A DNA stretch of 63,893 nt, the filler included, from Reticulomyxa filosa (Eukaryota; Protista; Foraminifera): NCBI GenBank assembly GCA_000512085.1. It is 15 parts of 15 records of this genome, joined end to end, with 100 filler letters (N's around TTAATTAATTAA, not from the genome) between each part and the next. Parts side by side here need not be neighbours in the genome. Positions count along the whole stretch, not along the records: positions 38,796 to 51,572 come from ASPP01004994.1; 14 more parts are not named here. One strand, written 5' to 3'. Shown in pieces: positions 1 to 63,893 of the stretch. How positions within the stretch are numbered: the stretch's first letter is position 1; the number at the start of each line of letters is the position of its first letter. Made by a program: the position numbers and the translations under genes. The notes beneath the pieces were generated by a model. That model did not search any database, had not been told where the DNA came from, and saw only the letters and a program-made list of their open reading frames with translations.

Positions 1-686
1 TTTTTTTTTTTTTTTTGGCAAATTGCAACAAAGAAAAATCGTACTTTGTGACCAAGGAATTGCTCGATTCATTGGAGAACGCGCCGGATAAGGAACAAAT
101 GCAAACCGAATATGAAAAAAAAAAGAAGGAATTGGAGAAAGTGGACCCGTGGCATTTGGGCGTGCTCTTTGATGCGAGCGACGCACAAACGTATTATGAG
201 TATATTACTCCGCAGCTGGATTATGAAGTTCGTGGTGACAACAGTGGAGAAGATTTGATGACATGCGAGGAGCAGAAGGAGAAGGACAATGACAATGACA
301 AAGACAAACATAATCATCATGGCAATAATCAAAACAAAAATACTGCCAACGCAAATAATAACAAAGGACAAGGAGAACCTTTGGTCATGTTTGGGGAGTT
401 AGTCTTCAAATGCAAATACAAAGACTTTCCTTATCCGACATGGGAATGCTGGGATAAGTTGCAACGCTTTGATGTCTTTAAAAACTACATCTATGCACAA
501 AAAAATTGGAAATTGTCCGACTATCCGCGGTCGACACCTTTGCAATCACTCAAACTTATTGCCGCTCTCCAAACTCATTATCCTCATGAAGTCCAAGAAA
601 TCTTGACTAACATGAGCAAATTTGGTCCTCCACAAGTCCGAAGCCAATTGCGCTTCATGTTTTATCGCAATATTGACAAGTGGTGA
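1..686 (+). CDS. 5'-truncated protein with a probable divergent chromodomain near the C-terminus
   Basis: Open frame from the contig edge to TGA at 686. FKCKYKDFPYPTWECWDKLQRFDVFKNY resembles the chromodomain core YLVKWKGY..TWEP..NL.....Y. Confidence 0.55.
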   Translation, partial: FFFFLANCNKEKSYFVTKELLDSLENAPDKEQMQTEYEKKKKELEKVDPWHLGVLFDASDAQTYYEYITPQLDYEVRGDNSGEDLMTCEEQKEKDNDNDKDKHNHHGNNQNKNTANANNNKGQGEPLVMFGELVFKCKYKDFPYPTWECWDKLQRFDVFKNYIYAQKNWKLSDYPRSTPLQSLKLIAALQTHYPHEVQEILTNMSKFGPPQVRSQLRFMFYRNIDKW

Positions 687-1188
687 TTTTTTTTTCTTTT
701 TTCTTTTTAATGGGCGTATTTTAGTTCATTTTTTTTCCCCTTCCCCTACACAAACTTGATCAGTATGGCTCACACCCCTTTTTATCATCTTTGAAAGATA
801 CTTTCATTTGATAAACTACTGAAACTCTTCTCATTTGGCCAAGTTAGTTGTTCAAAGCAAAAAAAAAAAATCAAAGGGTATGTTGACTACTTTTTTTTTT
901 ATGCTGTTGTAGCTCCGTGATCATCTTTTGCAGTGTGTTTCTTGCTTTGAAGACAATTATCATTGCAAAACTTTGCATTGCTCCTCCTTCTTTTTTTTTT
1001 TCCTCCGGCTATGTAATAACGGGAACGTAATTTTCACAGCACAAGAAAGTTTTCAAAGAGACGATTGCTCTCGCTTTTTTTTTTTTTTTTTAAATAAAAT
1101 TGCAATATAGTTTGAGACATTCATACGTCGGAACTGAACAAAAAATGTTCTTCTTTTGTGCACCAAAAAAAAAAAAAAAACTTTAAGT

Positions 1189-2270
1189 TTAGAGATAGGC
1201 CGCTTTTGAATGTTTGTTTTGTTGGAACGGATGATCAAGTGGAAACAAGTGTTTGTTTGGTTTCGGAGAGAGAAAGGATGCAGAGCGGTGGGAACCAGGA
1301 ACAGTAGTGAAATTGCGAGAAGTGTTGGACCTTTGGCGTCTCAACTTTTGGAAGTTCCACTTGGAACAACGAGTGCGGTTGTTTCGTTGGGAGCGATACC
1401 AGCTATGAAAAGGGGCGACAATGGGAAATGTGGAAGAATGAACAAATGCAAAGTACTGTTCAATGTCAATGACAGCCATTTGTTCACATAATTCAATGCA
1501 CATGAGGTTCGCATGCACTTGATTGCACAAGTGCGAGAGTGCATTTTGCACGCAGCGGAAAGTGACGAGTTCTTGAGTGACATTGACATTGCGATACAGT
1601 TGCAAGTATTTCAGTTGTCGATCCAGCCTTTGCACGGCGGCGTCATAGAGCAAGAAGCTCGACTTGCCTTGCAACGCACGGATTTTGCGTTGGACGAGCG
1701 GATCAAGCAGTTGGATTGCAGGGGTCTTTGGTACAAACAACCCATCGAAGCGATAGAAGCCGCGGAGTTGTTCATTGCTGGCATGCATTTTCAAATACAC
1801 CAAGTCAATGTACTCACAATCCAAAATGTGTTTCAACACAATCAACGACTCGTCAAACCGTTCCAACACAATGTACACAAAGCGAAGGTCGTCATTGTCC
1901 ACATATTTGTCAATGTACTCTTGCGCGATGGATACATTGTCAAACCAATGACGCAAAGTGTGATTGGGCAATAGCAACTGATTACTCAAACTCCATATCG
2001 ATGACAGCTCTTTCACATATTGATTCATTCGCTGCTGCAGAAACGTCGGCTCGTTCACTGTTACTTCCAACTCGTCCGACACATATGCGCCCAAAAAGTG
2101 CTCCAGTGACACTTGCTTGTGATGCTTCGGATAAAAAAAGTAATAATACCAAGATAAAAACAGCGACATTGGCTCCCTCACACACGTCACAAACACAAAG
2201 TCTTCCTTTTCCAAGTCGCTTTGCAATATCTCAAAGTTCACTTGCAAATACTCTTCAAATGTAAACATTG
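1189..2270 (-). CDS. Galactose-3-O-sulfotransferase-like sulfotransferase, 5'-truncated
   Basis: 3'-PSB-like motif FVTCVREPMSLFLSWYYYF, and IVLERFDESLIVLKHILDCEYIDLVYLK matching the GAL3ST-type motif ITEYFDESLVLLK..LCW...DILY.K. The frame runs off the contig edge. Confidence 0.8.
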
Positions 2271-2370
2271 NNNNNNNNNNNNNNNNNNNNNNNNNNNNNN
2301 NNNNNNNNNNNNNNTTAATTAATTAANNNNNNNNNNNNNNNNNNNNNNNNNNNNNNNNNNNNNNNNNNNN
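2271..2370. other. Artificial contig linker
   Basis: 44 N + TTAATTAATTAA (stops in all six frames) + 44 N. Confidence 0.98.
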
Positions 2371-3915
2371 TTCATGTTCATTTTCAATTTCTTTTTCTTT
2401 TTCATGTTCATTTTCAGTTTCTTTTTCTTTTTCTTTTTCTTTTTTCTCTTCATCAATCTTTTCTCCTTGCGGCTCATTTGGTTTGTTGACAACATTCAAA
2501 CGAGTTTGATCGCTCTGTTGCGCACATTCCAAAGGACAGGATCAATTTGATAGGGAAAACAAAATTGTGTTTGTCGCTTTGCCCTCGACGAAAAGTAAAT
2601 AGAAGCTGAACGTGAGATTGTATGTGTGTGGTTTCGTGAGTGTCATGAGAGGAAGGCAAGGTGTCGATCACAGCGTCGACACACTCATTACTTCCTTTTT
2701 TTTTTTTTTAATGAAACACGTTTGCATTTTGTTGGAATATTTCTTCCACGTCAATGGATTATTCGTATTTGTGTCCTTTGTATTTTCTATTGCTTCATTC
2801 TCTACTTTCTCTTCGGCACATGCATGTGCGGGTGGGTTTTCCGAAACGCAACTCTTGTTTTTCTCACTCGACACTTGCGCATCGGCTTGAACATAGATAT
2901 CATTTTCATTACTTTTATTTGCTGGAGCGCGTTTTGATCGTTTTGAACGTGTTTGATGTACCACTTTTGTTTGTTGGTGGGGGGGGGAGGAGGGGGGTAG
3001 ATGCATAGATATGATTACAACTAAAATCGTATGCTCATGTACATATATATACGCAGAAACAATAGTTCAAACCATTGTTTGGATTGTAATTGAGATTATG
3101 GTCGTTATCAGTGCTATGAGGTTTCTGTTGTGGCTTCGTTGTCGTGGCGTTAATGCATCTTTAGTATTATCTTGCACATTTGTGGTATTTTCTTGCTTGT
3201 TGGTTGTTGTCAAAGCACTTGTACGTGTGTTGATTACAGTGTTTGCAGCCTTCACTTCTTCTTCGTCCTCATTTTTACTTTTTCATCCCCACTATCAGTG
3301 ACAACATTGCCACCATCGCTACCTCCTTCGGAAGGAGCATTAGCATTTCTATTGCTCTGAGATACCGTTGTTTGTTTCAATCTTGCATTCAATTCGTCGA
3401 TTTTGCTTTGCTTTGCATTTTGCAGCATACGCGACGATGTCACAGAGTGCGTTAGATGTTTTGGGATATTAGCGCTAAAGTCCTCATAAAATGGTGTACA
3501 TTGGGTCAAGGGACCCAATGAACAGTCTGAACCGATATTCTCCCAAAGTTCTTTGAACACATCAGTCAATTGTTTCAATTTGTCGTCATTCGCACACTGT
3601 CGGCGTCTTTTTATTTGTTGTTTGTTTGTTCATTGTCATCGCTTATTATTTATTCGCCAACAACACAAGTTTCTGACATAACGTAAATGCTCTTCGGCAC
3701 TGCGGGCATTTTGGTATTGATGTTTTGTCACTACCTTGCAAATTTTTTATGCACTTCAAGCAATAACTATGGGAACACGGAAGGGTTTGTGGGTCGTCGA
3801 ACAAACCTCTGCAGATTGGACAACGTAGATCACCATTTAACACTTCAAGGATTTTTATAATCTCTTTTTCAGCTGCAGCTGTTGCGACCAGACGTTGTGT
3901 GAATATGTCGCTCAT
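2371..3915 (-). CDS. Multi-exon C3HC4 RING-finger protein (BRCA1/BARD1-like N-terminus), 3'-truncated
   Basis: ATG at 3915. LRCPICRGLFDDPQTLPCSHSYCLKCI...CPQCR is followed, after a short intron, by the helix DDKLKQLTDVFKEL..TQ as in BRCA1-type RINGs. Later exons are low complexity. No BRCT domain is visible, so orthology is unproven. Confidence 0.7.
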
Positions 3916-4811
3916 GTTTGTTCTCGGGCTATTCTTAGAACGGAAGAGGTCCTTTGGAGTCTGGACAAAAATTTTCAGAAAATTTCAGATAAAAAAATTT
4001 GAATAACGCTTTTTTATTGTCTATTGTTTGCGAATAACAATACTCTAAGATTCTTATACGCGTTGGGATATGTTTTTTTGACATAGTTCAGTAAAAATTT
4101 TTCATAAGATTGTATTACCCAAATTAGATAAATATTCACGTTTTTTAACCTTTTATAGAATAAGTGTATTGTAAACTATCAGATATATAGAAAACTTAAA
4201 AAATTCAAACTTTATTCAGAATTATTAATTTTTTTCTTTAAATTATCGCAATAGTATTTATTTTCTTTCGTATAATGAACATATTTTACACGATTAAATC
4301 TATAATAATACAAAATGGCTATTAGTACTAATACCGAAAATTGAAAGAATAAGGCCGCAAAGATATTGTTCAAATCAAATTTTTCCTAGGCAGACTCATC
4401 ATGGACTTTTGTAAATGTTTTGCTCAAGCTGAAACATATACCAAAATTACTTTATACAATAGTTTGTTCCTCACACTTAAGGCTGTGATATTTTGCTCTT
4501 CAAAAATAACTTGCTGGGATACGTAGAATCAAGTACTTCAAAAAAAGCAAAGTTCATGATCGACAAGTAATTGTGATCAGACACCACATTTGACTACTTT
4601 ATTAGATATTTACTCTGTTTACAAGATAACCGCAATTTATTTTGTGAAATAGAAAATTTAGAAACAGAGAGAAGATCTTCTTGTATTATCTGTTTTGTCA
4701 CTGAATTTAGGACCTCAGAAAAAAGTCATAAAGAAATGTACACTGAAACACAAAATGTCACATCACCAAAATATGTCTCTGTTGGGACTTTTTTTTTACA
4801 CAAGTACAAGA

Positions 4812-6933
4812 TTATGGATTTTTTTCGCTAGGTTTGATCAAAGTTCCAACACAATTCATCAATATGTCAGCATCTTCGTAATCGGTGACACCCAAGGCGT
4901 TCAAGCGATCAAATTTGAGCGTTCTCATGTGCTTGCCTTTAAAAGATCGTTCATTTAAAACTTTTCTTAGATGAGCATCATATTTCAAAAATCTGCCATT
5001 TTCAACGGCCGAAATCCAATCAACAACTTCGTCGGGGCTCCAATTTTCCCAATCGTCTTGTTTTTTTGAAATGTGAACCAAGCAATCCATTCTCATGCTT
5101 GTCACTTGTTTGGTCATTTCTTCAAATTGTCTTAGTAAAACCTCTAATTTTCCATACAAAGTTTGCAATGAATTCAGAGTGACATGATCCCAAATGCCAG
5201 GGATAATTGTTTGATTAGAGTTCGAATCGCCTTTAATTTCTCCGTTGGAAAGCCATTGCAACGCCACCGACTGTCTCGCCCCCAAGTTTACCAACTCTGT
5301 TGTAATTTCATTCACATGTTTGCCAGCATTACCACGACCACTTGGAAGACCTAAGCGAGGCAGCTTTTTTTCAACCCCAAAAAAAAAACAAGTACAATAT
5401 CAGCACTGCAAAATCAAGTTTAATAAAATAATAAAGTTACCTCGGATTGAAGTATTGCATCCAAAATACTCGCTTTTGATTTTGAGCTATCTCTATCTCA
5501 TTAAAAAAATAAAATAAAATGAAATAAAAAAATCCAAGGAAAACAAATCAAAGAAAAAAAACTACTTTTGTTTCTTCGTCTTTCTCTTCATTTTTGCCCT
5601 TAGCATTTTCATTATTTGAACTTTGTTTGCTCGCTTCACGAAATCGTTCTAATTCAAGTTCCAGTCGTTTAATCTGTCTATGTATCATGTGGATTATATT
5701 TATATTCCGTTTTTATTTTTTTTTACAATGCTACACGTGCAAGAGATAAGCCCTCTTTTGTTTATTCGTTCGCATATATATGTATATGTATATTGCTATT
5801 GTTGTCACAACGAATTGCTTTCTCACAAGATTCTTTGCTGCAGTTTGCGTTTAAGTACTTCCAATTCCGTAGCCGCACTATCTGCCTCTTTCTTCGTGTT
5901 TTCTGTGCTGGGCTGTCCATCTGCGTTGGTGGGCGCCGATTCTTTGCCATTTTCATTTGTGGCCGAAGTCTCCTCTGTTTCCAATGTCGAGTCCAATAGG
6001 GTGTCATCATCAATGCCATTGGCCAATGTTGGGTTGCGTTTGTACTAACCATAAAAAAGGTGTTTCGTATTTTTCAAGTAATTTTTTGAAGAATTTTTTT
6101 TTTTAAATTCCCCTCCAAAAAAAAAAATTAATCCTTATTATGATGATAATAACTGCACAAGCAAAACAGTAATCAAACAACCCATGAGCAGTTCGATGTT
6201 CATCCAGTCGATCTTTAGGGCAGTGATAAACATAGCTCAAGCGAGGTACTGCGTCACCGCACTCATCGCATTTGCACGGCGCGCGATATTTTAGGCGCAC
6301 TGGGATAAAGTCCATTCGACTCCCACAACGACAACGCACAGACTTCAACGGATCTGTCGCCAAGCAAAGCAGAGCAGTCACAAAAACAACCACTTTCACA
6401 ATCTTCATCAAATTCAAAACAAAGCTATATAATACCTGGCATCTTCGGAGCGTTTTCCTCGTCCTTTTGGGCTTGTTCTTGAGCTTTCTTTTGCTACACA
6501 ATGTCCAATATAACATACATTCGTTTATTTTTCTGGTTTAAAAGAGAACCAAGGAGAATGCCACACACAAAAAAAAAGTGTTCACATTCTTACCGCACAC
6601 GGTTCACACACATCATAGCCTGATGGATGTGCCATGGTTCTTCCTCTTGGACAGTGAAAACACGTCTCTAATGGCCCAATGTTCTGCTGACAGCCATCAC
6701 AACGAAGAGCCGTTGCTATGCCATATGCTTGTCGTGGGGTTACTCGATCCAACTTTGTTCCACAAGGACATTCAACAAACAATGAGTCCTGAAGCACGCT
6801 TCCGGCCAACTGTGCGGCAAGCAACGCTGAACAAACACAGCATTCAGATTATTCATCTGTGCGCTGCCAAATTTTTTTTTGCAAAACAAAACAAAATCGA
6901 ACCTAGCAAACCCAATTCGAATTGCTCTGCCAT
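4812..6933 (-). CDS. Multi-exon protein: two Cys/His zinc-finger-like repeats, coiled coil, C-terminal SAM domain
   Basis: ATG at 6933 splices in frame to LLAAQLAGSV. Two repeats of CxCG...CxxC...[FY]HC...H...DxCxxC (6582-6824 and ~6160-6350). The last exon WSPDEVVDWISAVENGRFLKY...GKHMRTLKFDRLNALGV is SAM-like. Confidence 0.7.
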
Positions 6934-7471
6934 GTTATATGTGTACGAGGACTTGGCCTTTGTTTTTTTTTGAGGGGGTTAGAAACACAATTTTTGGTGT
7001 TTAACATATGATGATTTGTTTACACACAAGGAAACATGTACTTTGACTGGTGATTTAATTTATGACACCGCAAGAGAAAAAATTTAATGTTCAAAGCATG
7101 TGGCAATCAGTATATCATTAAAAAATTAATCTATATTAAAAGGATGATCTTATAAAAAGGTAATAAAAAGAATAAGAGAAAATCAGCAAAAATATAAAAA
7201 GTACCCTTGAAAGCTTTTTAATTTTTAGTTGTTTTTTCACTAATAGATAATATTAATCATTTAATCCAAAGTTTTTACTTATTTAAAAATTAGAGTTTTA
7301 TCATTCACTGTTTCCACGAAAATATTGTGTGGTTTACAATAAAGTTCCTTTCATTAATAAAGTGATTACACACTAATTCTATGGACACAGAAAAACTTGT
7401 TTTGGTCGAGCAAAGAACACAAAAAAGGGTGTTTAAATGTGCAGTGTGATTCCCACATTAGAAAAGAGGAG

Positions 7472-8986
7472 ATGGTTTCAGAAGTCATATTGGTCATTGC
7501 AAGCATGGGACTTTTTTTATTCAGCTCACGCCTGTTCTTTTATTTTGGTTTATTCCGAAATTTCGAAGTCCACAACAACAGTATCTACATAGTGTTTATG
7601 ATAATTTTGACAAATTGTTGCTTGATGGCCGAAATGATATTATTTGAGATAATGGGTATCGGGACAACGAAGACCCATTTTTTTGTGACGCAAGTGAACT
7701 TGATAGTATTGATAGCAATGTTATCCTTTATAATTCCAGCGTACTTTGTATGTATTTGTATAACCCAAATGATATGTCCGTGGAGACAATCGGGGCGATT
7801 GCAAATGTTTGTCTCGAGTGTCTGTATCGGATTGATATATGCATATAACTATTTAATATTGAAGCATGACGTATTTTCTCTCCAATGGAATGTAAGTCGA
7901 CTGTCAATGATCGGAGTAACATTGATGGCCATCTTGAGTGGTTTTGGGAGTATATCATGTCCATATGAATGGATTTCGCATCGATTTATGGAAAACATCC
8001 AAGCCAATGACATAATGTTGCTGGAGCATCGTTTGTTGCAAAGCATAGACCAATCATTGCAAATCAAGCAACAAATGGTCGCATTAGAGCAAAAGATGCG
8101 CACTTCGGTGAATCGCAACACTAACGGAGCAAAAGAGCAACGAAAAGGTATCTGTTCCTGTCTCTATGATTTGTTGGACTGGAAGCGAAGCACTGCAGAA
8201 CGCGAATTGAGTGACTTACAAAAGCAATATAACGGAAGCAATTTGGCTCATCAAAGCTTATTTTTGCACTATCATCAGCTGTTAACATGGAGGGATCGCG
8301 TCAATCGCTCGCACACAATCAAAGGCAAAATATACGATTGGCTGGGACATTTCATGGCTTTATATTGCGTGTACAAAGTTGTTATATCCTCTATCAATGT
8401 TATATTTCATCGCGATCGCAGTATTGATCCCATCACTCGCTTGTTTTATTTGGTCAATCGTCTGTTTAATTTGCAACTCCAATCTTATGTGGTCGAAATG
8501 TGGAGTCAACAACTATCCTTTTGGTTGATTGGAGTCATTGTTTGCACGCAGCTCAGAGGCATATTAGGTTATTCTTTCTACTTTGATTGTTGATTCTTTA
8601 AAGTCTTTTTTTGCCATTTTTTGTGTTGCTTTTGAATAGTACGCATGATGCGTGTGTTTGGGTTCGCATCCAGTGTCAAATTCAAAATTAATATGTCCTT
8701 ATTTATGTTAAACAATAACTCCATTGTCCTTTTTTTAATTGAATTGCTTGGGTTATATTTTCTGTCCGTTATCTTGTTGCTTCGTATGAATTTGCCCTTA
8801 CATTATCGCACATTTGTTACGTTGATCATTGGCCCTTCTTTAGAGTTTCAGATTTACTACGAATGGTTTGATATTTGGTTTATCATCGCTGTTGTCGTCA
8901 GTCTGCTCTGTTTAATTGCAAATTACACTTATCAAAAGTTTCACTTCAGTGTTAATACTGATATGGATAAACTTCATGGATTTTAA
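7472..8986 (+). CDS. GPR89: Golgi pH regulator / GPCR-type G protein (GPR89/GTG family), 2 exons
   Basis: SRLSMIGVTLMAILSGFGSISCPY, YCVYKVVISSINVIFHR..DPITR, WSQQLSFWLIGVIV and GLYFLSVILLLRMNLPLHYR..FYYEWFD all match family motifs. One intron at ~8569-8639. Confidence 0.95.
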
Positions 8987-9720
8987 CCTTTTTTTTTTAG
9001 ATATATCACACATTCATTTATCCAAAAAGTAATAAATGATCACAATCAAAGACCTTAAATGTTAAAAAGTTTAAATTACCATTTCCATTCTTTTTTTAAA
9101 TCGCAAACTTTTACACTGCACTTTCTGATTAATTCCTCAATGAAATGTTGAACCGAATTGCACCGTGACAAAAGTTGTATAATACAAATGATATGTTGCA
9201 ACATTTTTATTGATATGCAAATTTTACCAAATTGATGATACAAAGGTAAGCGTAAACCAGAACATAAATGAGCCTGAAATGAAATGATCTTTTCGTGAAT
9301 TGTGGTGAATTTTACAGAAACATATTTTCTAGAAATGGCCTGCATTTGCTCACTTATCCCTTTTCAAGTAAGCATGATCATAGAAAAAACTAGTCGAATT
9401 AATTATTACTTGATAATTTCAACACAAAAAGTTCCAAAAAATTGCAAGTGTAGTGACTATACGACATTTTTAATGAACTAATTAAAGATTTGTGAAACAT
9501 CGTGGCATATCCCTTGAGTTTTACTGGGTCATGGTGGAAGAGTTAACACAAACATTCATTTAATAGCACTCTTTAGAGAACAAAGAGTGATTAAACAAAA
9601 CAAAAAACATGCATTTCCAAACAAAGTTAGACATTTGGAAATTTTTTGATCGTCAAGAAAAAGCTTGTTAATGGTCAAACACCACAAACAAATTTCCTTG
9701 CCATTTAATTAAAAAAAGAA

Positions 9721-10125
9721 TTACTTGGTCACCCATCCACCTGGTTCTGCTGTTGCTAAGCCAGGTTTGCTTGCCATTGTGTGTCCAAACAACGCAAATT
9801 CCGGAAAGTTGTGCTGCCAAGAATCAAATGCCAAAACTGGCTTAGTAAGGTGCGGCTTAATAACTTGTTTCCATTCTCCATGTGCTTTACTTTCGTCGTA
9901 ATGTTTCAAAGCGCTTTCATCTTTGAAAACAGAAATCAAAATGTGGGTATAACCTCCACGACGGTCCTCATGCTCTTTGTATAAGCCTACTTCAGCTGGT
10001 TGAAATGAGAAACTAATAACACCAGGTAACTTGCCGAGTTCATTCGCAATAGCTTGGATTTTGCTCCATGTCTTGTCGTCAATTTTGTCCAAAGTGAACA
10101 ATACTGTATGTTGGAGAACTTTCAT
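9721..10125 (-). CDS. Stress-responsive A/B barrel (Dabb) protein
   Basis: Intronless 134-aa ORF with HTVLF...LPGV...GYTHILISVFKDESALKHYDESKAH...AFD, typical of Dabb. Confidence 0.85.
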   Translation of the reverse strand: MKVLQHTVLFTLDKIDDKTWSKIQAIANELGKLPGVISFSFQPAEVGLYKEHEDRRGGYTHILISVFKDESALKHYDESKAHGEWKQVIKPHLTKPVLAFDSWQHNFPEFALFGHTMASKPGLATAEPGGWVTK

Positions 10126-10488
10126 GTTTAGTGATGACTTTAATCAATAAATAGCAAATCGAAACTGTTGTTTTCTAAAAATTTTCTCAGTTGAAAGTTC
10201 AAAGAGTGCTGTTTAAACGTTAAGCGTCACCAAGTCCTAAAGAAATTTTAGGTTGACTAAAAATGAAAAAAGATAACAAAGCGTAGTGTCTTTAACAAAA
10301 TTGCATTGTGATCGCTTTTAACTGTAATGTTATGGAAAAGTATAATTTGATGCAAATGCAATTGCAGAAAGCGTCAAAAGGAAATCCCTTGTCCAAAGCG
10401 CTTAAGTGGTATAAAGAGAACTAAACAAAAGGTGAACTTTAGTAAAAATTGTTTAAGATCGAAAATTTCTGAAGAGATATTATTTAAC

Positions 10489-12893
10489 ATGGAAAACATA
10501 GAAACTAGTCCTTCGAGTACATCATCACCACTAAAAGTTGGTGCGGTAATTTCTCTTCTGTGGCCAAAAGATAACGAATGGTATGTTGGTTTACTCATCC
10601 ATCGGTTTGAGAAAAGCCGCTTCGCAATTTATTTTCCAGACGACACGTTCACAGAGCCATTGAGTTATGACCTGTCGAAATACGAATACCGTGTGTTATC
10701 AAATCTGACTCAGGAAGAAATTTTACAATTTGCGGAGCCGTTCCGATCGCCCAAAGGGACGAAAGCCCAGGGTGGAGTGGACGCAGTAGGAGTAGCAACA
10801 AGTACAGTCGAATACGCGGTGGATTCGGTGGAGAATACCAACCAGACAAGCGGACACACGAAAGCACCCGACCATGCCCTTGGGAACGAAGAGATAAAAG
10901 AAGACACGAGACAGGAAGAAGAGGACGAAGACGAAGACGATGAAGTCGAGCCGGGAGAAGTGGAGTTCGAAGTCGAGGCCATCATCGACAGTGTCAATCT
11001 ACCAACCAAGTTGTATCGCGTTGAATGGCGCAATTACAAATTGGAAGACTGCACTTGGGAGCCGGACACACATTTGGACAAGGCATCTCAAGTGGTCGAA
11101 CAATATGTCAATAAACTTAGTTTTGTCATTGTTACTTGTTACAGTCATTATTCAAATTTCAAATGACAGCAATAATGAATAATGAATAATGAATAATAAA
11201 TAATAAATAATAAATAATAAATAATAAATATATAATATTTATTACTTATTATTTATTTTATTATTTATTATTTATTATTTGTATTATTTTATTTTAAAAT
11301 TGTATTTCCTTGGCTTTATCTCTTCTCTCCCCTCCTTCTTTCATCCTCTTGAAAAGTTGCGCAAAATCGCAATAGTTGTGATTGACCACATGTGACACAT
11401 ACACACATGAATAACAAATGGAAAAAACAACAACAACAACAACAACAACAACAGAACTTTTGAATCCGAGCGATCCCGAAGTGCAGCGCGTTCGAGCGAG
11501 TGACCGCGATCGGGCATTGTTGGAACAAGTGTGGATGTACTTGACGTACCCAGAGCAAATAAGCAACGAGAAGTACCGATCGATGATGGAATGGCTGGAA
11601 GGGGGCAAAGGGTTTGGAGTGAACAATAGCGAGTTGGTAACGGAGTGGTTGCAGTCGAAAGACTGCGCGTGGGTGACGTGGAAAGACGAGCATGGCGATG
11701 AGAGAGAGAGCAAAGACTCGTTTTGTCGCATTGAAACGTACGAAGAGTTTGCATTTCGATTGGCCGTGTTAGGATTTGAGCAAATGGTGCAACGCAAATT
11801 GTTCCATCACCCCTCGTTCAATCGTCAAAACAAGGATTGGATCCAGTGCATTGGACAAAGTTCCATTCCCAATAAGTTCACATCGATGGGCAAGGCCTCG
11901 CCTGCGGGACATCGACAGAGGGCTGCTGCCGCGAGCCAAGCCTCGGCAGCAGCAACGGCGGCAGCAGCAGCGAACAAGGCCAAGCCCAATGCGTTGAAGA
12001 CGGACGACAGCAAGAGTGCCTCCAAAGCCAGCACCTTGGGAGACCGCAGAATCAGTCGCAAGACATCCGCCACCATTGTCACGCCGATCAATCCTGATTT
12101 GCACGACGAAGACGACAGTGGCATCGATGAAAATGGATTGGTGGGCAGCGATGAGGACTTTAGTCTTTCTGTTCATTTGGGTGGCAAGCGACGCAAGTCC
12201 AAGCGATTAGTTGAGAGAAAAATCTCAAAGGGTTTTTTTTCTCCATAATTTATTCATATTTACATTACACACATACAATGGAACTTGCTATAAATCACAT
12301 TAAATCACATTAAATCACATTTAAAAAAAAAAAATGATCAATGAACAAATCAAAGATATTCGATTTGGATTGCTCGAATAGGCTCGCAACAAAAAAAAAG
12401 ACGAAAACAGAACTCTCGGAAAAGAAAATATGGAAGCATCGAAGAAAGTGCGAGCAAAAACACAGCGCTGACGAAAGAGAATGACGTCGAAGATGAAAAT
12501 GAAGACAACTGGAACGAACCCGCCAACAAGAAAAGAAAACTAAATCATAACAATACTGAAAAGTCGCGCACCTCCGCGAACAATACTCCACGCGTGTATG
12601 ACAAACAGTTGGATGTCATCATCCCAACTGAGTCGAACTTGGACTTAAACGACTGCCACTTGTGGTCCGAAGACCATGTAGCCACCTGGTTGCATTATAT
12701 GAACGATTGGGGGAAAAAGTATGTTCAAGCCTTCATGGATAACGGCGTCGATGGAAGGATCTTGCTAGAGTATGACATCAATGTCGTCTGCGATCTGTGC
12801 AAAGTCTCTCCGCAAGATCGCTCTCAATTCATCTTGGCTGTCAACCAACTCAGAAGTGTTCGAACTCGATGCTTAGGCTTCTCTCAAGCCTAA
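10489..12893 (+). CDS. Multi-exon chromatin-reader-like protein: Tudor-like + chromodomain + SAM
   Basis: Tudor-like VGAVISLLWPKDNEWYVG..FAIYFPDD; chromodomain FEVEAIID..LYRVEWRNYKLEDCTWEPDTHL; SAM WSEDHVATWL..YVQAFMDNGVDGRILL. The phase-1 intron at ~11120-11453 joins the first two ORFs in frame. The last splice is not resolved exactly. Confidence 0.8.
11170..11295. repeat. Intronic AAT(G/A)-rich microsatellite
   Basis: (AATAATG)n then (AATAATA)n, followed by T-rich repeats. Confidence 0.8.
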
Positions 12894-13585
12894 AACAACA
12901 CATACACACCATCAAAACTAAATAAATACAAGTAAAGCATTCTCTTTCGGCATCATTGATTCGTTAGAGTGTATTTGCAAATCTCTCTTTTTTTACAAAT
13001 CTTTTTTTTTTCTTCTTCTTCCAGGCCTACATTTATCTACCAAGGGGAAAAAATGTTTTGCTTCGATGAAGTGCACCCAAAAGTATATTGTTGGAAATTG
13101 GCACTAACAAAAATGCTCCTACTTCTTTGTTGTGCCGAAAATAAAGTTTGTTGGTGTACGTCTCACAATCTTTTTCACATCCTCATGCAGCTGTGTGAGT
13201 GAATTGATAACCTGGGGTTTTGCAAACAAAAAAAAATTCTATTTCATATGCTCCAGTATCACCTTTCTCAATCAGATTTTGAAAAATTGGGCAAAATAAA
13301 TAACAACACAGTACTTCCCCTTTAAAATTCGGGGATCTGTATTGTTCATTCAATAAAAGATAAGAATGTCAATAGTATTTAGTACAAAAAAAACAATACT
13401 TAAAAATTTCTTTGTAGAAACTGCAGAAGACAACACCTACAAACATGTATGAAAAGGAGTTTACGATAAAATAAATGCTGTGTCCGTTATGCTGTAAAGT
13501 GAACTATCCACATTCGAAACTCATGCCCTCAGTTTTAAGGTACTTTTGAACAGTGCCGAGGGTCTCAAAAAAATCTCTGGAAAAT

Positions 13586-14885
13586 ATGACCCTTATATTG
13601 AATGGAAGCAACGAAGCGGGTCAAAAAATATTATTCCCAATGTACGGAATATGTACCATATTATTGTTATTAATGTTGCTTGCACATTGGCTGACCTTTT
13701 CGAAGCGTTGTGGTTGGCGTCGTGTCTGCTGGTGTGTGTTTTCTGCAGAGAGCGCAAATGAACGTCCAAAAAACAGAGAAAGTGCACTGTCAATAAAGAA
13801 CCGTTCCCCGTTCAGCGGGCCAATATTGTCGCGGATGTGTTCGTACCCGCATATGTTACATACATGCACAACGTTAGCAATAATGTTCGGCATTTTGTTC
13901 AATATATTCAGTGTGATAGACTATCATCAAATAAACTTCCATTCATGTCACACGTTTGGTGCGACCTCATTGATCTTCTATTCTCTCCACAAGTTTTGCA
14001 TCTACACAACATTTGTAATACGATTTTATTCCTCTTTCACAGGAAGTCTATTTGGGGCAGATTGGAAGACCACCTGCTTCATTGAAGGACTTACTCTGTT
14101 TGTTACTGCGTCTGCAATCGCTCTGGAATCTACTGTCGGAATATTTAGGTATTCTGGCAAAGCGTCTAATGGAGGAAATATTTGCATTGCTACATATCCT
14201 TTTTGGGCAAGCTTATTACTTGTCTCGAGCGATCTGTTCATGAATCTTCTTTTATTGGTTTTGTTTATTAGGCCTTTGGCGTATCTTCACAATCGAATCA
14301 ATGCAGAGAGTATCAGAGTTATTTTGAAAATAATCTAATCGTCATATATTTATATATAATATACATATATATGTATATATATGTATGTATATGCATATAT
14401 GATAACATGCACGCTTCAAATATAGAAAATATATAACGTACATATGCACGCATATGCACAATATAAAAATACGGGAATAACCAAAACAAGCATCGCAAAA
14501 TCGCATAATATAACAAAAGGAAACTACGATGACAGATCACTCCCGTCAAGTAGACCGCCTAGAGTCCATCAAATTGGATAGGTTAAAATCCACAAAAACA
14601 GCTCGTGGATCGACGCACCCACAAAATGATCCGAATGTGTATTTCAGGCTGTCGATCAAAGTCATTGTCCTTGCCTCAGTCATGGTTTGTAGCACTTTCT
14701 TCGCACTGTTGTTGTACGCTGTCTTGAAATGGACCGTTGGCATTATGATTGATATTGTTATCAATTGCTTGTGCTTGTTAATGACCTTTCGTCATTACGA
14801 TCTGTTTTATTATTTTTTGTGCAAATGTTGCAACGTTTTTTGCACCTTTAGTTGCAAAAAAGTACTTTTTATTCCAGCAACATAG
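13586..14885 (+). CDS. Seven-transmembrane (GPCR-like) membrane protein, 2 exons
   Basis: About 7 hydrophobic segments; Cys in extracellular loops (HSCHTF, NICIATY); LLVLFIRPL after TM5; IDIVINCLCLLMTF in TM7; Cys-rich tail. Intron at ~14317-14535. Confidence 0.75.
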
Positions 14886-16167
14886 TTTGCTTACCTAACT
14901 TTTTCACTTTCTTTTTTTTTCCTCTTAAGCTTTTCTTGAATTGACTACCGTGTCATCATTAGGTCTTTTTTCTTTTGTTTCTTTGTTGGTGGGTGTAAAG
15001 TATTCATTTCTCTTACGTATATTTTGTTATTTCTGAAATTGTCTGGAAATCGAGAATCTGTGGGATACGAACTTAATAATCACTTTGATTACATACTTGC
15101 ACCTTTTTTTGTAAATATACATTCTTACTTATCGTATTACTTGAGACTACTATTTTCTTGGACAAATGCTTGAGAAAATATCTGAATCCAAAGAACAAAA
15201 GCTAAACTGACAGAATAAAAATAATAAAGTTACAACATTTGGATTTTAATTTGTGCACTGTAGTGACACTACTTATGTCACAAAGGAGTCAGTATGACTC
15301 CAAATATTGCAATTTTCCTTTTAATTTAAATTAAAAACTCATTTTCACTTTTCTTAAAACGTGCTTTCCCGCTCCAGATTCTCTACAGCACTTTAAAATA
15401 TGTTGTATGAAAAGTATCGTAATACAAGAAATTTTTATTTTTTGAATTTGATTTGTTTTATAAAGGAGCCAAAAATGGTCAAGTCGATGAATAGTTGTTT
15501 GTAGGATATATTTATTTTTACAATAAAATAAACATTTTGTGGAATTAATTCTCTTGTTGTTAATTTTTTCCATAATATTGGCACAATATTTATGTAGTTT
15601 TATCTATTTGCCAAACTTTGCAGTTTTCACACAATTTTTTTTTGTAAAGAGAAAAATGCGATTTTAATGCTAAAAAAAACTGCCTAGTCAAAACGTTGCA
15701 ACAAAAAAATTACAAACCAAATTGATTAGAAACCTGCTAAAATTTTTTCATGCAAAAGTAATCCTTATTTAATGCTAAAAATTATATAAAGTGATAGAAC
15801 ATAATGTTTGCTTCTCTAAGTAACAAATCACAGTTATGAAAACAAAAGCCAGAAATCTGTCATTTTCATCAATTTTGCTATCTAATTTTCATTATTCTTT
15901 TGGAACTGTCAAGAAATTTTTTAGCTTGGTTTGTTTTGTAAAGAGTTGCTTGTATTGAATTTTGATAACAGGCCAGAAGCTAATTTCTTTTAAACCAGAG
16001 TATTATTTTACGCAGAAAGACGGTGAATTATTGTTGCTTTGTCTGGATTGTTTGAAGAATCTTTTAAGTTGGGAAGTGCTGTACAGAGTAGAGGGTTTAG
16101 GTTGCTCTAACTTTTTTTTGGAAGTAGTATTTCGATAGGTAAAACTACTGACAATTTTGTACACAAG

Positions 16168-17591
16168 ATGTCTTGGCATTACGTTACCTCATCTGGTGAC
16201 TCTCGAGGTCCAGTCGGTGTTAAGGAATTACAATCAAAATATGAAAGTGGCGAAATCAACGACGAATCATACGTGTGGAACGGAGCAGATGTCAACCAAT
16301 GGACGGCATTAAGTCAGGTTCCTAGTCTGTATAGCCAAGTCAAACCTAGCAGTCAACCAAAACCACCCTGTTACGTTCAATCTGTATTGTCAGAACTAAA
16401 GAATGTTCAATTTAATTCAAATACTTTTTTTCCCCCCTTCTTACCCCGCCCAAAAAAAAATGATGGAACCAAACCCCCTTTTAAAAAACGTATACTAAAG
16501 TATTCAATAGTGAACAAAAAATGTATTTATGTTTATCTTTTCTTTTTTTTCAACTCAAAATAAGCACAAATTTCAATTCAAAAATAAACCAATCAAACAA
16601 AATAAATGACAACAATAGCTGGTGGCTCGTCTGCACCTCGCAGAAATCGTATGTTGTATATCTATTGTATTTAGATTGAACAAAGGAATGGGAGGGGAGA
16701 GGTTAGAAGGGAGCAAACAAACAAAAAAAAAAATAATAAAATTTCATTCAATCATATTTTCCTCTCAAATGAACCAATAGCTCTTGGCGGTGGTGGCGTA
16801 CGTGCCAATTTACTTGCTGGTATCCAAGCAGGAGCAAAATTGAAAAAAGTGGACGAGTCCGAAAAGAAAGATGGTAAATAGTGTTTGTTTTTATTGTTTC
16901 AAAGAGTTTGCACTAGCCAAAATTAGAATTGTTGAATAAATTTTTTTTTGCTACTACAATACAAACCCGAATCTTTTTTTTGGTGTATTCTTCCCTTATT
17001 TAAAAAACAAAACAAAAACTTACTTAAAATAATTTTCAATAGTAAGCAGTGCAGTTCCTGTAAGCAGCGGAAATTCAGGTAGTAGTGAAGGAGAAGGTAG
17101 TTCATCATCTTCAGCTTCAGCCCCAGTTTCAGCCCCTTCTCGACCATTGGGAGGCAAAATGACAATGCAAGAGCAGATGGCAATGGTGTTAAAGAACAGA
17201 GGAGCGGGCAAAACAGCACCTAGTGGCGGTGGGGTTGCAACTAAAGAAACTGCAAAAGCAACAACCACGTCAACCCCAACCACAACAGCCAGTGCAAAAC
17301 CTCCTGTTGCAGTTAAATCTGCCACCACGGCTCCCAGCTCAGTACCTTCATGGAAACAAAAATCCCATGCCTCATCCGGCTCAAACTCAATATCTACAGT
17401 CTCCAAACCTGTCGAAGCAGAGGTATGTATTCTCACTTCTCTTTTTCCCATCCTCACGCAATATTTACTTTTTTTTTTTCTTCTTCAAACAGGCACCAGG
17501 TACCAGTGATAGCAGAATTGAAAAAATTAAAAACTTGTTGAACAATGCAGAAGAGTGGCAACTTCAAGCAATTGAAAAAATTCTTTCTTAA
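16168..17591 (+). CDS. GYF_2 + WH2 domain actin-binding protein, 5 exons
   Basis: N-terminal WHY...GPV...L...YESGEINDESYVW....QW (GYF_2). Exon 16781-16873 encodes RANLLAGIQAGAKLKKVDE (WH2 with LKKV). Splice phases are consistent. Confidence 0.8.
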
Positions 17592-17815
17592 CTTTTGTTT
17601 AGTTTTTTTTTCCGACTCTCTAGTTCGAAAAAAGAGAAAAAGTTGTTGTGCGGTTTAGCAAAATTTTATAGTAAACAGTTCGGCGGTTGTTGCCTAGGGG
17701 GTTGTTTTCGTCGAAACTTGTGTAAATGTTGACTATTTTGTGAACAATTGCATCACTCATGCAATGAACTATTTTGCTAAATAACTTATTAATCCCCCTC
17801 TTTATCTTCAAAATA

Positions 17816-18413
17816 TCAAAATTGATCAATTGGCAATCGACACACAGGACAAACATGGTTTTGGCTCAGCCAAGTATCAATTTCTTTTTTGTGAAAAAAG
17901 TGAAAACACGGAAGTCGTCTGACTTGTTCTCCGTTTGCAAACTTTTCCAAACATATCAAACACTTTTCAAGAATTTTTGTTTTTGGGCGATGTGTCTCGG
18001 CTTTAAAGGTATTCAAAGGCAATTTTTCAATATCATCTTTCGAAGCGCCTTGCGGAGTATTTGGAAACAATTTTTCTTTTTGTTCATCGGTCAATGTGTC
18101 GAAATCTAAAAAATAATGCCTCAAGTTTGCTGGAACACTCATTATATCAAATTCTTTCTTTGTTTGTTTATTGGTTTCTTGATTCTCGTGTTCACTATTT
18201 GCATCTTCAGTACTGCTATCACCCTCTTCCTCATCATTTTTATATTCAGAAGCTTTTTCTTCAATACGATCGTCCCTTAAGAATTAAAATTATTCAAAAT
18301 TAAAATGTACAGAGAGTGTAAACACCTTTTTGTGTTAACTGTGTTCTGCCTGTTCTGGTCGTTGTCTTTGCTTGCATGTTCGTCATTCCAGGACTGTACC
18401 ACGTTTGCAACAT
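17816..18413 (-). CDS. RING-H2 E3 ubiquitin ligase, 2 exons
   Basis: GASKDDIEKLP..CLICLEKFANGEQVRRLPCFHFFHKKEIDTWLSQNHVCPVCR. The upstream exon from ATG 18413 splices in frame to an acidic linker. Confidence 0.85.
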
Positions 18414-19699
18414 TGGACACAGTAATGTTGGGACTGTTCTGAATTATGACAATTCTTTGCAGGACTTGGACAAGTTTAAGGAAGTTGTAGTAAAAAATTC
18501 TAACGTAAAGTCATTTATTCAGCTAACACGAACTCTGGTATGGAGTACAATTAACGTGTTTATAGTTTTTTAAATAGACATAGAAAAAGTGCGGAATCTG
18601 CGCTAGGTGTAATACAAAATTTATTTGTTGAGTAAAACTTATACGATTCAAATGCACATTCTAAAAAGTGTATTTCATGTGATTATATTAGGAGTATAAT
18701 TAAATTTCAAAGTTGCGATTATTGCGTAAAAATAAGCTCAATTATTGCCCAAGTCAAGGGTATTTTATTGATGTATATATTGTATTTATCATAATAGTGA
18801 GTCTGTAGAAAATATCAATTATTTGTAACATATTTATTTAACATGAATGAAACTTCTTTTAATTTTTATAAATATTTGACTAATTTTATCTTTAAAAAAA
18901 TTGATTTTTGCATGGCAGAATGATAACACAATAAAATGACTTAATTGCTATACAAAAAAATTATAACAAATTTACAGTGTACTTTTCAATATCACATCAA
19001 GATATGACTGTTAAAATATTTGAGCAATATATTTGAATTTCTTCATTGACGATCGTTGAATGAAAATATGGACAAAACGGACAAGTAATAAAAAATTATT
19101 TATTCATCAATGTAGAATCAGTTATAAATATAAGGCATTTGAACGCTAGTGTATGAAGTTGACTAGCTTGTCTAGACTGAAATGTCAAGTGTAATATGAA
19201 AATCCAATCTTAATTGACTAGAAATTATATTGTAAAAACAATAAAATCACCAATCAAATTGGAATAAACCGCAAAATTGGATATTTTTCATCAAATCAAT
19301 ACGAAAGCAAAACCAGTATGTATTTAAAGTGTTTCAATACACTTCTGAAGTGTGACATTGGGGAGTCAAATACCAACACCAATATTCATCTAGCCGGATA
19401 TTGGCTAAATTATGTATATTGATGATTTTATCTAACTAACTTTGGATGTGTTTTAAACTAGACTTTGTTGTGTGATTTAAACATGTAATATTCCATTGTT
19501 GTTTGTATTACATTTCAATAACTGTTCAATGGCCTTGGTGAAGTGGGTAAGATTTACTATGTCTATTCTCTTCATCAGTCTTGTTATGTGACGTGGACAC
19601 ATTTTGCTTCATAATAAGTATTCTTCTTATCAATACGAAGCATATTCATTCTTTTTACTTGAAATAGTCCAAACTCCTAAAGTAAAATACTTCAAAATA

Positions 19700-20600
19700 A
19701 AGATCCAGGTTCAAATTGTTTTTTTTTAGACATATTACAACAAATGAAAATATGATAAACAGAAAATATATTTACGCAAACCTTCGAATAGAGCTGCTAT
19801 CCATCGCGTTGATTGATACTTGTTTTTTTTTTCTTTCTTCGCCAGTTTGTTCATAACTACAGTAAAATTTTTTCTTATGGACTGATTTGTGAGCCTACTA
19901 CGATCACTCAGTGGGGACACAATTTGAAGAGGCCAACACGTGTAGCCAGAAGCAAGAGCAGCTCGAACATTTACAAATAGTACAAATGCCATTTGTTATT
20001 GAGGGTAAAAGACCACAATGCTTTTGACACACTATCCAAATATTGAGAGCTGAATCTTGCATAACAGCAGGAGCATAGTCCGAAAATGCAATACGTATAC
20101 GCCAACGTCTGTTGTTTAAATCGCAAAAGCATTTACTTGGCACAATGGATAAATCTTTTGGATAGATGTCTTGTTTTTTAAATCCACATCATCAGGAGAA
20201 TGACAGACTATTGTGAGTATAGTGGAGTGTGGATGGAGGTACCAAGAATTGCATACTTGTGCTTTGGTACGATATATCGGAGGTGACATGTAATGTGTAG
20301 ATATGTATCCACAGTCAGCGACAATTGGGACCTCCATGTTGAACATTGAAAGATGCTACTGGGTATGGTCGACCAATATCACATATGCAATCGACAAGTT
20401 ATTATGCGAAGTAAAACTGCAATTTGAATTTGATGTAACTTATTCTATTGGTAGTCGTTGTGTCATTATTTGTCACATGAACGGATTGTCATATTGGATG
20501 CAGAGTTAGTGGTCACTTGATAGAACGTCGTAATATTGCTGACACTTTGAATAGCGAAATGATAATATTGAACGCAGGTACAACTATATGAACTTCATTG
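19700..20600 (-). pseudogene. Decayed Cys-rich secreted/membrane protein gene
   Basis: Coding-like composition, broken into several short overlapping ORFs by stops and frameshifts. No family recognised. Confidence 0.4.
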
Positions 20601-21480
20601 CTTTTTTTCATTTCATTTATTTTTTCTTTTTTAATTTTCTCAATAATTTTTTTCTTTTTTCTTTTTTTACATTTATATTCTATTTTCTTCTTTTTTTCTA
20701 TTTTCTTCTTTTTTCCTTTTTTCTATTTTCCTTTTCTTTTTTTCCTTTTTATTATACAATTTTCTTTTTCTTATTCTTTTTTTACTTTATTTTTCTCCAT
20801 CCACCCACAATCAACTTCATTTCACTAATTATCTCAACAACTATTTTTAAAATAAAAATTAACTGATTGTTCATTGTATCTGACTTGCAATACTATATAA
20901 AAAACAAAATACCTTGATATGTAATCTCGTGGTTCAATCTCCATTCATATGATAAACACAAATATTTTTTTTTTTAGTTTGATATATTTTTAAAAAAATA
21001 TATAAATATGTGTAGCGTTGTCAGGGGGAATTCCTGTTGTACAACATAAATAATATTATTAAAAAAAGAAAAATATATAAATATAAACAAACATATAATT
21101 CTCCTTTCGGAGACTTGGATTTCTACCTTTTTTTTTTTTTTTTTTTGTGGAGGGGGAAAACAATATCTGGTCCAATCTTTGAGTCTAGGGTGAAATATTA
21201 TTTTACAAATACAGATCAGGTAAATATATCAAAAAAAAAAAGAAAAAACAAACTTAAGTTTCTCCTTTCGGAGACATAGTGTAGTTCTACACATTCTTCT
21301 TTTTTCATCAAAGTTTTTGTCATATATAAAAAGCCCACAAACAATCGTTTATAAATGAAGAAAGTATATACAAAAAATTATCTTACATTGTTGTTGCAAT
21401 GCACGATGTTGATATCAACTTTATCAAACAATAAGTATGGCACTTGAGTGCTTTCCAGATGACTTTTTGAGCATATAATA
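20600..21480 (-). repeat. Dispersed repeat element, copy A (pyrimidine tract, GGGGAATTCC, two CTCCTTTCGGAG hairpin units)
   Basis: Homologous by eye to 41480-42150 and, inverted, to 47330-48220. Confidence 0.8.
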
Positions 21481-21639
21481 TTTTTTTATTATGTATGTTA
21501 CAACATTACATTTCATAATGTCACAAGTTTATGTGAATTTTTTTTAAAAATAAAAAAAGTATGTAAATATAATTGTTTGTTTTTATACATCTTATGACAA
21601 TTAATGACTTATAACAAAAAAGAAAAAGTATAATTTTTA

Positions 21640-22826
21640 CCTTTTGGTGACCTCGACACAATGAGTTCGACGATTGGTATTGGGACAGGCTGTATTTAGA
21701 TTAAATAGAATTAGCCTTTTGTTTTGTGAGTTGGCCTTGGCCGGCTGATTAGATTTGAGTGTTGGCATCAGTGTTGGGAATTGTCTTTGCGATGGGCGGT
21801 GAGCTTGTAAACGTCACACTTTATTCCAAAATTGACGATATTGTAGAATTGCTTCGCCCAGCTGCATCCAAACTCACATCACCAACTTTTTTATCAATTC
21901 TTCAATTTCTGCTCTTTTTTGAGCAAATCTATATTGTTTTCCTTTTGTGCATTCTTTGGCCATCTTGTCGCGTGGGACGATTGGGCATTGCGGTTGGCTT
22001 TCTGTTTGCTAAGTGACTATTATATGTTCAAAATGTCAGACGTCAAACGTTATCTTTTCTTAAAAAATAATAAGTTAAAACATTTTTTTCTTTACTGAAC
22101 AGTTTCACCAGCGGCGACATGATCGAATTTCAACAGTACATAATTTCTTCTTTGGCAATGAGCAAGTTTTTGCAATGTGCACATTTCGAGCATTGTATCG
22201 ATGTTGCGCTGTGTCGTCCCGATGTTTTGCTGTTCGTTTTTTAAATATTGTTTTTGTGTTATTTTTATTTTTATATGGGTAAAATTTGATATATGGGGGA
22301 ACAACGTATATATGTATGCAACAATGTGTTAATGGAAGGATGGTAATGTGTTGATGGGCAATGTATTTGTGTGGAAAATGTGACAGTAGTTGAGAAATGT
22401 GCTGACAGAGGGAAAAATGTGTTGGTGGGTGATCGATGTATTAATGTGGGGCAATGTGTTAGTGTGAGCAATATTTATGGATTAGTATGTGTTTATGGAT
22501 GAAAAAAATATTATTTTTTAATTACTCGCCGGTCCAGTACAACGTCCACCGGAATCAATTGCAATGAAACAATTATTCAAACATCAATTTGCATACATGA
22601 CTTATTCAAGTCACAAAATAAAGTTAGTCATTCCCTTCAACAAAATATATGTTTGCAAATACTGGCACTAGTTATCGACTTACCGTTTGATTAGGTCCAC
22701 CCGATCTAATTTCAATTTTTTTCCATTACGACTGACAATGCTGTCTTTTTTTGTTTTGTTAGCACCGCTTCGCCCACTGACCGCACCATGAGCAAGTTCG
22801 CTCGTATCAACATTTGCGCTACTCAT
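21640..22826 (-). pseudogene. Multi-exon gene relic of unknown family
   Basis: ATG at 22826 opens a 48-codon exon ending at a GTAAG donor. Later coding-like exons cannot be joined without stops or non-canonical splice sites. Confidence 0.35.
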
Positions 22827-23575
22827 GCCCCTTCTTGCAATCAAATTTCAATCAACTACGGGGCTAAAAAGTTCACAGTGCTTTGATGTTCAGAAATAAA
22901 AAAGGGTAACTCAGTTCTTGTCGTAGTGTCTGTATACAAAATAATATAGTCTCAGTTTCATGCTGTTTTTGAAAAACTTTTTCTTTTTTAATTGTCAAAG
23001 TTGGAAATTATATTCCTTTGTCAAATTTACCAAAAACTAAAACGATGTCAAATACAAAAGAAACAAGAGAAAATTGTATGTAAAAATTGCACGAAGAATT
23101 GCCGTATTGTTCATCTGTTTCGCTTGCAAAAGGACACTATCAATTTTGTTAACGCTTTGACATCAGGGTTAATTTTTTTTGGTAAAATTGTCAACATTGA
23201 AAAAACGTTATTCAAAATAATATTCATAAAAACTATTAATTAAAAGACAAACAAAACGAAAAATAACGCTTGAGAGAAAGTTAAACAAGTATGTTTTCCA
23301 ATCAATTATATGATATCAAATGTATTTGTAGCACATTGCCACATTTTGGCTGACAAAACTGCATAAAATCATATAAAGTGTTGAATTTTTCGAGAACAAG
23401 AAAATAGTATGACGATAGCTCTATCTTTTCAAACTCGACTTTATGATTCGCTTGTGCAAGCAAAAACGGTTGATGATTATTTCCTTTATATTAAGTCGCG
23501 ATAAAACCCTTTGCTCAAAAAATTTTTAATTATTTGTTTTTATAGTTTATATCTTTTATTTCCATTCATTTGCAA

Positions 23576-23675
23576 NNNNNNNNNNNNNNNNNNNNNNNNN
23601 NNNNNNNNNNNNNNNNNNNTTAATTAATTAANNNNNNNNNNNNNNNNNNNNNNNNNNNNNNNNNNNNNNNNNNNN
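23576..23675. other. Artificial contig linker
   Basis: N44-TTAATTAATTAA-N44. Confidence 0.98.
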
Positions 23676-23715
<40 letters not shown>

Positions 23716-24087
23716 TTTTCTCTTTTTCTTTTTCTTTTTCTTTTTGTTTTCCTTTTCCCTTTTCTTTTTTTTCTTTTCCTTTTCTTTTTCTTTTTCTTTT
23801 TCTTTTGCCTTTGCGTTGATCTCTTTCTCTTTCCTCAGAAGTGGAGGAATGATCTGTACAACTTGTCCCGTTTTTGATGCGTACTTGTTCACCCGATTGC
23901 ATGCTCGTGTGGGATACCAGGTCGGTCGACACTCGCATTTCCGCACTTTCGTCATTGTCTGTGACATCCATATTATCTTTTTTACGTGTGATTAGTTTCA
24001 GCTTGATTTTCGACAATTTTTGTTGGTTTTTCAGTTTGTCACTGTTATTATTAGTATCATTATTAATGTTATTATTAATATCATTAC

Positions 24088-24118
<31 letters not shown>

Positions 24119-24495
24119 GTCAGTGTAAAAATTGCTATTCTTGTTGTTATCAACGTCCATATCGACGTCCATGTCGATAGCATTTGAAGTTGTGGTGCCA
24201 TTGATCAATGCGGTGGACAATGCGACAATGTTGCGACTGTAGGGATCGACAAAAGGGATTGGAGGAGGAAGGAAAAGAGGATTATTGGCCATGGTTTGAA
24301 ACCATTTGTGCTTTTCCCATGAGTCTTCTTGTTTGATAACAGAGTGAGGAAGCACATTGAAGTTGAAGCCTTGGCCTTGACTTTGATTTTGGTTTTGAAC
24401 AGACTCATTTGAAAAATAGCCGTTGAACTCGTGTACGTGGTTACAATCGCTTTGCAAATTGGTCATGGTGTAATCATTAACCATTGCATTGGACA

Positions 24496-24535
<40 letters not shown>

Positions 24536-25339
24536 GTGATTGCTATTGCTGCAGCAGTATCCTCCTCCAACACCGTCATTGGACGACGGCATGACATGGA
24601 AGGGGAGTGACAATGGCAACGACAACTGCAAGGGCATTGGAAATGAAGGCAGCAATGTGGACATGGAGAGCCCTTGATGGGAATCAATGGAAGACATCAT
24701 CGTCGAGGTGGCCGATCCTCCTGTTGCGTCTTGATGGCTTGGCTGGCCATTATTCATCGATGTCGATGTCAATGTCGATGTCGACGATGACGACAAAGGC
24801 AGGGGCGGAGGACGAGGAGGAGGTGGTGGGAACGGAAGTGGCAATGACGACAAGGGTGGCGTCATCGAACACAAAGGTTCGGACAACGGTTGATTTATTT
24901 TGCGCTTTCCCGCAGTGGGGATAATAAATATTGGAGCGCCCTGACTTTGATTTGGACCCTGGTTTTGTTGACTTCCGTTTTGGTTTTGATTTTGGCTTAC
25001 ATGAAAGGCTGCATGTGAATTTGAACTTTGCTCTTGCATGTGCGTGCTACCATTGGCGTTAAACAAATGACTGTCCGATAGCGATATTGCGGGATAGTTG
25101 CATCCCGCTTGCTGATCCTGTGAGAATTGCTGCATATCCTGTGGACAATTGAGAAACGGATAACCTGATGATGAACCATTGGCTGTCGCTGTCGTCGTCG
25201 TTGTTGTCGTTGTCGTGTTGGTGGATGCACAACAACTCGAATCTGCAAATGGCAACAACGGCATTGGCATTGACATTGGCATTGGCATTTGCATTTGCAT
25301 TGGCATTTGCATTGACATCGGCATTGACATAGGTATGGA
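23676..25339 (-). CDS. Low-complexity (M/P, poly-N, poly-T, K/R-rich) protein fragment, both ends truncated
   Basis: One open frame of >500 codons spans the whole contig. No folded domain is seen. Confidence 0.6.
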
Positions 25340-25439
25340 NNNNNNNNNNNNNNNNNNNNNNNNNNNNNNNNNNNNNNNNNNNNTTAATTAATTAANNNNN
25401 NNNNNNNNNNNNNNNNNNNNNNNNNNNNNNNNNNNNNNN
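25340..25439. other. Artificial contig linker
   Basis: N44-TTAATTAATTAA-N44. Confidence 0.98.
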
Positions 25440-27277
25440 AAAAAAAAAATTTAAAAAATAAAAAAAAAGTGGAATACTGTTCAATCAAGACGACAAGTAT
25501 GGAAAACACTTGGAAGTGTTTGACAGAAGCAGACCCCATTTTTGGTGGGCGTATGTCGCCAATTGCAACAAAACTGCAGATCTGGGGAAAGTTTCGTTCA
25601 ACACTCATTTTTACCAATACAAACGCGGTACATGGAATCGAGAGTTGGGATTTAATGAAGCAGGTAATAACAAAAAAAAAGAAGCTATAATAAAACTTAA
25701 AGTGGTTCTTTTTTTTTTTTTCAAGTTTTTTTTAATGATTGCCAAGCTCTTTGTTTTATACCATACACATACACAAAAAAAAAAAAAGGTTTGAACTCAG
25801 TGTATTTATCGTATTTTATTATATACTTCCTGTTGTTCGCCATTCAACTGTACGCTTTCTACGTGTATCGCACTTCGCAATATGTCCATCAAATCATTAA
25901 AATACTGACTGTGGTCATTGGAGTGCAGGTGTGTTTTTTTTTTTTTTTTGTGGCTCGTGTCATATCTGGGGGTCACCACATTTTTTTTTTTTTTTGGGTG
26001 TGTGATTACATTTTGTAAAATGTTGTTTGGTAAACTTGCTACAAACAGTTCGTAGCTGTGCTAATGCACTTTGTAGACTGGATGATCTATACCAATACTG
26101 GATACCACCAAGTCGGGCTCGAAGTGCTTGGAGCAGGTTTGTGTATGTATGTCATGTGATACCATCCACCCTTCCCTCCCCCCTTCTTTTTTTTTTTGGG
26201 TTCTTTTCAATGGCATAATATGTGGATCATCAACAATTTGAACAACTTTTTTGCTTTACATAAATACAAATACAAAAAGTGCTGGAAATCTTGGCGTCAA
26301 CATCGTTCACTTTGCTGTTGCTACTATTGGCACAAGGATGGACGATCTCTCACTTGGATGTGCTCTATGGAAGACCGCTAGTCACTGGCATCACCACAAT
26401 GCTCATGTTTCAAATCTCGTTTTACATTTGGAGATTTGTTACCATTGATCCAGAGACTACTCAATACGTTTTGTACAGTTTTTTCGCTCTTCCCTCTTGT
26501 CATTATTATTATTGTATTGTATTGTATTTATGTAACGCCTTTCGATACTCACTAACGTATATTATATACATATACGTATATATACATTAATATATGTTTA
26601 ATCTAAACCTATACGGCTCTTGTCCACTCCCTTCAATAACAAAATGGCTTGCTGTGACTGACAATGTCTAGTTTTACAATATAACGCCAATGTGGTGCTA
26701 TGGCGCTTTTGTGGCTTTTGTCGGAATCTTGTTTTTTATACAAGCCTCGATCAGCTATAGAAAAGAAACACTGAGACCAAAGAAGTTTTTGTATCTAATG
26801 GTATGGCTTATTTCTTTCTTTGCTCTTTGCTTTGCCTATGACAAGGGAAGAGAACAATACAACATGCGAAAACAATACCTAAACTTTAATCATAATGATA
26901 ATAACAATAATGCGCAATAGCTGATGGTTGTGTTCACGTGGTGGTTCTTTATTCCGCTGCTTCGAATAATTATTGCGGACGCATTTTCGCCTTGGGTGCG
27001 TGATGTGTTCATTGTGACGTGTGAATTGACATGGGACACGATCACCTATCTTTTGATGACAATTTTGATGTGGCCTTCATGCGCAAACAAGTACTTCGAT
27101 TTGTCGGTCAAAGACACCCAAAGCCGAATCCTATCCAGGTCCACTGGGCACTCCGGAAAAACAGATTTTGAAAGATTGGAACAAGAAATTGAACAAGAAA
27201 TGGATGAAGTGCAAGCTGTCAAAGGACCCAGTGGCAAGAAACCTCTATACAATCAACTTGCCGAAGATAGGCTGTAA
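25440..27277 (+). CDS. GPR180/TMEM145-family 7TM protein, multi-exon, 5'-truncated
   Basis: RPHFWWAYVANC...WNRELGFNEAG, HQIIKILT, LLLLLLAQGWTIS and LMWPSCANKYF are characteristic of the GPR180/TMEM145 family. Confidence 0.85.
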
Positions 27278-27511
27278 TTCAAACATCGTCTATTGCATCC
27301 ACTCTGCTTTATTACTGTGTTCTAAAATAGATTTGTTAACATAAATAAAAAAGAAGGGAATCTCTTTGTGAAAACAGAGACGATGTTTTGTCTATTCCCA
27401 CAAAAAAATCCTTTCTGAAGTTTGTACTACAATCAATCTTTTCTGTTACTTCAACATATTAATCTTCATATCCATTTTTATGGGAAATCACTTTTCTTCA
27501 CACTTATCATT

Positions 27512-27611
27512 NNNNNNNNNNNNNNNNNNNNNNNNNNNNNNNNNNNNNNNNNNNNTTAATTAATTAANNNNNNNNNNNNNNNNNNNNNNNNNNNNNNNNN
27601 NNNNNNNNNNN
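27512..27611. other. Artificial contig linker
   Basis: N44-TTAATTAATTAA-N44. Confidence 0.98.
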
Positions 27612-28328
27612 CGCCCATCATTAGAGCAGGTTTATGAAAAAAAAGTTTGGAGGCATTTTGCAATGCCGTCATGAGCCACGGATCGAAATCGGGACAGACA
27701 AATCCATTTCCCCATGATCCTGTCCAATGTAAGGAACAAAAAAAGAAACGTAACAATAAACTCTTTTCAAGTCACAACAGAGTTACGTACATATAAATGA
27801 AACAAAAGATGTGTGTATACCTTTGGTGAACTCCACTTTAGCATTGAAAGGAGGATCGGACTCAAACAAACGCTTTAAAGTATAAAACGCATGTTCAGGA
27901 TCGATATCTGGAGGCAAGCGGACCGATAATTTTAGCGTGGTGAATTGGCGCAGCACATTCCCTCCTTTCAAATCAGGAAGTCCGTCACAGCCGACAATAC
28001 ACAATTGCGGCCTCCACGTACTGTTTAACAGTATTTCATGCACATTTTCCAAAGTCATTGGCAATTGGCACTGTGCATGTTCATAGAGTGGCAGTGTCGT
28101 CCATACGTCCTTTCCTACGACCTTGCCCATCTCTTGCGCGTATTTTACATGGTTGGAGGGGATTTTACTCATTAACTCTTTCACTTTGCACTCGCCAGTG
28201 TCCTCATCGAATCTGTCCAGCAAGCTTCGCATTACATGAAACGAATCTCGTACTTTACCACTTTCGCCACTGTGAATACCTTCTTTCAACAATTGCACTC
28301 GCAATTTTCCGGACATCACTCCACGTAG
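27612..28328 (-). CDS. M20 family metallopeptidase (DapE/ArgE-like), internal fragment
   Basis: LRG...LKEGIHSG.SG.V.DSF..MRSLLDR, LLNSTWRPQL.IVG.DGLP...GNVLR.FTTLKLSVRLPP, DPPFNAKVEF, then after an intron GNGF..P....WL..AL..AS..FF.KPALMMG. Confidence 0.9.
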
Positions 28329-28514
28329 CTAAAAGTGCACATTTTTTTTTTTTAGCATTTTTCTGTGGACGCACTCTAAAAAAAAAAAAAAAAAAAACCA
28401 CCCCCCTTTTTTTTTTTTTTTTTTTGTTTTATTAGGACGTGTTAATACATAAACATGTGTATATAAATGTATGCGTATGTATATACATGTATGTGTGTAA
28501 CACAAACAAAAACC

Positions 28515-28764
28515 TGGTGGCCCATAGCAACAATATTCATTATGGTATTTGCCAGAATGAAAGGTCATATATTCAACAGCGAGCGTGTCTTGCTTTTGTT
28601 GGGAAGCTTTCGAATGAGTGTATAACTGATCGTCGAATGACGTATTTCGAAAGAGATGTCCACGGTCTATTGGGACCTCAAGATCATACGTAGCTTCCCA
28701 ATTAGGACCCAAACGCTTAATCCTTTCCAAAGGATCGTCTATTGGCTTATAATCCATCTTGTTC
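28515..28764 (-). CDS. Exon of an unidentified gene (not M20-like)
   Basis: Open coding-like frame DPLERIKRLGPNWEATYDLEVP...CCYGPP ending at a GT donor. Confidence 0.4.
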
Positions 28765-28864
28765 NNNNNNNNNNNNNNNNNNNNNNNNNNNNNNNNNNNN
28801 NNNNNNNNTTAATTAATTAANNNNNNNNNNNNNNNNNNNNNNNNNNNNNNNNNNNNNNNNNNNN
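28765..28864. other. Artificial contig linker
   Basis: N44-TTAATTAATTAA-N44. Confidence 0.98.
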
Positions 28865-28941
28865 ATACATACAAATACAACATGCAAATGCAAGTATAAA
28901 TATAAATAAATATGAAGCTGACGTTAGTAACCTCATGGTAC

Positions 28942-31900
28942 AGCCATGCAACGTACGGCGATAAATTATCGCTGATATTGACAATGGCACGCCCAAAGCT
29001 GTTCAAAGACGCAGAGAAGCACTTGAAGACCAAAACGCCAGAGTCGAAACAACAGCTGATAGCGTCGCATGTGAAATTGTTTTGGAACGCGAGCGATGTC
29101 TTGAGTCGCAAGCATAATTCTGGCCAAAAGTTACGACAAATGGAGATTTAGAGGAAGAGAGGAGCAGCATTGTTTATGTGTATGCATGCATAAGAGAAAA
29201 AAAAAAAAAAAAAAAAAGAATTTGATAATGTTGTTCTCAACAGCACGCTTTTTCAATATCGCACACAAATGGAGACGGCCATGAAATGTGTCGGGAGCCT
29301 GTTGAAGCAATATCTGAACGCAATGTCGGAGGGTCGAAAGGCGACACCGAAATGGCAAAAAAAAAACAACAAGAAGAGCATTGAAGACAACACAGCCGAG
29401 GAAATAAATAAAGACAAAAGTAAAAATAAAAGCAAAAGTAAAAATGAAAATGAAAAAAATAAAAATAAAAATAAAAATAAAAATAAAAATAAGAACAAAG
29501 GTAACGATAACAAGAACGATCAAAATGCAAATGTTAGAATGGGTTGGGAAAAAGAAAAGGAGTGGATCAAATTTGCCTTTCAATTTTTTGTGCAAATTGT
29601 GGCGTTGAAATACGACAAGGATGTACTCAGCTCGTTGCGATTGGAACACATTGTGGCGCAAGCAAATAACACACTGCAAGACATACTGCACATTTGCTGG
29701 AGCTTTCTCACGCATCCCAATTTGGCGCCGTTGAAACGGTTTATCATGCAAGAGTGCATTGACGTGTCGCCGCTATTCCATTCCTCCACCCATCCTTTTC
29801 ATAAAGGCCATCTCCATCCCCGCACAGACACCCCTCCCGGTCCAGAGCTGATCCAGTCCATCGACGCGGCAGTCGACCGTGTCGATATCCATCCTTGGAT
29901 CAACCAACTGGACGATCACAGCCGCGCCAAGGAATTGTTCGTCGATTTCCTTTATTTCCTCCGCTTCTGTGCCTATCTGTTTCCTCTGTCACTCGTCGAA
30001 AATTCCATGAATGCTATTCAAACTTTTCTTGATCACACCCAAGTATAGCTTTCATATATACCACATATACATATATATATATATGTTATATATGAATGTG
30101 TGTTTATTTATTATTTATTTACTTATTTATTCATTCACTCATTTATTCATTTATTCATTCACTCATTTATTCATTTGTTTAATTGCTCTTGTACAGGACA
30201 AAAAGGAAAGTGGCAACGAAAGTAAACTGTTTGGAACTTGCATAAATTCGCTATTGCAGCAATGCTTGGAATCGGATAATCCCTTGTTGTCGTGCGCCGC
30301 TCGCAACGTGTTCCTCGCTTTTGTGGACCACGTGGGCACGGAGGCGTTTGAGTATCTGATGGACATCGTCCATCCAGCTCCGCAGATGGATAACAATCTT
30401 GCACGGGACAACGACGGCGATGACGAAAAAGACCCCAACCGAAACAGTTTGATGCTGAAAAAAGAAGAAGAAGACGAAGAAGAAGAAGAAGAAGAAGATA
30501 CAGGCGATTTTCTTGCGACGCTTAATACCAAAGACGCCGGATTCGACTTGGTCGACTACGGCGATATATCCGATGACAACGAATCGCGTAAGCCTGCAAG
30601 CGCAAATAAAAAGAAGAGCAACAATGAAGGCGATGAAGACAATAAAAGTGATGAAGATTATGAGGACGATATTGACAGTGATGCATTGTCTTTGATAAAT
30701 GAAGCACTCGATAATGAAAACAAAAAAGGAGACGAGAAACAAGAAGAAGAAGAAGAAGAAGATGGACGAGGAGAGGATAATGGAAACCTTGAATCTGATA
30801 TCGAATTGAGTGAGATTGACGAAAATGATCCCAAGGCAATAGCAGCACTAGAAGCCACCGACCGTGCTTTGCTAGAGCTGTTTCGTACAAAGCGAGCACA
30901 AAGCAAAGGCAGTATGCTCGCTAAACAAAAGAGATTGGAAAAGCGGGTATTTCAATTGTTGCAATTGCTCTTCCAGTCCCATCACGATCAACCGCTGTCA
31001 TTGATCATCTTGATGCCATTGCTCCAGAATTTGTGGACCACTTTTAAACGTGCTCAAGTTGATCTGCTAACATATATACAATACATACTTACTTTTTAAT
31101 TTCAATCTCTCTCTCTCTTTGAACCTCCCCCTTTTTTTTTTTTTTTTTGAAGTTATTAATGAAATCCAATGATGTACAACTTTTCCCCTTTGAATAGCAA
31201 TTCGACAAAAATATTGCCATAAAAAATGCGAAAAAAGAAGGTCGTAAAAAACTCAACTTCAAAGACAAGGAACACATTCCGAAAATTCTTCAAACGGTGA
31301 TTCGCGACAGTGAGGGCATTCCCAAATGGCGGCTGGACAAAGATGTTGAAAATGCGTTGAATGACGCCTTGGGCTTTGGCAAGCGCTATTCTAATGAAAA
31401 ACAAAAAAAATACTTTGGTGAGACCGCCAAACTAATCACAAATATTTTAAGCAGCATCACTCCTTCCGTATTGGCGCGTGATCCGCGTGTGCAAACAGAG
31501 TGGTTGAAACCTTTGCTTACTGATATCATTGACGTGACCACTACCGCCCCCACCAACCAACACGAACTGTTGGCCACCAAAGTCCTTTGCTGTGTATCCG
31601 CCGTCTATATCTGGAAATGTATCAATTCGGATGATATCAATCAGGTATTGACATTTTTTTTTTTTTTTTTTTTTTGAGCTTGTCAGGTGAACGTATAAAT
31701 ATATAAATAAATATATGTATACGTATACCTGCATGTTCGTTATTTATGTTATAATGTAAAATACACAGATGAAAGAATTTACAAACAATCTCGACTTATG
31801 GGCCAGATTCAAGGAATTGAATGCCGAGAAGAAACAGCCGAAAAAGAAAACAAACGACGTGAAAAAAAAAAAGAAGAAGAAGAAATGGAAATAGAGCCAA

Positions 31901-32840
31901 AACTACCGAATACATTCAAGTATATTTCGGATGATGCTTTATGGTTGCTCGATTTATGGTTTGGCCACCTCATTTATCTATTGAAACACAAGGCCGGAGT
32001 TTGGACCTTTTCCGGAGAGTTTTTCAACATCCTGCTTCACAAATACCATGTTGTCGGTTGGAAGTTAGTCGAGCAAGGCTTCAAAGCCTTTGAAGTTTGC
32101 AAAAATCCTTGGGCCAAACTGCAAATGTTTTTGTTGTTGCGCGAGGCTTGTGCGAATACACAATCAACAGTTTGGAGGCATTTCTATTATATTATATGTG
32201 TATATACATTTATATTTATTTATATTCTTTTTTTTTAAAAAAAATGGGCATATACACAAAATTAGCCAATCAAAGATCTAATGAAAAATGTGGCCCAACA
32301 TTTGATTGCGCCATTGGACAATGTTTTATTCGGAGAGGTGGATTATTCAAAGAAAGCTCAATGTACCAAAATTGCAATTGGCTTTTTTACAAAAACTGAA
32401 AAAGGCTCAAATCCAAACCGAGGCCATAGCTGAAATTGAAAAATTATTGCAAAAAAATATTGCTTCTCGTAAAAGCAGCAAAAACAAAAAAGAAGAAGAC
32501 GACGAAAGACAACAACAAAAAACCAAACCAACCAAAATCTCAGAAAAAAAATAATAAAAACAAACCAAATCATAATGAAAAATCAGCCGAAAATAAGCAT
32601 CCAAACAAAGCTAACTCTTCAAGCAAAACAAAATCAAAGAATAACCAATCTTCAAAAAATAAAGGTAACAATAAGAACTCACCCGCACCAACTTCGCCAA
32701 CGAAAAATGCTAATCAAAACAAAATTGCAGGCAAGAAAAGAAAGCTTTCCAATGTCGATTCCGGAAACAAGAAGACCTCTTCGCAAACTAATAATCCCCC
32801 TCTTAAAAAACGAAAAGTTGCTAAAACAAAGACAAAGTAA
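28942..32840 (+). CDS. MYBBP1A: Pol5/MYBBP1A-like nucleolar ARM-repeat protein, multi-exon, 5'-truncated
   Basis: SLLQQCLESDNPLLSCAARNVFLAFVDHVGTEAFEYLMDIV, an acidic tract, then LEATDRALLELFRTKR...KRVFQLLQLLFQSHHDQPLSLIILMPLL, and a basic C-terminal tail. This is the same motif order as in Pol5/MYBBP1A. Confidence 0.7.
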
Positions 32841-33092
32841 AATAATTTTTTTCATGATCTTTTTTTTTAATGGTATTTTTGTTAAATCGATATGAAGATA
32901 TTTTTTGAATTAAATAACGATGATATTAAAAAATTAAGTTTGTTTTATTGATAATCGGCTCTTAGCCAAACCTCGCATTTACAGAATGCGGTAATAAAAA
33001 ATTAAAGTACAAAGTATTTTTATCAAATTGGAAGAATACACACATTTGTTACTAGCCTTCTCTTGCGATCGGCTTATTGGTAGGTTTGAACT

Positions 33093-34543
33093 TCAATTCG
33101 CCAGTGTGATTGCTTCCGCCGTGGTTAGCATTAGCATTACCATCTTGTTAGCGCGAGCATTTTCAACTTGTTGGAAACAGTGGCCGCATGCCAAGTGCCA
33201 AACGATATCAGTGCAGTACCGACAGACGGCGGCAATAGTTGTGGCATTTTGGCCCGTATTTGAGTCGGTTGCACTTTTTGCGTGAGCGCCTGACGAGCCT
33301 GTGGTCTGTGACGACGTGGGTCCTAACAAAACCTTCACGCGGGGGCTTTTCCGACAACGTGAATGATTGATCGCGCAAGCTTTGTACGTGTCTGTAGTGC
33401 AGATCATTGGCAAACGTGCTTGTACAACACGACAGGCGAGTACAAGCCCACCAGGATTCAGCGCGTTCAACACTGCATTTCTGGCAAGCGTAAACGCGTC
33501 TTGCAGCGCTCTGGCAAATGCATTCACCAACATCAGCTCTATCTTTGATATTTCCAAGCACGGTGATATCTTCACGAACACAATTGTGGTGTTCGTTCGA
33601 ATCGCCGGCTCTGTGTCTTGCGCTTGAAGCTTCGTCAGCACAGGCTCCAACATTTCACGCAGCGTCTTCATGTCCAATTTCGGTGCAAAGTGTAGTAATG
33701 ATCGAATGGAGCATTTTCTTCATCGGAGAATTAGGTCATTCAACTATACATTTAAAAATCTATTAATCTTCGAATTATTTGTCAAAAATAAAATATTATT
33801 TATTTATTGTGCCTTAAAACTGATGATTGATCCATAAAATCCATTAATAGCACAATGGAAAATATCTTTGGAAATAGTATTGATATCCAAACAATGAATG
33901 AACTTGTCCAAGCTTTTTAACATGTTGATATGGATGTCATTTTCATTGTTTTTGAACCAATTGACGAGAATGGGCTTGACAATCTTTTTAAACTCTTCTT
34001 GTGTTTGCATTTTCGATATTTTCAAGACGCAAAACAATATGGATTGGCTCTACTCCGGGCAATGTTTCAGCAAATGGCTGATGGCAGGTATGATGCTGTA
34101 CTTGTACCGCTCTGTCGGAAACGACTCAATGTTTTGGTCAAGCGCTTGTAGAACACGTCCTTTTCATTGTTCGACTTCAGCGTAATTTCATCCAAAAACC
34201 TCACCGTTTGAACCAACGAGCGTTCAAAAAAAAGTGACGACAAAAGATTGTTTGTTGTTAAACGCGGCTGTGCCTTCATTTTTTTTAAGATAATGGTTCA
34301 TTATCACCATGCAAGATTGCACAATTTCTTATACGTTCTTCTTTCTTTCCATTTGTGACTTCATCACCACTGATTGTGGCTTAAGCGTACTACTTTTAGA
34401 GAAAAAAAACAAACCAATTTAAATTGCTTACAAAAAAAAGAAAAAAGACAAAAATATAAACTTTTAATTTGAATAACTTTGTGCATTTGAATGAATGAAT
34501 CATACGATATAAATAGTCCAACTATTTCATTCCAATCTTGCTC
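33093..34543 (-). pseudogene. SCYL1: SCYL1/Cex1-like pseudokinase HEAT region with stops and frameshifts
   Basis: FFERSLVQTVRFLDEITLKSNNEKDVFYKRL and LQAQDTEPAIRTNTTIVFVKISPCL...LVNAFARALQDAFTLARNA match SCYL1. The frame is disrupted several times. Confidence 0.8.
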
Positions 34544-34643
34544 NNNNNNNNNNNNNNNNNNNNNNNNNNNNNNNNNNNNNNNNNNNNTTAATTAATTAAN
34601 NNNNNNNNNNNNNNNNNNNNNNNNNNNNNNNNNNNNNNNNNNN
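34544..34643. other. Artificial contig linker
   Basis: N44-TTAATTAATTAA-N44. Confidence 0.98.
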
Positions 34644-35488
34644 TCACAAAATTGCTTTTTCAAAAATTAGTTACTAAAGAACAAAAACCCATAGAATTTA
34701 CAAATCTATGTTATTTTAACTTTTATACTTTTTCATTTTCACTCAAATACTCGGAAATGTCATATGTTATTTTTTTATTCTTTCGAATAAACAAAACAAC
34801 AATTCAAGCGTGAAAGAGAAGCAAGTTGGTGAAAATAAAGGAATAAATTAATCATTATATTTGTAAACAATCAGTCGAGGTCAATTGCCTTGAACATGAA
34901 GATATGAATGAAACTAATTGCAGGAGAGAATTGTCTAAAACAATTCCCTATTACTAAATGAAGATAGTGTAATACCTATCTAAAATCTCTTCCCTCGATT
35001 ATTGATGAAATGTAATTATATCAATTTCTCGCTAGATTAAACTGTTCTTTTGTCCTTAATAAAAAATATGTTTTTGCATATTTGGAATCATTTGAATTTA
35101 AATTTTTGTGTTCCATTATCACACTAGTATGTTAGTTTTTAATTTGTATTGATAAATTTCGTAGCTATGCAATGGGAAGTAAAATAAAGTTCTTCGAGGA
35201 CAACCGTGGCTTGTGAATCGTGAAGATAGATAATATCTGTGGCAAAATCAGTTATATTTCTGCAACTAGGCGACTTTTTTTGTTATAAAAAAAAACCAAT
35301 TTCCTCGGTACTGTGTACGTCACTTGAACAAAGTAAAAAAAGGGTGTCTCCCCCCCCTCCAATAAAGTAAGAATTTTTGAAGAAATCTTTGCGTTCAGTC
35401 AATTCATTTTGAGCATTGTTTTCCTCCAAGTTATTATATCACTTTTTTTTTGAGCTTAGTTCGACTTGGTAGCTCTAGATAAAGGAGA

Positions 35489-35893
35489 ATGGTGGAACCT
35501 TGGCCTGGCTACCGCTGGCCGGAGGAGTGGGAAGCGGACGAAGAGTTTATGTGCGTGCACTTTATTCCGAAGGGGCCCGACGAGTTGACATGGCAATCGC
35601 AAGTGAAGTTTTGGACGGGTGCAGTGCGACAGTACGCATGGCAGTTGGTGAAGGAGTGTCCGTATGACAAGAAGAGCAAGTTGACATTTACGCCGTTGGA
35701 GATTGAGCAAGTGCACACACGAAGGAACGGGATGAAGCCGCGTTGCATTGAGGCAATCATTAAGCGGATGATAGGAGATGATGAGATCCTGTTGAGATCA
35801 GATATTACGTTATCGTTCCACGAGGAGCAGCAGCAAAGAACAGCCCGACGAAGACGAACGACAGCAACGACAGCAACGACAGCAACGACAGCA
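35489..35893 (+). CDS. CHMP7: CHMP7-like (ESCRT-II/III hybrid) N-terminal winged-helix region, 3'-truncated
   Basis: WPEEWEADEEFMCVHF...WQSQVKFW...LEIEQVHTRRNGMKPRCIEAIIKRMIGDDEILLRSD parallels CHMP7 PPEWEEDEERMSFLF...WDSKMGFW...LQEAFQRKGSVPLGL.TVL..L...GEL.RESD. Confidence 0.75.
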
Positions 35894-35993
35894 NNNNNNN
35901 NNNNNNNNNNNNNNNNNNNNNNNNNNNNNNNNNNNNNTTAATTAATTAANNNNNNNNNNNNNNNNNNNNNNNNNNNNNNNNNNNNNNNNNNNN
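35894..35993. other. Artificial contig linker
   Basis: N44-TTAATTAATTAA-N44. Confidence 0.98.
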
Positions 35994-36062
35994 TTTTTTT
36001 TTTTTTTTTTTTTTTAAAAAAAAAGGGATTATCTTTTCAAACATAAAAAAATGTATTGCTAG

Positions 36063-36484
36063 CTAACTTGAAAAAAGACATTGTTTTTGGTGCCGATATA
36101 TATGCTTCTTGTCTTTTGTGACCACCTGATGGCATTGTGGGCATAACACAAAACTAACAGCAACAGAAGGGCTGGTGGTGTTCGAAACGCTGAAAGTACT
36201 TTTGCTGTCGTAGTCGACCCCGGTGACATTTTCGTCGCACCGTGACGGAAAATCGGCACTGGAACTAACAACGGAACAAGTGGACCCGACTGCGTCACTG
36301 TCCTCTTGTTCTTGTTGTCTTTGATGCAAATTCGAAAGGGAGAGATGCGTGAGAGGTGATTGCGCACGATATTGATGGGGTTGTCCCAACCCATCCGTCA
36401 CTGTGGCAGTAGTCTCCACATGCTCCGCTGCGTCGTAAAAAAGATTGCTTACGAGGTTCTATCTTTATGGGTAGTTCCGCGGTC
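36063..36484 (-). CDS. Exon ending in a C2HC (UBZ-like) zinc finger
   Basis: AG acceptor near 36485, then an open frame to VLCPQCHQVVTKDKKHIYRHQKQCL. Confidence 0.45.
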
Positions 36485-37488
36485 CTAATGGAATAAGATC
36501 AAAATAAAGATTCCAGCAAATATCAACACAGATATTTTGAACTTAAGCGAAAAGAAAATTAATAAAAACTTGTTCCCTTGTGGCTGTGCACAACCACAAG
36601 CTCAAGTAGCGCTGAAAATGGAAAAAAAAATTATATGCCAATAACCAACTAACAACTGACCAAACACTTGACCTTTGAAAATTGTTGCAGGTAAAAATTG
36701 ATTCAATTTTGTTTTAGCAATCACTACCAAATACTACCACCTAACTTAATTTGATATTTTTGAGGCTTGTCCTACAAATGTTTGGAATATAACAATGCTA
36801 ATAACATTGCTAATAACATTCAATGCGAACTGACATTGGCTCACCACAAACGGCAATTTCACTTACCTAATTGAATTAAAATCCAAATGGGACAAAAACG
36901 ACAAAAATACCAACACCACATTTTAAAAAAGTAAAACCCAAACAAAAATATATCTTTATTCTTCTTTTAGAGCGACTGAAAGTAAGATGACAATTCTGTC
37001 AAAAGTAATTATTGATAATTAGTAAAAGGTGCTATTTCAAGATTAACCTCAAACCTGTTCCAATGAACCAAAGAATAAACTCATCAGAGAACATGTTCAC
37101 CAATCAGCATGCTGCAAAGCTGGTGATGCAGCACAAACAGCATAGCATCAATCAAAACAAATTGTACGAAACCAATTAGCCGAGACAAAAAAAAGATAAG
37201 ATAAGAAAAGAAAAATGAAAGACTGCAACAAGAACAAAATGAAAAAAAAATTTATTAAAATAATTATAAAAATTAAAACCAAAAAAAAAAAAAAAGGAAA
37301 GGAGTACTAGCCAAAGCCGACCAAAGACTAACTTGAAGTTCACAGCACAAGATGATGCAAAAGTCAATGGGAGCAACCGAAGCGAAATGAATCGAAGGAA
37401 ATAAATAAATAAGTAAAATAAATAAATGCAAAGAAAAAGAAAGTAAAAAATAATTATCAAAAAAAAAAAAAGTAACCCTAAAAAAAAA

Positions 37489-37588
37489 NNNNNNNNNNNN
37501 NNNNNNNNNNNNNNNNNNNNNNNNNNNNNNNNTTAATTAATTAANNNNNNNNNNNNNNNNNNNNNNNNNNNNNNNNNNNNNNNNNNNN
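37489..37588. other. Artificial contig linker
   Basis: N44-TTAATTAATTAA-N44. Confidence 0.98.
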
Positions 37589-38695
37589 TGTGATATGTGT
37601 TGCTTGAAATATTTTATAGATATTCCAAAGTCAACAATGAAATTTTTGAATGCGGATGGACAAGTTTTTGCTGTATACATTTGTCATTGGTACTGAAACG
37701 AGTTCCCAGCGATGGCAACAGTAACAGCAATGGCAGTAGTAACAATATCGATGATTGCAATAAATGAAAGTAAAATTGGCCACCTCATCGTCGAATTGTT
37801 GCTGCTGGAAATACAATATATCATCGAATCATGTAAGCCGCACTACAACGCACGCACATATCATTTCTCTAATAAATTTATTTGTTATCATTGAATAAAT
37901 ATCTATTAATGATGGCGTGCTTCAAATATGGTTACGGTATTACGTTTTGAATAACGTAGTTTGGAAAAAAAATCGGAAGTTCATATCGTGTAATGTGGCT
38001 CATCATAGATGGATTGAAATCGAACAATTGAAAGTGGTGAGCTGGAGATTATAATGATTATATGCGCAATCTATATTCTAAGTTATAATATTTCTTTATA
38101 ATTTGATTGAAACACGTATGATCAGTACTCATGTATATAACATAGTTCTCCAAAGAATACAACACCTTTATATCGAGAAATTGGAAAGTGGCTGTGGTGC
38201 CAGTGAAAATGGTGAAGCGAAGTGCAAACAACGCCAAATTTGTGGCATTTTTGAACGCAAGTATTTGACACTCGCATCAAATTTTTGATTGAAAACTGTT
38301 GTTTTTTGTGTTCTTTTGATTTTTCTTTTAATGATTATTTTAATGTTCTCCTCCAGCCCACCTGATATATTGTTCAAATTATATAATCATCGTAAAAAAA
38401 TTTTTGAACTTTAATATTTTAGATCTAAAAGAAAGCGCGTGCTGTGCGAAATTAGAAATTAATTCTTGCCACTTTCCTGGTAAAAAAAGACCTCGAGTAG
38501 TGTCCTCTTGCCGTCATGTAGAAGTAGATGACAAGAAGAATAACGTATAACAGAAAGGAATGTATGCGACAAAAAGATATTTTAAACACGACACCAGAGT
38601 ATTGTATTAAGGAAAAAAAAGAATCAAAAGCATAACGAAAGTGGTAATGGTATTAATCTGTATCGTCATCAGGTTACATCAAATGTGGTATCAAA

Positions 38696-38795
38696 NNNNN
38701 NNNNNNNNNNNNNNNNNNNNNNNNNNNNNNNNNNNNNNNTTAATTAATTAANNNNNNNNNNNNNNNNNNNNNNNNNNNNNNNNNNNNNNNNNNNN
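38696..38795. other. Artificial contig linker
   Basis: N44-TTAATTAATTAA-N44. Confidence 0.98.
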
Positions 38796-38899
38796 AATTC
38801 ATTTTATTGTTTGCATGCGCAAATAAAATTCTGTTCAAAACAAAAGAAAGAATAAAGTGCTAAAATAAAAAGAGTTTTAAAAGTGTGGTCCATGTCTTA

Positions 38900-39245
38900 A
38901 TCAAGTTTTGTATACAATTATTACATGTGGAGAATGAGCTAAAAAGGTTGACGAATGTAACCACAGTACTTCCCTCGATGCACAAGTATACGTATCCCAA
39001 AGTAATATGACGTCATCTACAGGTACGCCGTGGGAAGCTAGGACAAATGATCTTCATGACCTTTGTCAAGACACAGATAAAGTGCATTTTCGATGTCGCT
39101 CAGAATAAATCATCAAAATATGCTCGCTTATAACCCCATTCCACAAGAACTACCCATGTCTGGACCATCTTACCAGTTCCTTCTATACTTTAGTGGTACT
39201 GAACATGCCACTGTCTCTTCTATTGCGTTTGCTCCTTTCTGACAT
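38900..39245 (+). pseudogene. Deleted relic of the secreted-protein gene at 50490-51243
   Basis: Nucleotide homology to 50500-51040 with internal deletions. Confidence 0.7.
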
Positions 39246-39559
39246 TTTTTTTAAAAAAAAATTTGAATTAGTTGTAATCTTAAATGTTCCAGGTGATTAA
39301 TGATTTTTTTTGTATACGTTGTTTAAAGTATGTTAATTCATTGTACATTCTTTTTCAATCAGTTGGATCACAATTAAAGAATATCTCATATTTTGCTATC
39401 TTCACTTATTTCAATCGATCAGTTTAAATATGAATATGAATTAAATATATTTCAAAAATGTGAAAATATTTGAAAAATAACAATAGCAATAAAAACACAA
39501 CCATTTGCATCATGGCAACAACAGCAAATCACACAACAATGCTAAAAAGAAAAAAAAAC

Positions 39560-41000
39560 AACAAAATATGGAAGACTAATGTGTTCGTGTTGTATCGGAT
39601 TTTCATTATCGAAGGGATTGAATAGATAACAACATTGCACAATTTTGTATATTGTCTTTCATTTCCAGATTGTTTGTGTGCGCGTCGGTATTTAATTTGC
39701 TTCTACTGGTGCAGCAACAACACGCTTTGCAATATAGATTAAATCCCAATGATAACGATGATACAAGCAAAAGTGTCTTTGGCAGCAGCTAATGCAATAA
39801 GCGAAGCAAAAGAGGAGATACATAATTGATACGATTGCAATTCCAAGATTATATTATAATATCAGCCTTATCTCAAATACCCATGACAAAATAGCGACGA
39901 AACGGGGCCAATCAAAATGACAACCAATTGGAAAGTAGTATTTGTGGTCTTTGTGCTTATTCACATTTGAATACAATGCTTTGATCATTGTACAATGTGT
40001 TGAGCTGTTGGTTTGTCTCTGGATATAAATGGGATTGACATTGCTTCGACGTGGAATAATGGATAGTATTCGTGTTTGCAATGGCAGGGTTGTTCGTACA
40101 TTTGGTGAAACGAAGTGGCCATTGAAAACGCCAATATTACCACAATGACGAGATATGGTATTGAGATTATGAGAAAGACGATAATTGCTTTCTTGATTCG
40201 GATATCGTCTTGGAAAAGATCAACTAATCTTTGTTTAATTGAATTGAGTGATACTACCAATATTATTGTTTCACAATCCAATCTCTTAATGTATCTTTTC
40301 CATTCATATTATTCGTTGATGTTGTTGATATTATTTATCATGGAGCGATCACTATTTTATTATTTTCTGGATATCGTTTGCATACGAAATTTTTCTTTGT
40401 AGTTTTCGTGGATCTTTCACTCTTGCCAAGACAGCAATATTTGCTTCAGAATTTTTGCGCGTATCTTCTTCTTCTTCATTTGCGATATCATATCTTCACT
40501 ATTTGTGAACTTGGCATCTTCTAGTTATTGTAAAAACAAAAATAACAAACAACAAATTAATACAAATTGTTTAGAAAGAAAGATCCAAATAATCAATGAT
40601 TTTTAACTTCAATCGTCTTTCAAAAATATTCGAATAATATCCTGCCAATTTTACTTGACTGCATGTGTAATACTATTTTAATATTTTCCACCAAATGGAC
40701 ACCAATTGTATCTTGAAATGTTTGGATGCATCTTTGGTATGTCGACATCTGGGGAAGATCACAAATCATGCAAAGGAAGGCGGCCAATTATTTGGCGATT
40801 ATGTGCATTGCTGACTTGGAGTGAATTGAATGAAAGTATTGGAATGCCGTTGTGTGATTCAAGTAAATAACATTTCGTTGCCATTTATGTTTCATTGCCA
40901 TAAATTCATCCATAATCACTTACGGTCTTGATTAGACACATGGCAATACTTTTAGGAATTTGTTGTATTGACACTTTTCTCACATTACTGCTGTATTCTC
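39560..41000 (-). pseudogene. Decayed multi-pass membrane protein gene (paralog of 48680-49970)
   Basis: Hydrophobic ORF pieces (KKAIIVFLIISIPYLVIVVILAF; FQLVVILIGPVSSL) interrupted by stops. Confidence 0.6.
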
Positions 41001-41479
41001 TTGACAAGTAAACTTCTTGCACGATCATCGTAATCTATTATCTTTCTTGATATTACCCATATACTATTCGTCGATTTTTTTTCCTATGTTCTTAGCATAA
41101 TCTTTTTCTTCTTTTTCTTCTCTTTCTTCTTGTTTATTTTGCTCTTGTTCTTCATGTTTTTTCTTTTTCTTTTTCTTTTCTTTTTTTTCTTCCTTTTCTT
41201 CTTTTTCTTGTTATTGTTCTTCTTGTTTTTCTTGTTCTCCTTATTCTCATTGTTCTTGTCCTTCTTGTTCTTATTCTTGTCTCCTTCATGTCCTTCTTCT
41301 TTTTTTCTTATTTCTTCTTGATCTTGTGCTATTTTTCTTTCATTTCAAACCTAAAGTAATCATTCTACAATGAAAGTCCAAGCGCAAGTTATCTTTAGTA
41401 AGACATATACAATAACTCAAAATATGATAAACAAAATATACCTTCAAATATAGCACATTATCTATATATTGGTAGCCAT

Positions 41480-42150
41480 CGTGGTGCATGCTGTCTTCAT
41501 TATTATTTTTTTATTTTTCTTTATAAATGATCTTTTTTTTTCTTTTTTTCTTTTTTCTTTCTTTTTCTGTTTTTTTCTTTTTTCTTTTTCTTTCTATTTT
41601 CTTTTCTATTTTCCTTTTTCTTTTTTCTATTCTTTTTTTTTTTCCTCCATTTTCCTTTCTTTTATTATTTTATTTTTATTAATCCATTTTTTTTAAATAA
41701 AGGTACGTACATATGTTTTTTTTTTTGGATGGGGAATTCCTATTTCTTTACAAACAACCACATTATTTGATATAAGTATATAATACATAAATATAAACAT
41801 ATGCATACTTTTTTCGCTCCTTTCGGAGACGGGGCGGATTTCAACCCCGATTTTTTTTTCATTTTTTTTGTGTGTGGAAGTAGAGGAACCTATAGAACAA
41901 AGCAAACAACATTTAAATATATCAAAAAAAAAAGGTAATAACACAAACCTATTGTTCTCCTTTCGGAGACGGGGTTGGTTTCTACCCCATGTTCTTTTTT
42001 TTCATATTACAGCGCGGTGTTCTATTTGCACACATACATACAATATATATCATAAGTTAGATTTATAAAGAAAAGATTTACATTACCATGTGCATCATTT
42101 TGTAATGCAATGCTCGCAGTGCCATTTGTTATCAGCTCCTCCAATTCAAT
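41480..42150 (-). repeat. Dispersed repeat element, copy B
   Basis: GGGGAATTCC at 41731; hairpin units at 41817-41849 and 41957-41988. Confidence 0.85.
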
Positions 42151-43715
42151 AATTTAGCGCATTACTTATATATCTATGCTCCATACGTATTCCTATCCCA
42201 AGTCACAACAACGTGACAATTTATTATTGCAACAACAATAAAAAAATAAAGGTAACTTTGTAATACCACATGATATCAGCGACATTTTGAACTGGACAGT
42301 AACTTGGAATTGTCTGCATGTGTAATGAGTTATGATTTGCACAATGTTTTGATTAGTAGCGATGTTTGGACAAATAGTGGCAATTGTTGGAGGAGTAATG
42401 GCACAGTGTGGAGATAATGATTGCGTTTGTAATGATGGTGTGCATGTCCATGAGTATAGATATGGCGCATGTAAGTGTAATTGAAGGCAAACGCCTTTGT
42501 TGAATGAGCATTTATTTGCACAAAAGATGATGAGCATCACGACCGACTCGATCGTCAGATGCGTTATGCTCCAACCATCCCATTTGCGCAAATAGCGCTC
42601 AATCATTCAAATGCATTAGCCTAGAAATTGGGCAATAGCGACGCTTTCAATCACAATTTGTACCAGCAATTGCAGCCAGTTGACAATGTGTTAAAGCAAG
42701 CATCGTCATTTGCACTGCCCCACTTACAAGTTGCGTCGCATAATCGCAACAATTTTTTCACTGCACTATCGTCAGATATGTATATACAATTTTTTGTTTT
42801 ATTGTTTTTTTTTTTAAAAAAAAAAAAAAGAAGAAAAAAAAAGTTAACATTGCAGAATTGGACGGCATTGTAGAATTGACGTTGTTGGCATCGATGGTAT
42901 GATGACTTTTGATATGACACCGGACTGCACAATCATTTGAAATTGACTAGCCTTTGAATTGAATATTGAGACCCGGAAAGATAAATTTGCCATTGGTGTT
43001 GATACGGGTCGACATTGTAGATAGAATAGCTGATTGCACAATACTATATTTGAGTCTGATTGTCGGCGCAACATGAATTCATCATTTGATATTGATATTC
43101 TTATCATTACTTGATTTTGCCATCTGACAATGTAATTCTATTTATTTATTTTTTTAAAATTTTTAAAAATTAAATCAATCATGTATGCAATCCCTTCTCT
43201 ATCTTAATATATTTGCTATAAATAAACCTCCCCTTTTTTCATAGATCTTTCCATCACTATCATTTACCTGTGTGACACTGTCTCGAATGCTAATTTGTAA
43301 AAAGTCGACGAGATAACCAAAGCCAATTGTAGCATATTCATGGACTGCGTTTTGATAAACAAGTTCTTGGACATTTTTATATTGGCCAGCAGCGTGCTAG
43401 GGGAAAACGTATACTTCCGTTTTCTAATATCATTAACCCCTCGTTGGAAATTTGCACATCTGATAAAATTGTCAATTTGTAGATTTGTGCAAAGTGCAAA
43501 TATTTCCACGTCTTCAATGCCCACAATCCTTTAATATAGTAATTTAATAATGCGTTCCATAACGTTGCAAATATGACCATATTGATTTGATAATTCGAGT
43601 GTGTTTGTCCTATCGTCAAATTCTTGCTTAAGTTGAATATCACAATAGTTCCACTTGTCACCACTAAGGATGCATTTAATACATGCAATGCCATCAATAC
43701 CAACGACGCTTTCAT
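42100..43715 (-). pseudogene. Decayed multi-exon secreted Cys-rich protein gene (paralog of 45723-47360)
   Basis: Signal-peptide-like MKASLVLMALHVLNASLVV; shared SKNLT.G.THSN, YKLTILS and FPLARC; intron positions match the paralog; many stops. Confidence 0.65.
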
Positions 43716-44191
43716 GCTGCTACAAAATAGCCAAAGTTCTTCACTCGATACTTTCTCTTCCGTTTGTCCCCTCCAAACAAAAATAAAGGCAAAAGAATTG
43801 TATATTATATTACAGATATCTTTGCATTTTATATTGATATGTCGAAAGAATCACTTTTTTTGCAAAATTACAAGAAATTGTTAGCACTTTCTTCAAAAAA
43901 AAGAAAAATTTTGCATCAGCTACAGAAAGGATACTACAAACAAAATTGTCTTGATACAATTTAGCTTTTTCTTTCTTTCAAAGGTGACAAATTAGAGTAT
44001 TTTATTTGTAATTTTTTAAAAAAACTGTAATACTTGTCATTTTTTTTTTAACAGTTTATTATTGAAAAACTTGTGAAATTGTACAAAAACTCCACTTGAC
44101 GAAAAAAACTCTCGCTTAAACAAAAACTCTTAAAAATTTCTAACAAGCCCCTTCATCAAAATTTTTCAGCATTTCAGAGGAAAAAGTCACC

Positions 44192-45160
44192 ATGAGTGGC
44201 CAAATAGGAGCAGAAGAGGATCTTTTTAACGAAAAAAAAACCAACAACGGCAAAACGCAAAATGAAAACGAACAATTACGTTTAGCCAAAGAAAAACTGA
44301 GGCGATACTACCAATCACAAGATAAATTGGTCCCATTATTCGATGATCCTGAACAATCCATTGACACGTGCTACACTCGATTGGCTCTTTTGATCCAGCA
44401 ACAATTTCAACAACAAAAAGATAGAATGATCGACAATCAAGAAAAAGAAAAAAGCGAAGAAGATAAAAAAAATCAGGATTATAAAGAAGAAAATGGAGAA
44501 TGGCCAAATTCATTAAATTGTTCATTGACCTATAGAAATCAAACGAAAGATATCGAATTACAAGATATTTGGAATGATAGACAAAAAGGATTTAAAATAT
44601 GTCACATTAGTATCCAAGGAAAGGCAGAGAGTGGAAAAAGTGTGCTCTCTCAAAGAATTGCATATTTGTGGGGAAATTATCAAATGTGGAATCATCAATT
44701 TCAGTATCTATTGATGATATTGAATAGGTTATGAATGAATTACATATTCCTCAATGGAATTTAAATGGCACGAAATGGATTATTAATTCAATGAATGGAT
44801 TGTTATTATTATCGGATGGATTTGATAAAATTGCAAATGAAATTTAATTTAAATTGGTTGCAACATTGTATTTCAAATAAGAATTATTCCATAATCATGG
44901 CAAGTCGGCCCAATGCAATGTGTGAATATCTAAACAGTCCAGTAATGATAAATGGGATGAAATCATTCTTTTACAATTGTATGAGATATTGCTGAAAAGT
45001 TATATGAAATGGAATTGGATGAAATCAAATGAATTGAATAACAAATTAAATGGTGACAAGATATTTAAGATCTTTGAAATGGAAATGGATATTTATCTCG
45101 AATTGATAAGAAGGATTGAAATGTGAACAACCAATCATTTCTTGTGAAATTCAACATATG
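44192..45160 (+). pseudogene. NACHT (STAND) NTPase gene, truncated and frameshifted
   Basis: KLRRYYQSQDKLVPLFDDPEQSIDTCY.RLALL; degenerate Walker A ISIQGKAESGKSVLSQRIAYLW; Walker B LLLLSDGFD and IIMASRP in shifted frames after a stop at 44734. Confidence 0.85.
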
Positions 45161-45722
45161 ATAAAATATAAATATATAATGAAACACAAAAAGAATAAAA
45201 ATACCAATAAGCCAAGAAATTGTATGTTGTGTCCCATATGCACTTTTGCATTAATGATATTGACACGTCAGGAATACAAAAAATTTTTGTCAATATTTGC
45301 TATTGCCTTACATGACAAGACAATAAAGCAATCCTACGATGGTGTTACAATGATCTTATGAAATATGAATATTTTCATGCCAGAAGGCAACAAAACGTTT
45401 GTTCTTGCTTTCATTTGACTTTTTTTTATTGGAGATTTTTTTTATCCGTTCAGCCTTTTTATGTGATCAGGTTGCAATTAACTTGAAAAGAATTTTAAAA
45501 TGAAGAACACTAACTTTTTTGTCTGAACTATTGAAATGTATATAAACAAGTGCAACAAATTACATGCTCCCAATAAACTCAGTATTTCTACAAACTTTTT
45601 TTTTTTCTTAAAGTGACTTTATTATTTATTTGATATCTTTCCGTTTCATTGTGTCCAGTAGGAGTGGAGGGGCAAACGTAAGAAAAAAGATGAATCAACA
45701 ACATTGGTTATTTTGCTAAGAC

Positions 45723-47360
45723 ATGAAATTCTCGCTTATATTGGTGGCAATGCATGCATTCCTAGTTGTGTGGAGTGCGAATACATTTAATTCAAGCAAG
45801 AACTTGACGAACGGCCGAACACACTCTAATCACTACAGCAATATGTGCACATTGTCATTGAATAAATTTGTCAGCTACTATCTCAATTGCATGTGTATAT
45901 CAAATATATGGAAATGTGCACAATGCTCACGAAGTTACAAATTGACAATCTTATCATCCGTGGAATGTTCAACAAGTGGTCGGTGTTATCAGAAAGCAAA
46001 AGTATACGTTTTCCCACTAGCACGCTGTTGATCAATATAAAGTGTTGGGAGAATAGCTCATGTATCAAAACGTCAGTCGTGAATGTGTTCCGATCAACTT
46101 CTGGTGACTCGTCAACTTTTTTCAAATCGACATTCAAAGCAATGTCACACAGGTAAGCAACAGTGAAAAAAAAAAGTCAATAAAAAAATATATGTACACA
46201 CAAAAAAAAAAAGAATATGTACACAAAAAAAAATGTACATGAGAGAAAAAAATGATGTTTATTTCTATCAAGAGATAGTAAATGTGAAAAGTGGTTGTAT
46301 ATATGGTTTGTTTGATTACAAAAAATTATTTTTAAAAATAAAAACAGAATTACATTGGCATATTGCGAAGTTGATTTGTTGACACGCCACCATCAAATGA
46401 AGCTTGCTTGCTGTGTCGGATCCAATGCATGCGATATTCAAATGTGTGCACAGTCCGGCGTCAGTTCAAACATATTAAGCTCAACTATCACAACTTCGCC
46501 GGTAATGTTACAAATGCTATCCAATTCTGCATTGTTAAGTTTTTTACTTTTTCTTTTTTTTTTTTTTAAATGCAAACAAATAAACAAGCAAAAAAATTGT
46601 ACAGACCAAACAATAACACTGGAAAATGTTTGCGCGGTTTTGCGATGCCATTGGTGAACAGGACGTTTGCAAACGACGATACCGACTTTACCACAATGTT
46701 CGACCGGCTGTATTTGCTGGCACAAAGTGTGACTAAAAGTCAGTCGTCTTTGCTCAACTGTCTGGCACATGTCTTTGAAGTGAATGATGCGCTATTGGCG
46801 CAAGTGTGATGGATGGTGCATAACGCATCTGACGAGCAAGTCAGTCGTGATGCCCACCATCTGCTGTGCAAAGAAGCGCAACTTCTGCAAAGGCATTTTG
46901 TTCAATTGCAATCATGCAATCCGCGCGACATCTGTATACGTGGACAAAGTCGATTTGTATGCCATCGCTATTTCTGCAACACAATGGCACTATTCCTCCA
47001 ATCATGCCACTGTAATCCAAACATTGTCACTCATCCGATAACTGCAATTACTCATCCAAATATTATTGCATAAATCTCACAACATCGTGACGACAACATT
47101 AATATTGATATTTCATCACACACAAAGTTCCAAGTTATCCAAACGTCGGCGATATTTGTAACATTACAAAGTTATCTTTGTTTTTTTTTGTTGTTCTTGT
47201 GATAATATCCATTTTTTTTGCTGTGACTTGTGCATAGGAGTACGTACGGAGGACAATGTTGCGAAATGATGTTAAATTGGATGAAATCAAAGAACAAATT
47301 TCATTCGACGTTGCAAACAAGATTGGCTATCCATTGCAAGACTTTGGCGCTATATAATGT
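45723..47360 (+). pseudogene. Decayed multi-exon secreted Cys-rich protein gene
   Basis: Signal-peptide-like MKFSLILVAMHAFLVVWSA; introns at ~46153-46348 and ~46524-46603; stops and frameshifts. Confidence 0.65.
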
Positions 47361-48220
47361 ACAATCTTTTTGTATATGTCTAACTTAAGCTATATGTTTT
47401 GTGTTTTGCAAAATAGAATACCATGCTCTTATGATGAAAAAAAAAAGAATACGGGGTAGAAACAACCCCTGTCTCCGAAAGGAGAATATCAGTTTTGTTT
47501 TATTATCTTTTATTTTTGATATATTTAACTTTTGTATGATTTGTACCATAGGTTCCCCCGTCTGGTAAAGATTGCCCAAGTGATCCCTATCTCCATACAA
47601 AAAAAAAAATGAAAAAGAAAATCGGGGTTGAAATCCACCCCGTCTCCGAAAGGGGTAAAAAAAGTATTATTATGTCGTATTTATGTTTATACATACTTTT
47701 ATTAAATAGTATTGTTATGTTTGTGAAGTACAGGAAGCAGGAATTCCCCCTTCAAAAATATATATATTTGTATATATCTTTATTTATGCCCCTTCCTCCC
47801 TTAAAAAAAGTGTGAAGTATACCACATGAAAAAGGTAATGGAAATTTGATATCCTGGTCCGCTGGTCAAAGTTAAATATACTTTTTTGCTCGTCCTTCAA
47901 AAATTATAAAATATAACTCTGTGTGTATGGATATAGATGTTTGTTCTCTTGAAGGGGATTTGGGGAAAATAATAAAAAAAAATGCCATAAGTGGATAAAA
48001 AAAATGGATTAATAAAAAATAGAATAATAAGTTTGAAAAAAAAAGATTGGAGAAATTATTAAAAAGGAGAAAAAAAAAAGATGATAATAAAAAAGAAAAA
48101 AAGAAAAAAAAGAGAAAAAAGAAGACTGAAAAAGGAAAAAAAAAGGAAAAGGTAATAATGAAAGAAAAAAAAGAATAAGAAATGAAAAAAAGGTAATTGA
48201 ATTTTATTTAAAAAAAAGAA
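47330..48220 (+). repeat. Dispersed repeat element, copy C
   Basis: Hairpin units at 47452-47484 and 47623-47655; GGAATTCCCC at 47740; purine tract downstream. Confidence 0.85.
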
Positions 48221-48679
48221 TTATGGTATCCAGTTTGTGGATGCAAACAGTTAAGTATTTTCCCTTTTTTTTTATGTTTGTTTACTCAAAACAATGTGAA
48301 TCTGGACCTTTTCATTCTAGAATAATTTAATGTAGATTTGAAATGAAAGAAAGAAAGAAAAAGAAGAAGAAACAACAACAAGAAGAAGCAGAAGAACAAG
48401 ACAATGACAAAAAGAAGAAGAAGAAGGACACGAAGAAGGACATGAATAGCAATAATAAGAAGAAAAAGAAGAATGATAAGAAGAAGTATGAGAAGAAGAA
48501 ACAGAATAGAATGATATGAAGAAGAACGTGAAGAAGAACAAAAAGAAGGACTGAAGAAGGACTTGAAGAAGGACTTGAAGAAAACAAAAAGAATAAAACA
48601 AGAAGAATGAGAAAAAGAAAACGAGTATATTAATGAAAGAGGAAAAAAAAAGCAAAGTATATACAAATAGTATTAGTGA

Positions 48680-49970
48680 CATATTGGTCACTTCAAGAAT
48701 ATAACAAGTGGCGGTGGATAAATTTATCGAAAGAAGAAAGGAGATACAGTGGATGAATATGATAAACATAACAAATCTCTAAATGGTATTGACGTGGTTT
48801 CATCAAGACTATAAGTGATTATGGATGATATTTGTGAACATGAAATGCTATGTGCTTACTAATTACACAGTGCAATACTTTCATTCAATTCACCCCAGCG
48901 CAACAATTAGCATAATCAATCAAATACAATAGTCTTTTACATTTATTCTATGTATTTCTATCTAAACAATTTGAATTAATTTGTTGTTCATATTTGTTTT
49001 TACAATAACTAGAATATGCAAAGTCCATAAGAAGTGGAAGTAATGGAGCCGCAAGTAAAAAGAAGGAGACACGCTGAAGCAAATAATACTGTTTTGGTGA
49101 GAGCGGAAGTCACAAAAACAGAAGAAAAATTTGGGATGCAAAACATATTCAGAAAATAATAATGTGATCCTTCCATAACAAATAGCACAAACATCAACGA
49201 ATAGTGGCAATGCAAAAGACAATGAAGAGATTGGTTCAAGAAACAATATCGGTTATCTACAATTTGAGAGTATCGTTTGCACGTAATCAAATACAAATTT
49301 GGTGAATCTCTCTAAGGCGACATCCGAGTCAAGAAAGTAATGATCGTCTTTATTACGATACACATTCTATCAATATCATATCTCATTATTGTAGTAATAC
49401 CTCTGCACTTTCAAGAGCCACTCCATTTTGCCAAGCGTGAACAGTTCTGTCATGATAAACATGAACACGACTAACAATTCCGAGTCGAAGCAATGCCTCT
49501 CCCTTTGCATTCATTCATATTCGGAGACAAAGCAATAGATCAACACATTATGCAATGATCAAAGCATTATATTAAATGTGGATATAGCAAGACCATGAAT
49601 TCTGCCTTTCAATTGGTTTTCATTGCAATTGGCTCCGTTTCGTCATTTTTATCATGGGCACTTGAGACAGCGTTGATATCATTGTCTAATCTTGGGTGTT
49701 GCAATTGTATCAATAATGTCTTATCTTCTCCTTCTTCGCTTATTGGATTGCCTGCTGAAAAACCTTTCGACTGTACCATCAGCGTCGTCATTGAAATCCA
49801 ATTGAATTGCAAGGCGTGTTATTGCCGCACCAGTCTAATCAACTACACTTATTATGGGCTCGGTATGTACGCAAACCACGCGGAAATGAAAAACAGCATT
49901 GTCACAATATACAAAATTTTGCAATGTTGCCCTTCGACGATATGAATATGCTACAACAAGAGCATATTAA
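48680..49970 (+). pseudogene. Decayed multi-pass membrane protein gene
   Basis: Homologous to rc of 39560-41000 (for example FQLVFIAIGSVSS); multiple stops. Confidence 0.6.
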
Positions 49971-50489
49971 TTCTTTCTTGTTTTTTTAGTCTTATTGTGT
50001 GATACAAATGATTGTATTTAAATTGTTGTTACTTTTTTTTTTTTGCAATATCGTCGAATTTTTGAAATCTTTTTTCAACTATCCTTTGTTTGCATCAATA
50101 TCTGAGCCAGTCGATTGAAATGAGCAATCCAAAAAAGGTTAAATCAATCCTTTGCTGTAATCTTCTGTTTCCTTCTTGGAGAGTTTGTTTATGGATTCAT
50201 TTTTCTATTTCACTAAACTTTTGTGATGAATAATGTCACTTGAGAAAAAAAGACAGCATCCTTTTCTTTTTGAAAATAACAAAAAAAGGTGAAAAAATTA
50301 TCGAAATATGAGCTATTCGTTAATGTGGCCCAACTGATTAAAAAATATTGAGAAATGAACAATAAGTTGGCATATTTCAAACAACGTATACAAAAATGTG
50401 AAAAGATACACGCATAAAAAAAAAAAATCATGAGCCACCTAGAACATGTACACATATATAAGATCACAACTAATCCAAACAAGCAAACA

Positions 50490-51243
50490 AAAAAAAAATT
50501 ATCAGCAAGGAGCAAAGCGGCTATAAGAAACAGCGACCGGTTGTGACGTAGTCTCAGTGCCTCCAAAGTAGAGTATGAACTGGTACGATGGTCCCGGCAT
50601 GGGTGGTTCTTGCGGAGTAAAGTTATAAGCGAGCAAGGTTTGATGCGTGTCATCCTAAATGTTATAAGTGCAGTTGAACTTATTTTGAGTGACTTCGAAA
50701 ATATACTGTGTCTGTGCATTGACAAAGGTCATGAAAGGCATCTGTCCAGGGGTTTCCCACGGCGGTAAGCGATGGTTCTTCCATCCGTATCCATAGATGG
50801 CGATCATATCACTTTGATTTACGTATACTTGCGGATCGGAGAAGTATCGACGCCATCCGAAAATACATGACATGTGCATGACTGGAATAAAGCCTCGTGA
50901 AAAACCAAACAACTTGTTTACGTTCGAACACCATACGTCAATGTCGCAAGGATAAGTTAATGTGTTGTTGTGGAACACTACGCGATACGTGAGTGTGGTT
51001 GCATTCGTCAATCCTTTCAGTTCGTTTTCCACTAATAACTCCTCGTCATGTGCGTCCACATTGTGTCGGTTTGCTGGCACTGTCACACACCCAGTCTTCT
51101 GTTGAACAGTTTTGCACTTGGTTGCACCTAATGCAAGGGTCGTTCGACGGGCATGTGTTCATGTCACCGGTCACTACTAGTAGCGTCCATGCAGCAAAAA
51201 TGATACATCATAACACCCACCACAATGACACGCTCTTTTTCAT
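50490..51243 (-). pseudogene. Secreted protein gene with premature stops and a frameshift
   Basis: MKKSVSLWWVL*CIIFAAWTLLVVTG followed by a Cys-rich segment, a frameshift into the 143-aa ORF, and read-on past a stop (DDTHQTLLAYNFTPQEPP). Confidence 0.6.
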
Positions 51244-51572
51244 TGTTTGTTAGTTATTCAATGTACTGTATTGTACTTTAAAAGATTCTTGATTGCAGAA
51301 AATGTTTTTTTAATTCACTAGTGTCATTATCAAATTTTTTAAAAATTAATTTTCTAATTTTATTTTTCTGAAATTTAAATATTACTAACTTATGTTTCCA
51401 CATATTTATTGCTTTAGTGAACTTTTTTCTCGCTCCTATCCCCTTTACACTTATTGTGTGAATGATCTTTTTATCATATAAATTAAAGATGTTGAAAACA
51501 GCGTTTCGTGTAGCCCTTGGCTCAAATGTAGGAGGGGCCTTAATATATAGTGACGAAGGGTTTCGTCGTCAG

Positions 51573-51672
51573 NNNNNNNNNNNNNNNNNNNNNNNNNNNN
51601 NNNNNNNNNNNNNNNNTTAATTAATTAANNNNNNNNNNNNNNNNNNNNNNNNNNNNNNNNNNNNNNNNNNNN
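51573..51672. other. Artificial contig linker
   Basis: N44-TTAATTAATTAA-N44. Confidence 0.98.
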
Positions 51673-52763
51673 AGATATGTACATTCTTCTTTCATAAGTG
51701 ACAACAAAGAATCAAGCTAAACCAGGTTATTCCTCTTGATTTTTTTCATCCATTCCAATGTATTTAATTGTATTTAGAGACAAAAAAAAAGAATAGTTCT
51801 CCTTTTAAACTTTAGCTTGTATCACTATTTAATTTAATATTTAAAGCATTGCTCGAATTCGCAGCCGAGCGAATTCAATAGAATTAGTTTCACTATTAAC
51901 ACTACATTTCAAAAAGATTTTGCGATAAGACAAAAGTTTTGTTATCTTTCGTTGGACATAAAAATCAAAAAATAATTAGTGTGCTTGATAGTTCAATCGC
52001 AAACCAGAGTCAGATCAATGCAGTATAACAAAATACCAAAAAAATGTAAAAAAGATATACATAGAAAATATTCTATTACAGTGAATGTGACAGAAATACT
52101 ACGCGTGTGTGAAGCATATATACGATGCATTATTTAATCAAAAACATTAAAAGTATCTCACGCTTCAAAAGCTTTGTTTTGGTTATCAAATATATAAACA
52201 CTACAATCACCATTATTATAATTTTAAGTATTAAATTTTACACCTTGCACACTAGAATGCCACTTGGATCATTGATTTGTTCATTTGTATCTACATCTAT
52301 TTTATGATTAGTATCACATAAAAGGCTTAACGCTAGTTTACAATGTCTTTGAATCTCACTTCAATTTAAAATTATTTTTGACTTTTACAGTCAATAAATA
52401 ATCCCCTTTAATTTGTATTGAATGTCATATTTATTGCAATGAAGAAAAAATCTGATTAACTCTTTCTCTTGTTTTGTTTTGATTGCACTTTTGGTTTATT
52501 TTGATGAGTAACATTTGATTTTTAGTTGCTATTATCTCATTTGTTGGTAATGGCGTATTATTTGACGCCGCCAAAAGTTGTAAGAACGCAAACACTGCTA
52601 CTGTCTGCAGACAAAGGCCTTCGCTATAATACTATTGAGTATATGAGATTTGCAAAATACTTAATTTGTGAGGACATTTTTGTCGTCCTGCCTCAATTTT
52701 AACAGGAGTGAATATCTTTTTATTTGGTAAAAAATTAAATCCTTTCAAGTTTTGTGGTGGCAA

Positions 52764-52863
52764 NNNNNNNNNNNNNNNNNNNNNNNNNNNNNNNNNNNNN
52801 NNNNNNNTTAATTAATTAANNNNNNNNNNNNNNNNNNNNNNNNNNNNNNNNNNNNNNNNNNNN
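52764..52863. other. Artificial contig linker
   Basis: N44-TTAATTAATTAA-N44. Confidence 0.98.
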
Positions 52864-53330
52864 CTATTGGAAATAGTGTTGGCGTTTGTATTGACGTCGG
52901 CTGTGCTGCTGGTATTGGTGCTGCTGTAATGTCAGCTGTAGATCGAAACGTAGGCATGTTTGTAACGTCAATTGTTGGCCTTGGCGTCGGTGCGGTAATT
53001 GGTGATCTAGTTTGGTCGTGTGTTGGTCTTGGAGTCGGCTGTGCAACTGGTGTGTCTGTTCGTCCAGCGGTTGGATGTGATATGGGTCTTGTTGTTGGTG
53101 CTTGGCTTGTTCCAGCTGTAGGCATCGATGTTTGTCCTACAATGGGCGAGTCAGTTTGTGTAGCAATTGGTGATAATGTTGTTCCAATTGTTGGGATTCG
53201 TGTGGATTCAACAGTCGGTGTCAGTGTTGGCTATATAATTGGTCAAATGTCAGTATCATGTTGGTACTTTTGATCAGGTGTTTCTGGGCTAACGTCGGCG
53301 TTTGGTTTAGATCAAAAGTCTGTGTTTATA
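52864..53330 (-). CDS. Mucin-like Pro/Thr-repeat protein fragment (possibly a pseudogene), 3'-truncated
   Basis: Periodic PTxxPT units (APTTRPISHPTAGRTDTPVAQPTPRPT). Confidence 0.5.
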
Positions 53331-54072
53331 TCAGATATAGTGTTGATGTTTGTTTAAGTTTCCTTTGGCAACTAATGACACATTTCTTACCTCATTTTCA
53401 AATTGAAAAAAAAAAATAAAAGAATAGTTTTGGAGAGTGTTGGCTGAAGCCGTAACAACTCCTGGAAAAGATATATGTAAAGTATGTGAACTTTCCATAT
53501 TGCCGAAAAGCGGCCGACTTTTCTTTTTTTTCCAAAAATGGAAAAAAAAAACATATTGAATAAGAGTAAACTTAAAAATAAATTTTAAGTTTACCCATTC
53601 GGGTCAATGTGTGAGTGTTCTGAATTGTATTAGAAAAAAGATATGTATCAGATTAATTAATTGATATTATTTCTGCAGTTATTTACAAATTTGTAAATAT
53701 ATTGAACTTTATGTACACTTTTTATCAAATTTTTTTTGACATAATGGCTTGTTACAGGTATTATAACTGGACATTGTATGTAGTTTCATTTTTGCAAAAG
53801 AAACATAAAAAACTATTGGATTTAAGCATTGATAACGTTTTATCTTTTAAAATTACATTGGTACTTTGTTGAAACTGCGGGTTGGTATGTGCTGAAATGA
53901 AAAGAGGCGAAAGTGATGCCAAGTGAGTACTGTTTCGTGAAGAGATGAAGGCAGAGAACTGTCCTTTTTACAAAAAAAAAAATTAAAAAATAATAATTGG
54001 AGCATATTTGCTCCCTTTGTGCGTCCTTCGCAAACATTATTAAAATAAATTGAACAAAGGACCAAAAAACTG

Positions 54073-54675
54073 ATGGATTCAACCATGTTTGAACCTTCAA
54101 TAAAGTCCTCACCAGGAGAAAATCCGGGTTCTCCTTCACGACACCACGTGAACGCCCCGGCGAACAGTTTGAAAACTGGAAGTAACAACCCAGCGTTATG
54201 TGCATTGGACTATGAAATGCTAGAATGTGATGATATTTTTCAAATCAATTTCTTTGGCAATGAAAACGCGCTGAGGCACAACACGATGCACGACCATCAC
54301 AGCATGAACTTGTCGAATATTGTGGGTCACAGTGCATCGATGTTATGTAATAACGGCAATGGAATTAATGATAGCAATTTATTCATTGATTTCAGCGACA
54401 CAGATAACTATTTGGCATCTCCGTCATTTTTGCATTTGGGCAGCCCTAATTTATTCGCATTCCACCCGAGCAACGACAGTAATAATAGCAATGGCAATGC
54501 GATGAAGCCAAACGTAATCACGAATGCAGGCAGTGGCATGATTATCGACGACAACATAATCTCTCTAGCCAATCCAGAGGATGATATCAATATCGAAACT
54601 TTGTGTGACAACCCTTTTATTTTACCGACATTGAGTCATCAAATGCGATATTTCTCCAGTCCAAATCAGTTTTGA
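54073..54675 (+). CDS. Hypothetical Asn/Ser-rich protein (probably a first exon)
   Basis: 200-codon ATG-initiated ORF with coding-like composition ending just before the contig edge. No domain recognised. Confidence 0.55.
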   Translation: MDSTMFEPSIKSSPGENPGSPSRHHVNAPANSLKTGSNNPALCALDYEMLECDDIFQINFFGNENALRHNTMHDHHSMNLSNIVGHSASMLCNNGNGINDSNLFIDFSDTDNYLASPSFLHLGSPNLFAFHPSNDSNNSNGNAMKPNVITNAGSGMIIDDNIISLANPEDDINIETLCDNPFILPTLSHQMRYFSSPNQF

Positions 54676-54691
54676 ACAATTAATTTTTTTT

Positions 54692-54791
54692 NNNNNNNNN
54701 NNNNNNNNNNNNNNNNNNNNNNNNNNNNNNNNNNNTTAATTAATTAANNNNNNNNNNNNNNNNNNNNNNNNNNNNNNNNNNNNNNNNNNNN
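54692..54791. other. Artificial contig linker
   Basis: N44-TTAATTAATTAA-N44. Confidence 0.98.
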
Positions 54792-55478
54792 TTGTCAGAG
54801 TGTTACATCGCAACTACTGAAGACAATTGAAATGAGTACAAAATTTCAAAAGTCGTTAGCTTTAGTGCGTGCAAGATGTTCGACTTTGTGCAAGGAACAG
54901 AATTTATGGAATCAACTATGTCTGCTATGATATCTAAGTAAATTTAATTGGATGATTTGACTGACCTTTGCAGGAAATTGGGCTTGATAATCCTCTCTAT
55001 CTTTGTATTAGAAATGACGAAGATTTCGAAAAGATTGTTCGTGGCCCCCCTGATTAAACACAACAAAGATATCGAGTATAAAATACCTGTTCTTAGAGAT
55101 TTTTACAAAATGTTAGCATCAAATCGATTACAGAAATGCAAATTTACTAAAAACAGAAAAGTGTACATAGATATCCAAAATATAAAAAATTGTTAAAAGC
55201 AAGGGAAAGGGTAAGATAGGAGAATAACATATTGCTGCTATTCTGATATTTCCTTATATAAAAAGCCATACAATATATTTTTTCTAATATAACGGTAAAC
55301 TATATTTTGAAAGATAAGTTCTTGTTTGTCTTCAATCACTTCGAACGTCGCAAGGGTCATTAATTTTGATATCAAATAAAGTTTATATTTGTTTAACGCT
55401 CATATTCTGTTTTATAGCAGAATATCTTTACTTATTTGTCTGCAGACATCTTTGCAACTGAACTTGCAAGAATAAAAG

Positions 55479-56545
55479 ATGGAAGTGGAAAATATGATCA
55501 CAAATCTGACTGCTACACTAAATAGGCTCAGTGTAATGAAACTCTATTTGGGTTTGTGTAACAAAGCCCATTACAAATTTTTTTAAAAAAACAGATTAAA
55601 CAAGAAGTTGATCTGATTTTAGGATATTGGGTCAGATTTCTATACAATCGAATTCAATGAATTAGCAATTTAAATAAAACAATTGAACAATATATAAAGG
55701 TGAATATACCAATTCGTATTGCATATAAATATATTATTATTATTTTATTTATTTATTTATTCTAAAAAAAATAGGTCAAATATTACAAACAATTGCAAAA
55801 TATCCAAATGTTGAATGGACATAAGCATCGTGTGAATGATCTTCAATTTTCATCAGATGGAAGCACCATTCTGTCATGTTCATTTGATAACACCATTCGA
55901 CTTTGGGATGTGAATTCAGGAAAAGAGCTAAAAAAAATAAATTCGAATGACATGCAAATTGTGTTCCCGAATATTCAGTTTTCATCAGATGAAGCTAGTG
56001 CATGGGATGGAACCATTCGACAAGGGCATATAAAATCGGGACAAGAAATTAGTTGCATACAAACAAATTGTAATTTTGTAAATGGCACTCAATTTTTACG
56101 TGATTGCCAATTCCTTATGTCTTTTTTGCGTAGTGGGAAAATGGAAATATGGAGTGTAAAATCGGGTAAAAAAATTGAACGAATTCGAAGGACACTCAAA
56201 TCAGATCTTACAAGCCGCAATTTTCTCCAGATGGCAAATGCATTTTCTTCATGTTCAATGGATAAAAAACAATTCGAATATAGGATATAACATCGGGAAA
56301 AGAAATTAAAAAATTGGAAGGCCATTCACATTTCGTGGTTGGTGTAAAATATCTTCCAGATTGTCAAACGATTGTATCGTGTTCATATGAGATGACAATT
56401 CGATTATGAGACGTAAATACGGGAACAGAAATGCAAATACTTGAACAACGTTCCGATTGTATAACCGGAATAGATGTTTCGGCAGACGGTCAAATGATAG
56501 TTGCGCGTAGATTTGACGGAACAACTCAATTATGGGAAAAATGAC
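55479..56545 (+). pseudogene. WD40-repeat pseudogene
   Basis: GHKHRVNDLQFSSDGSTILSCSFDNTIRLWDVNSG. Later repeats are eroded, with frameshifts and stops. Confidence 0.85.
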
Positions 56546-57089
56546 ACAGAAATACTTACATCATCCTATTTTTTCATCGCTGTGTACTGTATCTATTCGA
56601 TGATTCTTTAAAAAATTCGCAAAGATATAATTTGTTTTAATTTGACATCCCCTGTTTAAGAAGAAGTATCATGATATAAGCTTAAACTAGCATAATTGTC
56701 TTTCTCTATCTTTTTCAATCCTAAAAATTTAAGATATAATATTCCATAATCTCTTTTATCACCTTTAATCACACGCAATTCCTTCTTATTTGGTCAATAA
56801 CTTTTTTGTTAAATCTCACATAATAGGTTTTTTTCTTTGTGAACTTAAGCAAAATAATTTTTAAGTTGATCTTGCTTTGCCTTTGAAAAAAGGATACAAG
56901 ATAACGAGTATATGTCTCAAAAATATATTATAACAAATAGTCAATTCTAAATATTTTCTTATAGTATTAAAAACATGATGCATTTTTCAAAATATAATTA
57001 TGCCATTGTGATACAATCAATATTGTAAACAAATCGCACACTTTCTTTTACTTTTAAAAAGTCTAAACGACTTTATAGTTCAACAACAT

Positions 57090-57336
57090 TAACAGCATGG
57101 ACGGTTAAACCTTTAAAAATTTGCGGAGTTGCCCACTCCACTTGATGAACCTCAATATGTGCTACACAAACACGAAATCATTATTTGTGGAAGCCATCTT
57201 AGAAGAGTATCATACACTCAAAAATCAATACAAATTTATGTGTGATTACCCAAGTCATGTTGAATTAGTTGGGCACTGTGTAGTGAAACTGGTAGATAAC
57301 AACAACAAAGACAGTAATCAAACCACTCTGTTTTGA
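57090..57336 (+). pseudogene. Kelch-like beta-propeller family fragment
   Basis: CVLHKHEIIICG and YHTLKNQYKFMCDYPSHVELVGHCVVKLVD lie in two frames; truncated. Confidence 0.65.
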
Positions 57337-57962
57337 TCATTGCCATCACAAATGAGAATTAATTTGTTATGTGTTTGATAGTAATAGCAATATTTAAATC
57401 AATTTTTTCTTAATAAAAAGTTTTGAAAAGAATACGTGTATTTACCAAGAATAATTAAAACGGAGTTTTATTCACGCAAATAAAAAAAATTAACATCAAA
57501 GTATTCCACTATGATGTTTTTAATATTCAGTCAGAATTTTAAAAAACAGAGTTCCTTTTATTTAAAATCTACCAAAGAAATAAAAGAAAAGAAAAGTTAC
57601 TCACATTAGATAACAAACTAAGCTTTTATTGATTTAAATATAAGAGAAATGGAAATAATAAGATCATTTTGATAGATTTTATTCTTTGTTTGAACAGCCC
57701 AAAAAGACGTGATACAAGAAGCGAAAGCCACAAAAAAGAAAAATGTTGTTTGCAATCACATCATTTATCTTCTAGATAGCTTCAAAAAATATTGCAATTG
57801 CAATTTAAATAAGAAGGTTTGTTGCATTCCTTTTCATTAAAATGTATATCACATCCCAAATTTTAATATAATTAAATTGGAAAATAACAATCATAGAAAA
57901 TTTTTATCCATGCTTTTCAATACACAAAAGATTGAAGTAACTTCAAAAAAATCAATATATCT

Positions 57963-58319
57963 TCATCCCCAAACACGAATTAAACCATTTTTTGAACCAT
58001 AACATAAATTAATACAACTATCATCATTTGATTTTTGTTCATTATTAGTTTGTTTATTTTTTATTTCTATAAATTTAAGATATATTATTCCTTCATCTAA
58101 TTTCATCACATACAATTCACTCTTATTTGATCGAATATCCCAAAAACGAATTGTTTTATCTATTGATCCAGAACATATCACATTCGAATTACCAGTACTA
58201 TTCTTTATTACAAATGGTGAATATTCAACAGACCACACACGATTTGTATGTCCATTGAACATTTGAATTTGTTGCACAGATCGAATATCCCACAAACGAA
58301 CACTTTTATCATGTGATCC
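57963..58319 (-). CDS. WD40-repeat protein C-terminus, 5'-truncated
   Basis: GHTNRVWSVEYSPF...ICSGSIDKTIRFWDIR...LCYGSKNGLIRVWG*. Confidence 0.9.
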   Translation of the reverse strand, partial: GSHDKSVRLWDIRSVQQIQMFNGHTNRVWSVEYSPFVIKNSTGNSNVICSGSIDKTIRFWDIRSNKSELYVMKLDEGIIYLKFIEIKNKQTNNEQKSNDDSCINLCYGSKNGLIRVWG

Positions 58320-58419
58320 NNNNNNNNNNNNNNNNNNNNNNNNNNNNNNNNNNNNNNNNNNNNTTAATTAATTAANNNNNNNNNNNNNNNNNNNNNNNNN
58401 NNNNNNNNNNNNNNNNNNN
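58320..58419. other. Artificial contig linker
   Basis: N44-TTAATTAATTAA-N44. Confidence 0.98.
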
Positions 58420-59899
58420 AATTCAATTATCACCAGATGGTTTAAATATCTTATCCTATTCATGGGATAAAACGATACGAATTTGGAATTTGCTGTCTGG
58501 AAAACAACTGCAAATTTTAGAAAACTCTTCAAGTTCTGTATCTGCAGCAAGTTTTTCATTTAATGGTTCCAGAATTGTATCTGGTTTGCAAGATGGTACA
58601 ATTCGACTATGGGATGTATCGTCTGGAAAACAAATTCAAGTATTAGAAGGACATGTATTGCCTATATCTGATGTGAAATTTTTTTCAAAGGAATCCAAGA
58701 TTTTGTCATGTTCATATGATGGTACTATTCGAATATGGGATATATCTTTAGAAAGAAAAATTCAGTTAACAGAAGGATATATAGATGTTATAACAGCAGT
58801 CGAATTTTCTCCTGATGGTTCTAAAATTGTATCATGTTCTAAAGACAAAACAATACGATTGTGGGATGTACAATCAGGGAGACAAATTCGAGTATTTGAA
58901 GGTCATTCAGATCGTATAAGTAAAGTATTATTTTCTCCAGACGGTTCTAAAATTGTATCATATTCATCTGATAAAACAATCCGAATATGGGATGTATTAT
59001 CAGGAAAACAACTTCAATTATTGGAAGAACATTCATCTTGGGTGAATAAAGTGCAACTTTCATCTGACGGTTCCAAACTCATATCATATTTACATAATGA
59101 TAACATCCAAATATGGGATATATCATCAGGAAGACAAATTCAATCATTAAATGCTCCTGAAGCACAATTTTTGTCAGATGGATATAGAATTATATTTTGT
59201 TCATTGGATTATACAATGAGATTATGGGATACGCTATCTAATAAGCAAATTCAGATATTTGAAGGAAATTCAGATTCCGTATATATGATACAAATTTCAC
59301 CAGATAATTCCAAATTTGTATCGTGTTCATTGGATAGGAAAATTCGAGTATGGGATATATCATCTGGAAAACAACTTTTTTCATACAAGGTAAGTGAAGA
59401 TGTAACTGAAGTAATATTTTCTCCGGATAGTACCATAATTGCGTCTTGTTCAGATGATAAAACAATTGAATTATGGGATGTATTGACTGGAAAACGAATC
59501 CAAATATTAAATGGGCATTCTGATAGTATATGTGGAATACAATTTTCATTGGATTGTTCTAAAATTATTTCATTTTCAAAAGACAAAACGATTCGAATAT
59601 GGGATACTTCTTCAGGAAAACAAATTCAATTGTTAGAAGGACATAATAATTACATCAATTGCATTCACTTATCTCCTGATGGTTCAAAACTAGTGTCATG
59701 TTCTGACGATAAAACAATTCGATTATGGGGTAGTGATAATGGTAAAATTGTTGATGTAGCTGAGAATAGTGTGGTTGATTATATTTGGAAAGTAGGCACT
59801 CAAAGTGGTTTATCAATGAAAGGAAGTATTTGGAAGGATACAAAGGGTTTGGAAGATGAACAAAAAACGCTTGTGAAACAACGTGGTGGAATACTTTGA
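58420..59899 (+). CDS. Highly repetitive WD40 protein (about 10 repeats), 5'-truncated; probable C-terminal sensor of a NACHT-WD40 protein
   Basis: 42-aa repeats GH...V.FSPDGSKIVSCS.DKTIRLWDV.SG, with the tail GLSMKGSIWKDTKGLEDEQKTLVKQRGG. Confidence 0.92.
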
Positions 59900-60874
59900 T
59901 TTTTTTTTTTGCATGAGCAGAAATCAATTTTAAAAAATCAATAAACAAAATAACGTTGTAGAAGATAATTAAATGCTTGTGATTGACAAAAAATTGTAGA
60001 AAAAATGAAATACATTCAATTTAATTATTATTTTACAAAGTATGTTTGCACATCCCCAAGTATTTCTATCAAAATTTCGTTTGCAACATTGTATAACAAT
60101 ATTTAATGTCTCTGAAATACACAAATATTGTAATAAATGTAACCAATCTTATATTAATACATTACCTTTAGATATTTTCAATTGTTCTTGAATTATCTTA
60201 AGTTGGTTAATAGCACTAAGTGAATATCTGGATGGTAAAAAAGATTTGAAAATTGGGTAAATGCAATTCCATTACTTTATTTAATGAAAAAAAAACAAAT
60301 AAACTAACATAATTGACAAAATTTGTCAAAATCTTTGATCCATCCTAATTTAATGTTTAATGTTCGAATCCAATGATGAATAATGATTTGGATCTCTTCT
60401 TCTTTTGACTGTTTCAATTACATGTAACAACGATAAGTAAAATAAAGAAAAAAAAAAGACAACTTGGACTCAACTTTCATATTAAGTTTAGTTTATTCTT
60501 GTAATTTCCTTTAATTTTTTCTTGAGATGATCTTCGATGATGCAGGATGAAAAAAATGCTTGAACTTTTGTTTTTTAAAAAACTGAACTGAATGTACATT
60601 GTCTTTATTTAATAAAAAATGGAAAATTTTGGAATGAAAGATTATGTTACATTTTGTATAATATTTGGATATCACAACAATGAGTAGCAACAATTCTACA
60701 ATGCGAAGATCTTCAAATTAGAATTGCAATATTGAACGTAGCTTTTTCAATTTTTTTTAAACAACAAAACACATCTTTCAATGGTTGCATTCAATCAAAT
60801 CAAACAAATTTAATATCAACTTACTTTTCTTTTCAAACAAAAACACTTTCATTTCTTATTCGACAAAAAATAAA

Positions 60875-60988
60875 TTATCCCCAAATACGAATGGGACCTT
60901 TTTTTGAACCATAACACAAATTCAAATCATATGTAGCATTATTCGTCTTATCTTTCTTTTTCAATACAATAAATTTAAGACAAAATAT
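60875..60988 (-). CDS. Last exon fragment of another WD40 gene
   Basis: IFCLKFIVLKKKDKTNNATYDLNLCYGSKKGPIRIWG*, paralogous to the 57963 C-terminus. Confidence 0.8.
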   Translation of the reverse strand: MFCLKFIVLKKKDKTNNATYDLNLCYGSKKGPIRIWG

Positions 60989-61088
60989 NNNNNNNNNNNN
61001 NNNNNNNNNNNNNNNNNNNNNNNNNNNNNNNNTTAATTAATTAANNNNNNNNNNNNNNNNNNNNNNNNNNNNNNNNNNNNNNNNNNNN
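60989..61088. other. Artificial contig linker
   Basis: N44-TTAATTAATTAA-N44. Confidence 0.98.
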
Positions 61089-61790
61089 ATAAATTAAATA
61101 ATTATAATAATGAAAATAATATAATTAAAATTGGAAGAAAAAAAGATAATTATTGTAGAATGTGTGCATTATTAATTAATGGAAATAAAAATGATTTATT
61201 ATTTATTACTTATTATCCTAATAATATTAGTATATTTAATTTAAATAAATTTCAATTTATTAAATATGATAAATTACCAATTAATAATTATATTAATTAT
61301 CATTGTTTTATATCAAATGTTATTATTTTGTGAAAATACAGGATTATTAATAGAATATGATGAAGAATTTAATCTTTTTCAATTTCATCAATTATCTGTT
61401 TGTAATAATATTTCATTATTTAAAGAATATTTTTTGGTAAAGATATTTTTTCAAGATCAATATATAAATATATAATACAAAAAGATAAATATATTTTACC
61501 TATTCCATTATATAATTGTATTGGAATAATTAATGAAAATAATACTTATATACATATTATTGGAGGATGTAATTCTAAAAAAGATATATTATCAATTCAA
61601 AATAATTTTATGGAGAGATTCATCAGATTTGGTAAATATATATATATTTTTTTAAATAAATTTTATTTGTAATAAAATAATTAATAGACAAATAATGAAA
61701 TAAAACTCATTATTCAATATTGGATTCGAATTTTAAAGATAAAATTAATATGGATTAATGATATTAATGATATTATTATTGAATATAAAT
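61089..61790 (+). pseudogene. Kelch-like family pseudogene, extremely AT-rich
   Basis: LLFITYYPNNISIFNLNKFQFIK, MLLFCENTGLLIEYDE, YIHIIGG and IIQYWIRILKIKL pieces in shifting frames. Confidence 0.7.
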
Positions 61791-61939
61791 AAAATAACAT
61801 AGATTAATATCAACTAGTTGTTTTTTTTATTTTTTTTAGAAAACGATGTATAACTAGTGATTTACTTAATAAATCTCTTTTTTTTTTTTTTTTTACACTT
61901 TATACGTCTCTTTTGGAAGATATATGTTAATACATGTTT

Positions 61940-62230
61940 TTTGATTACACCAAAACATAAAATATTATGAATCTTCTTTAATTACATACAATTCCTTCTT
62001 ATTTAATCGAATATCCTATATTATTTTTATTTTGGTTCTTGTTGTTATTATTACTTCGTAATGAAGAGCAAATAACATTGCAATAATATGAATAAAATAC
62101 CAATAGAATGATTAAATTTGTTTGTTGCTTTCAACATTTCATAGAACAAATGTTCAATAATTAATATTATATACAATACTAGTATGTCCAGTAAATGTAT
62201 TGAATAATTGATTGTAATAATTTATTATTA
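61940..62230 (-). pseudogene. Highly decayed WD40 fragment
   Basis: LFNTFTGHTSIVY relic, followed by eroded repeat pieces with stops. Confidence 0.45.
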
Positions 62231-62440
62231 AAATTATTTTCTTTTTAATTGTTTAATTTCAGTAAGGAGATTGTCTTGAAAGATGTAATTTATTATTTGT
62301 TATTTTAAGATTATATTATTATTGTTTTCATTCTATATTTGTTATAAGCAGTACATCTATGATATATGTTTTTTTTTTTAAAAAAAAAGTTTATGCTTCT
62401 TTCAAGAGTTAACTCAAGGTCCTTGTAAAAAAAAGTTTAA

Positions 62441-63174
62441 ATGGAACAACTCCAAGACATATTCAACACAATTGAAAAAGAGATTCTTTCAAGAACATGG
62501 AATTTGTGTGAAGGAAATTTTGATGAGGTAATCATGATCCTAAGTTTCATCATAGAAAACAAGTTAAAATGAATATCTTTTTTCTAAAACTTATATCAAT
62601 AATATATATGTACATATATACATATATACATATATATATTCATTATAGTACAAATTTTCAACAACAACTATATCTAATAAACTTATTAGCACAATTTAAT
62701 AATAAAATTGATAAAACAACTATTTTGAAAACATGGAAACAATGTAATCAAATTTATGTAGATACAAATTCAAAATTAATGGAAATCTCTTTTTATAACT
62801 ATAAGTTAAAAATATATTAATATATTAATATATTAAATCATTTGAGAAATTTAATTTATGTACTATATAGAACTGAAGAGAATGAATTAAAAATAATGAG
62901 GGAAATATGTTTATATATATTATGGAATATTTTATCTTATCCTACAAATATTAAATATCGTCAAATTAATACTAATTCACTATATCAACTTTTAAAACAT
63001 AAATGTGAAAAATCAAATGTAAATTTAGATCAATTATTTATAAATATGGAATATTTTTTAAAAGTATGTAAATTTCAAAAAAGAAATGATTGTAATTGGT
63101 ATTGTAATGATGATATTCAATTATCAGTATTATTAGGATGTTATTTCACATGGATTAATCAACAACCTATGTAT

Positions 63175-63206
<32 letters not shown>

Positions 63207-63893
63207 CATATATTTACAAATAATAAATAAATACATATATTATTAAATATATATAGTTATAAAACAAGAAGACATATTCCAGAAACAATATATATGTTAT
63301 CAAATGGAAAATGGAAAGAATATCTTATTTTATTTGATTATGAATATCGAAGAATTATATTATTAAATAAAAAATCAATTAAATTTAAAAAAATAAAAAT
63401 AAAAACATTACAAGTTGGAAATCCAAAAAAATTATCATTAGAATTAAATGTTCATATTCAATGGTATAATGATTATTCTGAAATTGAGACAAATTGTATT
63501 AAATATAGTAATCTAATTCTTAATCATTCTTGGCATTTTCGTACAATAAACTTTATTGAAAGAGAATTTTTATCAAATTGTTGTTCAGTTAATGCTTTAT
63601 ATATATATATATTTCATTAAATCAATTTCTATTTGTAGATATTTTTTAATTTTTATTTATTAATAGGAATTTAATTCATTTCAAGTTATTCTAAAAGAAA
63701 CTAGAAATAAAGAACCATTAAATCCTTATTTAATTACTTTAAAACAAGGATTTAAAAATTTTAAAAATAAGTTACAACTTAGAAAACAATATATGGGTGA
63801 AGGAGATGAATCAATAATATTTAAATGTGAGAATAATAAATGCGAACCACCAATTCCATTTAATATCAATGAAGATATATTATTGAATGATAT
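62441..63893 (+). CDS. Multi-exon protein with CUE/UBA-like helices and a PUB-like domain, 3'-truncated
   Basis: LQDIFNTIEKEILSRTWNLCEGNFDEV (CUE-like); ICLYILWNILSYPTNIKYRQIN...FL..CKF (PUB pattern l..NI...P...KYR.I.). Short AT-rich introns. Confidence 0.65.

Follow-up and report, generated by a model that had tools for sequence, protein, structure and literature searches.

Paired hairpin units at predicted exon ends of a decayed gene family in Reticulomyxa filosa

Described hairpin systems compared with the units

Autoregulatory structures of the yeast RPL30 type are exonic cis-acting hairpins located beside a 5' splice site. The six double-hairpin units analysed here were found in a window of 63,893 nucleotides, composed of 15 contigs of Reticulomyxa filosa with 14 spacers between them. 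Like the RPL30-type structures, the units contain a hairpin on the sense strand that is short and stable and keeps a fixed spacing to a donor, they overlap coding sequence and their synonymous sites are frozen. Nucleotide constraint beyond the protein code, a hallmark of cis-acting mRNA structures, was found in them. They differ in being a tandem duplicate with an intron, in having no known ligand or Rfam family, and in that no intact family member was found. Surface-gene families of the trypanosome VSG type are hypervariable, with many pseudogenes and conserved 3' motifs. The family described below resembles them in its short invariant blocks within members whose coding parts are freely diverging or, like the third locus, different upstream, and in a start that by eye looks like a signal peptide, but its blocks are hairpins in predicted spliced exons and no homology is claimed.

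The double-hairpin elements (DHEs) of fungal mitochondria are described in PMC10085805 as short, GC-rich and unusually conserved two-hairpin units in AT-rich DNA, mostly intergenic and potentially mobile alone, which were found by a scan for GC above 75%. In contrast, the units of R. filosa are nuclear with a GC content of 45-64%, lie in predicted exons in an intron-bearing context and move with homologous flanks. A mitochondrial double-hairpin element was rejected on these grounds, the likeness being one of shape. In the literature beyond the Glockner 2014 genome paper and its supplements, in which a repeat catalogue is possible, no structured RNA or cis-element was found described in Reticulomyxa. 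Repeats account for about 30% of the R. filosa assembly according to PMC13746701.

An independent small RNA gene, whether Pol III or SINE-like (for instance on the opposite strand, ending in a T-run), a snoRNA, a spliced-leader RNA or a ribozyme, is very unlikely in our judgement. The earlier note on this DNA had suggested a small RNA, but Rfam gave no match at gathering score in the whole window, the best E value at the three loci and an upstream hairpin was 0.33, and scans at the unit loci gave best E values of 0.43-0.5 at 18-22 bits compared with cut-offs of 47-60. In the opposite orientation every unit presents its two hairpins with a T-run behind them, and two of the units are one mismatch off the B-box consensus behind the earlier guess of a SINE-like dimer. 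That guess failed across the six units (1, 1, 2, 3, 4 and 4 mismatches); no A-box was found before the B-box on the GAAA strand at the units, no tRNA was found, and the A-run is located 5' of the units and does not form a SINE tail. The sequence CUGANGA, which is the hammerhead ribozyme core (Penelope or retrozyme type), had no match on either strand of the three modules. A perfect box C precedes one unit 1, in the right arm only (one of the three loci), with sense-strand CUGA at the third locus only, and a box C/D snoRNA was not recognized. Nor was a spliced-leader RNA, since the 8 nt before the donor vary and no Sm site (RAU4-6GR) was present; the Sm part of this test is weak, because the spliced-leader RNA of P. 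micropora has no typical Sm site (PMC6053224). The same source reports spliced-leader trans-splicing as not found in R. filosa.

Sequence, fold and predicted exon-intron setting of the units

The letters and coordinates of all six units (Table 1) and the A-run before every unit agreed with the earlier note, and the direct pairs, described as 140-171 nt apart, had measured spacings of 140, 171 and 161 nt. The 13-mer TCTCCGAAAGGRG had 6 matches in the window compared with 0.03 expected, and a covariance model built from the six units gave these six scores of 67-81 bits, whereas no other match exceeded 25 bits. The proposed two-hairpin fold was obtained on the GAAA strand with z scores of -1.1 to -3.5, except that stem 1 has only two pairs in the unit at 21101; folds of the opposite strand were weaker. 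A possible, very degenerate third unit was observed at 21640-21675 (minus strand), 370 nt upstream of unit 1 of the third locus, where the core has two mismatches, reads VELIVSR and is followed by GT. An unrelated 7-bp GAAA-capped hairpin was also observed at 11650-11667 (plus strand) within an intact-looking coding frame, which indicates that such hairpins arise by chance in exons here.

Table 1. Positions of the units, hairpins and predicted gene features along the window
Feature	Position	Strand	Remark
Inverted duplication, left arm	39026..43775	-	69% identity to right arm over aligned columns
Inverted duplication, right arm	45665..50764	+	decayed multi-exon gene, then module, GA-rich tract, more gene relics
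Truncated NACHT-type gene in spacer between head-to-head arms	44192..44734	+	PF05729, E 0.001, under curated cut-off
72-nt bulged hairpin, left arm	42518..42589	-	
Predicted exon 5, left arm	41949..42021	-	73 nt; in-frame TAA 18 nt before GGGG, then unit 1
Unit 1, left arm, double hairpin	41957..41988	-	reads GVETNPVSERR
Predicted intron between left-arm units	41890..41948	-	59 nt, T-rich
Invariant TTTTTGATATATTTA in left-arm intron	41914-41928	-	possibly branch region
Predicted exon 6, left arm, with unit 2	41809..41889	-	81 nt
Unit 2, left arm	41817..41849	-	reads GVEIRPVSERS
Predicted intron after left-arm exon 6	41740-41808	-	69 nt
Invariant AGGAATTCCCC across acceptor, left arm	41731-41741	-	
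Upstream predicted exons, right arm	about 45723-46152, 46348-46533, 46605-47170, 47238-47358	+	
72-nt bulged hairpin, predicted exon 3, right arm	46798..46869	+	same strand as units; about 600 nt upstream
Right-arm module	47417..47749	+	
Predicted exon 5, right arm	47417-47491	+	usable GT 7 nt past hairpin
Unit 1, right arm	47453..47484	+	letters confirmed, folded
Predicted intron after exon 5, right arm	to 47551	+	TTTTTGATATATTTA motif at 47513-47527
Predicted exon 6, right arm	47552-47663	+	
Unit 2, right arm	47623..47655	+	letters confirmed, folded
Predicted intron after exon 6, right arm	47664-47740	+	AGGAATTCCCC at 47739-47749
Third-locus module	21025..21404	-	donor 21386; introns 21185-21253, 21034-21092
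Unit 1, third locus	21262..21292	-	stem 1 re-paired, register shifted
Unit 2, third locus	21101..21127	-	lacks 3 nt and has lost stem 1; stem 2 kept intact
Invariant motifs, third locus	21221-21235, 21025-21035	-	

The earlier note had counted three loci, but these are not three independent ones. The unit pairs at 41.8 kb and 47.5 kb are on the same contig in opposite arms of one inverted duplication (39026-43775 aligned with 50764-45665, arms of about 5 kb each), while the pair at 21 kb, the third locus, is on a separate contig. What it has in common with the arms is the module and downstream patches, the shared sequence continuing patchily to about 19300. The head-to-head arrangement of the arms at 43800-45650 around the truncated NACHT-type gene could be due to a foldback duplication, or the arms could be giant inverted repeats belonging to a single element. 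A 167-codon open frame with no Pfam match is located at the right arm's outer end (50655-51158, minus strand); its left-arm counterpart is deleted.

On the GAAA strand of both arms, GC-richer blocks alternate with AT-rich GT...AG blocks, which are mostly T-rich and 58-77 nt long. Exons and introns were predicted from GT/AG and composition, with splice sites picked by eye, and the retention figure of 11/13 was counted by hand (background 42-45%). When the whole window was searched with an automated frame-joining scan, two right-arm introns were found unprompted, and the candidates in intact-looking genes had similar donors, e.g. GTATAG and GTTTGG. The mean intron of R. filosa is 87 nt (PMC13746701), and spliceosomal introns are reported as common in foraminifera (PMC3079666). 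Spliced in silico, the left arm gave one frame over exons 4-7 with three predicted junctions, while in the right arm a single frame extended from the last part of exon 3 into exon 7 across four. The units, previously described as non-coding, are parts of predicted exons. One frame of the GAAA strand, when spliced, is open across them, and in it G-V-E-x-x-P-V-S-E-R is read twice in both arms. In the same frame a stop is located 18 nt before unit 1 in each arm.

In five of the six units a GT is found exactly 8 nt past the hairpin. Because these five units end at this fixed distance from a GT, the best reading of the unit pair, with the splice sites as predicted here, is that an exon end and its intron were duplicated in tandem within a decayed gene spliced on the GAAA strand; this was missed by the earlier note. 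Our tentative explanation is that the units are the conserved 3' ends of tandemly duplicated predicted exons, and probably cis-acting pre-mRNA hairpins that have outlasted the reading frame. Several details weigh against it. In unit 1 of the right arm the +8 donor position is occupied by TT, with GT one base earlier. At the third locus the frame is maintained as far as unit 1 but is off by one base over exon 6, which has a very long A-run inside, and the exon-5 acceptor of this locus has no AG.

Nucleotide constraint, protein drift and pairing

As the earlier note had claimed, the units were more conserved than their flanks: when the two arms were compared over 66 nt, 6 mismatches were counted and 20.5 expected (P 2e-5); among the other 33-nt windows (n=1740), 0.06% had at most 2 mismatches and 3.7% at most 4. 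Over the three loci, 27 of the 28 columns of the 14-nt core GTCTCCGAAAGGRG were invariant, against 175 of 363 (48%) in the rest of the module, i.e. one change in the core where about 22 (22.5) were expected. Since the core was picked for being conserved its P values are post hoc, and the constraint tests on units, core and blocks are all to be read as such. No change was found at the third codon positions of V, S, E and R, compared with 5-10 expected, and pS was 0.19 in the units versus 0.40. The blocks TTTTTGATATATTTA in the intron and AGGAATTCCCC at the next acceptor were also invariant and were present only at the three loci in the window.

The arms diverge neutrally as protein. The dN/dS of the arm exons was 0.64 over 270 codons, compared with 0.66 +/- 0.11 in neutral simulation, and the other reading frames of the arms gave 0.62-0.97. 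The earlier note had named purifying selection on the antisense frame FSFRRRGWFLP as a finding that would speak against its reading; no such selection was found (pS 0.17, pN 0.19) and this frame was rejected.

A plain coding relic was considered, in which a duplicated exon encoded the peptide VE-x-x-PVSER, the hairpins arose by chance and the conservation came from protein selection on a source gene. We regard this as unlikely. It would account for the distances from GTWGAA to GTC (15 nt in five units and 12 nt in one) and from the aligned acceptor to GTAGAA (36, 39 and 30 nt), for the predicted in-frame splicing of both arms despite different donors, for the three annotated proteins that read unit 2 in the unit frame, and for the low number of stops in sense frame 0, which had 8 whereas the others had 16-27. 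Against it, the synonymous sites are invariant, the rest of the frame is neutral and interrupted by the stop before unit 1, invariant blocks extend into the intron, double changes in the 72-nt hairpin described below alter amino acids, and no intact member was found in the database search.

The same stop and the A-run could also be taken for parts of a recoding signal, with the hairpins promoting either readthrough of the stop codon or, on the A-run immediately before them, a -1 frameshift. In the three unit-1 copies A AAA AAG is located 5-6 nt before stem 1. However, AAAAAAG occurs 162 times in the window, the stop precedes the slippery site in the spliced frame and is missing from that frame at the third locus, so we give a recoding signal hardly any credence.

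Covariation in the units, as claimed by the earlier note, was not observed. The six-unit alignment is gap-free save one 3-nt deletion, and in it none of the 11 pairs was changed on both sides; the covariation score of 0.085 was under the shuffled mean, and 472 of 500 shuffles were as high. The G-C to U-A compensatory change reported before appears only when the register of stem 1 is shifted, and register-shifted alignment is of the kind able to create spurious covariation (PMC11234323). A stem of at least 5 Watson-Crick pairs re-formed in 6-8% of the neutral simulations. Stem 2 is nearly invariant, so that the covariation test in the units has no power. Of the claim that pairing is kept strand-specifically, what stood were four one-sided changes, all of them G.U on the GAAA strand (0.5^4, weak). 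The absence of any two-sided change in the units, together with a stem 1 that was lost in one unit and slipped in register in two, also counts against pre-mRNA hairpins.

The covariation evidence was better in a 72-nt bulged hairpin located upstream of the units. Among 212 window-by-strand consensus folds along the arms, this hairpin ranked first (z -7.2), followed by unit 2 in rank 2 (z -7.0), with unit 1 in rank 5 (-4.8), all on the GAAA strand; the column shuffles behind these scores ignore dinucleotides, and one AT-rich window also reached z -5.6. The hairpin itself had z scores of -4.4 and -5.7 on the GAAA strand versus -3.0 and -3.3 on the other strand. All 27 pairs were kept in both arms, 5 pairs being changed and still able to pair. 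Amino-acid-forced changes affect 7 pairs in RFI_34387 and RFI_38749, annotated copies that had not been used to derive the structure from the two arms, and pairing remains possible in all 7, a comparison that covers four copies only. Two of these are double changes, likewise forced, in RFI_38749: one pair went from U-A to A-U and the other from C-G to U-A, and amino acids are altered on both sides. No Rfam family matched the hairpin, and it is absent at the third locus, a further point against our explanation. Taken from sequence comparison, the 72-nt hairpin is the best evidence that a single-stranded structure of the sense strand, and not a peptide, would have been kept. The proposal of a selected, strand-specific structured element is partly supported, by the sequence constraint and by this covarying hairpin on the same strand; covariation within the units lends it no support.

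Four exact copies of the 9-mer GTCAGTCGT are present in the window, at 46072, 46739 and 46840 on the plus strand and at 22728-22736 on the minus strand. All four are on the GAAA strand, upstream of a unit pair and no more than 1.5 kb away from it. Each of the three in the right arm has a different phase of the inferred frame, and in the left arm the 9-mer is degraded.

The gene family and the explanation of the units

The right-arm frame had 74% identity to RFI_34387 of R. filosa. A profile of the unit frames retrieved 3 proteins out of 7183 candidates, all of them R. filosa hypothetical proteins reading through unit 2. When RFI_34387 was searched exhaustively against 1.84 billion protein representatives, the query and 8 others were recovered, all R. 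filosa singletons, and no intact family member was found among the 8 relatives. All 11 annotated copies map to the arms, mostly as pieces from several frames, and look like gene predictions made on frameshifted copies. These represent no fewer than 11 decayed copies besides the three loci of the window and are located on 11 further contigs, and every annotated copy found is from R. filosa, which places the units in a species-restricted family with at least 14 loci. With Pfam, neither RFI_34387 nor any of 21 translated frames gave a match at E < 0.01, the left-arm exon-1 frame had no homolog among proteins of 238-2000 aa, and an Atlas look-up of RFI_29452 gave no usable match. The exact unit pattern had no match in metagenome contigs, prokaryote genomes or viral contigs. 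Two viral matches to a looser pattern, one scoring 17.6 bits by the model and the other absent from the model's matches, were taken as chance.

In a peptide comparison of the copies the core was identical at 8-9 of 10 positions compared with 6-12 of 23 downstream, a difference that is biased because the copies were found via the core. Two of three further annotated copies have changes in the core, which again counts against our explanation: in RFI_37936 an E to K change removes the G of the GAAA loop, and in RFI_35420 a G to R change affects the first G of stem 1.

Since introns are retained in the copies, copying goes through DNA, and the number of decayed copies together with the inverted duplication would fit a DNA-level cause. 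A non-autonomous mobile or amplified segment could need the hairpins for copying, or template switching or short gene conversion could keep them, with the gene relics as neutral cargo. C(GAAA)G also forms a stable DNA mini-hairpin. Template switching can create and maintain hairpins (PMC8794818), and non-autonomous Helitrons, as presented in PMC4778049, likewise comprise many decayed intron-containing gene pieces with conserved hairpins. The same source places a palindrome about 11 nt upstream of the CTRR terminus at the Helitron 3' end. A Helitron insertion is further expected between A and T, with homology stopping at the terminus and a RepHel transposase encoded by autonomous partners. Here the module is internal and has no fixed ends that we found, and the earlier guess of a mobile-element terminus was not supported: no CTRR follows the hairpins within 25 nt of any of the six units on either strand, and homology of the arms does not end at a terminus but extends kilobases further in either direction, with 1.8 kb on the upstream side and 3 kb on the downstream side. 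No RepHel domain, transposase or Rep family was found in the 21 translated frames scanned. Target-site duplications were not found either, as no flanking k-mer of 6 or longer was shared at two loci, with one AT-rich 6-mer at the third. Palindrome repair would presumably be strand-symmetric, whereas the one-sided changes are of the G.U type on one strand and folds of the other strand are weaker. We regard a DNA-level cause, too, as unlikely.

A more far-reaching possibility, which we also consider improbable, is that a protein gene has become a family of spliced structured non-coding RNAs, or a selfish gene unit recognized through its RNA. Selection would then keep the splice signals, the 72-nt hairpin and the tandem GAAA double hairpins while the frame is dead. 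If true, the transition from a protein gene to an RNA gene would be caught across many copies of one genome.

Under our preferred reading of the units as hairpin-bearing exon ends, the ancestral gene would have been spliced on the GAAA strand, with both units translated as G-V-E-x-x-P-V-S-E-R. Duplication of one exon end with its short intron would have generated the direct pair. A putative RNA-binding factor would bind the C(GAAA)G hairpin, which precedes the 5' splice site by 8 nt; together with the invariant intron and acceptor motifs, this hairpin may steer splicing or stability of the transcript. This RNA role could persist in these or in source copies after protein selection ended. Judged from its sequence, the element is real, undescribed and nucleotide-constrained. 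It was first proposed to be a covarying RNA that stands alone, which it is not. As the family has many paralogous copies, covariation can be tested within one genome. If the mass of decayed genes keeps selected RNA structure, some "pseudogenes" would be RNA genes or carriers of propagation signals; if not, the units would represent tandem exon duplication in a dead gene family.

Two minor observations concern the make-up of the family. The first exon (45723-45790, plus strand, and 43650-43715, minus strand) has, by eye, a hydrophobic signal-peptide-like start common to several annotated copies. At 19800-20580 (minus strand), a stretch present at the third locus only looks like the decayed remains of a zinc finger of the RING/IBR type (zf_RING-like in Pfam, E 0.039), which suggests that members of the family are mosaics.
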